Shown here: positions 1 to 64,000 of the stretch, piece by piece
How positions within the stretch are numbered: position 1 is the stretch's first letter
Layout: every line of letters starts with the position of its first letter
NCBI GenBank assembly: GCA_951406725.2
Contig: OX597842.1
Coordinates: 4,836,001-4,900,000, forward strand
Length of the DNA stretch: 64,000 nucleotides
Reading direction: 5' to 3'
DNA from: Octopus vulgaris
Lineage: Eukaryota
Notes under the pieces: model-generated
What the model saw: the letters and a program-made list of their open reading frames with translations, nothing else
The model's database searches: none
What the model was told of the DNA's origin: nothing
Program-made: the position numbers and the translations under genes

Positions 1-99
1 TAAATCTCCACGAGGCTCCAGCAGGGGGTGGTGGCGACTCCTGTTGTACTCTTTTGTTCCAACTTTCTCTCACTCTTTCTTTCTGTTTCTTGTCCCCGA

Positions 100-1640
100 C
101 TTCCTATGCAACCGCTGAGCCTAGATGCACATTCATCCATCCATCGATGCTCTCGGTGTCGGGGATTGACCTGCTTTCTTTTTTTTGCGGGTTTTACGAA
201 CAGCAAAGGACCACGTTTTGGACTACAGACAATCCTGAATGCGCTATCTTGCGAGCTCTGGGATGAAGACCGCTTCACTCAACAAACAAACAGCGACTGC
301 ATTTGAAAGAGCTCTCTGCTGACATTACTGGTTTTTCCTTCCATCAAGTGCGCTTTTCTTTGGTGGTGAGTTCCTGATTTTCTTCATCTCCTTTTGCAGT
401 ATTTGCCTCCAGTGTGGGCAATCATTTGCAACTTCCTCCTTTGAAATGAAGATGAGGTTGTCCTTGTGCTCTTCTGCTGGTTGCCAATTCCCCATACAGG
501 AGGTCTTTTGGGATCCTTCCGTCTGGCATGCGATGAACATGACTGAGCAGGCGCAAATGATGCTGCTGGAGCAGAGTAAGTATGTTGGGCATCTTGGCTT
601 GGTTAAGGACTTTGGTGTTGGTGATGTGGTCGGTCTACATGGTAGCCAAGATGTGTCTCAAATTATGAAGGTGAAAGACATTGAGATGCTGCTCCTGTCT
701 AGAGTAGTGGCTCCACGTCTCACTGCTATAAAGTATCATACTAAGGATGCACACCTTATAGACAGAAATCTTGCTGTTAGCAACCGGTTTTTTGTTTTCC
801 CAGACTCTCTTTGTGAGTTTCGCAAATGTGGGGGTTGCTTGTCGGAGTCACCTGTTGATCTCAGGGTCCGGGAGAGATCATCAGCGATGGAGGAGCCGAG
901 GCAGGTGATTTCATGGACTTACCTCCAGCTTGTAGTTGTTGATGGTGAAGGTGGGGGTGGGCTGCTTGACACTTTGGCCCATTACTTCGGTCTTCTTCAG
1001 ACTAAATTCCTGACAGGCTTTTGAGTGTTTGTCCACAAGGTGCTGCATTTACTCTTCAGAGTGTGCTGTCAGTGCTGTGTCATCCACAAACAGCATTTCT
1101 CTGATGAGTACCTGGGGTGCACCCCAGATTTTGCTTTGAGCCACAACAGACTAAACAGTTTTCTGCTTGATATGGTGTGGGGGTAATCACCATCAGTTGA
1201 TGTCCCAAATGCATGTTTCAGCATCACTGCAAGAAGATGCCAAACAGGATGGGGGTAAGCACACAGCTCTGTTTCACGCTGCTATGTTGAATGTCTCCAA
1301 AAAAAGGGCCATCAAATTGAATGACACCTTTCATGTCCACATGAAATGATTGGACAATCCTGAGGAGCCTTGGAGGACAACCAATCTGGCAAGGATTTTG
1401 AACAGGCTGTCCCTACTAACTAGGTCAAAAGCCTTTGTGAGATAAATGAAGGTGATAAAGAGTGGCTGTCTTTGCACTCTGCACTTTTCTGTAGCTGTTG
1501 GAGAGAGATCGTGTCGATGGTGGAGCGTTTAGATCTGAAATCACACTGAGATTCTGGGTATATCCTCTCAGTAATTTTCTGTAGCCTGTTTAGGGCCATG
1601 TAGGCAAAGACCTTCCCAACAATGCTTAACAGCAAGATAC
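100..1640 (-). mobile_element. Decayed RTE-clade LINE, 3' part of ORF2 (reverse transcriptase and C-terminus)
   Basis: Minus-strand ORF 1420-1665 reads LLSIVGKVF..LNRLQKITERIYPESQCDFRSKRSTID, typical of RT motifs 1-2 of RTE/BovB-like LINEs. The frame is broken by frameshifts downstream. The + ORF 446-1024 is its antisense shadow. Ends are approximate. Confidence 0.85.
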
Positions 1641-1970
1641 ATGCATCATTGGGGTATACTAGCAAATCTATGTATAGTCATAGACTGGTGATTCAGTTCA
1701 GCCCTTGTTCAATTCAGGTATGTGATGTTGATAAGCCATAAAAATGGCAAAATATCGGTAACCATCACTCCTGAATGGGATTTCAGGTTAGTTGTCTCAC
1801 CTGTCTATGTCTTTCAGGTGTTTTAACACCCAGTGCTTTGAGGGAGTCTTCCCTACTATGTAAAACCCTCACATACCAGTGAACAAGCAAAACACACACA
1901 TTAAGTATGTGCAGTTGATAATGTATACAACACAAACGCTGCTTCTAATTCATAATTGAATATATATATA

Positions 1971-2276
1971 TACTCTTTTACTTGTTTCAGTCATTTGATT
2001 GTGGCCCTGCTGGAGCACTGCCTTTAGTCGAGCAAATTGACCCCAGAAGTTATTCTTTGTAAGCCTAGTACTTATTCTATTAGTCTCTTTTGCCAAACTG
2101 CTAAGTTACAGGGAAGTAAACACACCAGCATTGGTTATCAAGCGATGTTGGGGGGACAAACAGAGACACACAAACATACATATATGACAGGCTTCTTTCA
2201 GTTTCTGTCTACCAAATCCACTCACAAAGCTTTGGCCGACCTGAGGCTATAGTAGAAGACACTCGCCCAAAGTGCC

Positions 2277-2277
<1 letters not shown>
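1971..2277 (-). mobile_element. tRNA-derived SINE family A, 5'-truncated copy
   Basis: Reverse complement matches the body and tail of the full copy at 5988-6377 (..CTCCAGCATGGCC.CA.TCAAATGACTGAAACAAGTAAAAGAGTA). Confidence 0.85.
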
Positions 2278-2307
<30 letters not shown>

Positions 2308-2666
2308 TAGCTGTAGTTAGTGAACCACAATCCATTTGTTATTTGTTTATTATTTACCTTACTCAGTACCTGCAATTCTGAGCATGAATCTGGAGTCTAC
2401 TGAGTGCAGTACAATTGGTGGTGTTTTTGTACCAAGGTAGTCATGAGATTTGTGCTGTATTCAGTTGTATGCTCATGATGTAACATGCAATTTGAATATA
2501 AATCTATCTTTACGTTGGGATGTATGTTTTGTACATAATACTGATCTCATTGACCCAACCTTGGTGCTTTACTATTTAAAGACCCAATTTGCATGAATCC
2601 TAAATGTTTATATATAGCTATCTATATATATATGTTTGTAGATGGATAGATAAATAGACACATAGT

Positions 2667-2791
2667 CAATCCACTCACAAGGCTTTGGTCGGCCCAATGC
2701 TGTAGTAGAAGATACTTGCCCAAGGTGCCATGCAGTGGGACTGAACCCAGAACCATGTGGTTTGTAAACAAGCTACTTACCACACAGCCAC
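2667..2791 (-). mobile_element. SINE family A, head fragment
   Basis: Reverse complement GTGGCTGTGTGGTAAGTAGCTTG..CCACATGGTTCTGGGTTCAGTCCCACTGC matches the head of the 5988 copy. Confidence 0.85.
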
Positions 2792-2792
2792 T

Positions 2793-2823
<31 letters not shown>

Positions 2824-4162
2824 GGCAAAATGTCTGTGTATCTGTGTGTCCTTTATACAAATCCAGTTTTTTACGTAAAAGCCTCGCATTTTCTATGGGC
2901 TTTCAAAACTGTCTGAGGGTGGTTGTGAAGATCTTTTCATTTCTCCAGTCACCCCAGAAAGCCATTAAAAAAAAATCAATAAACTGACCCCTAATGCCCA
3001 TAAGTTATGGGCATATCCATTCAAAATCGCCAAAACAGAAATTTGTACACGGTGCGTGCGTAGAGCTAGATATGCCAATAGACTACCAGCTGTTTATTGA
3101 TTGGACAGAGATAATTTAACCCTTGACAGTTGAATGCACGTGCGCATTTGCAGACAGTTTGTATGACTCAGCACAGACACATCATCATGTGTTTTGGCTT
3201 TCAAACATGCACGCTTTTTTGATTTGAGAAATGCAGGGAATAATTAACAAGTTAGGGTCTCCAAAGCTACATTCTTCAATGGCTTTTAATACAATGCAGT
3301 TGTCCTCCTCCGAAACAAACCCGCCATGCACATCTCCACAGCCATGTCATTTAGAACCCCTAGGATGGGTTAGTGATAGATCGGGATTAGAAGCTGCCTA
3401 TTAGAGGTCTAGGTTTTAGTTGAAGGCTTAGTTGTGTTCCAAACCTAACCTCCTCCGTGTCAGTGGATCGGGAGCCCAATTAGCCTTCCGGCAAAAAGGT
3501 ATACCTATTATTTATACCTTAGTTAACCTTGATGTCTTGCGTGCTTCTAAGCGTCATGAACTTACTGCGTTACTTGCTTCAATGCGTCATTCTCATAAAA
3601 TCACTTTGAATGTTGTTTTTTGTGCTCTAATTGCTCTGCCTTTTCGCCGGAATCAGCACTTTTCCCCCACCATTGCTATTCACTCATAGGACCAGGGGTT
3701 AGGTGAGGGTGTCAAAAGAGCTGGCATGTGCAACTTGATCACCTCTGCCAGTCAAACTCCCAACCCATGCGTTCCCGTTGCGACACTGATTGCGCAGAAC
3801 TGGGTTGGGTGTGAAACCAAAACTCAACAAACGAGATTTACGTGTATTTTCAAAATCATGCTATTTTGCGGCCAAATTCGTGTTTTGCGCTTTCTTCTGC
3901 CTCCTTTTTTGCCCGACTAATGGCATGTGCACAGTCCTGCTAATTTTCCATGATTATGCCATTCCAAGTGTGAAAACCAAAGTCCAATGAATATTGATTA
4001 CTCTCATAAAAAGCTCCAACTAGCTCATAAACAACAAAACTGGCCCTGGCTGAAATGTGATAAGAAACTTAGCTCTTGATTTAGTGAGAAACTTTTACTG
4101 TGACCCGGCAATGAACATCAAGCACTAGCACTAGACCTGGCAACGCCGGGTTATAGTGCTGG
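2793..4162 (+). mobile_element. Non-autonomous Helitron
   Basis: The 3' end has the subterminal hairpin ACCTGGC-AAC-GCCGGGT (4135-4151), then CTGG (CTRR, 4159-4162) followed by T. The 5' end is a (TA)n run then AAACGGCAAAATGTCTGTGTATCTGTGTGTCC. The 5' boundary is approximate. Confidence 0.65.
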
Positions 4163-4407
4163 TACTACATAAATAATATTTTTATAAACAAACTTGAAAG
4201 GCTTTGCAAGTTACAGAGAGAAAGCTACTATGGAAAGCTCATAGTATATATATACAGTTATTTTATATATATACACATATATATATATATACATATACAC
4301 AATATATATATATATATATATATACATACACACACACATACATAGCTGTAGTTAGTGAACCACTATCCATTTATTATTTACCTTACTCGATACCTGCAAT
4401 TCCTGAC

Positions 4408-4655
4408 CGAGCTACGTGTTGTGTTCTTGAGTAAGACACTTTATTTTACGTTGCTCCAGTTCATTCATCTGTAGAAATAAGTTGCGACATCACAGGTGCC
4501 AAGTTGTATCGGCCCCTTTGCCTTTCCCTTGGATAACATTGATAGCATGGGGAGGGGAGGCCATGCATGGGCAAGTGCTGGTCTTCCATAAACAATCTTG
4601 CCCAGAGTTGTACATGGGAGGGTAACTTTCTAGGTGCAATCCCATGGTCAGTCAA
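4408..4655 (+). mobile_element. SINE family B fragment (related copies 55165-55455 on -, 46385-46585 on -)
   Basis: GTGTTGTGTTCTTGAGTAAGACACTTTATTTTACGTTGCTCCAGTTCA..GGTGCCAAGTTGTATCGGCCCCTTTGCC is shared with the reverse complement of 55165-55455. Confidence 0.7.
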
Positions 4656-5987
4656 GAGGTCTCAGCAGTTAGTCAGACAGCTAGCTAGGTAGATAGACAG
4701 ACAGCAAGGCAGACCTTCTTCTTGTTCTTTGTCACATCACCTGTGGATACTGAATCCTACTAGAGAGCAGATTATGTATTTCATCTTTGCTTTTATGGCT
4801 GTGGTCTTGGACCAGCTGCATGGTCTGTAAGCTCACATCCAGGATGTTTTCATGAGACCCCACTAGAGTGGGTGGCCACTGATTCACAATAAGCTTCTCA
4901 TTAATAGCTGTTTAAACAGTTCCATATTCAACCCACATGATTCTCCTTATAGCTGTTTTTACAATGTACTCAACTCATCATGATTCTCCTAATAACTATT
5001 TTCACAGGTCTATACTCAACCCAGAGATGGATGAAGAATCAACATGGCCACAAGACTATGCATTGATGTGAAAAATCAGACTATTGAATTTTTACTGAAG
5101 ATCTCTGGCACATGCAAAACACGATGTTCATATAAGATTGATTCTGTCTCTCTTTCATGAATGCCTTGTAATAGCATAGCAATAAATGATGTATATAAAT
5201 TGACAAGTCTTTTGTCATAACCACACTACAAGCTCTTTGTCCTTTGATAGGTCCTGTTTTCAATGCTGCAGAATGTTCACACCATTGGGTTACATGGTAC
5301 CAGTAGTAGGGGTTTCCAGACATGACCCAAAGATAGACAGACAGGCAGATAGATGGATAGGTAGATAGATAGACAGAAAGTAGAGACCAAGATTAGACAA
5401 GCAGGGCAGATAGACACACATATATACATCATAGGCAATTCCAGGTCATCAGTATCACTCGGGCTCATCACAGATTTTGTATAAGACACATGCCTGCTTG
5501 AAGAATTTCATGATTTTCCACAATATTTCTAGCCCCAAATGGCTTATTTTTTATATTTAGCACTATGTCTTTCTCCAATTCTAAGTTCAGCAACCCTGCA
5601 AAACACAACTGATCTTTACACACAGATGTGCAGAATAACAGTGTAAAAACTAACATTTCTTTTTTCCGAGGTGAGATTTGAAACCGAATCTAAGGATTCT
5701 TGCTCGTCTAATCCACCACTGAGCAAACGGGCGCGAAAGAGATTTCTGTCCTGTAAAAAACAATGGATTGTTTCCCTTTGACCTCAACTGTGTCATTTAA
5801 GGTTCAACTGGACAGGAGGCGACCTACATAGGTGGGAATTTCTCCTGTCTGTCCTTCTAGCTGTCATGGCCATTATAAATACAGCAATCCATCAAGGGAC
5901 AGTCAGACAGAGAGTACCAGTTAAACAGGCAACACAGATTCAGATATTCAACATGAACAACAGTCATAGTCACAGAACATTAACATA

Positions 5988-6377
5988 GGCGCAGGAGTGG
6001 CTGTGTGGTAAGTAGCTTGCCTACCAGCCACATGGTTCCGGGTTCAGTCCCACTGCGTGGCACCTTGGGCAAGTGTCTTCTACTATAGCCTCGGGCTATA
6101 GTAGAAGACTATGTGAGTGGATTTGGTAGACGGAAACTGAAAGAAGCCCGTCGTATATATGTATATATATATATGCGTGTGTGTGTGTCTGTGTTTGTCC
6201 CCTAGCATTGCTTGACAACCGATGCTGGTGTGTTTATGTCCCCGTTACTTAGCGGTTCGGCAAAAGAGACCGTTAGAATAAGTACTGGGCTTACAAAAGA
6301 ATAAGTCCCGGGGTCGAGTTGCTCGATTAAAGGCGGTGCTCCAGCATGGCCGCAGTCAAATGACTGAAACAAGTAAA
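5988..6377 (+). mobile_element. Full-length tRNA-derived SINE family A
   Basis: A-box-like TGGCTGTGTGG and B-box-like GGTTCAGTCCC, an internal (TA)/(TG) tract, and a tail GACTGAAACAAGTAAA. More than ten related copies or fragments occur in the window. Confidence 0.9.
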
Positions 6378-7138
6378 TGAGTATATACCACTGAATGACC
6401 AACGCACATACAGACACAAAACATGTCTGGTTCTACCTTATCATATCAACACAGTATTTGCCCTGTTAATTTCTTTGCCATCTCGAAGCAGTTGGTAAAG
6501 TGATGTAGTGAAATATTGGCGTATACAAGTAAATGCAAGTGTCGTTTACTTTGAAGTCATCACATGCCTACTTCATCTGCTATCTCAACATCTTTAGCTA
6601 CACCTTTCGCCACAACAAACATCAGCAATCTGACTGTTGCCTGTACTCTTGAGAAGAGATGCTAGTTAGTCTTTTACACCTACCGGGATCGTTCATATTA
6701 GCCCGAAATGCTGGATAATTTTTCGTTCCTTTAAGAATAAAACTTTTCATAGATTGGAATTTCAATCCTAATCTCTATAGAAATTTATCATTTGAAGAAA
6801 AAAAATGAATTTAAATTTTGATTTTTACGATTATAGATAATAACTTAGGCTGTAACTTCTGAGCCCGAGTCAGGCACATGTGAATGATATCAAGAGAACG
6901 TCAGCTACGAATATTTTTGGACACGGGGCATCTCTAAGACGACCGCCAAACGCCGAATGAAAATAAACTGCAACCTAGGCTCAATAAAAGGAGCCCGAAT
7001 TATTGGTTGCAATTACATACATGAAGTCAGTGTTGGCTGAAATTAAATCAGCTTGCATATACACGCTCACTTAAATAAATTTATACTTGGGCTAAGCCCG
7101 AACAGCCTGAGTGTTGGAGTCAACGCTGATATATATAT

Positions 7139-7424
7139 CACGTGACCGACCAGGCTATCAGATGTTGCTACACATCGCTGGTCACAATGCGCTTCGCATT
7201 GTTTTAGCCCTCAAATGAGGCCACCCCGCTGGCTAAGTGAGCAGGCCAACAGAGGAAAGAGTGAGAGAAAGCTGTGGCGAAAGAGTACAGCAGGGATCGC
7301 CACCCCCTCTGCCAGAGCCTCGCGGGGCTCTTTAGATGTTTTCGCTCAATAAACACTCACAACGCCCGGTCTGGGAATCGAAACCGCGAGTCCGCTGCCC
7401 TAACCACTGGGCCATTGCGCCTCC
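7139..7424 (-). mobile_element. tRNA-derived SINE family C
   Basis: The minus strand begins GGAGGCGCAATGGCCCAGTGGTTAGGGCAGCGGACTCGCGGTTTCGATTCCC (A and B boxes), followed by a non-tRNA body. It is CpG-rich. Confidence 0.75.
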
Positions 7425-7805
7425 ACACACATACATATATATAAATACAAACTGGGACAAGAACGCAAAACACTTAGAAGACGATACAAAAAAACACGGA
7501 CGGGACATTTGAAGCAATTTCGGCTGATTAATCTTGAGATTGCTCCGATCTGGCCAGCCCCAAATATATATATAACTGAAAGAAGTCCATGAGATATAAG
7601 TGCGTGTGTGTATCTGTTTGTCCCCCATCATCGCTTGACAACTTAGTGGTTCAGCAAAAGAGATATAAAATAGGTACCATGCTGTTCAAAAATAGGTACT
7701 GGAGTTGAATGAATATTCAACTAAAAATTCTTCAAGGCAATGCATCAATGTGGCTACTAATGACTGAAACAAGTAATGGATGAAAGACATACACACATAT
7801 ATATG

Positions 7806-8125
7806 TGTGTGTGGTAAGAAACTTGCTTCGCAACCACATGGCTCTGGGTTCAGTGTCTTGTACTGTAGTCTTGGACTGACCAAAGCCTTGTGAGTGGATT
7901 TGGTAGACGGAAACTGAGAGAAGCCCGTTGTATATAGGTATATTAATATATATACATGTTTGCGTGTGTGATCCCCCTACACCGCTTGACAACAGGTGTT
8001 GGTGTGTTTATGTACGCGTCACTCAGTAAAAGAAAAAAAGAAAATTAAGCACCGAGGCCGATTCGACTAAAAATTCTTCCAGACGGTGCTCCAGAATGGC
8101 TGCTTTCTAATGACTGAAACAAATA
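7806..8125 (+). mobile_element. SINE family A copy
   Basis: GTGTGGTAAGAAACTTGCTTCGCAACCACATGG...GCCTTGTGAGTGGATTTGGTAGACGGAAACTG...ATGACTGAAACAA. Confidence 0.8.
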
Positions 8126-8556
8126 AAATAAAAAAAAAAAGATATATGTAGGTAACTAGATAGAAAGATAGATATACAGTGGCAGGCACTTAGTCTAATT
8201 ACAGAAAAATGCATTCAAAAGTATTGTCCCGAACATGCTCGTATTACTTGCTAGTTATTGATAAGTAAAAGGCTTTGTCATCACTCTATAATTAATTATG
8301 CATTTTACAATCGTAGGAATTGTACCGATGTATATATATATATATATCTCGAGAAAGAGATAAATTGGCACTCCACCGGCTTCGTTTCTTTAAGTTTCAG
8401 AAAAAGGCATATTTTTTTAATGAAATTTTGCGGCGTATCTTTCTGAGAGTGTTGATATTATTAAAAAAGAAAAGCGAAAGTGCGGGGCTATTCGTTTCTC
8501 TCACTCTGTAACTTCAGCGTATTTCCCGTTTTTTTTTCCCTTTCTAGATTTATATA

Positions 8557-8734
8557 CGGTAATCCCTCGCTCTATCGCGGTTTATTATTTAAGCTTACAT
8601 CGATTCCTCCGTGTTTTGCATTTACAATAAAATAAATATGTACAAATTCTTAAAATAATAAAAAAAATATATGCGGTACAGTACTGTTTCTACTTCGCGG
8701 ATTTTCACCTATCGCGATAGTCGAGGGATTACTA
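8557..8734. mobile_element. Tc1/mariner (Tigger/pogo-like) MITE nested in an older foldback element
   Basis: TIRs CGGTAATCCCTCGCTCTATCGCG / CGCGATAGTCGAGGGATTACTA with TA on both sides. The flanks 8418-8450 and 8766-8798 are themselves inverted repeats. Confidence 0.75.
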
Positions 8735-9339
8735 TATTTGAAATATCAACATAAGCTAATATACGCTCTCAGAAAAATATCTCTGCAAAATTTCATTTAA
8801 AAATTTACAACTGTCATGAGGGAAAAATCGGGAGAGGAGGAGAAAGATCCGAAACTGCTTAGTTAAAAAAACAAATTAATGTTATTAACAATCATAATTT
8901 ATATATTCGAAAAACATATCTGTAAAATTCCATGTAAAAAAACCCATTTTTCTAAATGTTATGAGGAAACAAAGTTGGGGCATCGCTCTGTAGTTATGCC
9001 TCATAGATGTGCTGACGTAGAATAAATAGAAATTTAATATCTATGAAATATTTGGTGTGAACTAATACTGTACATTCTCCTACAATATTTTATGCCGGTT
9101 TCTTTTTAAGACCAGAGAGTGATTTCGGTGATATTTCTAAGGACGAGGGACGGTCGTTGCGGTGTTCAATCATGGAGCTCTTTCTTTTGACGCGAGTTCA
9201 AATCCCGCTAATGTTGATTCTCAGCTTTTCACCCTCTGTAACGACCGGTACCAGAAGTCAATTACTCACTTAGATATATGATCGATTATAACCCCAATTT
9301 ATCACGAGATCACAACCTCCATACAATAACTAATACATG

Positions 9340-10330
9340 ACTTAATTTATTTGATTAAATATCGATATAAACGAACAATCCTGGGCTTCGGTTTTCGCGC
9401 CATTTCTAAGCCCCTTCTAAGCGTACTCTTTGCTGATTGGTCGGGATTCTGTCACCGCTCAGGCAAATCACTGCTTTGTGCGTCATCTAAAAATAGTGCA
9501 AGGTCATGAACTAGATTTCTACACTTCACTCAGAGTCTTCAACTTCACTCACACTCAGTCTTACACGCACGCTTCTGGACATACACACTACATTCCCACA
9601 ATTCCCGGCGCCTGACGGAAATCAATATTCGTAGTAATAACATTAAGACAAATATATTAAGAAAATTATTAATTTATAGAAATCGAAGAAAATAACTTAC
9701 TTAGAAAAATAAAGACGAAAATTATAAAACACTAAAAAAAATACTGGCGAAAATTTGAAAAAAAACCTACGAATAAAAACAAATAAAAGAAATTTAATTC
9801 CTTCCCAGCATTCTTCTAAGTAAGACGCGCGCGGTTTAGAGATTCTCCGGAACTCCAATCCAGAGAAGCAGAAGTAACGGTGGTGGGTTACACAGTTTAG
9901 CCAAATATGTAAGTATTAAATCTACGGCAGAACATGTCGTATTTTTTTCACAATCGATGTATATTTATTTTGCTCTGTCATTTCAAATCAACATTTTGTA
10001 ATTTTCATCCATGTCCGGTCTCTGCAATGCTATCGATGCAGTTGGATGATGTTTTTTTTGTATGCTGAAGCCATTGGCATGGCGGGTTTTTTCATTAAAA
10101 AAAAATAATAAAATAATAATTTTCTTGTAATATTCATCAATCATCCGCCATTTCTCTTCGTAATTCTACATGCTTGTGTTTCTTTACGCTTTCCTCAGTG
10201 TTCTTTCTTATCGGATGACTGTTTCTTGCGTGGTTTTATCGACGATTTTAGCTGGATTTTTGTTGGGTAAGTGAATGGCTGGATGTGTTCTGTGAGCGGG
10301 CTGTAATGGCGGGCGGCGATGACGACATGA
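9340..10330 (+). promoter_or_regulatory. Probable CpG-rich promoter/first-exon region of the CNBP-like gene
   Basis: Repeat-free and CpG-rich. DRE-type TATCGATA at 9360-9367, inverted CCAAT (CTGATTGG, 9433-9440), and several YY1-like CGCCAT/ATGGCG motifs (~9398, 10079, 10146, 10306). A consensus donor follows 9908. Confidence 0.6.
9800..9908 (+). other. CNBP: Candidate non-coding exon 1 (5' UTR) of CNBP-like gene; TSS not determinable
   Basis: Ends at AT|GTAAGT (intron starts 9909). The ATG exon has only 1 nt before the ATG, so an upstream exon is required. Start is approximate. Confidence 0.5.
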
Positions 10331-11117
10331 TGGTGACACCTCTCGTCTCTAATCATTTTCTCTCTCTTTCTTCAAATAATGTCGCCAATATTCATACAGA
10401 CGTCTGCTGTTAACATTTATACAAATTGTATTTAACCAAGTACAAAATTTGAATCCTTTATGGTCTCCTGTAAAGGAAATATGCCGTGTGTGTGTGTCTG
10501 CATTGTATCTGGCTGCTTCATTTAATATTTCTCTATTTTCAGATATTTGCGTTATATTTTCTATCCTGCTCTACACGCACGCACACATATGTGTGCGTAT
10601 ATATATATCTATATACACACATACTTTCACACGCATACATTATGATCGTGCGTGTATATATATGCGTTTTGCCTATGCGTGTCTTTATACGCATAAATGT
10701 CCGATGTATATACATAAAAATATCGGGCGACCTGTATAAAAGTGTATATAATCACATTCGTATACTCGATGTAAAATCCTAACAATTATATACAATATAT
10801 ACACATTGTTAATATGTATATATTCATATATTCGTGTATATATTGTATATTCATACTCGTGTATACGCATCCACAGACGGTCATAGAAATGTATGTATAT
10901 TTGAACGCTTGAACGTTACTGTATTCAGTATACATGTGAACTCACTTCCGTGTGCGTATATATAAATATATATATATTGTATTAGTATATTGAGATGTCG
11001 TTGAGGCCAAGCTGCAGCATCTCTTTTAATGCGCGCGAGTGTATATGTGTGTGTATAATGGTCTACGTAAGTACTTGTTATATAACCGTTATATTTATAT
11101 GCACCTCATGTCTGTAA

Positions 11118-12185
11118 TATATATATGTGAAAGATAGCCATATATATATACATATATATATGTGAAAGATATACATATATATATGTGAAAGATATACGTA
11201 TATATATGTGAAAGATATACATATATATATGTGAAAGATATACATATATATATGTGAAAGATAGCCATATATATATGTGAAAGATATACATATATATATG
11301 TGAAAGATAGCATATATATATATATACATATATATATGTGAAAGATATACATATATATATACATATATATATGTGAAAGATAGCCATATATATATACATA
11401 TATATATGTGAAAGATAGCCATATATATATACATATATATATGTGAAAGATATACATATATATATACATATATATATGTGAAAGATAGCCATATATACAT
11501 ATATATATGTGAAAGATAGCCATATATACATATATATATGTGAAAGATAGCCATATATACATATATATATGTGAAAGATAGCCATATATACATATATATA
11601 TGTGAAAGATAGCCATATATATAGACATATATATATGTGAAAGATAGCCATATATATATACATATATATATGTGAAAGATAGCCATATATATATACATAT
11701 ATATATGTGAAAGATAGCCATATATATATACATATATATATGTGAAAGATAGCCATATATATATACATATATATATATGTGAAAGATAGCATATATACAT
11801 ATATATATGTGAAAGATAGCCATATATATATACATATATATATGTGAAAGATAGCCATATATATATACATATAGCCATATATATAGCCATATATACATAT
11901 ATATATGTGAAAGATAGCCATATATATATATATACATATATATATGTGAAAGATAGCCATATATATATATACATATATATATGTGAAAGATAGCCATATA
12001 TATATATACATATATATAATGTGAAAGATAGCTATATATATACATATATATAATGTGAAAGATAGCTATATATATATACATATATATATGTGAAAGATAG
12101 CCATATATATATACATATATATATATGTGAAAGATAGCCATATATATATGTGAAAGATAGCCATATATATATACATATATATATG
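11118..12185. repeat. Minisatellite: about 32 copies of TGTGAAAGATAGCCA core separated by variable (TA)n CA (TA)n
   Basis: About 32 GTGAAAGAT cores counted by eye. It produces the spurious Y/I-rich ORFs at 11078-12328. Confidence 0.95.
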
Positions 12186-12282
12186 TGTAGGGATATATAT
12201 ATACATATATATATGTAAATACATATATATATACAATGTATGTGTGTATATATAGTCAATATATACATATCCGCATATATAT

Positions 12283-12315
<33 letters not shown>

Positions 12316-12451
12316 GACACCTACGCATCTGTGTACTTTAAGCAAGGTATGTGTGTGCATTTATTGGTTAAAGCTTGGGGTTTTGCTTGCTAAACTTCTC
12401 CGCCATACGGCTTTTATAATCACAAAATACAATTTATGGAATTCCGCACTT

Positions 12452-12500
<49 letters not shown>

Positions 12501-12625
12501 CTACGCATCTGTGTACTTTAAGCAAGGTATGTGTGTGCATTTATTGGTTAAAGCTTGGGGTTTTGCTTGCTAAACTTCTCCGCCATACGGCTTTTATAAT
12601 CACAAAATACAATTTATGGAATTCA
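12283..12625. repeat. Direct tandem duplication, 180-bp period, two copies
   Basis: CACCTACGCATCTG...TTTATGGAATTC appears identical at 12318 and 12498, each copy preceded by TTGTGTGTG(TA)n. Confidence 0.95.
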
Positions 12626-13241
12626 ACACAATTTTATTTTCCCATTGAGGTAGATATTCAAAAATTTTCCTTGACATTTTCCCACAAATGTAGAAGTATA
12701 TGTTCATTGTCCACTTAAATGCAACTCTCCTTTTGAGTGAGAAGCCTAACCATATGTATTTTATATCATCCTTGAAGTACAATGTCCTCTTTGCTATATT
12801 TCATTTACACCCACGTGCGCAGTCGTGTGTAATGTTTCGTGTCGGTTCCGTGTATGTGTGTGCATGTATGTATATATGTATGTCTTTGGCTTCTATGTAT
12901 CCGCCTACATTATATATGTATATATATTTTATAAATAAATGTACTTATCTTCTATCGGTTTTGCGGATTATAGCGTATGACTTGTTTTCGTAGATGTATG
13001 AATATAGGTGCAATTCTGCTCCATGCCCCCAATTTTTTTTTTTTTGAATTTTCAGAAAATTTTTGCGAATGTGTTTTACACACGGGTTTTTTTACGATTA
13101 TGCAAAAAAATAAGTTGTGATTGAAGGGCGATTTAGTTGTGTTTAGCAAATCCCACGACCACCTGATACATTCTCTTTGTCACTGATGTTTTTCCAGTGT
13201 TTTCCCCCCATGAACAAATTTAATGGTCCGTTGCTATATTT

Positions 13242-13341
13242 ATTTATTCTAAAACAATGTTGACGCTGACTTAAACGTTTCGGCCAGCTAAGCCGTTGGC
13301 CGAAACTCGGAAGTCAGTGTCAACATTGTTTAAGAATAAAT
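13242..13341. repeat. Near-perfect 100-nt inverted repeat (hairpin)
   Basis: 31-bp outer stem (one mismatch, one G-U), 4x4 internal loop, 10-bp inner stem GTTTCGGCCA/TGGCCGAAAC, 10-nt loop. Confidence 0.9.
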
Positions 13342-14129
13342 TACTCTACAAAAGTGTAGAGGAACCTCTTGTTTTTTATTATAACTGAATATAATTATAA
13401 AGTTGTGAGGACGCAGTCGGGGCGGTGTTTTAGCTAGCCATGTTTTAAGGAACGAACATTGCTTGTTCCACTTTTAACCCTCCATCTTTTTTTGGGGTGG
13501 GGGGGTGACAGTATTCCATCCGGATCAGCGATTCTTTGCTGAAGAGCAGTATGAAGTGTACCACAAATAAAAATGCCTGGAGATAGTTCAAATCCTGTTG
13601 GAACGAGCTTTCAAGGTATTAGAATATAAATATGGCTCTCTCCTTAAATATGTGATGATTCGAACGGCAGAAACGGAGCACCGGATTAAGTTCAGTCGAG
13701 GACATGCCAATCAGGGAAAACCTAGATAGTCGCTCTTCTAGAAATAGCAACCAGCTTACGGAAAGACGCATTTTTTTCCATCTTGAATTTTGAATGAAAA
13801 AAATTAAAGGAAAAGGATGGCCAGATTTGGAACGGCTTTTAATGTTAGTTCTACACTTGCGATATCACTGTGATAGGATTATCAGACTGTTGTGGGAGCC
13901 TTTCTCCACCATGCTTTTCACAAAAAAAAAAAAAAGCTTTACCGGCTTTCTGTGGGTTGTATGGGTCTAGCACACCCATAACACCTCACCATATGGTTTA
14001 GCTTAAATCCGGCGTCAGCTTGGCTCGAAGCAGATCTTTGATCAAAGTTCATTCATTGGATCTGCCGGCGGATGTATAATGATCATGGATCGCCCCTCCT
14101 TTGCGATTTTTTTTTTCACAGGAACATAT

Positions 14130-14932
14130 CGCTGGAAATTCCAAATCTGCAAAAAAAAAAAAAAATTGCATTTCAAAATTTTAATTTTCACTTTGAAAAA
14201 TTATTTTGGCGAAATACATAGAAAAATACGGAGATTATGGTTCTGAATAAAAATTTGTAAAATTTCAATTTTTCAAAAAAAACAAACAAAAAAACTCTTT
14301 CGCATTAAAGTGATATTAAAATGTTTTCTCTACTGTATAGAATGTACCCCCCTCCCCTAATTTCTTCATTTTTCACTTATTTTAGAAATATTTTTTTGGC
14401 AAAATTCGGAGATTACGATTCTCTAAAAATTGTTAGCAAAATTTCAATTTTTCGAAAATAAACACTCCTCCCCTCCACCTTATGACAAGGTAAATTTTCC
14501 CAAACACCTTCTTTGCCGGGCAAAGAATGAAAGTGCGTTTTTTTGGGAGGGTGGGGATCAAAATCTTAAGTACGCCCTAACCAGAAATCTTGATAAACTA
14601 GAAACAACAGCCAAACCGAGGACCAACTTTCTAAAAACGAATTACCAAAAACACAAAAACAAAATCTTAATGTGATTTTGTTGTATACCTCTCTTAATTC
14701 TAAACGAACCTCAACATGTTGCATTATGTTCGTAATGAAACAGAAAACGCTTCAATTTCACTTGTGATAGGGCGCAGGAGAGGGGATGTTTATTTATTTG
14801 AAATTTTACAGAATTATTTTCTACGTATTTCGCCAAAAAATTTATTTTGAAAAAGTGGAAATTTGGGGAAGGGGTGGGATTTAAATTTTGAAATGCAGAT
14901 TTTTTTTTTTTTGCGAATTCGGAATCTCCGCC
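14130..14932. mobile_element. Foldback/long-TIR non-autonomous DNA transposon (same family as 61703-62127)
   Basis: GGAAATTCCAAATCTGC(A)nTTGCATTTCAAAATTT..GGCGAAATAC is mirrored by GTATTTCGCC..AAATTTTGAAATGCAG(T)nGCGAATTCGGAATCTCC. The internal CTAGAAACAACAGCCAAA is shared with the 61.9-kb copy. Confidence 0.75.
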
Positions 14933-15217
14933 CTCGGTATATAGTGTGTTCTTGTAAAAAAAAAAAAAAAAAAAATCGCATGGAGGTGGTCCGTTATCGA
15001 CTTAACCATGTCTTGAGTTCAAACCTACCAGTTTTCGGTTACTTTCTACTGAGGTTAGTGAAAAGTAATATTAGTTAAGAACCAGTATAAATACCAAGCA
15101 GCACTAACCCTCTCCCCCGTCCCTTTAACATATTGGTGGACTGCCAGTATTGTATATAAATAGTTATTGCAGACAATTGGGATACAAGGGTGCGACAAAT
15201 ATCTGAATACTAGGGCT

Positions 15218-16159
15218 GGCATAGCTACAGATTTCTATCCTCCCCCGACTTTCAGAAAAATCGATGTTTTTTAATGAAAATGTCTACGAATATGTTACAT
15301 CATGTAGATTCCGAATGTACAAAATCTGGGGGGAGAGGATTTCGGAAAATTCAGAAATATATCTCGGACTATGTAGATTCCGAAGACAGGAATTTACAGG
15401 TTATTTTTGAGAACTGTTCCCCCCATGGGGATATTTCGGAACGAATCGTCCATATTGGTTTCATTTTCTCCGTTTTGTGCGTTTGTGCATCCGTAGATTT
15501 CTGCTGAAGCAAATAAACAGGCAATGACGACAAATGAAGCTCTCACCAGAAAACTCGTTATGCTAAGAATAACAGCTAAATGTCTAGTACACAGAGATAT
15601 GTTGAGACGACTTAGCTGTTGCATACGATTTTTTTTCACTTTAAATTTCCAGGTAAACGCTTAAAATAGAAAGAAGACACTAGAAGCAAAAATAAGGAAT
15701 ATACACTCACAGTTAAATATAGAAGTGTAAAGTATAATTTATTACATAATCTTTATAATAAACATGATATTCCCCGTTTGGACTTTTTAAAATTAGGTGT
15801 GTGTAAAAATCTACGGATGCACAAACGCACAAAACAGAAAATGAAACAAATATGGATGACTTGTTCCGAAAATAACCTCCAATTGTTTTCCCCCAAAATT
15901 CCTATGTTCTCGGAATCGACAGTCCGAGGTATATTTTGTAAAGAATTTCATTAAAAATATCCATTTTCTTGAAAGTTAAGACGAATTAAAGTATATACTC
16001 CGGTGAATTTTCCGAAACCCCCCTACCTCCCCAATTCTGTATATTCGGAATCTACATGATACAAAGCCAATATTCATAGAAAATTTCGTTAAAAAAAATA
16101 TCTATTTTTCTGAAATTTGTGAACATTCAAAAGTCGAGAGGTGGGGTTGTAGTTATGCC
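15218..16159. mobile_element. Long-TIR (~300 bp) foldback MITE with 8-bp TSD, possibly Merlin- or Mutator-type
   Basis: Termini GGCATAGCTACA / TGTAGTTATGCC. Arms 15218-15500 and 15806-16159 are inverted (e.g. GTTTTGTGCGTTTGTGCATCCGTAGATTT / AAATCTACGGATGCACAAACGCACAAAAC). Flanks CTAGGGCT / CCAGGGCT match 7/8. Confidence 0.8.
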
Positions 16160-16599
16160 CCAGGGCTAGTCGTTGCCTTGTAGTTGAAAGGCGTTCCCCT
16201 AATGACTGGCCCTGAAAGAGACGTGGTTAATTACGGAATATGTAATCTATTGATTCCGATTTCTTATTTGACAAATACTTGCTCCACCGTCAAAAAGCAT
16301 TCGTTTTGAAGTGAGAGGTGAAACTGAAATTCCGTCCTCAGTGCCCCTTATTAAGAGTCCACCAAGCTTATGTTTCATATGGGGCAGGGATGTTGTGATT
16401 TAAATGTGTACAGACAAAACAAATTTGCTGTGTTCAGTACAACAGCATTATGGATGTTTGGGGGTTATTGAACAGTTTAAACGTGAAAAAATCCCTTGTT
16501 CTGATTCCTTACGTTCTGAGTAAAAGTACTGTGACGGTAATTTTTTTCCAATCAGACTTCGAAATCGATTAATCTCATCTCGAAATTAGAAGTTTCTTA

Positions 16600-17100
16600 A
16601 AATTTATTTTAGTGGTGATAGTGGTGAGGGTTTTGGTATTTTGCCAGTTTTTAGAACCAATTGTTCTACGATCGCTGTTGTCTAAGATCTAATAACATTT
16701 GAATGTGATAACAGGATACTAGTTGGAAATTTAAAGGCTGCGGAGAACGGGTTCCAGTGATTTTAAAAATTTTATAGAGGTGGTTCGTCTATAGGTGTTG
16801 TATGGGTGGTTTGGGTTGAAGGAATGGCTTTTGGTGTCAACCTGATGGAACAAGATAGGTGACTTTCATTGGTGGAGTTTCGAAATGGATGTTTCTGTAT
16901 CTCATTGAGAGCACGGTTTCCTGTCCTTTTTTCCCTTGTGTTGCCGGAATTAAAATTCTTGGAAAATGGTTTTTTAATAAAAAAAATTCAATATTATACT
17001 TCCCACCACCACATTTTCCCGCTATTATGAGGTAAATGCTATTAATTTCGAAACAGCTTGTCATTCAACAATTAGGACTTTACATGCCTTCCCATATTTT
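16600..17100 (-). mobile_element. Possible very old Penelope-like RT remnant
   Basis: Fragmentary minus-strand translation loosely resembles the Penelope RT C-terminus (..NIHF..TYL..SG*HQK..HPYN). Heavily decayed; recognised by eye only. Confidence 0.3.
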
Positions 17101-17547
17101 TAAGACCTTTCCCTCCCCATATACATGATATATAGGATTTGGCTCCTATGAACGACCATATCTCAGTAATTCAATTTTTATCCAGAGCCGTGTTTCTGTA
17201 AAGCGCGTAAATGCTCTTTGAGGAAAACTCCATTTGTGAGCGTGGGAAGAAGGAAGTTTGGCTTGTATTAAACTACAAGACTGACAAATCAATTTATGTA
17301 AAAACTGGTATAAATCTTGTTACGTACTTTCGCTTAGTCAGTACTTAATATGATGGCTGCCGTTGAAATATTGGGTCTCATGGTTGTATACTGATGCTTC
17401 TACTTGGGAATTACTGGAAAAGTACACGTGTTTGGAATATTCAGCCATTTGGCACCCCTAATTCAAATAGATTTGTCTGAACAACACTCATACTTACAAA
17501 AAAAATAAGAACCAACGGGAGTGTTTCATCTGTTCTGTAATCAGTAT

Positions 17548-17580
<33 letters not shown>

Positions 17581-18465
17581 AATAGTAGGGGGAAGTTAAT
17601 TTTGTATGAGAGACTTTGTGGGGGTTTATTAACAGATGTCAAGCATTTGCGTCTACTATGCATATACATGTAGGTAAAAATAGAATAAAGGAGGTAGTTC
17701 ACATATAGCTCAGTTGAGAGAAATTCGTTAGACTGAAGGTTCAATCCCGGGTTTTGGCATCTAGCAGCTGATAGCTTTTTTTTTTTTTATAAGCGCAAGT
17801 GTGGTTATGTGGTTGAGCTTGCTTCCCAACCGTTTGGTCTTGGATTCAAGTCCCACTATGCGGCACTTGGACAAGAGCATTCTACAGCTCCGGCCTGACT
17901 TAAGTTGAGTGAGTGGATTTGGTAGACGGAAATAAAAACCTATGTGACCCACACCCGCTGCTTGACAACCGTGTTGGTTTGTGACTTAGCAGTTCGGTAA
18001 GAGGCAGTAGAATAAACACTGAGGGTGATTTCTTCGATAACCAGGCTCCAATATGACTCTTGGGGGTTCATAAAAAAGATTTTGTTGATGTTTATCTGCA
18101 CAATATTTTAACCATTTTATAAAATAGGATTTTTAAACATTGAATTGCTATGAGGCCCGTGTGAAATATGAATTAAGGGGTCCATAGGCAAAAAAAAAAA
18201 AAAAAGAAATGGTTGAGTATCACTGGATTAAACCTTCAAGGCAGTACTGCTTGAGCGCAGCTAATGACAAAAGAAGTAGATGGATGGTGACTGAATGACG
18301 TAAAGGTGTTCAAAATTTCTAGGTCATATTGTGTTTAAACAAGTTAAATGTTTTGATTCAAATTTCGATTCATCAGAGACCCCAGCTTTTGTGTATAAAT
18401 AAAATTTTGAAATAATTATGGTGTCACTTATCTCCTTTTTCTCTTCAATTCTTTATTTCCAACAG

Positions 18466-18510
18466 ATCTATCCAGCTACCTCTTCCATCTTTTTCTACCC
18501 TAGCAATACA
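18466..18510 (+). other. CNBP: Candidate 45-nt non-coding 5' UTR exon of CNBP-like gene
   Basis: Long pyrimidine tract ending TTTCCAACAG (AG 18464-18465), donor ACA|GTAAGG at 18511. Unique sequence, no ATG. Confidence 0.55.
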
Positions 18511-19169
18511 GTAAGGATTTGAACACTTTTTTTTGTGAATTTTCGAAACTTCGTTATATTTCAGGCATTAAGATTAAATATTCACTTCAAATCGATCGTG
18601 CCATTCCTTTTTCAGTTAAGATTGTTCTAAAAAAATCCTTTCTCCTCTGAGAAAGGAAATAACCATCTAGTGGAAGATATTGGCGGCTCAAGGCCAGGGA
18701 CCGCACCTGGTTCCATAGTCTGCTTTGGCTTCGTTTCTACGGTTAGATACCCTTCCTAACACCAATCATTTCACTGGGTGTTTTTTACGTGGCATCTTGG
18801 TTTTAGGAATTTCAATTGTTTTCGGCAGGCCTTGAGTCACATCTGTCATCTTCTTCATAAGGCTCAGTGTTTGAGATCAGTTTTCAGGAAGGTGGGGATA
18901 CTGGTAATATCTACGCATGCAAACAGACGATTGTGTTGAGCGATAATAAGATTGGAGTAAAGGTAAAGTTTAAAATGAGGCATGTCACTTCAAGAAAGTG
19001 GTCCTGTTTTGAACGTCAGGTTTCGACTTTGTCCTCCGGAGCACAGTCTATTTATATTGTGGACAACACTTTTGATGTGATGGTGCCGCGACCCAAATGC
19101 AGCTTTTTCGAATGACTCGCCCCAATTCAATGTAAATGGGCATTGTGGTGATAGTGTAGTAGCATAAAC

Positions 19170-19400
19170 GACAGCAAGATAATAAGGGGAAAATGAGTGT
19201 ATACAAGCGGCCGAAATGGGGTTTCTGAAGGATCTCTGGAGTAATGTTACATGACAGAGTATGTAGCTCGGTCTCTGCATTAAGAAAGAGGCCACAGGTC
19301 CGGTACTTCGGACAAACTAACCGACAGGAGACCTAGGGGTAGAACGAGATGGTTGGATAATGTGTTCTGGTAATCCAACTGGAGATGTTTGGTATGGATA
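19170..19400 (+). mobile_element. RTE-type LINE 3' fragment
   Basis: Translates IQAAEMGFL..ISGVMLHDRV..RPRG.., a typical RTE C-terminal region. Confidence 0.6.
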
Positions 19401-19722
19401 CGATACCTGAGAACTCTACCCCCACGACTCTACCAAGAGTAGTGGACGGAAACTTGTGTATAGTAGGGTGTGTGCATGGGAGAATAGTTAACTGTAGATA
19501 ATGGTTTCAATTGTTGATAAAAGGGCCAACAATTTCGGGAGAGAAGCGAAGTCGTTTATATCGCTCACTAATTCTAAATTGGTACTTAATTTACTGATCC
19601 CGAAAGGCTAAGTGGGCCATGGCGAAATTTGAACTAAACGTGAAGACGAACGAAATGCCGCTAAGTATTTTGCGCGGCGTACTCATGATTCTGCCAGCTC
19701 ACCGCCTTAACACACTCTAGAC

Positions 19723-19926
19723 CAGTGATTCCCAAGGTGGGGCGTACGCCCCACTGGTGGGGCCTGAGAAAATTCAGGTGGGGCGCGGGGCATAGACGTG
19801 GGCTGTGAAAATATTTGTACATGAAGAGCGGTACTTGTAAATGTGAGTGGACATGGGAAAAGGTGGGGCGTAAAAACTTTTGCTATGAAAAAGTGGGGCG
19901 CCGGGAAAAAAGGTTGGGAAACACTG
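19723..19926. mobile_element. hAT (Charlie/Buster-type) MITE, 204 bp
   Basis: TIRs CAGTGATTCCCAA / TTGGGAAACACTG (12/13). Perfect 8-bp TSD CTCTAGAC at 19715-19722 and 19927-19934, with central TA. Confidence 0.92.
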
Positions 19927-22900
19927 CTCTAGACAGTGACATAACAGGATGTTTGGTTCCATGGTCGATTAAAGTGTTCCAGTTTGTGGTCATTTCGTCC
20001 ATTATTCAATTACTATCACGGGTGTCTGTGTTTTTCGAAAAACCTACTGAATGTGATTTTGAGGGGGATTTGTCTTATTTCTAGCAAGTGAAGCAACAAA
20101 CCTAGTGGGGTACCCGTTATTAGGGTTACGGAGACAAAACAAATATACTTTCAGCCAGCAGTTTCGCATCGTAGCCCGTTTCGCTTGTTAACTTTTAATG
20201 GTCGCTACCAGCCTTTAAATGCGTGAAGCTCAGTTTCTCTGTTGTTGGGCCGAGAAAGCCTATGGTGAAAGGCATTTCAGCTATGACCATCATGCTTTTC
20301 CCTTGGTGCAGTGCTTTTGGGATCGCATTGTTTGGTATGTTCTTTACTAAGACAGTAGTGTGATTTGAAGGTGCTATAGTTATTTCTAGCAAGTTGTAGA
20401 GGCTCTCGTTGGCTCGTGTATATAAGATGGTTGGATGCAGTAAACTGATGTCTGGCTGAGTAACTGCGACTCTGTTTCCATTTCCAGCGGTATTGATCGT
20501 ACTTTAGCGTCAGGGTTTGACTCGTTTCTGTGCAAGTATCATTATTGCTGCAACGATAACTATTTTTTGAGAGGTTTCGAATCGTGCTTAGTTCAATTGA
20601 TCGGTCCCTCCTTCCAAATCTGATTTTCTACCTACGATAGAAATTAGTTACTGAGGTGGTGGCGGCTAATATTGTATATACTTTCTCCTCAATCCCGATA
20701 GGTCACTACTGATCTGTCTCTGGTAACAGAAATCTGCGGCACCCAGTTTATATGGTCCCACGAATGTGAAAGTGCTTATCCTTACAGTAGATGTTTTCCC
20801 GACAGGTGTGGCCATTGGGCCCCATTTGTGCAGCACCTTTTGGTACGTTTTTTGCCATAGCCTCGGACCGACTAGTCATGTGAATAGATTTGTTAGGCGG
20901 AAACTGGTAGCAGCAAATGAGTAGTACTTTGTATTTCAAAGGGCCAATCATGTCACATTCTGTGTGACGCTGAATCTCCTTGAGAACTTCTTTAAGGACA
21001 CGCGTCTGTGGAGTGCTCAGTCATTTGCGCGTTAATTTCACGAGCTGGCTGTCCCTTCTTCAAATCAACTGGAGCTCTAGTCGCCGTAACCGACGGAGTG
21101 CCAATACTAATATATATATATATAGCGTGTCTTTTTGTTTGTCCCTCACCACGCTTGGCAACCGGTGTTGGTTAGTTTGCGTTCCCGTAACTTGGCGGTT
21201 CGGCAAAAGAATAAATACGGGGATCTGGTTCATTCGACGAAACCCCCACGAGGTGGTGCCACACCCCCAGCATGGCCGCAGTCCAAAGATTGAAATAAGT
21301 GAGCGATAAGATTACAAAATGAAACTAGATTAAACGTGTACAGCGTACCACCGATCAGTTAGATATTAACCGAGGATCCGGTGTGACGTCATTTCGTTGG
21401 ATCCACAAAATATTTTGCTTGGAATGTTAGTAGTAGGTATAAGCGTGATTGTGATAAGTGCTTTCCAGCAACATTGTTACGGATTCTGTCCTTCAGCCCG
21501 AAGCACCTTGGTCAAATGCTTTCCCCTTTAGCTCCGGGCTGATCAAAGCATTGTGAATGGATATTTACCTGACAGAAAATGAAAGAAGCTCGCTGTGTGT
21601 GTGTGTGTACACTTGATAGTTGTAAATGAATTTCACTAGCACCGAAATATCTGGCGCCTCAAGATTCATCCTCAGCAGAAGTGTTAATGCCACTTCCACT
21701 GGTAAAGATGATTGACGTGCAAGAGCCCTGTGCCGGTTACACTTAAAATGCACCCACTACTACACTCTGTAATGTGGTTGGCATTAGGGATGGCATCCAG
21801 CCTTAGAAACCAAGTCGTACCGGTGTAGCTCTGCTCAAACTGCCCCATGCCAGCATGGAAAACGGATGTTAAATGATAATCAGTATCATTAATTTCCACT
21901 TCTCTGCGAGAACGTTTGACAATAGAGAAATTTATTAACCGGTCATAGACCTGCCTTAATAAATTCTGTCCGACCCGTGCAAGGGCGGAAAGGTGGAATC
22001 AAATGATTAACGGTAAAAATACACGAGATGCAAGGAACTTTCTTTACGTTGGTGTTCAAAATCCTTCACAGAGGCAAAGCAAAGCAAGGCAAGCCAAGCC
22101 ATAACAGGCGATGTCAGCCTCCCACTTCGGCCTCGCTCGCTGTGGTTAGGACATTCAGCCTTGGAACCTTTGCCTGTCCTATGTATCACACATGATACAT
22201 AGGACATATTTCTCTGGCATCCATGCATCATATATGACACACATCCCCAATTTTTTCTTTCAACTACTTAAAGCTTTATTATTACTCAGCATACAAAACT
22301 AAACAAGCATGGATGTTTATGGAAAACTTAGACAAGGCGAAGGATTAAAATTATTTTGGAATACAAAAAAAAAAGGTCGATTTTTGCCTTTTTCGATCCG
22401 AAAGGGTCGGTACCAGTCCAATACTGGGATCGTAATCCCCTCTCTAAGATTGCCGGTCCAATGTCAGAATTAGAACTAGTCGGACGATTAGCACTACCAG
22501 TTATTTTGTGTTGGGATTGCTAACCTTAAATGCATAATTTCCATTTCAGTTATTTTTATCTTCATGTGAAGTAAACCATGCTAAGTATGGAACCGAGTCA
22601 GACATCTATCTCATATAATTCAGCCTAGTTGGACCAGATACTTAATTCCATATCAGATCAGTTGTCCGAATATGTGTATCGATAATAGATTTTTTATTTC
22701 GTTTGATATAGTTGAAGCATAAAATATAGGCTGTTTTCCTCTCACATTGTATTTCTATGGCCTATTTCTAATGTGTATAGTTTGACATGCTGTTTAGGTG
22801 TCCCCTGCATTTGTCATAATAAAACCGACCTATTTACTTTGATAAAAGGCTTTCCGGTTGCGACCACATTGCTCAAATAGTATTAGGGAGGTTTTTGGTA

Positions 22901-23337
22901 GCTGTTTCTAGTAGGTCTAGTTACTGCGTAGTGGCTATTGATCATTTGCTGAGGAGTAGAGAGAGAGAAAGGTATCAAGGGTGAAGGATAGAGGAAGTGG
23001 TGTCCTTGAGTATCGGTAAGAGATGACTTAAGAGCGGGTAACATGAGTAGAGGGCATTACCTGTGTAAAATAGGTAGGGAGGGGTATGTTAGTGTTGGTT
23101 AAAGGAAGGGGAGGAGAGTAACTGAGGCAAGTTGCTATGACGTATGCGGTGGTAGTAGGAAGAGGAATCAGATACAAGTGGTTGGAGAAAGGTTGCGTGG
23201 TAGTACAAGTAATACGTTGGAGGAGGAGGGGGACTATTGACTGTTACTTGCTGTGTGTAGGTGTGATCTACGTGGGTATGAGTTCAATTTGCACCTGGAA
23301 ATTGCTAGTTTAGTTAGGTGACAGAACTATTCTGTCT

Positions 23338-23632
23338 GTCATCACTGGATTAGGAATGGATGCTGGGGTAAATGCTTATGGCTATTCTGTCCCCCTCCAT
23401 ATTTACACATACGTACACATATGTGTTGTGTGTGTATAGTCATCACTGGATTAGGAATGTATGGGTGGAGGGTGGGGAGAATACTTAGCGGAATTTTTTC
23501 CCACCTCCATATTTACATATACGCGTCGTGTGTGTGTATAGTCATCACTGGATTAGGAGTGGATGGCGGGGTAAATACTTAGCGGAATTTTGTCTCCCTC
23601 CATATTTACATATACGCGTCGTATGTGTGTAT
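23338..23632. repeat. Three tandem copies of a ~101-bp unit
   Basis: GTCATCACTGGATTAGGA..CTCCATATTTACA.ATACG..GTGTGTGTATA starts at 23338, 23439 and 23541, with divergence between copies. Confidence 0.9.
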
Positions 23633-25355
23633 AATTATATATGCAAAACTATTTTTATCCTTGTAAGTAGTATGAAGTCCAACATTGCCCAGCTAGACTG
23701 CATTTATTTTTGCATTAAAAAAAATGTTAACATGTCGTTTGAGGGAACTTTGGCTGTTATTTCTACTGTAGGTGCTACACGTAGAAAGCTCGCTCAGTGA
23801 TGGTGGTGTTGATGTTAATACATGTTAATTCCGATCCACCAGTTCCTATTAATTAGGAGCCTGTGACGATCAAAAAGAGGGCTAACAATTTGCCATGTCT
23901 AATACATTAAACTGCTTTTAAATTTGCCATGCATCATGGCGTAGAAGAATTATGTAAATTCTATATCTTCTACTTTATTAATAGAGGAAGGGTATTGTGA
24001 TCATCGTTATAGTTACTACAGCTCCACCATGATTTACGTGTATTTATCTTTTTAAAGTCAGGTTTGGTTCGACTGTCAAACTACAACATAGAACTAAATT
24101 TAAATGGCCGATTGTGGTGGTTTTAACCTTCCATATGTTACGCCAAATGACGCTGAGTAACAAGAGACTACATCGGTTTATGTGTATAAATGTATACGTT
24201 AGTTTTTAAACCTCGTTTTCGAATGTATAACTGGCATCCATATTTCTTTCTGTTATTGTTATTCGAATGACGGCTTGTAAAGTTTATGCCACTAAAGTTT
24301 ATACGCGTGTATAACAAAGTATACTTTATTTCTGTAACCGTTATTTTCAATCGAGTTGCTTTCTTTTACCTATTTAAAACCCCAGAGCCTTGTATAACGG
24401 AGGTTGCACATGGGTGCTACCTGGCGGATAAAACATTACACGAATTATGCCCCTTGATTTGTACATTACCTTCTGTCATTTTTCCTTTCATAAATAATTT
24501 CCTATTTGATGTTCGTAAAATCGAATTTGTTTTAAGCTTCAATCTCGTTTCCACTTGATTAGCATGTCTCGTACGCCCTACAGATCAGTAGATTAACTTC
24601 GTTATAGTCATCGACTTGTATTGCTCGGGGTGCCCGCTGTACATTGTTGAAAAATTCTCACATGTGCCCTTATTAAGTCGGACATTTTCCATCACTTTTT
24701 ACCCACTGTTCATAGTATCACTATGAAATGAACTTTTCAGGTAACTATGATTCTACGAACGTCAAATAGGAAATTACCTAATTTTACTGTCAACACATAC
24801 ATAACATCTTACGTGGTCATATTTATTGTAGTTTCAGCTCAGTGTTGAATTGACAATGTAATTGAAGCTGTAAGCCTCAAGCCTGCTTTGTTTCAGGACA
24901 ATAGTGTATTTTGGACTGTATTATCCAATATCCTCTTATGACTGGTGAGGGTTGACTGGAGGGAAATCTGGTTATTTCAAGTACGTAGTGAACAGCGCCC
25001 AAAGTTCTCCCTCTAGACAGCGATTCATTTTTTTGCCCGTTAATTCGTATTTTGCTCTCGTCGACCCTAAACATTCATTGCTTAAAGTAGTCCCATTATA
25101 ATTTTATAACTAAAATTTAAAACATTTTGAATTGGAAAAGTAAGCAGCAAAATCTTATATGGACCTCAGTTAAGAATCGCTGCTAGAGAGGGAGAACGTG
25201 GGTGACTGGATGCGCACGTGCGTTTGTGGAGTCAGGACCTCCATCACTTTCCTACGGGAAATTGATGGGGCACTGCCCTTTAATTCCAGACTCGACAAAA
25301 CTTTCTATAGGCCATTCGGGACTAGATAGATTGCTTCCTATTTATTATGATTATG

Positions 25356-25520
25356 AAGGCGGCGAACTGGCAGAATAGTACTCCGGCCAAAATGCCAAGC
25401 AGCATTTCGTTCGTCTTTCAGTTCAAAATCCGCCCTGAAGTCAATTTTACATTTCATCCTTTCGGGGTCGATGAAATAAGAACCAATTCAACACCAAGGT
25501 CGATGTAATCGACTTGACCA
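25356..25520 (+). mobile_element. SINE family D (other copies ~19540-19707 -, 35015-35180 +, 54512-54680 +)
   Basis: GGCGGCGAACTGGCAGAA head, GTTCAAA.TCC B-box, and a central TTTCATCCTTTCGGGGTCGAT.AAATAAG.ACCA motif that recalls a widely shared SINE central domain (superfamily not verified). Confidence 0.7.
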
Positions 25521-26224
25521 TTCCCAAAGTTACTTGTACATAAATTTAGGACCGTTATTACATAACAATTACGGAAAAGGTGAGCCTGTTTCAACAAGAA
25601 CCACAAGGCCCTTTACACGCTTAAAAGCTAATTCGTCTTTGCCCAGTATTCCTGGGCGGGTTGTGGCAGTAGTCCTCATGCACCTCATCCATAGGGTCCT
25701 ACGAGAGGCAACTGTCAGATTTTCCGGCTGGGTTCTCAAGCGTGATCAACTGGGACCATGAATATTATCCAATCATTTCATTCGTGATTTGAAGAATCCA
25801 TTTTTGTGATTTTCCTGTCACTTTAACTCGCATGTCCGCAATACCAGACCTGTGACGAGAAGTAGTGACTCGACCGGAAGAGAGACTCGGGTCTCTGAAC
25901 ATGTTTAGTTCAGGAACAGCTGCGATCGAGTTGACCTACTATCAGATACATTTCCATTTGTGAGCATTGTCATTTTCTTGCATGCAGGAAGTACGTTAAC
26001 CAGTGTTTTCCTTTATCAAGACGGTGGTTGGTTGTAAGTTCAAGATTAGCTGCTGTTTCTAGCAGGTGGAGCGACCACGTAGCTCCCTTGGCTAGCTTAC
26101 TTTATTTGATGGCATTTGATACCCCCCCCCTCCTGCGCCAAGCAGACTTCCAAACGAAAAAAAAAGAAGAAAAAAACTTCTTTTTTGCGGCCTGCTTCTC
26201 GAAAAAGGTTGCCACGAATCCGAG

Positions 26225-26630
26225 CCATTAAAAAAATTGGGTTATCTCCCCACTAAAAAAAAAATCGTGTTATGTGGCAACAAGAGATTGGATTAAAAAA
26301 TCTTTTTGATTCACTACTTCAACACATTGTTGACGTTTATATTTCAGATCAGTAAAATGCTTAATTTTTTCAGTTTCTATGTTTATTAATTTTTTCGTTT
26401 TCATGTTAATTAATTTTCTTCAGTTTTGTATGAATTGTTATAAAAATATTACCACATTCAAAACGATGTTCATTTTATGTTGCTTTATCCCCCCCCCTCC
26501 CATTTTTTTTTATTGAGGGTTAAACAATCTTTTTAGTTGGAGATAACCAATCGTACCGATATTTCTCGTTAAACGGGGGTGGGGAGATAACCCAATTTTT
26601 TAATGGAGGTGAGATAACCAAATAGTACCG
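26225..26630. mobile_element. Small MITE-like element with ~28-bp inverted repeats
   Basis: CCATTAAAAAAATTGGGTTATCTCCCCAC (26225-26253) vs GTGGGGAGATAACCCAATTTTTTAATGG (26579-26606). Confidence 0.6.
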
Positions 26631-26805
26631 ACTTGGGTCATGACTCGGAGTTGTAACCGTTTTCGAGAAGCGGACCGGCCGCTTATTATTAGGTTAGCCG
26701 CACTGCGAAGAAGTAATTTTTCTTTAGGAGTACCATTCTGAAATTCCCGTGGGCCGCAATTTGCCTGTGACATCTGAACTGAAGGCTTCGACTTTATTTT
26801 TAGTC

Positions 26806-27251
26806 CAGGAGTCACCAAACTACAGTCCGCTGCTGCTCTACCTTTTGTGTAAGTAGCTGCATTTGCATCTGGTATGGCATCAGTGTTTGGAACGACTTAA
26901 GTTTGTGAGCAAACATTTTCAAAAATGAAGTATGTGGAGTCAGCACATCGAACGAGGTTGACTGATGAACATTTGAAAGCAATTCTCTTGGTTGGATGCA
27001 GCAATTTCAAAGCAAATATTGATTATATCTTAATAGCTAAGCACCAGTTTCACAAATCTCACTAACCTTTTTTGCTGTTTAGTTTGTGTGCGCACTGGGT
27101 GTGATTGATAACATTTTAGGAAATCTGTTGGTTGTCTTTATTTTATAGTGTATCCATTCACGGTATTGTATTGAACAAAATGCTTGTGCGACCCGCGCTC
27201 GTCATTATCTCGGGTATCTGACCCGCTGTGAAAAAGGTTTGGTGACTCCTG
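26806..27251 (+). mobile_element. Internally deleted hAT (Buster/GTF2IRD2-like) transposon retaining the dimerisation-domain remnant
   Basis: 15-bp TIRs CAGGAGTCACCAAAC / GTTTGGTGACTCCTG. TSD TTTTAGTC / ATATAGTC (nnnTAnnn). Internal translation ASVFGTT*VCEQTFSKMKYVESAHRTRLTDEHL matches the hATC motif. Confidence 0.9.
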
Positions 27252-28131
27252 ATATAGTCTGGCTACGAATTCTTCCTTCATAGGCCGCAGAGCGCAGTTT
27301 ATGCAAGTTTCGAACTCGTGACATTGTTTGTGTCAGGACCACAATTGCTTAGTCTCAAATGAATTCTGATCCAGTTGATAGACGTACGATCGAAGACATT
27401 CTTTCCGTGACCCATCTCATGCAGTTAGAATTAGTGCATCTAAGAATTGAGTGGTTACACAGAGACCCAGTTCCACTTGTTTGGTTCTCTTCAAGATCTA
27501 TTATGGTCTAGTCATTCCAGTCATGTCCTTAGAGCCTTCTCATTTCTTTTATTTCGATGGAAGTATGATGAGTATTTTCAGCAAGTTGATCATCCGCTTT
27601 GCATGACGTTCTAGTCGTGTCCGGCAGTGAACAACCCCAACTTACCTGGGTAATTGGTTCCGCGACATGCAACCGAAATCGAAAAACATTTAAATAAACC
27701 ATTTAAATAAATTTATTAGCTTATATCTGTTTTAATAAATTGTTTGTACATATTATCAAAGGAAGTGTATATAATATTGATTAATTGAAAGTAAGCTCTT
27801 ACATACTGTGTCAGGCTTAAGCCTGCTACTGCTACTGCTTCACTGTGCGAGTGCCTACCGTCTCTTGGGAGTCTTATTTTATCGATTTATCTCTAGATAT
27901 TTAGCGCGCTCGTGTATGTATTTGCATGTGTGTGTAGATAGACCCGCATAAATACATGCACACACACACTTGTCCTTGCGTATAGATTTCTCTTCTGTTT
28001 GCAAGTATCTAAATTTTCATCTTGTATGTGCGAAATTTAAACCATTGTATGCAGGTTGCATTTTAATTTTCACCTGATACAGATGAACAATATATTTTAT
28101 TTTAATGGAGTCACTCTCTTGCTGTCAAAAT

Positions 28132-28177
28132 TTGCCTGAAGATCCTGTGCACCTACAGATGAAACCGAGAGTAGCAA
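28132..28177 (+). ncRNA. Minimal type I hammerhead ribozyme-like motif (possibly inactive)
   Basis: TTGC-CTGAAGA-[stem II CTGT/ACAG]-GAAA-C-cgaga-G-TA-GCAA. Core boxes are in the right order and stem I is TTGC/GCAA, but the base of stem II is mispaired. Confidence 0.45.
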
Positions 28178-29511
28178 GAGACCCCTCGAAGAAAAAAATA
28201 CACACGCACCGAATAAGAAATATCTTTCCTATCCTCGTGTGGACCCCCTTCATTTTACTATATTGTGTGTTGACTTAGCTTTCTTTGAACTTGGTATAAA
28301 CACTCCCACCCCGTTTGTGTGTATATATACACTCATGCCTCCTCTCCCCTCTCTCTGTCCTATATAACAACTCTTACCAATTGTCCCGGCCTTGAGTGAA
28401 CCACTTAACGCTCTTTCTCCTTACGAGTGAGAGAAAAAGGCGACGACCTACTTAATTCACATATTTGAGACCGGCAACCATTTTATAAAAAGCCAGTGTG
28501 ATACCCACGTGTTGACTATTTCTGTTTTTTTTTTACCAGTCGTCTTTATATATATATTCTCTCAGGTAATCGCCATTTTTTTTCCTATTCCGTCTTTGTT
28601 TTTACACTTAGCTTTTTATGCGTACGTATTAGCTACCCAGATATACCCGAGCAACAAGGCCGTAGCCAAACGAAGACTTGTTTCAATCCAGTTTGTACTT
28701 GACTTTCTTCTCTATGATCACATTGTGATTCAGCAGATTGCTGTGGGTTTTTTAATATTTTAATTGCTATATTTTACACTGCGTACATTCAGTCTCTTTT
28801 TCTCTAAATATATTTGTGTGTATAATATATACACACGTATACACTTAATGCTGATTGTTGGGGAAAATAGTTCTCAGTACCATAGTAGATACATTTTTTT
28901 TATGGTTCGAGTCTGTCTCTTGTTACTGAGTTTCGCCTGTGGATGCCCGGGAGCAGATTGCTATAACCCTGTGCCATCCACAGGCAAAAATCGGAGTAGC
29001 CAGCGATTGACTTACCAAATCTAATATATAACGTGCGCGCGCGGCTTGGTTCTGTTATAGCCTCGATTGACCAATTTTGTAAACGGAAGCCCATCGTGTA
29101 TATGTCTCACCACTGCTTTGTAATTAAACCGGTACTGGTTTGTTTACATTCCCGTAACTCAACAGTCTGACGTAAATGGATAGAATAAGTACCACGCTTT
29201 ATAGAATGTACTGAGGTCGATTGTTCAAGGCGGTGCCCCAACATGGCCGCAAGCCATTAGCTTAAAGAGGTAAAATGTGTACGTGTATATACAAAAAATA
29301 GTAATACCCTGTATTTTAATGCATATTGACGAGTGACAAATGCTGATATGGTAGTTAAAAAAATAAGGTAATAAAAACATTTTTATTGTAGTATAATAAA
29401 TTGTGAAATATAGTTAATCTCTTAAATCCTGAGTTAAAATCTTGCCGTGGTCTACTGTGGGGAAAAAATTCCGCCCGTTTTCTCCCAAATTTGTTTATTA
29501 AAAAAAAAAAA

Positions 29512-29957
29512 AAATTTTTTTTTGCCAAAAACGGTTTCGGTTTAAGCATTTACACCCCCACCCCGTAGTCGCACAACCCACATCCTATACCATCATTTTT
29601 TCCATAGCCTCTATAACCATAATTTTTTTTTTTTTGCCAAAAACGGTTTCGGTTTAAGCATTTACACCCCCACCCCCGTAGTCGCACAACCCACATCCTA
29701 TACCATCATTTTTTCCATGGCCTCTATAACCATAAATTTTTTTTTTGCCAAAAACGGTTTCGGTTTAAGCATTTACACCCCCAACCCCGTAGTCGCACAA
29801 CCCACATCCTATACCATCATTTTTTCCATGGCCTCTATAACCATAAATTTTTTTTTTTGCCAAAAACGGTTTCGGTTTAAGCATTTACACCCCCAACCCC
29901 GTAGTCGCACAACCCACATCCTATACCATCATTTTTTCCATGGCCTCTATAACCATA
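29512..29957. repeat. Four near-identical tandem copies of a ~112-bp unit
   Basis: (T)nGCCAAAAACGGTTTCGGTTTAAGCATTTACACCCC..GCCTCTATAACCATA occurs four times, differing mostly in homopolymer length. Confidence 0.95.
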
Positions 29958-30978
29958 TTCGACGGAATTCTGATTTAAGTAACTCATAAATCCTCATTAA
30001 CCTTTGGGGGAGGGAGGAATTTTCAGAAAACTTGCTAATTTGTGTTCATACGATTAACGATGTGATTTAGCTGTTTTTAGCTCATCTCACGACCACCGGA
30101 TACTCTCCCCCCCCCCGTTTTTTTATCACTCTGACAATATTTTTCTCCCAATAAATGCATACTGGAATGATGATGATGCCACCAAGGGTTGCCCATTACT
30201 GAGATTTAAAAAATTCAGACACCGTATTTTAAAATCTGCTTTAAAAAAATTCGAATAAAACTTTTTGGACGTTGGAAGAGGGGGTGTAAATATTAAAATT
30301 TAAAAAAATTTAAGCATAACGAATTTCTCTCTCATTTAACGTCCGTTTTCCATGCTCGCATGGGTTGGACAGTGACTGAAAACCGGTAAGCTGGGGACTG
30401 TACCAGTCTTCAATCTGATTTGGCATGGTTCCTACAGTTGGATGCCCTTCCTAACACCATCCACTCTGAGAGTGTAGTGGGTGCTCTTTACGAGGCACAG
30501 ACATTGGCCGCGATTACGATCTATCTCACTTGGCTTGACCAAAGCACGGTATATTGCCGCACTCTGCTTCTGTGAATTACACAATTCGCAAAAATTTTCT
30601 GAAAATTTCTAAAAATAAGCAAGAGGGGTGGGGGATGCTTAAGACAACATTCTGTCAGTGGCCTCTTACTACTGAGAGGAATTTATTGCAGTAAATGGTC
30701 ATTTATCCCCTGAAAGTAGTTACTGGAACATTTAGTAAGTAGTCGCAGAAATTGTAAATAAGTATAAGGGGAGCTAACTTATTGCTTCTACCGGGCGTCA
30801 GTTTATATCTGCACATGCAGCTGCTGAATATTAAAATACATGATTTATTCAAATAAGGAATATGTAGCTCCCTGATGTATGAAAAGGCGAGGCTGTTTTG
30901 GACAGTAATGCCTTTTGATGAGTCCTGAGCATCTTGGGTCTGGCAGCTGATGTCTTTCTAATATCTAGTTGAATATTG

Positions 30979-31322
30979 TATGGCTGTGTGGTAAGAAACT
31001 TGCTTCCCAACCACATGGTTTCGGGTTCAGTCTCATTGTGTGGCACCTTGAGCAAGTATCTTCTACCATAATCTTGGTTTGACTAAAACTGGAGTGATTT
31101 TGGTAGATGGAAACAGAAAGAAGCCCATTGTATATGTTTGTCTTTGTGTCTGTCCTCTACCTTACTTGACAGCAGGTGTTCTTATGTTTCTGTAACTTGG
31201 CAGTTTGGCAAAAGACTGATAAAGTAGATACCTGGCTTAAAATATAGGTACTGGGGTAGATTCATTTGACAGAAAATTCTTCAAGGCCCCAACATAGCCA
31301 GTCTGACTGAAACAAGTAAAAG
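30979..31322 (+). mobile_element. SINE family A copy just upstream of the ATG exon
   Basis: TGGCTGTGTGGTAAGAAACTTGCTTCCCAACCACATGG...GACTGAAACAAGTAAA; many CpG>TpG changes. Confidence 0.85.
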
Positions 31323-31644
31323 GTAAAAAAAATAATAAAGATGGTTATAAATGTAACATAATATGTATAAGCATGGCCGTATCAAGAAGTTTGTTTCACA
31401 AGTTTCTTTTACAGCTACCTGACAAGCAAGTCTTGTTGACCCTTCCTCAGGCAACCAATTTGGTGATGGGGAAACTACAAAAGAGGCTGTGTGTAGCCCA
31501 CCTCCCCGTGATTGTAAAAGTTGGTGGAGCAATGTGTAATGGTGTTCCTGTATTAATGTTTCATGTACTTTTGTTAGTGGCTGGCCTTCTAGTCTTTTAA
31601 ATTAACTGCTGTTTTTTTTCCCTTTTTTTTTTCTGTTTTGCAGA

Positions 31645-31777
31645 ATGAGTAACGATAAGTGCTATAAATGCAGTAGAACAGGACACTATGCGCGAGAATG
31701 TCGCAGCACTATCTCTGGTATGGGAGGCCGGAGTAATACCGGCATGCGAGATCCGCGATCTCGAAACAATACCGGTG
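31645..31777 (+). CDS. CNBP: CNBP-like CCHC zinc-knuckle protein, coding exon 1 (ATG, knuckle 1, Gly/Arg/Ser linker)
   Basis: Acceptor TTTTGCAG (31643), ATG 31645, MSNDKCYKCSRTGHYARECRSTISGMGGRSNTGMRDPRSRNNTG, donor G|GTAAGT (phase 1). Confidence 0.92.
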
Positions 31778-32036
31778 GTAAGTATGATTGTTGTTTGTTT
31801 AGCCTTAGGGTATGCCTTATCTGGTAAACTCATGATCAAAGGAGTTCATGCTCTATTAAAATAGATTTCTGAAAATCTCCATCTAAACCGACAGTTGAGT
31901 AAGTAGGATTTAAGATTTGGTTACCATTACTAGCAGGTTGGACAGCCATGTAGAGACTTGATAATCCTGTTTTTGGGCTTTATCATGCTTCAGTGGTTAT
32001 GAAATGTGGGGTTAATGTTGAATTCCATGTTCGAAC

Positions 32037-32070
<34 letters not shown>

Positions 32071-33609
32071 TGATGAGAGCTGGATAAGTTACTGTTCTTT
32101 TGCTTGTCAAAAGTTGAAACTGGTTATAGTGTGTGGGTGGAATTTTGGTTTAACCCTTTTGATGCCAACCCACTTGAGGCTAACACAGGGTCTATGACAT
32201 GTTTTTAAAGTTAATTACAATCTTCCATAAAAGTTTTGTTAGTTTGTTCAAGACAATAATGAGAAAGGTATTTTAATAAATTCTTTATTTTAAATATTGA
32301 CTTTCAGGAATATTCAGAAAATTTTTGAAAATTTTTTTGACAAAAAAAAAAAAAAAAGAAGAAATTGTGTGATGCTTTTCAATATTTTTCTCCCTGTAAA
32401 TCTGTTTTATGGAATGATGAACGCATCCAAGAGTGGTCCATTGCTGGGAAAAATTCAGACAAGCTGATTTAGAAAAAATAATTAAAATATAGTGGGAGCT
32501 TTTAGGATATGGGAGGGGGATTTTAAAATGTTTAAATTTCTTTTCCATAATTGTATGATTACATATTGTCAAAAATTTTCTGGAAATTCCCCCGAAATAA
32601 AGTATATGAGGGGTGTATAAACCAGAATTCTGCCTGTATGTGAATATGCAGTATATTTGCAATTATGTAACATGCCTAACAGTTTGGTTACACAGCTAGC
32701 TTTGTAACCACATGGTTTCGGTTTCAGATTCACTCTCATCTTGGACCTGTTTTCTGCTATAGCCTTGGCTCAACCAACGCTTTAGGAAACAAGCCACATG
32801 TGCATGTGTTCCTCTCCTCCTTCACAGTTGGTTATAACTGTGCATGAAGAAAATTCCAATAAAGTTGTTTACATTCTATGTGTGTGTAAATATGTCCATT
32901 TGCCCTGCCATTACTGTAGTTAGATCCTCCGGTCATAGATTTTTGATGAATGAAGGTGTTTAATACCGCTGCTTTTGGCATCAGTGTCTTAAGGATCTTT
33001 GGCAGTTGTATTCAAGTATTGTTTTAATGTTCATCCACTCATCATAGACTTCATTTTTCAGAATATCTTGTCTAAGATGGAGGAGGGATCTTGTAATACT
33101 CTGTAGTATTGTCATATTTAGTGATTGATGTTACTCAATGCCTAAATTGGTGCTAATCCTTCCAAGATTTAGAAAGCTCTATATATCTTCCCCATCTTCA
33201 CTTAAGGAGTAGTCTTAGTGTAACAAGTGTTGGATTATTATGGGTTCCTCTGTTTAGTTTCACACTGACTGCCATAGTTGTGAGCAATAGCTTTGAGAAC
33301 AAATGTACTTAGGACTTGTTCCCATGCATCAGTGTTCATTTTTACTTGCATGCTACACACTCTCTGTCTCTGGTTTGCAATCTGTCCTGCTCTTATGCAT
33401 CCTGGCTGCATTTTGTTTTAGGACCGACATGAAATTTTTAAATGTTAACTTTTTCTTGAGCCAATATTACGTTCTGAGTTCAAATTCTCCGTCCTCTCAG
33501 GGTTGATAAAATAAGTACCAGTTGTTCACTGAAGCTGGTATAATTGGCTTAACTCCCTTTCCCCGAAATTGCTGGCCTTGTGCTAACATTTGGAACCAAT
33601 ATGTATGTT

Positions 33610-33850
33610 GTATTAGAAACTTTCTGAATGGGTGCTTCTGACATCATCAGGGCTCTTGATATCATCTGCTTAGCAAGAGAGAGGGTGTCAAAGCAACGAA
33701 AGGTGAATGAGAGAGCTACTACAAACAGTAATGTCCCCAAGACAGTTCCTTGAGAAACTACTCAATTACTACTCCCATTGGCTGCAATAACCTGACCCTT
33801 AGTTCTCAAAACTTCTATATTTCCAACTTTTGGGGATACAATAAATGATT
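33610..33850 (-). mobile_element. Old CR1/L2-type LINE RT fragment
   Basis: Minus strand gives VSQGTVLGTLLF and a decayed (Y>*)ADD motif. Confidence 0.55.
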
Positions 33851-36564
33851 GTCATACTGTAGAAGCTGTGTGAAGCAGCACTCTTATGGAAGCAATGCCA
33901 AGTCTTTTACTCTGATGAATTCAATTAAATTCCTTTTGATAATTTAACTTAGAAGAAAGGTAATGTGAGTTTGATAGGCCTTCAAATTTTTATGTCAGCC
34001 CCTCTTCCTCCACCTTTTTCCATATTTTGGAGGAGAAAGTGAAGCAGTTTTTGCTTTTCCAGGAGAACAGTTGGAAATGTACTAAGGCCAACCTTGGTGC
34101 ATATCATTTACTGCCTACTTTCCATGATGGCACAATTTGGACTGTATGAAAGGATCTGGCAAGTCACAGGGCTGTGCCAAGTTCATTTTAGGAAAATAGT
34201 GTTTTCCACTGGTTTTGTTTAATAAATAAATGAGATTTCTTATCTGTATTTTCCTGTCTCTGGGAATATTTGTGTATGCTGACTTTATTCTTTTTTAGAA
34301 CAAATCCAAGTTAAGCTATTGGTTTGCATCAGCATTAGTTGTTCAATTTTCACATAATTGTCTTGCACAGACTTTTGAACCAGTCCTGTTCAAAGATCTC
34401 TTAGAATTGATATCTTGTGATCCTTGTAGATTTTAAGTGCTCTTTGTGAGGTGCATATCTGGTTTTGTTTGGATCATTGTTGATTTTGTTGTAGTTATGA
34501 GTAATAGCTTCACTTTGTGGAGGAGTTTTGTGTTACTTGTAAAGCAGAGATCTATTGTATTGTTGTCTGTGATTGAATATTTTTTAATATTTAGATTACT
34601 TGATCAAATGCAATGCTTATGTAATCACACTATTTTTAATTATGCTTTATTCTCATAGCTTTGAGATTTTGATGATGTGATTGCATATTTTTAAAAAGAT
34701 GTTTAGGATGATGGAGGCTGAATCTGGTTGGTTTGAACATAAAACAAGTAGGGCTGGATATGGCTGGTCTAAATGCTAGAGGGTTAAATCACCCAAGAGA
34801 AGTACAATATGGGCCCCATTTAGACTGATATCAAATATACTTTCTGATACTACTTATTTGCCAATATGATTTGAGGCATTCAGTAGATGGCATATGCATA
34901 TCTATTTTTATACATCGATACTGTGTATGTACTGATTTTGTATCACAAACTGAATTTTAATGTGACATCTTCATGGGTGTTTATTCCAACTCCAGTATAT
35001 AACTTCTTTTGTGTGGAGCTGGCAGAATTGTTTGCATGCCAGACAAAATGTTTAGTGACATTTTGTCCATCTTTATGTTCAGAGTTCAAATTCTACTGAG
35101 GTTCACTTTGTTGTTCATCCTTTTAAGGTTAATAAAATGAATACCAGTTGAGCACTGGTGTCAATGGAATCCACTGACCTCTTCCGCCAGAATTTCAGGA
35201 TTTTTATTAAGTGCATTTTTTTAAGCATCTATGCTTTTTGCTTCACTGCCTGCTACAAGGTATCTCAGGGAATTTCACTTCAGTTACTACACTAACATGT
35301 GACATTGAACAGAACATATTTGTGATGGCTTTGTGTGATTCCACTGAGCCAGGTCAGCTCTTGCAGTCTTCTACAACATTTTAAAAGCTTGGCTGCTACA
35401 ATTCTACCTTGCTATATTACCTTTTCATCAAGAAAGATTAGCCTTGTGCTCCCCTTGGAGGGACAGTTAGTTGTACACCTTACATTCACATTTAGGTTTT
35501 CTCTCACTACAAATTAATGGGTTCCTTAGGTGTGTTTCTCTGCAAGTTTATCCTTTCTTTAATCCCTGTAGGATTTCTGGGAATAATTACTTTATTCTGC
35601 TCTTTGGGGTTTGTATTGTGAAAGAGCAGTTTGTGATTTGTGCTCTGTCCTTTATATTTTTTAATACACTGGAAGGTGTTGATATTCATCGCACAGTTGT
35701 TTGTATGTATGTGTGTGCATATATATATATATATATATATAAAGATTCTAACATAGGTACAGGTCCTAGAATTTTGCGGGGAAAATTTAGTTACACTAAT
35801 CCCAGTAATTGACTGGTGCTTTTAATAGCTCTGAAAGGATGAAAGGCAAATTTGAATTTGGAACATAGACTTAGGAGGAATACAGCCAGGCATTTTCACC
35901 AATGCCTTAATTTTGTCAGGTAAAAGACCCAGATTTTCAGTAGTGGTTTAAGTATAATGGTTCACTTCTATATGATTATGTTAATAATTTTGCTGGAAAG
36001 CAAGGCGAATTAAAATTGTTTCAATCGAATCGTAAAACACTTGTAATATTTGAGTAAGGTATTAGTTATGAGGTTGTGATGGTGTAGGATGGTTGGAGAA
36101 ATCTAAAGAGAAACAAGGTTTTATAAAATTGAGAGCATGAGGAGTAGGAAGTGCACTGAAGAGGAATAAGGGGTACACTGGAGCATGGGTGGGAAAAATA
36201 AAGTTGAAGGCTAAGTAGGATGCACTAAAATAATTTCAAAAGGATAAGTGGTGGGGCGGGGGGGGGGACAAGATTGAGAAATGGAATATGCTGTGATAGG
36301 ATGTGACAGAGAATGTTCAATATCATCATTTAGCATCCATTTTCTATGAAGCTAAACAGTGGATACAACTGTACATAGGAATCTTGGATTCCTGCTTTAG
36401 AATTTTTGTTTTTGCCTGTTTTTATGTCCATTTTTCTATGCTAGCATACATATTTAGGCACTGTTTTGCAGTCACCTATCTATAACCATTACCTGTTTTA
36501 CTTGTATTTTTTTTTATTTCACTTGTCTTCACAAACCCAGAGCTATGGAACAACTTGTTAGGGA

Positions 36565-36763
36565 CAGTGGTTCTCAACTGGGGTACATATTGCCCTTAAA
36601 GGTCAATATAAAGTTTGCTTTTAAAATTTGTACAGTAAATTGATTATACTTCTACAATACACAAAATATAATTTTTTATAAAGTTCCTAATATTCAGTTA
36701 TAAAAATAGTCAGATTTTTATGTCCAGGAAAGTCTGTTGGCCATAAATAGTTGTGAACCACTG
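36565..36763. mobile_element. hAT-type MITE (relatives ~18060-18224 and ~63040-63526)
   Basis: TIRs CAGTGGTTCTCAACT / AGTTGTGAACCACTG; degenerate 8-bp flanks. Confidence 0.7.
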
Positions 36764-38001
36764 GCATAGGATATCAGCAAATGCCACTGTTCTTTTGTTA
36801 GATGCTTTGCATGCACACACACATGACAGTTTCTACTAATTCAGTGGACAAGGCTTTGATCAGTTCATGGCTGCAATAGATGCATGTCTGTTGTACCATG
36901 CATAGTATACAGCTTAAGATTGGTAATAAAACGAACTTTAGAGTTGCCAGTGCTTGTTTACTTTTGAAATGGGGGCACATGCTGAAATATATATTGTTCT
37001 TTTGTACCATTTCTGCCTGCTAAATTTCCCTCAAGATATTGGTCAGTACAAAGCTGTGCAATAGTACAAGATACATGAAGTGCCACACTGGGACAGAGCC
37101 CAGTAGTATCTGGTTACGAAGCAAAGTTCATAATCATGCAGCCATGCTTGGGCCATTTATGACAGGGGTAGTGTATGCACACAAGTACTCACTTATTACT
37201 CTAATCCAAAGTACTACAAGCAGTTTGTAGCACATGACTGGAGTCCTGGCAGTCTTGTATTTTTTGTCTCTAACTAGGCCAGATTATTTTGTAATGAGCT
37301 TGTAGACTTGAGACTGGTATCACACATGTAACGCACACACCACACACATCTTTTTAGGCTTGCTTTTCCAAGCTGGCATGATTTGGATGATGGTAAATTT
37401 AAAACACTTGTGGGACGCTGTGGAGTTGGAGTTAGAAACAATTATAGGGTAGCTAGAATCAGTCGCTATAGTTTTAGCGACTCCAACTCATATCTTTATT
37501 TAATATAAATCGGTTATAACATATAGGTCTACTCAAAATACAAGTGTATGCATATGCTTTGAGATATGTAGATCACAATTACTTAATTACATAAAGTATA
37601 GTTGGAGTCAGAGGTGCCAATAGTAGAGGAATTGAAGTTTTTTGTTTCGATTCCACAGCCCTACGACAATGAAATATGCAGAACCATGGGGCCCGTTTGT
37701 CTTATAACAGTAAAGGAACCTGGTCAACTGTTAGATAAGAATATTTTCAAGTTCAACATCAGTATAATCTTTGGCAGTCATTGAATTGTTGAATGGAATA
37801 TCTCTGTATTTACGTTAACAAGATCGATTTAAAAAATAATCTAGGGTGATGGTTTCAGAGAAACACTAGTGATGTGAAGCAGTTGGAAAAAAACTAATGT
37901 TGGGTTATGCAATACAATATATATTTAAGATTATTTTTGCTATTCAATGCTAATTACATTTTAGATATTTGTGTGTGGTGCTGGCATGGCTGTATGGTTA
38001 A

Positions 38002-38222
38002 CCCTTTAGTGTTCAGATTACACTGTTAAATGTAATGCTTTTTTATTTAAATTGTTTTGAATTAATCAAGCATTATCTCATAGCTTTGAGGTTTCAAAGA
38101 TGTGATTGTTTATTTTTAGAATGTCAATGTAGGTTAGGTGTGAGAGGCTGGATATGGCAAGTTTGAATATGAAACATGTGAAATATATTGGGCTGGATTT
38201 GGCCACTTTAAACACTAAAGGG
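38002..38222. mobile_element. piggyBac-type MITE (other copies ~34600-34785, 48476-48628, 59215-59398)
   Basis: TTAA TSD (37998-38001, 38223-38226) and perfect 12-bp TIR CCCTTTAGTGTT / AACACTAAAGGG. It appears to interrupt a SINE head. Confidence 0.88.
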
Positions 38223-38371
38223 TTAAGGAATAAGATTGCATTGAATTTAGGGTTCATTCCCACTAACGCTGACTGGTATCAACTCTGGAATGCTTTGTAG
38301 GTGAACTGGAGCATGAAAACTAAGAACCTGTCACATAGGTGTATTCTTTGCTTTTCATGATACAAGTGTAC

Positions 38372-38690
38372 ATCATCATCATTTAAAGTCCGTTTTCCAT
38401 GCTAGCACGGGTTGGACGACTTTGACTGAGGGCTGGCAACCAGATGGCTGCTCCAGTCTTGATCTGGCAGTTTCTACAGCTGGATGCCCTTCCTAACACC
38501 AACCACTCCGAGAGTGTAGTGGGAGCTTTTTACGTGCGACCCGCACGGGGTCCAGTCAATTGGTACTGGCAATGGCCTTGCTCGAATCTTTTTACAAGTG
38601 CCAGTGAAGCGACATTGGTAACGATCACGCTCGAATGGTGACATTTTACGTGCCACGGGTACGGAAGCCAGTTGGCTGCTCTGGCAACAA
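38372..38690 (-). mobile_element. SINE/LINE 3'-tail family with (ATG)n tail (also ~30334-30540 -, 21750-21880 +, 55665-55780 +)
   Basis: CATCATCATCATTTAAAGTCCGTTTTCCATGCTAGC..GGATGCCCTTCCTAACACCAACCAC recurs several times in the window. Confidence 0.7.
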
Positions 38691-38718
38691 TGTGTGTGTA
38701 TGTATTTACATACTTATA

Positions 38719-38765
<47 letters not shown>

Positions 38766-38934
38766 ATATGTATGTATATATGTGTTTAAGTATATAATAT
38801 ATATAAATCTATTAATGTGTGTGTGTATGTATGTATATATATATATATATAATCGTTTAAAGCACTGGTTCTGATAACCAAAGCTAGGCAACATCGAACC
38901 TAGTGAGTACGGGAAACCTAGGTACTATAAGTGT

Positions 38935-40540
38935 CTCACACTTAGATAAAGCAGTTGAGGGTATGGAGACAAGGAAAGCCCCTGGTCCTTCCACATTCAC
39001 TGCAGAGATGCTCAAAATATCTGGTAGTGTTGGCTATAGCCTAGTTAACCAGGTGATACATGAGTCATACCCAATGACTGGTGTAGCAGTACCATAGTCA
39101 ACTGCTACAAAGGTAAAGGTGATGTTTTAGATAAAAAATTATTTCAGAGGTAGCAAGTTGTTGGATCAGATAATGAAGGTCACGGAAAGGGTCATAGCCC
39201 AGCTAATTTGGGAGAGAGTCAGTCTAGATGAGATGCAGTTTGGGTTTGTGCCAGGGAGAAGCATCACTGGTGCTATATTTCTGGGAACACAGCTGCAGGA
39301 GAAATACATAGCCAAAGATAAATCTCTGTATCTGGCCTTAGTTAACATGGAGAAAGCCTTTGAAAAGGTTCCTCGATCTCTTTATCTGGTGGTCAATGCG
39401 GAAACTAGGGATAGATGAATGGCTTGTGAGAGCTCTGCAAGCCATGTACAGGGACGCTATCACTAAGGTGAGGTTTGGCAACAAGTACAGTGAGGAATTC
39501 ATGTAGGGGTAGGGGTCCACCAAGGATGAGTCCTCAGCCTCCTCTTATTCATCATACTCCTCCAAGCAATAACAAAGGAATTCAGAACAGGATGCCATTG
39601 GGAGCTCCTATGCTGATGATCCTGCTCTAATTGCTGAGTCACTATCGGAACTAGAGGAAAAGTTTCAGGTGTGGAAGCAAGGATTAGAATCGAAGGGCCT
39701 TAGTCAACTTAGCTAAAACCAGTTTTAATATGTAGGAAGGCAGACAAAAAAAAAACAAATCCTTTCAAGTAGATGGCCATGCTTGATCTGTAGAATAGGC
39801 ATAGGTAGAAACTCTATAAGATGTACCCAGCAATATCAAAGGAAGGCTAACTGGGAAGATAGTTTTTGTATGTGTGCTATAAACACTGAAAATGTGCAGA
39901 GAACAGCTTCTGTCACTACAAGTAGTTGATAGCTTCTGTTATCTAGGGGACCAAATCAGTTGTTGGGGTGGATGCCCTGTAAGTGTAGCTGCTAGAATAA
40001 CCTGGGCAAAGTTTAGAGTTCCTACCTCTGCTGGTGACAAAAGGCCTCTCACTCAGAGTAAAAGGTAGACTGTATAAAAGCCATACTACATGGCAGGGAA
40101 ACATGGTCCGTGACTGCTGAGGACATGCATAAGCTTGCAAGGAAGGAAGCCAGTATGCTGTGCTGGATGTGTAATGTCAGTGTGCATATACAACAGTGTA
40201 AGTACTCTGAGAGAAAAGTTGGATTTAAGAAGCATCAGTTGTGTGCAAGAGAGATGACTGCCCTGGTATGGTCATGTGTTGGGAATGAATGAGGACAGTT
40301 GTGTGAAAAAGTGTCATACTATAGCAGTTGAGGGAACCTGTGGAAGAGGTAGACCCAGGAAGACCTGGGATGTGGTGGTGAAGCACAACCTTCAAACATT
40401 GGCCCTTACCGAGGCAATGACTAGTGACAGATATACAGTGCTTGAGAAGATCCGACAAGCCAAGTGACACCATAGCCCGTGGCCTATGCCAGTGGGTGTA
40501 ACCAGCCCACTTACGAGTACCCCTCATTCATTTGACAATA
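38935..40540 (+). mobile_element. 5'-truncated, frameshifted RTE-clade LINE (RT domain and C-terminus)
   Basis: KAPGPS..TAEMLK, YKGKGD, LDEMQFGFVPGRS, GVHQG..LS.LLF, YADD (39609-39620), VDSFCYLGD, GRGRPRKTW. Confidence 0.92.
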
Positions 40541-41221
40541 AACTTTGCTTGCAAAGACCTATTGAGGCAAGTGAAATCAAATCAAAATCGCTGATGTCAC
40601 CATGACAATACCGCCTGATTGGTACTCATGCCAGTGGAACGTTAAAAGCACATGAGTGTGATCATTTCCAGGGCCATGGATTGGTTCGTGCTGGTGGCTT
40701 GTAAAAAGCATAATTCAAGTGTGACCATTGTCTGACACATGAAAAACATTCAAGTGTCCAGAGGTGTGTCCACAATATTTGCTTGTAACTTTAATTTTTT
40801 TACATACAGATTTGAAGATCTTTCTGATTAAATTTGACATTTATGGGCAGGCAAATTTAAAACACTAAAATTTAAATTCTTAATACACCTTACCTGTTTG
40901 ATTTGTTACTAAAATTATCCCAGATGTCAACAGCCAACAATTTTTCCACTTTTTAAAATGAGGTACATTAATTTGAATTAAATAAAATACAGGTATAATT
41001 GGCACAAGATTTTACTCTTTATAATATTTCATTCAAATATTTTCATAAAGTAGAAAACTCTTTCACTAGTCAATATACCATGTACTCTCACACATTTACA
41101 CAACAGAATGCATCTAATAAAAAAAGGCTTATTAACAGGTGAGGCAAAGGTGAATACAGGTGTGTAATATACTGAAAATTAATGTATTTCTCACTTTCAC
41201 ATTTGTAATAAAATGAAAGGA

Positions 41222-41340
41222 ATATATGAGCATTTGCCACATGCAAAACCTATCTTCCTAGTTAGCCTTCCTTTGATATTGCTGAGCTTCTTATGTGTCC
41301 ATAGCTTACACTGGATACATGTTATGGAGTTTCTACCTAC
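41222..41340 (-). mobile_element. Short inverted fragment of the same RTE LINE family
   Basis: Reverse complement aligns to 39802-39873 and reads VGRNSITCIQCKLWTHKKLSNIKGRLTRKIGFACGKC. Confidence 0.85.
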
Positions 41341-41784
41341 TATCAAACAACAAAATATAGTTGTTATAATTTCTGTTGTGAAACTGCCCAAAGCACCCTT
41401 TACAGGGGCACTTTGCGAAACAAACACATATACGAGGGCTCAACTTGATATTCTTTCAGCCCCCCCCCTCCTCCTCCTCCCAGTCTGCTAATTTTTTCCT
41501 TTACATCCATTTTCCCCAGTTTATGGAAGTCAATATTTTTTTTGACATCCATCTCAGTTAATTTTGTTTCTCTCCCAGTTCAGTTCTTTCTGGATGTGTA
41601 ACTGAGATGCGATGTCAACCTTGCATTATCTCAAAAAGCTATGAGGATTTGATAATGTGACCCCCCCCATTTATTTTTGGTGATTTCATAGAAGAATCAG
41701 GTATGGCTGGATTTGGCCGGTTCAAACAAATAAAGGGGTATTATTTTTGGTCACTTCTGACTGGCCTGAACACTAAAGGGCTAA

Positions 41785-42028
41785 AGCCTGGTACCTTTAT
41801 TGATCACTTCTGTTGAGTCACTTTGATGGGATGTAAGTACACTGACACTGGCTGTTGAGCAGTGGAGATGAAGCGACAAACACAGGAGCACACATGCATA
41901 TGATGGGCTTCTTTCAGTTCCTCTTTGCCATACCCACTCAATGCCTTGGCCAGACCAGGTGCCATGTAGTGGGGCTGAATCCTGAAGTATATGGTTGGAA
42001 GCAAGCCTCTTACACAACTGTGCCTGTG
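41785..42028 (-). mobile_element. SINE family A, old antisense copy just upstream of coding exon 2
   Basis: GGGCTTCTTTCAGTTCC...CCACTCAATGCCTTGG...GGTTGGAAGCAAG..CTTACACAACTG matches the reverse complement of family A. Confidence 0.7.
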
Positions 42029-42159
42029 CCTGTGAGACTCTGCAGACAAAATCATTTTCATGAATGATATTTACTACTCCTCTGTCCTGTATTTGACATG
42101 TTTTTCCCGTCTCATCTTGTATGATTTTTGACTATGGGATTTCCATATTTTTATTGCAG

Positions 42160-42285
42160 AAAAGTGTTACAAGTGCAACCGCTACGGTCATTTTGCAAGA
42201 GAGTGCAAGGTGGAGATAGACCGTTGTTACAAGTGCAACGAACACGGCCATATTGCTAAAGAATGTAATAAGGAAATAGACAGTG
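42160..42285 (+). CDS. CNBP: CNBP-like coding exon 2 (knuckles 2 and 3)
   Basis: Acceptor TTATTGCAG (42159); (E)[41 protein letters not shown]; donor G|GTAAGT; 126 nt, phase 1-1. Confidence 0.93.
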
Positions 42286-44297
42286 GTAAGTTAAGCTTCT
42301 TGGTTTTCTTTGCATATCTATTTCCCTTTCTCTTTTCTTTCCTCTTCCATGTCTACTATTTTCTGCCTTCCCTCTCATTAATTTGCCCGGATTCCTCGCT
42401 TGTTAGCTCTACCCTTTCCTCTCTCTACTGCTTTCTCTACTTGTTTTATGGTTTTGTTAGGCATGGCCTCCAAGACAGGGAAGCATGGATATTTGGTTTG
42501 AATTCTTGCAACTGGACTCTATTAAAATTAATTGAAGGGATCAGTGCCCTGGCCAGATGGTTGTAATCCACTGTACTCATACAAATTTAGTCCATTGTTA
42601 CACTTCTGTTCACCCAGTAACACTAAAAGACTATTGAAGAAGATACCCAGTCAGAGCCAAACTGTGGTCACATGCAACCTGTGGATCTTTCTAGGTAACA
42701 TTTCCTGTTGAAAATTTACCTTGAACTTTTTTTAAATAGTGCAGCCCACAAGATGATGATCCATGTTTCATGCAACCTGCTTCTCGCAAAAGTTTGTCAA
42801 TGCCTGCACTAGCCTAATCTGCTGTACTGCAATCTTTCCATGCAATGTAATGAACTAAGTTCCCCTCACAGCAGTGGCTACAGCTGCTTTTCTCCAGTAT
42901 AGTGCACCCAGGATCATTCCTTTGAGATATTGAGGGGGCAGTGGTTTGACTTGCTAAGTTTAAATGGATAGCCAATCTTGTGGATGGTGTCTGCAGTGTC
43001 CTTCAAAATGATGTGATCTAAAACGAATTTGGCTTCTATTTCTACCATGTTGACATCCATGTAGAGGCTTGTGTAAAATATTATGATGGGGTGGTGGAAA
43101 CTAAAAGGGGTCTAAATTTCTGGCGAAAAACTTTGTTCCATTGGGTTTGTGGTCCTTTTTTAATTTCAATTAGGAGCAGGTAACTAAACTAAGACACTGT
43201 ACCATTTCCAGTTAGCTTTAGTGTAGATTCATTCACACAACAGACAATCGTTGCTTTTCCCGTCTTCATTTATCTGTAGATATAGTGGAAAGAATCTGTC
43301 TTGAGGCTTTTCACCACTTGGAAGATTTCCAATCTTCCAAATTCTTCTGGGAGGTAATTCTTGTTTGAAATTTTGATCTGCCTACTCTTTGTTGGAAAAT
43401 TTTCTCATGGGAAGAAAAGAATGGGTTAAGGATTCAGACATTCGGTCTCAGTGTTGTGAAAGGACTTGAGGAGGAGGCTGTGTTTAATTTTATGTATTTC
43501 ATGCTTTATTTTTGAACATTTTTGTTTATAATTTAATGAAAAGAAAAAGGTTGTAATGTTTTTGTTATTTTTTGTGTTTTGTTGCTTCCACACCAAACTG
43601 TTAAACCATTTTAATATATATATATATATGTATATGTATTTATGTATATATGTGTGTCTGTGTATGTATAGATGTGTGTGTGTATGTATGTATATATATA
43701 TATATATATTTATAAATAAAATAAATGTTGATCTTAACTTCTGCTTAAGAATGTTTTGTAGTACTGGGCACTTTCTCTCCTTGTCTATTCCTTTAACCCT
43801 TCCATCATCATATTTTTGTTAAGATACATTATAAATTTTTTTAATTTAAACTGTTGTGGGGTTTTTTAATAGAAACATCTATTCTCAGGTGGCTCTATCT
43901 AGTCTTTTAAAAAAGTTTGAGTATATGAAATGTGTATATAAAATATAATATTCATACACAAATTACTCACATTCGATTACTGCACCATTCCTATCCATCA
44001 CGCCTTTCTTTTCTTTTATTTGGGTGTGCGTGTTTGTCTTATATAGAGGCAGGTGTGTTCTAGGGGTGTTCCATTTTGTGTTTTGGAAAGACTGAAGGCC
44101 ACATGAACCTCAGGTGTATGTGTGTGTGTATATATGTACATATGTATGTATGTGTGTATATATATATATACACACACACACACAGTGTGTGTTTATATTG
44201 TATTATACATGAAATAGTTATGGTTTTCATATACTGGAACTGATTATTTGCTTTTGAAAAAAAATTTTTTTACCCCCAAATTTGCTCTGTTTTCTAG

Positions 44298-44382
44298 ATT
44301 TTCTGTAACAGATAAGTTTGAGTTGCCATGATACAAGGATTAGTTAGTGCCACGTCAAACATTACTTGCCGTAGAAGCTGAG
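44298..44382 (+). other. Candidate stop-containing (poison) alternative exon
   Basis: Acceptors TTTGCTCTGTTTTCTAG (44297) and TTTTCTGTAACAG (44311), donor GAG|GTCAGA (44383). In phase 1 both acceptors give a stop (TAA 44306 or TGA 44329). Confidence 0.35.
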
Positions 44383-44487
44383 GTCAGAAACTTGACAGTT
44401 TTTGTGCAGTGGCTTGCCTTAAAAACTCGCCCCTGATGTTCTTGTTAATCCTGTTAATCAGCTTATCTTAATTTTTCTTTTGCACAG

Positions 44488-44544
44488 AGGGGCCACCGTT
44501 TCGTGGCACAGATGGAACTGGCAACTATAAGTATTCTTCGTCAA
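44488..44544 (+). CDS. CNBP: Candidate in-frame 57-nt cassette exon (EGPPFRGTDGTGNYKYSSS) between knuckles 3 and 4
   Basis: Strong acceptor TTTTTCTTTTGCACAG (44487), donor CAA|GTAGGT (44545), phase 1-1, open frame, GC-richer than its flanks. Confidence 0.55.
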
Positions 44545-47500
44545 GTAGGTGTACCTCTAAAACTATGTAGAATTTTGGCATAGAACATTATCATTATTAT
44601 TTATTATTTAACTCCTTTCCCAACTTCTTCCTTCTAATATTCAGTGTTCTCCCTGAGAAGCATGAACTATATGTTTCCCCTTATTTAGGTCAATTTGTCT
44701 TGAAAACCCTTCTAACCCAGGGTGTTATCTGAATACCCTAGCCACACACCTGCCTACTTCTGCATCCTCTCTCTCTTTTTCCCCCTGATCATAGTTGTTA
44801 CACTTGCAGCAACTGCAATGCGCTAACAGTTACATACATATGTAACCAGTTAGTTTTATATAATTTTCTAAGGGAGTATATTTGTTTTTAGGTCACCTGA
44901 CATATAAGGGGTTAATTATTACTTAGTTTCCTTGGATATTAGCTTGGATCTCCCTCTTTCTTTTCCAGGGGATAGTAAATGGTCTTAGGGGTTAAAGTTT
45001 GAAAGGTGATGGTGGTGTTTACGTGGCAGTATCAGTTAGTCTCCATGTTTTGGTGGTTGATTGTCAGATGGTGGCAAGCCTTTGAAAGTAACCAGTCATT
45101 TAGAATTCATCCCATTTTAAATTGAACAAAATGGGCTGGTTTCAATTTCTAGCTTGGATTTTTTTTTCTCTAAATTGGAGACAAGGGAGGTTCAAGCTGG
45201 AGCTAAATTGTATTCATTAACCATCTCCACAGATGGATAGAAAAGTCAAATGGGTTAGAAAAGTCATGCATGCACAAACAATTGCCAGAGGTGTTTTCTA
45301 AATATTTATAATTAAACAGAAATGTCTAGGTTTTCTTTTGTCTCGAGTTGGTGGTTCTGTTGGTATTTCTTTGGCACAGCCCACAGGGAATATCTTCTAC
45401 CATTCTTAGTTGCAGCACCAATGAAATCTAGTAGATTTTTGATGGTGCTTGGAAATCTTGGAGCCAACTCTGATAAATTAGATGTAATTTGTAAAGTAGT
45501 AAATGATTCTACAAGCAACAGGAGTCAATGCAGTAAAGGAGAGCCATTCTCCCTTGGCAAGAATATGCATTTAGTAGGTTGTGAGAGTTTTGGAAATTGA
45601 AAACCCATTCCTACACTTAGTAGTATTGACTCCTGTTGTTAATTATGATTTGGAATTTACACTGATTTAAATACTGTTCAAACATCACTGGTAATTATTA
45701 GTGTCATAGGATATGAAATAAATTTGTGGTATTGTTACAGTTAATTTTTAAATTAGAAATGTTTACTTCACCTCAGAGAAAAAATAAGCAGAATTCTGGT
45801 TTAAGCACCCAGTATCCCCCCTCGATTTTTTTTTTTTTTGAATCTTCAGAAATTTTTTGCAAATTAGTTTTCTACATATGTAAATTCACATGATTATGCA
45901 AAAAAAGATTTTTTCTTCATGGCGATTTAGCGTCTCAAGACCCCACCCTACTCCGTGTGTGGTATGGGGTTTTCCCCTCCCTCTAATCAATTGAATTTTC
46001 TGAAAATTCCAAAAGATAAGTTGTGTGGGATTTATATGGTGTACTTAAACCAGAATTCCATTGGATAAATATAAAATAGGCAGCCAAAACTTAATACCGT
46101 ACGTGACTTTTCTTCACCTTCTGAATTTTTGCATTGCTTTCCTAAGGAGAACACTGACATGCAGTGACTGTATGATAGATGTTTTTACATTAATTTAACT
46201 TTCTTTCCTTCTGTTGTCTCCATCTATTATTTCATAATTGCCTTCTTTTCTCTCTTCAGCTTTTAGCATTTATCTCATCTGAAGCCTTCTTATCTTCCCA
46301 TTCTCTTCCTGTGTTTGTTAGTGTGTATATTGAGGTGGAGGGGTTAGTCCACATTACTCTGTAAGGAACTGATTTCTCTGGTGTATATATTCTCCCCTGG
46401 ATGGGCTGCCAGTCTGTCACAGGATTACTCATTTTTACCAGCTGAGTGGATTGGAGCTGCATGAAATATAGTTGTGCCCAAGAACACAACACATCAGCCA
46501 GTCCTGGAATCAAAACCACAACACATCAGCCAGTCCTGGAATCAAAACCACAATCTTACAATTATGATTACAACACCCTAACCACGGTGTACCTCTAGTG
46601 CCTGTCTATATAACTATCATATGATAGTTATTAATATGTGTATAAAACTATCTTACGAGACAGTTCACAACCTCTTGGGAGGGGCTCATGTCAATAAGAT
46701 GACATATCTACTGCTTTAATTAATCCAATTATGTAAAAGCAGACATGCAAGACAAAAATGAAATATAGGGAGCAAGCTTTTGATACTAGGTGCTGCCAAC
46801 TTACAGTGAATTTCTCTGTAGAAGAAAATTGTTACTTAATGTTCATATTTCCATGCTTGCATGAGTCGGGAGTTTAAGGTGGATTTTCCTACAGCTGAAT
46901 TGCCAACTCTTCACCTGTTTCTAAGTAAGGTAATATTTCTCTGATCATATGCATTTTTGAGGAAGATTTGGAACACACCCCTTGCATAGCAGTTGCACTG
47001 GTTTACAGAAACGCTGCTGGAGGTCATGGGGCAGTATTCTTTATTACTACAACAGATAAAAAATATTAGTATGTAGCTATGTGGAAGCATTTCCTCCAAA
47101 CATCTCTAAGTAGATATACGTAATGAAAGAGTGTACATTGTCAATAAAAGGTGATATGTAGCCAATTAGCAAGGAAGGATACATTAGGTAATGTAGTCCT
47201 AGATACACTGTTGCATGGTGTTGTGTTCAGGTTTTAAGCACATGGCCACCATGTTCTTCACTAGGATGGTCTTTAAATTAGATTTAGACTGTATCCTTGC
47301 TTGGTTTCCCAAGAAATTCAGGTACCCACTGATTAAGACAACCAAGTACAATCGCTGGGTGAGGACAATCTCATTCTCTCTGATCCTTCATAGTTGAATT
47401 TTGCTTGAAACTTTCACAAGGAGCGATAATTATCTATCTTTCCATTCTCCTCTTGTCTGTACTAATATTGTACTAAAACATTGTAAACTCACCTTATTGC

Positions 47501-48875
47501 TGTGCTAATATTTTCCCTGAAAAAATCTATTCCTTGCCCTCCTAACAACTTCTTGGAACGCATGTCACTGCATTTGCTCACTCTTCTCTGCTTGTCTTTC
47601 TGCTTGTTTTCTTCAGTCTGCATTTTCACTTCTCTGTCCCCCCTCCCCCTTGTTTCCGTCCCTTGCTAGCATAGATCTGCTCCAGTGCAGCATCTTGTCA
47701 CTTGACATTGCTTAATGTTATATGATTTTTTAAGACTTAACAGTTGCACTGAATGAAGCATTGTTTTTATTTGGTGTTAGGGATTAAGTGAACTATGCTA
47801 AATACCCTCCATAGAAATCATTGCAACAACATGCACTAAATTATCTGGCAACCTACCTGTGGTGTTTCTTTCTACCTTCCATACTTCTCTACTTGAAATA
47901 CAAGTACTGAAGTGATTTGTGTCAATTTTGGGAATTAGTTATTGAAGGAAGCAGTAAAAGAACAAAATTTGGGGGTATTTTGGTTAGGTTTTTAGTTTAA
48001 AACCTTTCACTATAATCCTTTGTTTTAAGTTGTAGGTTGTGAGGGAAATCTAGTTGTTACTTACAGCAGATAGTGACTATGGATGCTGCTTTGTTGGCTC
48101 TGCAGATGCAGTCACAATATACCGTTTGCTTGTTTTTGTTGGAGGTTGTTGGGCAGCTCTTGTGTCCTTTGTCTATCAGTTGGGTTATCTTGACCAGCTT
48201 GAATACTTCTCTTCCAACCTAGCTGCAATGGTGAAGTCACTCTACAATACAAGTTGTGTATTCACTCATAGCTTAACCCTTTTGTGACTATATTTACATA
48301 GAAATCATTTTTCAAATATCCTCGTAGTTAAGCTGATGTTCAGAGCATCAATTACCATCAAATTTTGAAGAGTGGTCACTTTAAAACCCGGAGCTTGTGT
48401 TGTAGAACCAAGAGTGGTCTCCGAGAGGGGTGGGTAACTGAAGGACTTATATAGAATTGCACTTTCCTTAGTTAACCCTTTAGCATTAAGATTACTCTCT
48501 CAACTGTACTGCTTATTTCTTCATGACAATGTGTAGGGTAAATGTAAGAGGTAGGATCTAGTTGGTTTGAAAATAAAGCAGGTAGAATATTTTGGCCTGA
48601 TATGGTTGGTTTAAATGCTGAAGGATAATCCTGGTCAGTTTTTCTCAGCTGGCCATGGGTCACATATAATTGATGTATATGTTTAACCTCAGGTTCATTT
48701 GTTGTTACAGAGATATTTCAGCTGTGGCCATGCCAGTTCCTCAGTGATTGTGTCCAGGCTCTGTCATTGCCTTATTTAGTGGGTTTAGAAGTTTTAAAAA
48801 ATTATTTTTCTTGACTGTCTGAGCCCTCTATGTGGTTTGTCTTTTATTTGGTGTTAATGTTATTTTACATTGTAG

Positions 48876-49080
48876 GATCATGTTACAACTGTGGCAAGAG
48901 TGGTCACATCCAGAGGGAGTGCCTGGTGGCCAGCTCAAAACCATGCTATCGATGTGGTGTAGCTGGCCATATAGCTCGGGAGTGTTCTGATGAGCGACGA
49001 GATGACCGCAAGTGCTATAACTGTGGTATGACGGGTCACATCTCCAAGAGCTGTCCAGAAAGTGGCAAGAACTGTTACAA
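48876..49080 (+). CDS. CNBP: CNBP-like coding exon 3 (knuckles 4, 5, 6 and start of 7)
   Basis: Acceptor TTTTACATTGTAG (48875); (G)SCYNCGKSGHIQRECLVASSKPCYRCGVAGHIARECSDERRDDRKCYNCGMTGHISKSCPESGKNCY; donor AA|GTTAGT (phase 2). Confidence 0.93.
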
Positions 49081-49175
49081 GTTAGTAGCTCTCTCTCTCT
49101 TTATCTTTCTCTTTTTGTGTTTTATGTTTCTCCTCAATTATGTAATCTAATTTCATGTTTCTGTTTATCTTTTAG

Positions 49176-49290
49176 GTGTGGTGAAAGCGATCACTTGGCC
49201 AAGGAGTGTCCTAGTTTAAATCTAACCCAGTGCTATACATGCAGGGGGACAGGCCACTATGCTAGGGATTGTAACAACCAGGTGCTCTAA
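49176..49290 (+). CDS. CNBP: CNBP-like last coding exon (rest of knuckle 7, knuckle 8, stop)
   Basis: Follows a 95-nt intron ending TCTTTTAG (49175); (K)CGESDHLAKECPSLNLTQCYTCRGTGHYARDCNNQVL-TAA. Absent from the ORF track. Confidence 0.92.
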
Positions 49291-51507
49291 ATATGCTGTG
49301 GAGCCATACACTCCCCCCTCCGAAGTTTTTTTTTTTTATATTTTGTTTTGCGTGCTGCTCTTAGAAACCAACCCATCCCCCCAAAAGAAAGAAGTACCAC
49401 TACCACCAACCTGTGGTAGATGTTGATAATTGAAACCTGGGGAGTTGCAGCAGTCAAAATGCCCCCTCTCTTCCCCCCACACAGCAGCCCAGACCATCCA
49501 TGTGTTAGAAGGAAGTGGGTGGCCTTTTTTTTATGGTGGGGGGGTCTAGGTGTTTTTTTTTTTAATCCCCCCTCCCTCAAAACAAATTATTCCTACTAAA
49601 AAGCCAGCAATTCTTTTTCTTTTGTAGATTTCGAGCTTTTATCTTTTTTATTATAAATTTCTTTGATAGACTAAATAACTTCACCACTGCTCTCATCCCT
49701 ATTTCTTTGGGGCTTACTACTTACACTATAAATTAATTGCAGAAACACCCTTTGTTCCTTGAAAGTTGTGGGGTAAATTAAAACACTCCTCTAGCCCGTC
49801 CTTGAAAGATTTTTTTCACTAAAAACCATGAATTTAGTAGTATTTCTGCTGCCACATCCTTCATACCTCTGCCCTCTGTAGAAAAGGTTTTTGTGGTAGA
49901 TGACAGCCTGGTCTGTGGCAGTCTTCCAACAAATGAAAACTTCTTAAACATGCAGAGAGGACTGGACCCCTTTTTAATCTTATTCTCGTCTGTCTTAAAC
50001 ATTTAAACTATTAATAGCATCAACACAGTGTAGGAGAGATGTTGGATTGTCAGATAAATTTGTTCATTTTAATTCCAACTGTTGTACTAATTCCCTAGTG
50101 GATCCTTGTGAATGAATCATTCAATTGATCTTCACTGAATTGAACAGGCTGGCTGAAATGTAAGGGTATCAGAAAGATCACACCTCTGTACACAGCACAA
50201 ATACCTTGGGTGGTTTTGCAACCTTGATTGAAAGTGAAAATTTATTTAAATTTCAAAATTGATAAACAAAAGATGTAGAGGAAGAACAGAGCTACATAAA
50301 ACACAAGAAATATTTTTTGTGTTTTTCAAATAACTTTGGAAAGAAATGAACAAATTTATCTGACAATTAACTGTATATATGGAGTTTGCATTTGCTTGAG
50401 ACTGATTCCTTTTGATGCTAGCCAATTTCATTCCCTACGAAAAGTAGAACTGTGGAAACTGAGTAGCACCAGAGTGGATCTTGTCTTTAGTTTGTGTCAA
50501 TTGCCTTGTGTAAATTATTTAAAAAAAAAAAAATCGTTCTCTGTAAAAGGGGAGGCAATTGAATGCGCCTGCAGGTGTGTACATATATACATACATATAC
50601 ATATATATATTCTAAATCTGTGGGACCACTGTGGTGTATTAGAATTCTTAATGGCTTTAGTAGAAATAATGATGGGTAAAAATTAGTTTCAGGCATACTT
50701 AGTTCATCTTGTCCATCAATTTGAACTTTTAGGGTTTTGCTGGGGTGGGTAGGGCTTCATTTGAACCTATTCACCCCTACATGCATGCACACATATACAG
50801 GCAAGCATAGATCTGCAGGATTTGCTCTTTAATATTTCAAAAGCCAGTTAAGTTAGCTTTAGGAGATTATTAGGATAGATGTCTGTAGATTGATATACTG
50901 AATGCATGTGCAATGACCTTGACTGCTAACACTGAAGGTCATAAAGAGGCTGTCTGAAATTGTGGGCCTCAGAGCTTACTCTGAAGCCTACATTCATGTC
51001 GATGTTCTCCAAAATAATTATAGGCAAACACTATAGATATATTAGGTAAATATATATGTGCACACATACTACTTAAATGTTTGTGTGGTGACTGTAAAGA
51101 GTGGGTATTGATTTTATCTTATTTTCCACTTAACCATCCAATAAACGTCAATACTAACATGTGAAAGACTTAGTGACTCAAGATGCAAATAATTTCAAAG
51201 AAGGTCCTGCTTTGTGTAAGTTTCTTACTTAACCAGAGTTTTCTGCAGGGGGTGGGTAGCAGTACTACCACAGTGCATATTTCCCAAGCACACTTTGTTT
51301 TATTAACCCCCTAAAGTCTAGTCTTTTAATCTTAACTGATGTACACCCCTTGTGAGACACTTGGTGTGGTAGCTTAATTGTAATGGCTGTGGTTAGCAGG
51401 ATCACTAGAGTTGTGGTTTCAGTGAGGCCTCTTCACATTTTGATTTCATACCACATCAGGGTCAAATTTGCCTTTTGTCTTTCTGAGGGGCGGTAAAATA
51501 GGTACCG

Positions 51508-51591
<84 letters not shown>

Positions 51592-54500
51592 TTTTATTCC
51601 CTCTTTCAATTTAAGGCTTTGTGTGATCTGTCTTGGAAATAATAATAAAGCTGACAGTAGATATAGATATGTTGACCCAGTGTCACTTGGCATTATTCCT
51701 TTCACTTTTCCCCCTCCCCTGCTTCATATACAATCCCCACCCCCCTTGAGAAATCATTTAAACCCATTCCCTCCCACACCAGACTTGCCCCCCTGACCCC
51801 ACTGTGTGGCGGCTGAGCAGTTGTAGTTTTCTACATCCTGGATGTGCTTTTTAAAATTTTTTTTTATAGCTTTTAAAGATTTTAATCTGGAGTGTGAGCA
51901 TGAACAAGACACTCCACTCACTAAAGTGTGAGGTGAGATGGTTTTTTTTTCTTTTTTTTTATGAATTTTAAAAATGGCCCTGAAATTTTGTCTGTTGCAT
52001 TTTTCCAGAAAAGGGGTCGCCAGAGGAAGAAGCTGGATTGTGTTTAGATGAAGCTTTTCAATCTTAACTGTTGATGTTCCTGGAGGGGGGCCCTTCCCGG
52101 GCTGCTCCTGGTTGTTTTTAAGTTTTTCATGCATGCATGTATATTGAATTATATGCATGTGTTGCATATTTTTTCTTTTCTTTTCTTTTTAAATGTGTTT
52201 AACGGTGGAGAGAGAGAGAGAGAGAGAGAGAAAGAGATGGGAGAGAGATAGAGGCGGAGGTGTAGGGGTCGTGATAGGTGGGGTGGAAGAGATAAAGATG
52301 GGGGCATAGGGAGTAGTCGGGGAGTAAGAGGTAGAGGGGAGATAAGGAAATTTTAGTTGACAAATTAAAATTTTTTTTTTTTGAGGTGAACAACGTCGTT
52401 AAAAATCCTCTCCCTCAGTACTTGAGGGGGTGGGTGAGGATTTTGGTGGAGGCCCTGGTGCATGAATGTGGCACCATGTGGGTGAATGAGTTTTTTGGTA
52501 GAGAGGCCCAGGTGCACTGATGTGGCATCTTGGGGTGGGGGAGATTGTATCCGTGTCGCAGCTAACAGTATGGTGGAGTAGGGAGTTGTAGATACAGTGG
52601 GGACTGTCGTGTGCTGTTCCTCGACGACAGCAGCACCAAAGACGATGAAGAGGAAGGAAGAGGTTAATGAGAGGGAGGGGAGAAAACTAGAAGGGAGTAA
52701 GTTTTGAAATGAAGATGAGTTGAGATAAGATGAAGAATTTAAATCACTGAATAACGAAGAAATGGAGGTAATGAGACAGAGGGGAGAAAACTAGCAAGAG
52801 GGAATAGTTTGAGATGAAGATGAAGACAACATACCATACAAAGAGGATTTTTAAAAAAAATAACTAAACCAAAGGAATATATATGATATTTTCCACCACA
52901 GTTTTCTAGTGGTGGGATGTATTTTTATAGGCAGCAAAGAAGGAAGATGAGAGAGAGAGAGAGAGATGGAGAAGAGAGGAGATTTGTATATAAATCAGCT
53001 TTAAGTATCGTCGCTCTCGTTGATCAAATTTATCTGACAATTCATCAGACTAGTGCCTTGTGCAGTTTTTCAAGAGTTCCTAAATTCGGTTTGAGAAGCG
53101 TCTCGGTATTGCCATCATAGCAGCACCACCACCACTACCCCCAGTCCATTTTGTGAGTCTTATTGATAAGTCTTTTGAACAAGTTTTTTTTTTCTATATC
53201 TCCCTTTTTATACATATCTGTTTAGATGTCTACAGATAAATGTATAATTGTATATAGCCTTTCTTAGCAGTGAAGGGTGTCATTAGGTAGGGGTGTACCG
53301 GGCAGTGAGCTAGGCTGTCTTTGTATCCACAGTAACATAAAGATGAGGTTTGCTGTCACCATGCTAGATTTTTGTGTAGGGTAGCTCTAGTGAGTTGAGG
53401 AGTACTTTGGTCTCATAGAAATGATGTTCTAGCTGTGTTCTACATGATTTTTCCATAAACAGGTGGCAGTTTAGTTGAATAGAATGGGGTATCTGTTATT
53501 ATGCTGGGGTGGCTCTCTAGCCTGTTGTATGAATGTAGAGCATATAAGGTTTCTTGCACCAAAACCGTTAATATTGTCAACTGTACTGACACTAATATCT
53601 CGAGCCACTTTTCAAATAGTAATCTGGCACCAAATTTGTAGCAATTTTGCAGTTTTTACTTAAGAATCTTCATCAGTTACACACTTTCTTAAACCTTCAG
53701 TCATACAATGGAGGTGGTGGGAGGGTCATCTCTGTTAAAGTTCTAAGAATTCGTTTGTTTTTATTTTGGATGTCTTAACAGCTTCCATTTAAATCTAGCT
53801 TTAAAAACTAACATCAATGTTGCATATATTGATCTGACCACATGTATGTACATGTGTACGCCCCTAAGAGTTACGAGTGCTTTAGGTGCAATGAAGTATT
53901 TGCCATCTTATGATGGTGGCATCAGGTAGGTTTTATGAAACAGGGATGATAATTTGGGGCCCCAGGTAAATGTATGTGGTGAGACACACCCTTGCTGTGC
54001 TGTGCCGGTTGTTTGGCTTTAGGGTTCTTAATTTTTTTTATCTGTTTTCTGTCCTGTAAGTTGTTAGGAAGACGAAGGAGACATGGATTTTTTTCTTTCT
54101 TTTTTTCCCCTTTTTAGCTTAGCTGTTTTCTGTTTTGTGTTGACTCTATACCTACCTACACATAATCTCCATAAATATCTTCATTGATTTCCCCATAGAA
54201 AAAGGGTCGGTTTAGGATTTCATAACTCCCACAATATCTCGATCCTGTGTGTGAGGATTTTTTTCAAGTTGTATGTTACTGTTTACTTTTCTTTTCTTTT
54301 TTTTTTCTGTTCATTTGTCTTGTTGAAAATTTTTTCTTAAATTAAAAAAAAGGGTGCAGGATTTGTACCTAAATAGAATATTAGGGTTTTTTTTCCAAGC
54401 AAGCTATAAGCACATGTAGTTTTTGATTTTTATTATTTTCCTTCTTCCAATATCCACCATCTGTCTATTCCAAAAAAAGAAAAAAAGCAAAAAGCTCTTT

Positions 54501-55100
54501 TATTGCTTTAAGGGCGGTAGATTGCCAGAATCGATAGAGCATCAAACGAAGTGCCTTGTGGTATTTGGTTACATCCCTTTACGTTCTGAGTTTGAAAATC
54601 CCGCCAGGGTTGACTTTGCCTTTCATCCTTTCCAGGGAGGGGTCGATAAAATAAAGTACCAGACAGTACTGGGGTCGATGAGTCATCGGCTATTCCATCC
54701 GCCCCATCCCATGTTTTAATTTTGTCCTGTTCCCCCTACTTCCCCATCAAGTGTTGATATTAGAGCACACCCTTATATTCTCCCCCCCCTCCTTTTATTA
54801 GCCTTAAACAACAATGTTGCATGGATCACTAATAAAATATCATTATTGTTCCCCTTTATCCAAATCCCCATCCCACTTTTTTTAAACTCACATTTTAGCT
54901 ATTTCTCTTGTATTTTTTGTCTCCTGAATGTTGCAGAGGGCACTGGCGAATGTTTTTGTAATAAATTTGGATTCCCTAATTTCATTTTGATTCATATTGT
55001 GTTTTTTTCTTTTTTTTTTCCTCTTTATTGCTGTCAATGAGTCTGTGAGGATTTGCATAACTATGTCATGCCTGTTAGAAATAAATGTGTGTGTGTATAT
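49291..55100 (+). other. CNBP: Probable long 3' UTR with alternative poly(A) signals
   Basis: Largely transposon-poor unique sequence after the stop. AATAAA at 51140, 51643, 54831, 54960 and 55080; SINE density resumes after ~55160. Confidence 0.5.
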
Positions 55101-55835
55101 AATATATATATGTATATATAAGAGAAAGCCTACTCTCTGTATATGAAGAGTAAAGACCCCCTTCAAGTGATTAATGACCATGTGATTGCATCTAGAAGGT
55201 TCTGCTCTGAGGCACATGTCCAGGCAAGGTCGTTTATGCAAGACCAGCCTCTCCTCTCCATGCCACTTTCCAAGGGAAGGGGCAAAGGCTGATACAGCTT
55301 GGCACCACTCAAATTGCAGTTCATTTTTACAGCTGAGTGAACTGGAGCAATGTGAAGTAAAGGATCTTGCTCAAGACCATAACACATAGCCTGGTCCAGG
55401 TATTGAGCAACAACTTCATGATTGTGAGCCTGACATTCTAACCACTGAGCCATGCAACTCCACTACACCGTGTGAGTATGGTCGTGTGATACTTTGTGAA
55501 CGAGGCCAGCTGTGTAATAAAGCGCCAATTTCTAACTGGAGGGAACCTGTGGTAGAAATAGACCAAGGAAGACATGTGGCAAGGCATGACATTTGAATGT
55601 TGGGCTTCATGGAGGCGATGACTGGGGGACTGATAACTTTGGTGATATGCCAAGCAGTGTCATACAACTGGCATGTAAAAAGTACCCATTACACTCTGGG
55701 TGTTAGGAAGGGTATCCAGCTGTAGAAACCATGCTAAATCAGTCTGGTGCAGCCCCTCAGTTTGCCAGCATGGACATTAAATATATGTGTGTGTGTGTGC
55801 ACAAATGTATTATATACATTGTGTACATATTTAGA

Positions 55836-56158
55836 TGCAGGAGTGGCTGTGTGGTAAGTAGCTTGCTTACCAACCACATGGTTCCTGGTTCAGTCTCATT
55901 GTGGCACCTTGGGCATGTGTCCTCTACTATAGCCTCGGGCTGACTAAAGACTTGTGGATTTGGTAGATGAAAACTGAAAGAAGCCTATCGTGTGTATATG
56001 TTCCCCCACACACACTATTGCTTGACTACTAATTTTGGGGTGTTTGTCCCTGTAACTTAGCAGATAGGTAAAAGACACCAATAGAATAAGTGCTGGGGTT
56101 AATTTGTTTAACTAAAGTATATTGCTCCAGCATGGCCATAGTCAAATGACTGAAAAGA
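55836..56158 (+). mobile_element. SINE family A copy
   Basis: GCAGGAGTGGCTGTGTGGTAAGTAGCTTGC...CTCCAGCATGGCCATAGTCAAATGACTGAAA. Confidence 0.85.
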
Positions 56159-58580
56159 ATATAGATATGTATACTGTAGTACACAATTACAAATTCCAAG
56201 ATGAAATGTGTTTGACCTCATCCTGACCTTAGGTTTAAGTTTGAAATGAGAAATGTCATTTTCCTGAACCTTGAACAAGCAACATCACAACACTTGTGTC
56301 TATCAAGTCCACTGTGAAATGGCTGGTTATGGGAAAATCTCTTCCTTGGAAACAGGTGAGGTTGGTGACAAAGAGAATCTGATCTGCCTCTTCAAATTCT
56401 ATTTGACCCAAATGAACGTGGAAAAGTGGGTGTTAAAACAGTGTTGCAAATATTTTCTGTGGCTGTGTGGTAAGAAGTTTAACTTCTCCACTGCCTGGCA
56501 TCTTGGGCAAGTACCTTCTATAACTTTGATAGAGGATTTTGTTGATGGAAACTGGAAAAAAAAAAAAGCCAGTCATGCGATTATATGTTTGTCCACTATG
56601 TGTGTTTACATCCCCTCTAATAGAAGGTTCTGCAAAACATACCAATATAAGTACAACGGTTTAAAGAAAACAGAAGTGTTGTCCATTCTTTCAAGTAAAA
56701 ATTCTTCAAGGGGGTGCCCTAGCATGGCTGGAACAGGTAACTGAAAAGGTAAGTTTTGGGTGTTTTGCTTCCATGGTGAATTGGTTTACAATTAGTGTGT
56801 AAATGGACAGGAGATAACTTGGCTCCTCATCATGAATAAACTGATGGGAATTGGATGGCTTTATGAAAGTTGGCATTGAACATGACACTGGAAGAGAAAC
56901 ATCCACATCTTGTGTTTCTTACTGCTAGTGTCTGTTGTAGATGGCACCAGGTGCACTTCCCATTGCATAGCTCGGCAGGCACCTGTGATGTGGTATGGCT
57001 GGTTTCCTCTCTCAACAGGATACTGGTCTGTTGCATCATCACTCATTTTTGCCAGGGAAGTGGAGGTGTAGTGTTGTGCTCTTGAGCAAAACACATTGCC
57101 CAGTTGAACTGAAATGAATATCTTACAATCCCGAATCCACCACTCTAACTAAGCTGTGCATCTCCACCTGTGACATAAACAAAATTGAGCAAGACTGAAA
57201 CCCACATCAGCTATTTGATACTAGGGTACTAATTGTAATATAACCTAAAACGGGTCAGCAAACTTGGGTATATTACTGAAAGTGGATTAAAAATGAAGTT
57301 CTTGGGGATAATCAGACTCACTAGACAAAAATAAAAGCTTTTATATTGGAGGCAGAAAATGAAAAGCTGCCATTTCAAAGTTAGCATTATTTTTTTGAAA
57401 GCTTTGACATCAAGGATACAGTTATAAGGCATCTTAACTGATTCAAAGAGTGCTTCTCTTCAGATTTTTATTCACATAGGTTGTAGATCCCTTTGTGAAA
57501 TTGTTGATGTTCCAGAAGAGCCTCAAGGGTTGACAAAGAAACTTTTTGAACTTCAATAAGGAAGCTACAATGAATTTGAAGAAAAAAATGTATATCTCAC
57601 ATTTTTGGATGTCAACTGCTGCAAAGGCTTTCAAAATAGCATGAGGTGATCAAAAAGTTGCATTTTGCAACAACCGACATTTGTGAACAAGGATAATAGA
57701 TTTAATAAACCTTTTGAATTCAAAAAGAAATTCCTTTCAGTGTGAAAATATTTTGGGGTAATTGGTTAAAAAAAAAGTTCCCCTGATCTAAAGCTTTTTC
57801 TTATGGACAGGATGGAAAGTGGTCCTGGCTTGCCACAGTTATTTTACTGAATTCGTCATTGTTTTCAAAATAAATTGAAATAAAGGCAGTGTATTTCAGA
57901 GATATGGTAACAAAGTGGTTAGATATGTGAGCTAAATTTAAAAAATTGCATGTAAATTTGTTGCAGACACCAGCTTATAACCACGATTCTATTTTGATAA
58001 ATTCTTCCTTAATTGAAACAAAGCCAGTAGACAGAATTATGGTAAGGAGGATTAAAGTTGCCATCAAAATTTTATCCCAAACACCACTTTGAATAATGAC
58101 AGTTATTTCAATAAATTCATTATTTTCAAATTTAGTTGAAACAAAGACAGTGTATTTCAAAAGAAATATGATAATGGTGGGGTCAATTCTTAGCCTAGAG
58201 TAGTCAGTGTTGGTTCAAGAATCTCCACTTAATGCTGAGATTTTGAAAGTATGTTGGATGTCTCTAAATGAAGACTGGTTCTGTGGTGGAATACCTTCAC
58301 CTTCCATATATGAGTTCCACAGCAGAAACTTTGTGTGTTCTACTGCCAGCCCAGGCAAACTCAAATTTCATCTGCTCTCTGGCATGTTTGTGGTTGAGCC
58401 TGGCAGTGAAGGCCTCTGACATTCTCTGCCGCTCTAGACTACATCCATCCTCACTGGTACGTGGGTGGAGATGGTGAGCCCCACTTGGGAAAAGTGACTG
58501 TTCCAGCACACCTTCCTTGCTATCCTGTTGGGCAATGCCTTTTCCAATTTGTCTGCTGAGAAACTTTTTAGATAGCAATA

Positions 58581-59180
58581 GGTGCATGTGTGGTAAGAAC
58601 TTTGCTTTCCAACCACAGGGTTTTGGGTTCAGTATGTGACACATTGAGCTGATCTTGGGCTGATCAAAGCCTTGTGAGTGGATTTCATAGATGGAAACTC
58701 GAAGAAGGCCATTGTATGTGTATGTCTTTGCCCCTCCCATGACCACCACCACTTGACAACTAGTGTTGATGTGTTTATGTCCCTGTAACTTAATAGTCTA
58801 GCCAAAGAAAAATTGGGGCCAATTCATTTGCTTAATAACTCTTCCAGGAGATGCCCCAGCATGATTGATTCATAATTTTGTTTCAGTCATTTGACTGCAG
58901 CCGTGCTGAGGTACCACTTTGGAAGGTTTTGGTCAAACAAATCGACCCCCAAAACTTATATTTTAAGCGTTGTAATTTTTCTATTGGTCTCTTGCTGAAT
59001 TGCTAAGTTGTGGGAATGTAAACACAGCAACAGCAGTTGTCAAGTGGTGATGGGGGACAAACAGACAGAAAGGCGTATTCACACATGACAAGCTTCTTTC
59101 AGTTTTGGTTGGCCTGAGGGCATAGAAAATACTCAATGTTTCACACAGTGGGGCTGAGCCTGGAAGCAAGCTTCTTACCT
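58581..59180. mobile_element. Two SINE family A copies tail-to-tail (+ 58581-58862, - 58879-59180)
   Basis: A forward copy ending GCCCCAGCATG is followed within ~20 nt by TGTTTCAGTCATTTGACTGCAGCC (inverted tail). Confidence 0.75.
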
Positions 59181-59827
59181 TACGCTACATTTGCACTTAT
59201 ATTCGATCATTTAACCCTACAGCATTCAGATTACTCTGTCAAATGTAATGCTTATTCACATCGCTTTGTAGTTTTGAGATTTTGATGAGCTAACTATTAT
59301 TAGAATGATGTAAGGTTGGTGTGGGAGGCCATGTCTGGCCAGTTTGAGCATAAAACAGGATAATTTGGCTGAAAATAACTGGTTTAAATGCTAAAGAATT
59401 GATACTTCTACTATCTGTGTAGAAAATTATGGATAACATAAACTGTATCCCTCACTTGAGACAGTCGAGCAACCTACAGGGAAAAAAGGTGGGATTAGGG
59501 CTAAAAAGAATAGCTACGAATAAAAAAAATTAGACTGGACCACCTGGTTGGGACGACAAGGGTTCTAGTTGGTCCCATCAACAGAACAGTCTAGTGAAAT
59601 TGGATGAGTACTCCACAGATACATGTAGCCTTAACATAGTTTTCAGGGGAATTAGACGTGACAGTGTTAGTCCTTTGAATTGAAAGTATTACAATGGAAT
59701 AGCAATATATATATTTGTATGTGTAACGTAATAGTTGAGAAAAATCCTTTGGTTTCATATCTCGTGTGAACTAGACATGTTTTGATGTTACGTGATGATG
59801 GAGTGTTCTGGATCCAAAGAGATGAAC

Positions 59828-60765
59828 TCAATAATCTCGTGTGACCACCATTAGCATTGATTACTGCCAGGCTTCTTCTGTACATTAAATGCCCCCAACG
59901 ATTGATGAAGACAGGGGATAGCAGCCCATGCTCTGTTAGAATTTGCAGTGAGTTGTACCACGGATGTCATTTAGCTTTCTTTGGATTGCATCCCACAGGT
60001 GCTCTATGAGGTTCAAGTCTGGACTTAAGGCAGGCCATGACAGTGTCTGGATGTTGTGCTGCTGTTGGTGGAAGTCCACCTGGCAGTATAGGCATGGGGG
60101 TCATGTTGGAGCTTGTGATTCTGATGATGAGCAAAGTATGACACAATGCGAGGCCTCAACACTTGGTTGATGTAGCAAGCAGCAGTTAGCCCATTGTCCT
60201 GGCTTTGGCTGATATTTTGGAAGGTCAATGGTTCAAGTTTCTGGCTGAGTGTAATCCCACTTCATATCATGATGCTCTGTCCTCCCTATGAGTTCCTCTC
60301 CACCACACAGCCCTCAGCATGATACCCCTTTCCAGACCCTAGCTCTGCCATCTGGAACAGAAATGCAATATTGACTTTTGTCAGAGAAGACTACAGTCCT
60401 CCACTGCTGATATCGCCAGTTTTTAAGTTTTTGAGCCTGCTGCAGATGTCCCAGTTGATGAGGATCTGGGAGGATGAAGGTCCCTAACTGGACATCAACA
60501 AGACGGATTGAAAGATCTCTGCCACTGGTGAACTGTCTCTACACAGAATTGGTGCTGTCAGTGCAAGTGGGGATCTTGATGTGTTGTAACCCTTGGTCAG
60601 CCACTGCATGGACAATCATCCGTGCTGTTTGGCATTGTATTGTTCCCTCAGCTGCACAATTGTCCGAATACTACAGTTCAAGTTATTAGCAATGGCCCTT
60701 GGACGTTCACCAGCATAGAAATGTCTGATGGCTTCCTCCCTCTGATTTCATGTTAGTCTTGGCAT
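59828..60765 (-). pseudogene. Tc1-family DDE transposase pseudogene
   Basis: ATG 60765 MPRLT*NQREEAIRHFYAGERPRAIANNLNCSIRTI (HTH), WRTVVFSDKS, QHDPHAYTAR, WPALSPDLNLIEHLWDAI, AVINANGGHTR. Contains stops and frameshifts; TATAAAAG upstream at ~60820. Confidence 0.9.
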
Positions 60766-61702
60766 GCTTGTGTTATCCGGGAGACGAATGACAGGCTGGT
60801 CAATTTGGGTGCCTTTTATACCCAATGATTCATCGTTTTGCATGTGCATCATGCTTTTCATTAAGATGTGTTCGTGAGCATTACCATGTTCATGAAAAGT
60901 GGGCTAGTTTGAACCCTACATGCCATCCTTGTGTTTTCAAAAGAGAGTGTTGTGGGTTAGTGACATCTTCCCAATGTCAAATTACCTAAAACTGTTTCTT
61001 TTGTAGTTCATTATGTATATATATATATATATACATCCAACTGTAGAAATCGTGTCAAAGCTGACATAGAATTTTGTGCTCTGGGTTGTCTTCTTGTCAA
61101 ACCACCCAACCAGGCTGACATGGGGAAAAAAAAATGTTAAATGATGATGAATTATATGAGGTATGGTTGAAAAGTTTGTAGACTGACCAACGTGCTCTCT
61201 TGGAATGTGACCAAATGAGGTTCATTTTTCAACATAGTCATCCTTACGGTCCCTTTTTTTTTTCTATTTGTGTCCTAGTGCTTGGAGCTTGGATTCGATC
61301 GGTGAAGCATCTTTCATCCCATTTGTCAAAAAAGCCATCAATAGCAGATATGTCATCATCACTGCAATACTGGCCGTGTGATAAGACATCACATCTGCCA
61401 ACTCTGAGACAGTACACAGTTCTGTGTCCAAACCTTACTATCAGGCTTGAACATCCCCCAGAGGGTTATAGAGAAAAAGCAGTATCAGATTGATTTGTTT
61501 GATGAAAACACTGACCTGCAAATTCCAGCCAGTTTTGTTTAAGGGTTTAGTTGATGGGTTGTCAAGATCCATATTGTGACTTTGATCTATGGCAGGCATG
61601 AAACATGTTAAAGGCCTTGTGCAGAAATCAAGTATATGTGTTGTCTAGTGATTGCTGTTGGGCTAGTGTAGCATGAAACAGGTGTAGTGTTACGTCACAT
61701 GA

Positions 61703-62127
61703 CAGAAACCCACCTTTTTGACTGGAGATTCCAAATCTGCAAAAAAAAATTGGCATTTGAAAATTTTAATCCCCCCACCCTGCAATTTTTCACTTTCTAA
61801 AAAATTTCTTTTGTGAAATAAGTAGAAAAATATGGAGATTATGATTCTGAAAATTTTGAAAATGTGTTTTTGGGGTTTTCAAAATCTTCAATCTGTAAGT
61901 ACATTCTAACCGGAAAGTCCAAAAAGCTAGAAACAACAGCCAAATCAAAGATCCACTTTCTAAATATGAATTACCAAAAAAGAAAAAATTCTTTAAAAAT
62001 GTTATTTTGTTGTCATGTATGTGTGCAAAACTAATTTTTAATTACCTCTCTTAATTCCAAAATTTTCAAATGCCGATTTTTTTTTTTGCAAATTCAGAAT
62101 CTCCACAGTCGAAAAAGTAGGTTTCTG
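61703..62127. mobile_element. Long-TIR MITE (family of 14130-14932)
   Basis: CAGAAACCCACCTTTTTGACTGGAGATTCCAAATCTGC(A)nTTGGCATTTGAAAATTTT is mirrored at 62059-62127. Confidence 0.8.
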
Positions 62128-62288
62128 TAGAAAAAAACCCTGAAAGAAAGTCCATGTCCTTTACCTCTGCTCACACACACACAAATATATGTACATTTAC
62201 ATATATATGCACATATGTACACATAAATATATATAAACATATACAGTACATTCACAAATACACATGTTCATAATTATTCATATACATA

Positions 62289-62668
62289 GGCGCAAGAGAG
62301 GCTGTGTGGTAAGTAGCTTGCTTACAAACCACATAGTTCCGGGTTCAGACCCACTGAGTGGCATCTTGGGCAAGTGTCTTATAGCCTCGGGCTGACCAAA
62401 GCCTTGTGAGTGGATTTGGAAACTGAAAGAAGCCCGTCGTATATATGTATATATATATGTATGTGTGTGTGTGTGTATACGTTTGTATGTTTGTGTTTGT
62501 CCCCCAACATTGCTTGATAACCGATGATGGTATGTTTACGTCCCCGTAACTTAGCAGTTCGGCAAAAGAGACCGATAGAATAAGTCCTGGGGTCGATTTG
62601 CTCGACTAAAGGCGTTGCTCCAGCATGGCCACAGTCAAATGACTGAAACTAGTAAAAGAGTAAAGAGA
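62289..62668 (+). mobile_element. Near full-length SINE family A
   Basis: Colinear with 5988-6377 from head to the GTAAAAGAGTAAAGAG tail. Confidence 0.9.
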
Positions 62669-64000
62669 TATGTATATTCTTACATTTATAACCACACACC
62701 CACATGTACATCAAATTGTATACAGACAAATACATGCTCATACTTATGTGTACGTATATTAATCTATACATACATTTATATTATATAGTAGCACTTACAC
62801 ACATGTACATGTATATACATAGATAGATACATATCAGTTTATGGCTGAGTGGTCTGGGACAATTGAAAGAGTAATTTGCTCAAGAACCCAAGTCCAGGAA
62901 TTGATACCACACTCTTGTGGTTGTGGCCTAAACTCCTGGCCACTAGTCCTCATTAGCCAATTACCTGGCATCAAAACATTTCTAGCATTAGTAGGAAGAC
63001 AGTTTACAATCTTCGCTAGCTATGTGTTTATGTTACTCTAATAGTTCTCATCTAGGGTCCATATTACCCCTGGGGTTACATTTAAGATTTTGGGGGCTCA
63101 ACACAACCAAAATTGAGTACACAATTCTCAAATTCTCAAATTTTTTTCCATAGTTCAGCCTCGATGAGTTAGTGTTTGAATAGCAAAATAGAAATTTCAA
63201 AAGAAGCATCTCTAAAACAAGCTTTTAAACAAGGATAAGCTATGGGGGTTCACTAGAATAAAACAGTAATCAAAGGGGCTCCACACAAGCAAAATAGTAA
63301 ATCAGGGATCTATTGTAAGGGTCCATGAAAAAGGTTTCTTGCTCATCAGAGCAAGAAACCTTTTACATAGTTCAACCTATACAAGTTAATGTGTGAAAAA
63401 CAAAACAGGAATTTTGAAAGAAGTGTCTATAAAACTAGTTTTTAAACATTGAATGGCTATAGGGGTCCACCAGAGCAAATTAGTAATCAAAAGGGTCCAT
63501 AGATAAGGAAAGGTTGAAAACCACTGTGCTACACAACGAATACTGGATTAGCCTTTCCTAGAGAATCGAGGTTCTTGGATTACCTTTTCAATTCACATCA
63601 GTCATCAGGTGTATCTTGCTCGAGAACAATGTTATGACTGATGCCTTTTCTCATCTAGAAATGTCAGCCCTACACACTATTTCTAATATTGCTTTCATAC
63701 ATATCACCATTGATGAGGAATTCCACTTGCTACTACGTGGTACCTCCTCTATTACTTTTGAGAAAGTCCATCTCCTTTTTCTCGTCTCAGCAACTGCACA
63801 AGTTCACCTGTTTTCTGTGAACTTTGCAACATGTCCAGCCCAGCTGATCTTGTGTTTTCAGTATTCTGCAATGAATTCATTCATTCTGCTCCATTCTGGA
63901 ATCATTTCCTCCTGGATATACTCTTAGAATGACATTCCTAGCATAGATCTTTCTATGACCCTTTGAGTCATAGCCGCTTGATGTTCTTCCTTCCCTGTGA

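Follow-up and report, generated by a model that had tools for sequence, protein, structure and literature searches.

Members of the CNBP/ZNF9-Gis2 family are small proteins made of tandem CCHC knuckles (PF00098), a likeness that extends to the octopus protein considered here. Human CNBP binds G-rich RNA and is described as preventing or unwinding G-quadruplexes (PMC10500230, PMC7407576). It has seven knuckles and an RGG motif (PMC7407576), whereas the octopus protein has eight knuckles, and the RGG triplet was absent from both its 192-aa and its 211-aa translations. The closest named homolog among the matches, CNBP of Elysia marginata (P0194), was 80% identical over the exon at 42160-42285 and has eight knuckles and an 8-aa linker. 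In contrast to the family, the main octopus isoform carries a linker of 27 aa between knuckles 3 and 4.

Several described splicing systems resemble this locus in one feature or another. In SF3B3, a stem-loop that is conserved across animals and validated by SHAPE-MaP hides the branch sites of a poison exon which is included in transcripts (PMC11162794). The two cases are alike in that an RNA structure of the intron lies beside a candidate exon with a stop, in the gene of a nucleic-acid-binding protein; however, at the octopus locus no inclusion was seen, the branch candidates lay outside the helices and the fold was not above shuffled controls. In Dscam1, a conserved intronic docking site pairs with selectors, which adjoin many mutually exclusive exons (PMC11802352). 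In both cases short stretches of complementary sequence are proposed to direct the choice of exon, but a single exon is concerned here and one of the arms lies inside it. Pseudo-exons are exon-like intronic stretches with viable-looking sites that the spliceosome ignores, and inhibitory RNA structure is one of the causes listed (PMC3800588). The stretch 44298-44382 was similar to these, although it is not known to be included or to have an activating mutation. Finally, the exon at 44488-44544 shares with ordinary linker cassettes its multiple-of-three length, 1-1 phase, GT-AG borders, position between motifs, and both inclusion and skipping. It does not differ from them in kind, and is placed at a site where linker length is otherwise held narrowly, mostly at 5-9 aa.

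The window, which is the whole stretch of 64,000 nucleotides that was analysed, comes from a genome of 2.8 Gb in 227 contigs, and the exons and helix arms given below are on its + strand. The host gene begins with a coding exon at 31645-31777 (ATG at 31645), which encodes knuckle 1 and a linker according to translation and Pfam (PF00098) and whose 3' end was matched, in all six RNA-type runs, by loose contig ends before 42159, among those listed. It is followed by a constitutive exon at 42160-42285 (knuckles 2-3, two PF00098 matches, phase-1 donor GTG/GTAAGT, joints from 42285) and by a second constitutive exon at 48876-49080 (knuckles 4-6 and the start of knuckle 7). The last coding exon, 49176-49290, is joined to position 49080 by contigs and, by translation, holds the remainder of knuckle 7, knuckle 8 and the stop. 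Altogether the translation contained eight CX2CX4HX4C knuckles, with PF00098 in all four constitutive exons. A candidate for reference gene in qPCR, Ov-CNBP of Octopus vulgaris (MW800707), has been reported (PMC10230085), and at 48890-48916 the window agrees exactly with its forward primer and with the beginning of its amplicon. By virtue of this exact match, the gene is assigned to Ov-CNBP itself or to the ortholog of a very closely related species. The identification of the host gene as CNBP-like, already made by the first-pass annotation, is thus borne out by the eight knuckles, by PF00098 and by the primer; by its domain content the protein, named Ov-CNBP, is CNBP-like without copying the vertebrate layout.

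An acceptor immediately precedes the ATG, upstream of 31644, and one contig of run X7 carried 488 nt ahead of exon 42160-42285, that is, about 355 nt beyond the first coding exon. Because of these two observations, the gene likely has one or more non-coding 5' exons. Region 44240-44600 was single-copy in the genome, and the next-best genomic match of exon 48876-49080 was 56% identical. Other zinc-knuckle arrays, 44-56% identical to this exon, were seen at C15:64855212-64855376 (-) and C18:29222267-29222506 (+), the latter within an open frame of 1034 aa.

Eight of the 20 sequencing runs listed were analysed. Six of them, from four studies and two organism labels (A and B), were taken to be of RNA type because spliced GT-AG joints were present, no run being recorded as RNA; the two others, X16 and X17 (organisms C and D), were of unstated kind and yielded no splice joints. 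The comparison of runs X1, X2, X6 and X13 took in exon 48876-49080, and that of X7, X8, X16 and X17 ended at 45000. Junctions were taken from assembled contigs, in which rare variants are dropped, and targets of nonsense-mediated decay (NMD) are depleted at steady state.

According to the first-pass annotation, two candidate exons separated by a short intron, 44298-44382 (or 44312-44382) and 44488-44544, base-pair with each other and would form a structure-gated switch between a 192-aa form, a 211-aa form and an NMD form with three knuckles. All splice dinucleotides (AG before 44298, 44312 and 44488, GT at 44383 and 44545) were found in place, and the arithmetic of the three products was correct upon in silico translation. 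Only the downstream exon was supported by transcripts. Its upstream joint, 42285>44488 (GT-AG), was found in each of the six RNA-type runs, and its downstream joint, 44544>48876, in all four runs that covered it (X1, X2, X6, X13); in both remaining runs, X7 and X8, a listed loose end matched exon 48876. Contig depths for the upstream and downstream joints were 2092 and 1245 in X1, 96 and 97 in X2, 1260 and 1260 in X6, and 261 and 261 in X13, a single contig depth spanning both joints in the last two runs, while the upstream joint reached 209 in X8 and 735 in X7. Skipping of the exon (42285>48876), like inclusion with GT-AG borders at its junctions, was also detected in five of the six runs: as a joint in X2 (depth 41), X6 (402) and X13 (87), and as listed loose ends at 42286 reading into exon 48876 in X7 and X8. 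The skip joint was absent from the contigs of X1. Rough inclusion shares of 0.70 (X2), 0.76 (X6) and 0.75 (X13) were obtained from contig depths, which are a poor measure, and are to be read as 'majority'. The cassette exon is therefore real with near certainty; inclusion is the main form, and the 211-aa isoform is the main product rather than a rare variant.

This exon of 57 nt is symmetric (phase 1-1), contains no stop and falls between folded motifs. Skipping gives a predicted product of 192 aa and inclusion one of 211 aa, both with all eight knuckles; the 19 additional residues extend the linker between knuckles 3 and 4 from 8 to 27 aa, rich in Gly, Ser, Thr and Tyr. When scored with a rough splice-site matrix, its acceptor fell within the best 1.1% of 1001 intronic AGs and its donor (CAA/GTAGGT) within the best 2.2% of 1133 GTs, outscoring the constitutive donor at 49081. 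A pattern scan based on a branch consensus placed branch candidates at 44433, 44443, 44452 and 44468, followed by a pyrimidine tract and the acceptor CAG, within 44433-44487. At the edges of the exon (44485-44489 and 44545-44552), a second AG occurs two bases in and a second GT four bases past the donor; both would shift the frame, and neither was among the observed joints. A processed pseudogene as source of the joints was rejected, as no second copy of 44240-44600 was found and X16 and X17 had no joints. No description of the cassette was encountered in the literature on CNBP splicing, autoregulation, linker variants and cephalopods, which was surveyed mostly at title level and with few subscription papers; both isoforms may already be present in genome annotations.

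The length of the linker between knuckles 3 and 4 appears to be nearly fixed elsewhere. Of the 37 homologous proteins that matched the linker pattern, 25 had a linker of 8 aa and 33 one within 5-9 aa; likewise, of the 47 matching translations of loci from a metagenome scan (the best 80 of 373), 25 had 8 aa and 43 fell within 5-9 aa. The 19-aa insert of the octopus was absent from all homologous proteins and locus translations examined. Neither the cassette peptide nor the DNA of 44200-44700 had a meaningful match in the best 80 of 373 loci (best nucleotide E-value 0.30), and the back-translated cassette pattern matched only itself within the window. Protein searches, a full HMMER scan, the ESM Atlas and the same 80 loci returned generic CNBP/Gis2-like sequences and no recognisable cephalopod ortholog. 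Three genomic-type loci, L005, L006 and L007, break with a GT at the same phase-1 position, and in L005 and L006 a sequence similar to exon 48876 resumes downstream of the break. Sequence comparison thus indicates that the intron is old and common to unrelated animals, and the cassette is therefore most likely a later gain within it. The cassette was present in organisms A, B and D.

Some variation of the same linker was observed in other organisms. Two CNBP-like transcripts of another organism (L003:297-460 and L004:240-400) had a 13-aa linker at the same intron position, whose five extra residues could come from an independent microexon of 15 nt or from a shifted splice site. L007 had an extension of two residues before the donor. 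Homologs P0156, P0242 and P0247 had linkers of 41-54 aa between 'QQ' and 'GPELS', the linker of the named insect proteins P0165 and P0231 being 7 aa, and L050 had a GT at the 'QQ'/'GPELS' point. These long linkers may stem from intron retention or from alternative splicing that affects this linker too, though at a point not quite identical. CCHC knuckles were also found behind a phosphatase-type N-terminal part (PF00782) in Mytilus proteins named as isoforms of an mRNA-capping enzyme-like protein (RNGTT; P0019, P0023, P0026 and P0045, from three species).

The upstream candidate, 44298-44382 with an alternative acceptor at 44312, behaved differently. Its use would introduce a stop at 44306-44308 or 44329-44331, giving in silico a product of 89 or 92 aa with three knuckles, whichever acceptor is taken. 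A stop generally triggers NMD when the last junction follows it by more than about 50-55 nt, and for this candidate the distance is 256-336 nt in all four combinations, in agreement, in silico only, with this rule. However, none of the joints 42285>44298, 42285>44312 and 44382>44488 was present in the contigs of the six RNA-type runs, contigs from which rare variants are dropped, and 44382>48876 was not found in the four runs able to show it (X1, X2, X6 and X13). Among the contig pieces listed, the candidate was covered by unspliced contigs instead: 44202-44516 at depths of 4.9 in X1, 4.3 in X2 and 9.3 in X8, and 44305-44490 at a depth of 3.5 in X7. The depth over the candidate did not exceed that of the neighbouring intron and amounted to 0.4-4.5% of cassette depth (0.4-0.5% in X1 and X7). 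With the same rough matrix, its acceptor (44311) ranked in the top 3.1% and its donor (44383) in the top 2.7%, but the two large introns hold 12 acceptor-donor pairs at or above its score, namely the candidate itself, the cassette and ten other pseudo-exons. Since ten further pairs reach its score, exon-like stretches of this quality are common in the gene. The candidate is therefore likely an unused pseudo-exon, and very unlikely to be a real poison exon. No poison exon of CNBP was described in the literature searched on this gene, mostly titles with few subscription papers.

In organism C, a deletion of 11 nt (44385-44395) between two CAG repeats lies just inside the donor of the candidate. 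It leaves the complementary arms untouched and shortens the spacer from 105 to 94 nt.

The complementary motifs themselves were exactly as first described, in position and in pairing. Helix A joins AGTTGCCA (44321-44328) with TGGCAACT (44519-44526), and helix B, nested within it, joins GTGCCACG(tc)AAAC (44347-44360) with GTTT-CGTGGCAC (44498-44509). These raise the possibility of a functional helix without any poison isoform: the upstream intron would pair with the body of the cassette and tune its inclusion, with more repression in the cold, and the helix may also bury the pseudo-exon donor at 44383, which is predicted to be mostly paired. Such a role is suggested by narrow null models. When the 85-nt candidate was shuffled and compared with the real exon, 11 of 20000 trials gave two nested helices of at least 8 bp; shuffling of the upstream sequence gave them in 19 of 5000 trials for 278 nt and in 87 of 5000 for 500 nt, and none of 747 other 85-nt tiles had them. 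Nevertheless, the region had been chosen by the first-pass annotation after the match was seen, and a nested pair was present in 15 of 473 arbitrary 271-nt windows of the 64 kb (3%). The duplex energy was equalled by 42 of 1000 shuffles and by 20 of 198 intron tiles, and three of the four constitutive exons likewise have single helices of 8-9 bp beside them. An origin of the cassette by inverted duplication of the upstream intron was considered and rejected: 52 of 485 tiles equalled the best local complementarity (14 nt) of the exon to the intron before it, and the arm spacings were unequal.

Predictions of the fold were similarly divided. The expected number of exon nucleotides paired with the upstream intron was 29.6 at 37 C, against a shuffle mean of 16.7, with only 2 of 70 shuffles as high, and the pair probability of the helices in the 271-nt window rose from 0.39 at 37 C to 0.77 at 18 C. 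However, any helix gains stability in the cold, and 7 of 70 shuffles paired exon and upstream intron as well as the real sequence did at 18 C. At 37 C the pair probability varied between 0.20 and 0.66 in four wider windows and dropped to 0.20-0.25 in a context of 900 nt. The arms also have competing partners: inverted repeat I6 could join both 5' arms, the arm of helix B finding a local alternative partner at 44316-44328, and in I4 a different stretch could pair over the cassette donor. Folding of the whole region against shuffled controls, proposed beforehand as a check on the structure, went against it, the region being less stable than its shuffles (z = +0.97, 166 of 200 equal or better), and the centroid structure contained neither helix A nor helix B. 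Two further structures were tried and discarded: a pairing of 44403-44408 with 44481-44486, which would cover the acceptor (probability 0.0), and a hairpin internal to the exon (0.07). Rfam at the gathering threshold gave no match in 20000-56000.

Comparison with sister taxa was without power in this respect. Divergence from the window is only about 0.2-0.3% in organisms C and D, and their arms were unsubstituted where covered (5' arms in C, 3' arms in D), but an arm of 20 nt would be expected to remain unchanged in 94-96% of cases anyway. Taking all this together, any function of the helix in regulation is unlikely, and its acting on cassette inclusion in the way outlined above slightly more so.

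The complete switch, in which a true NMD poison exon is coupled to the cassette by the helix and CNBP remodels the helix to set its own level, is still less probable than a real poison exon by itself. It can draw on usable AG and GT sites, on the distance of the premature stop from the last junction and on the precedent of a structure-controlled poison exon in SF3B3 (PMC11162794), and the deletion in organism C happens to keep the GT donor, an observation that decides nothing. Against it stand the missing poison junctions and a candidate depth not above the flanking intron. The helices, moreover, do not hide the sites they would have to control: the branch candidates between 44433 and 44472 lie outside helices A and B, in the predicted loop, and the cassette acceptor CAG had an unpaired probability of 0.49-0.97. 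The enclosing helix first described does place this acceptor inside its predicted loop, but the acceptor is predicted to be mostly open there and the exon is mostly included, even though the helix would cover its body. Of the three proposed isoforms, those of 192 and 211 aa had junction support and the three-knuckle form had none. In the consulted part of the literature combining CNBP and poison exons, CNBP figured only through the DM2 repeat, and the match for CNBP and octopus splicing was unrelated by its title. If true, the switch would mean that an RNA chaperone of a cold-blooded animal controls its own level through a structure-gated loop, and no report of this for CNBP was found in the literature searched, mostly at title level. 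Its boldest form, in which a temperature-sensitive helix sets inclusion of a lineage-specific linker exon and silences the stop-carrying exon until CNBP melts it as an RNA chaperone, so that the three outcomes are the long-linker protein, the short-linker protein and decay, is equally improbable, and CNBP autoregulation at this site would at best be a candidate.

Another possible explanation can be based on RNA editing, which is heavy in coleoid cephalopods. An exon and its intronic complement form the duplex geometry of an ADAR substrate, adenosines occur in and beside the arms, and editing would recode the cassette. However, no A>G difference between 44290 and 44560 was among those listed for the six RNA-type runs, from whose contigs rare variants are dropped, and the helices are merely 8-12 bp long and interrupted, which makes this the least probable of the explanations considered.

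The reading that we prefer, with a probability of roughly three in four, is that of a frame-keeping cassette that is mostly included, preceded by a likely unused pseudo-exon and with a pairing that is likely incidental. It accounts for the inclusion joints in all six runs, the skip in five of six, the prevailing 8-aa linker, the unspliced state of the poison candidate and the positive z-score, whereas the narrow null statistics and an exon-to-upstream pairing above 68 of 70 shuffles at 37 C and 63 of 70 at 18 C count against it. Under the preferred reading, the cassette would have arisen within the old phase-1 intron, and the combination of a good acceptor with a non-consensus donor (CAA/GTAGGT) would let exon definition fail in a fraction of the transcripts, of which about a quarter to a third would skip it. 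That the weak donor causes skipping is what we infer; splicing factors may matter as much, since this donor still ranks among the best-scoring GTs. The outcome would be a pair of stable proteins, each retaining the eight CCHC knuckles and set apart from the other by the linker between knuckles 3 and 4 alone, and no NMD step would be required. The 27-aa hinge is predicted to uncouple knuckles 1-3 from knuckles 4-8, allowing looser spacing on G-rich single-stranded nucleic acid.

The result is a modest one of annotation: the main CNBP of the octopus is the 211-aa form, with an insertion of 19 aa where linker length is nearly fixed elsewhere. The natural pair of 192-aa and 211-aa isoforms would be well suited for testing knuckle spacing against binding of G-rich RNA. 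In addition, the published Ov-CNBP qPCR assay should not distinguish the isoforms, because its forward primer lies in a shared exon.

Short interspersed repeats were seen in the large intron at 42735-42806, 46340-46590, 47170-47210 and 48470-48625, with loose-ended contigs at high depth, as well as a 32-nt tandem duplication at 46485-46553. Elsewhere, positions 52001-53000 of the window showed a GC skew of +0.50, with a GA repeat at 52208-52253, and positions 11001-12000 a GC content of 22%, both probably representing simple repeats.
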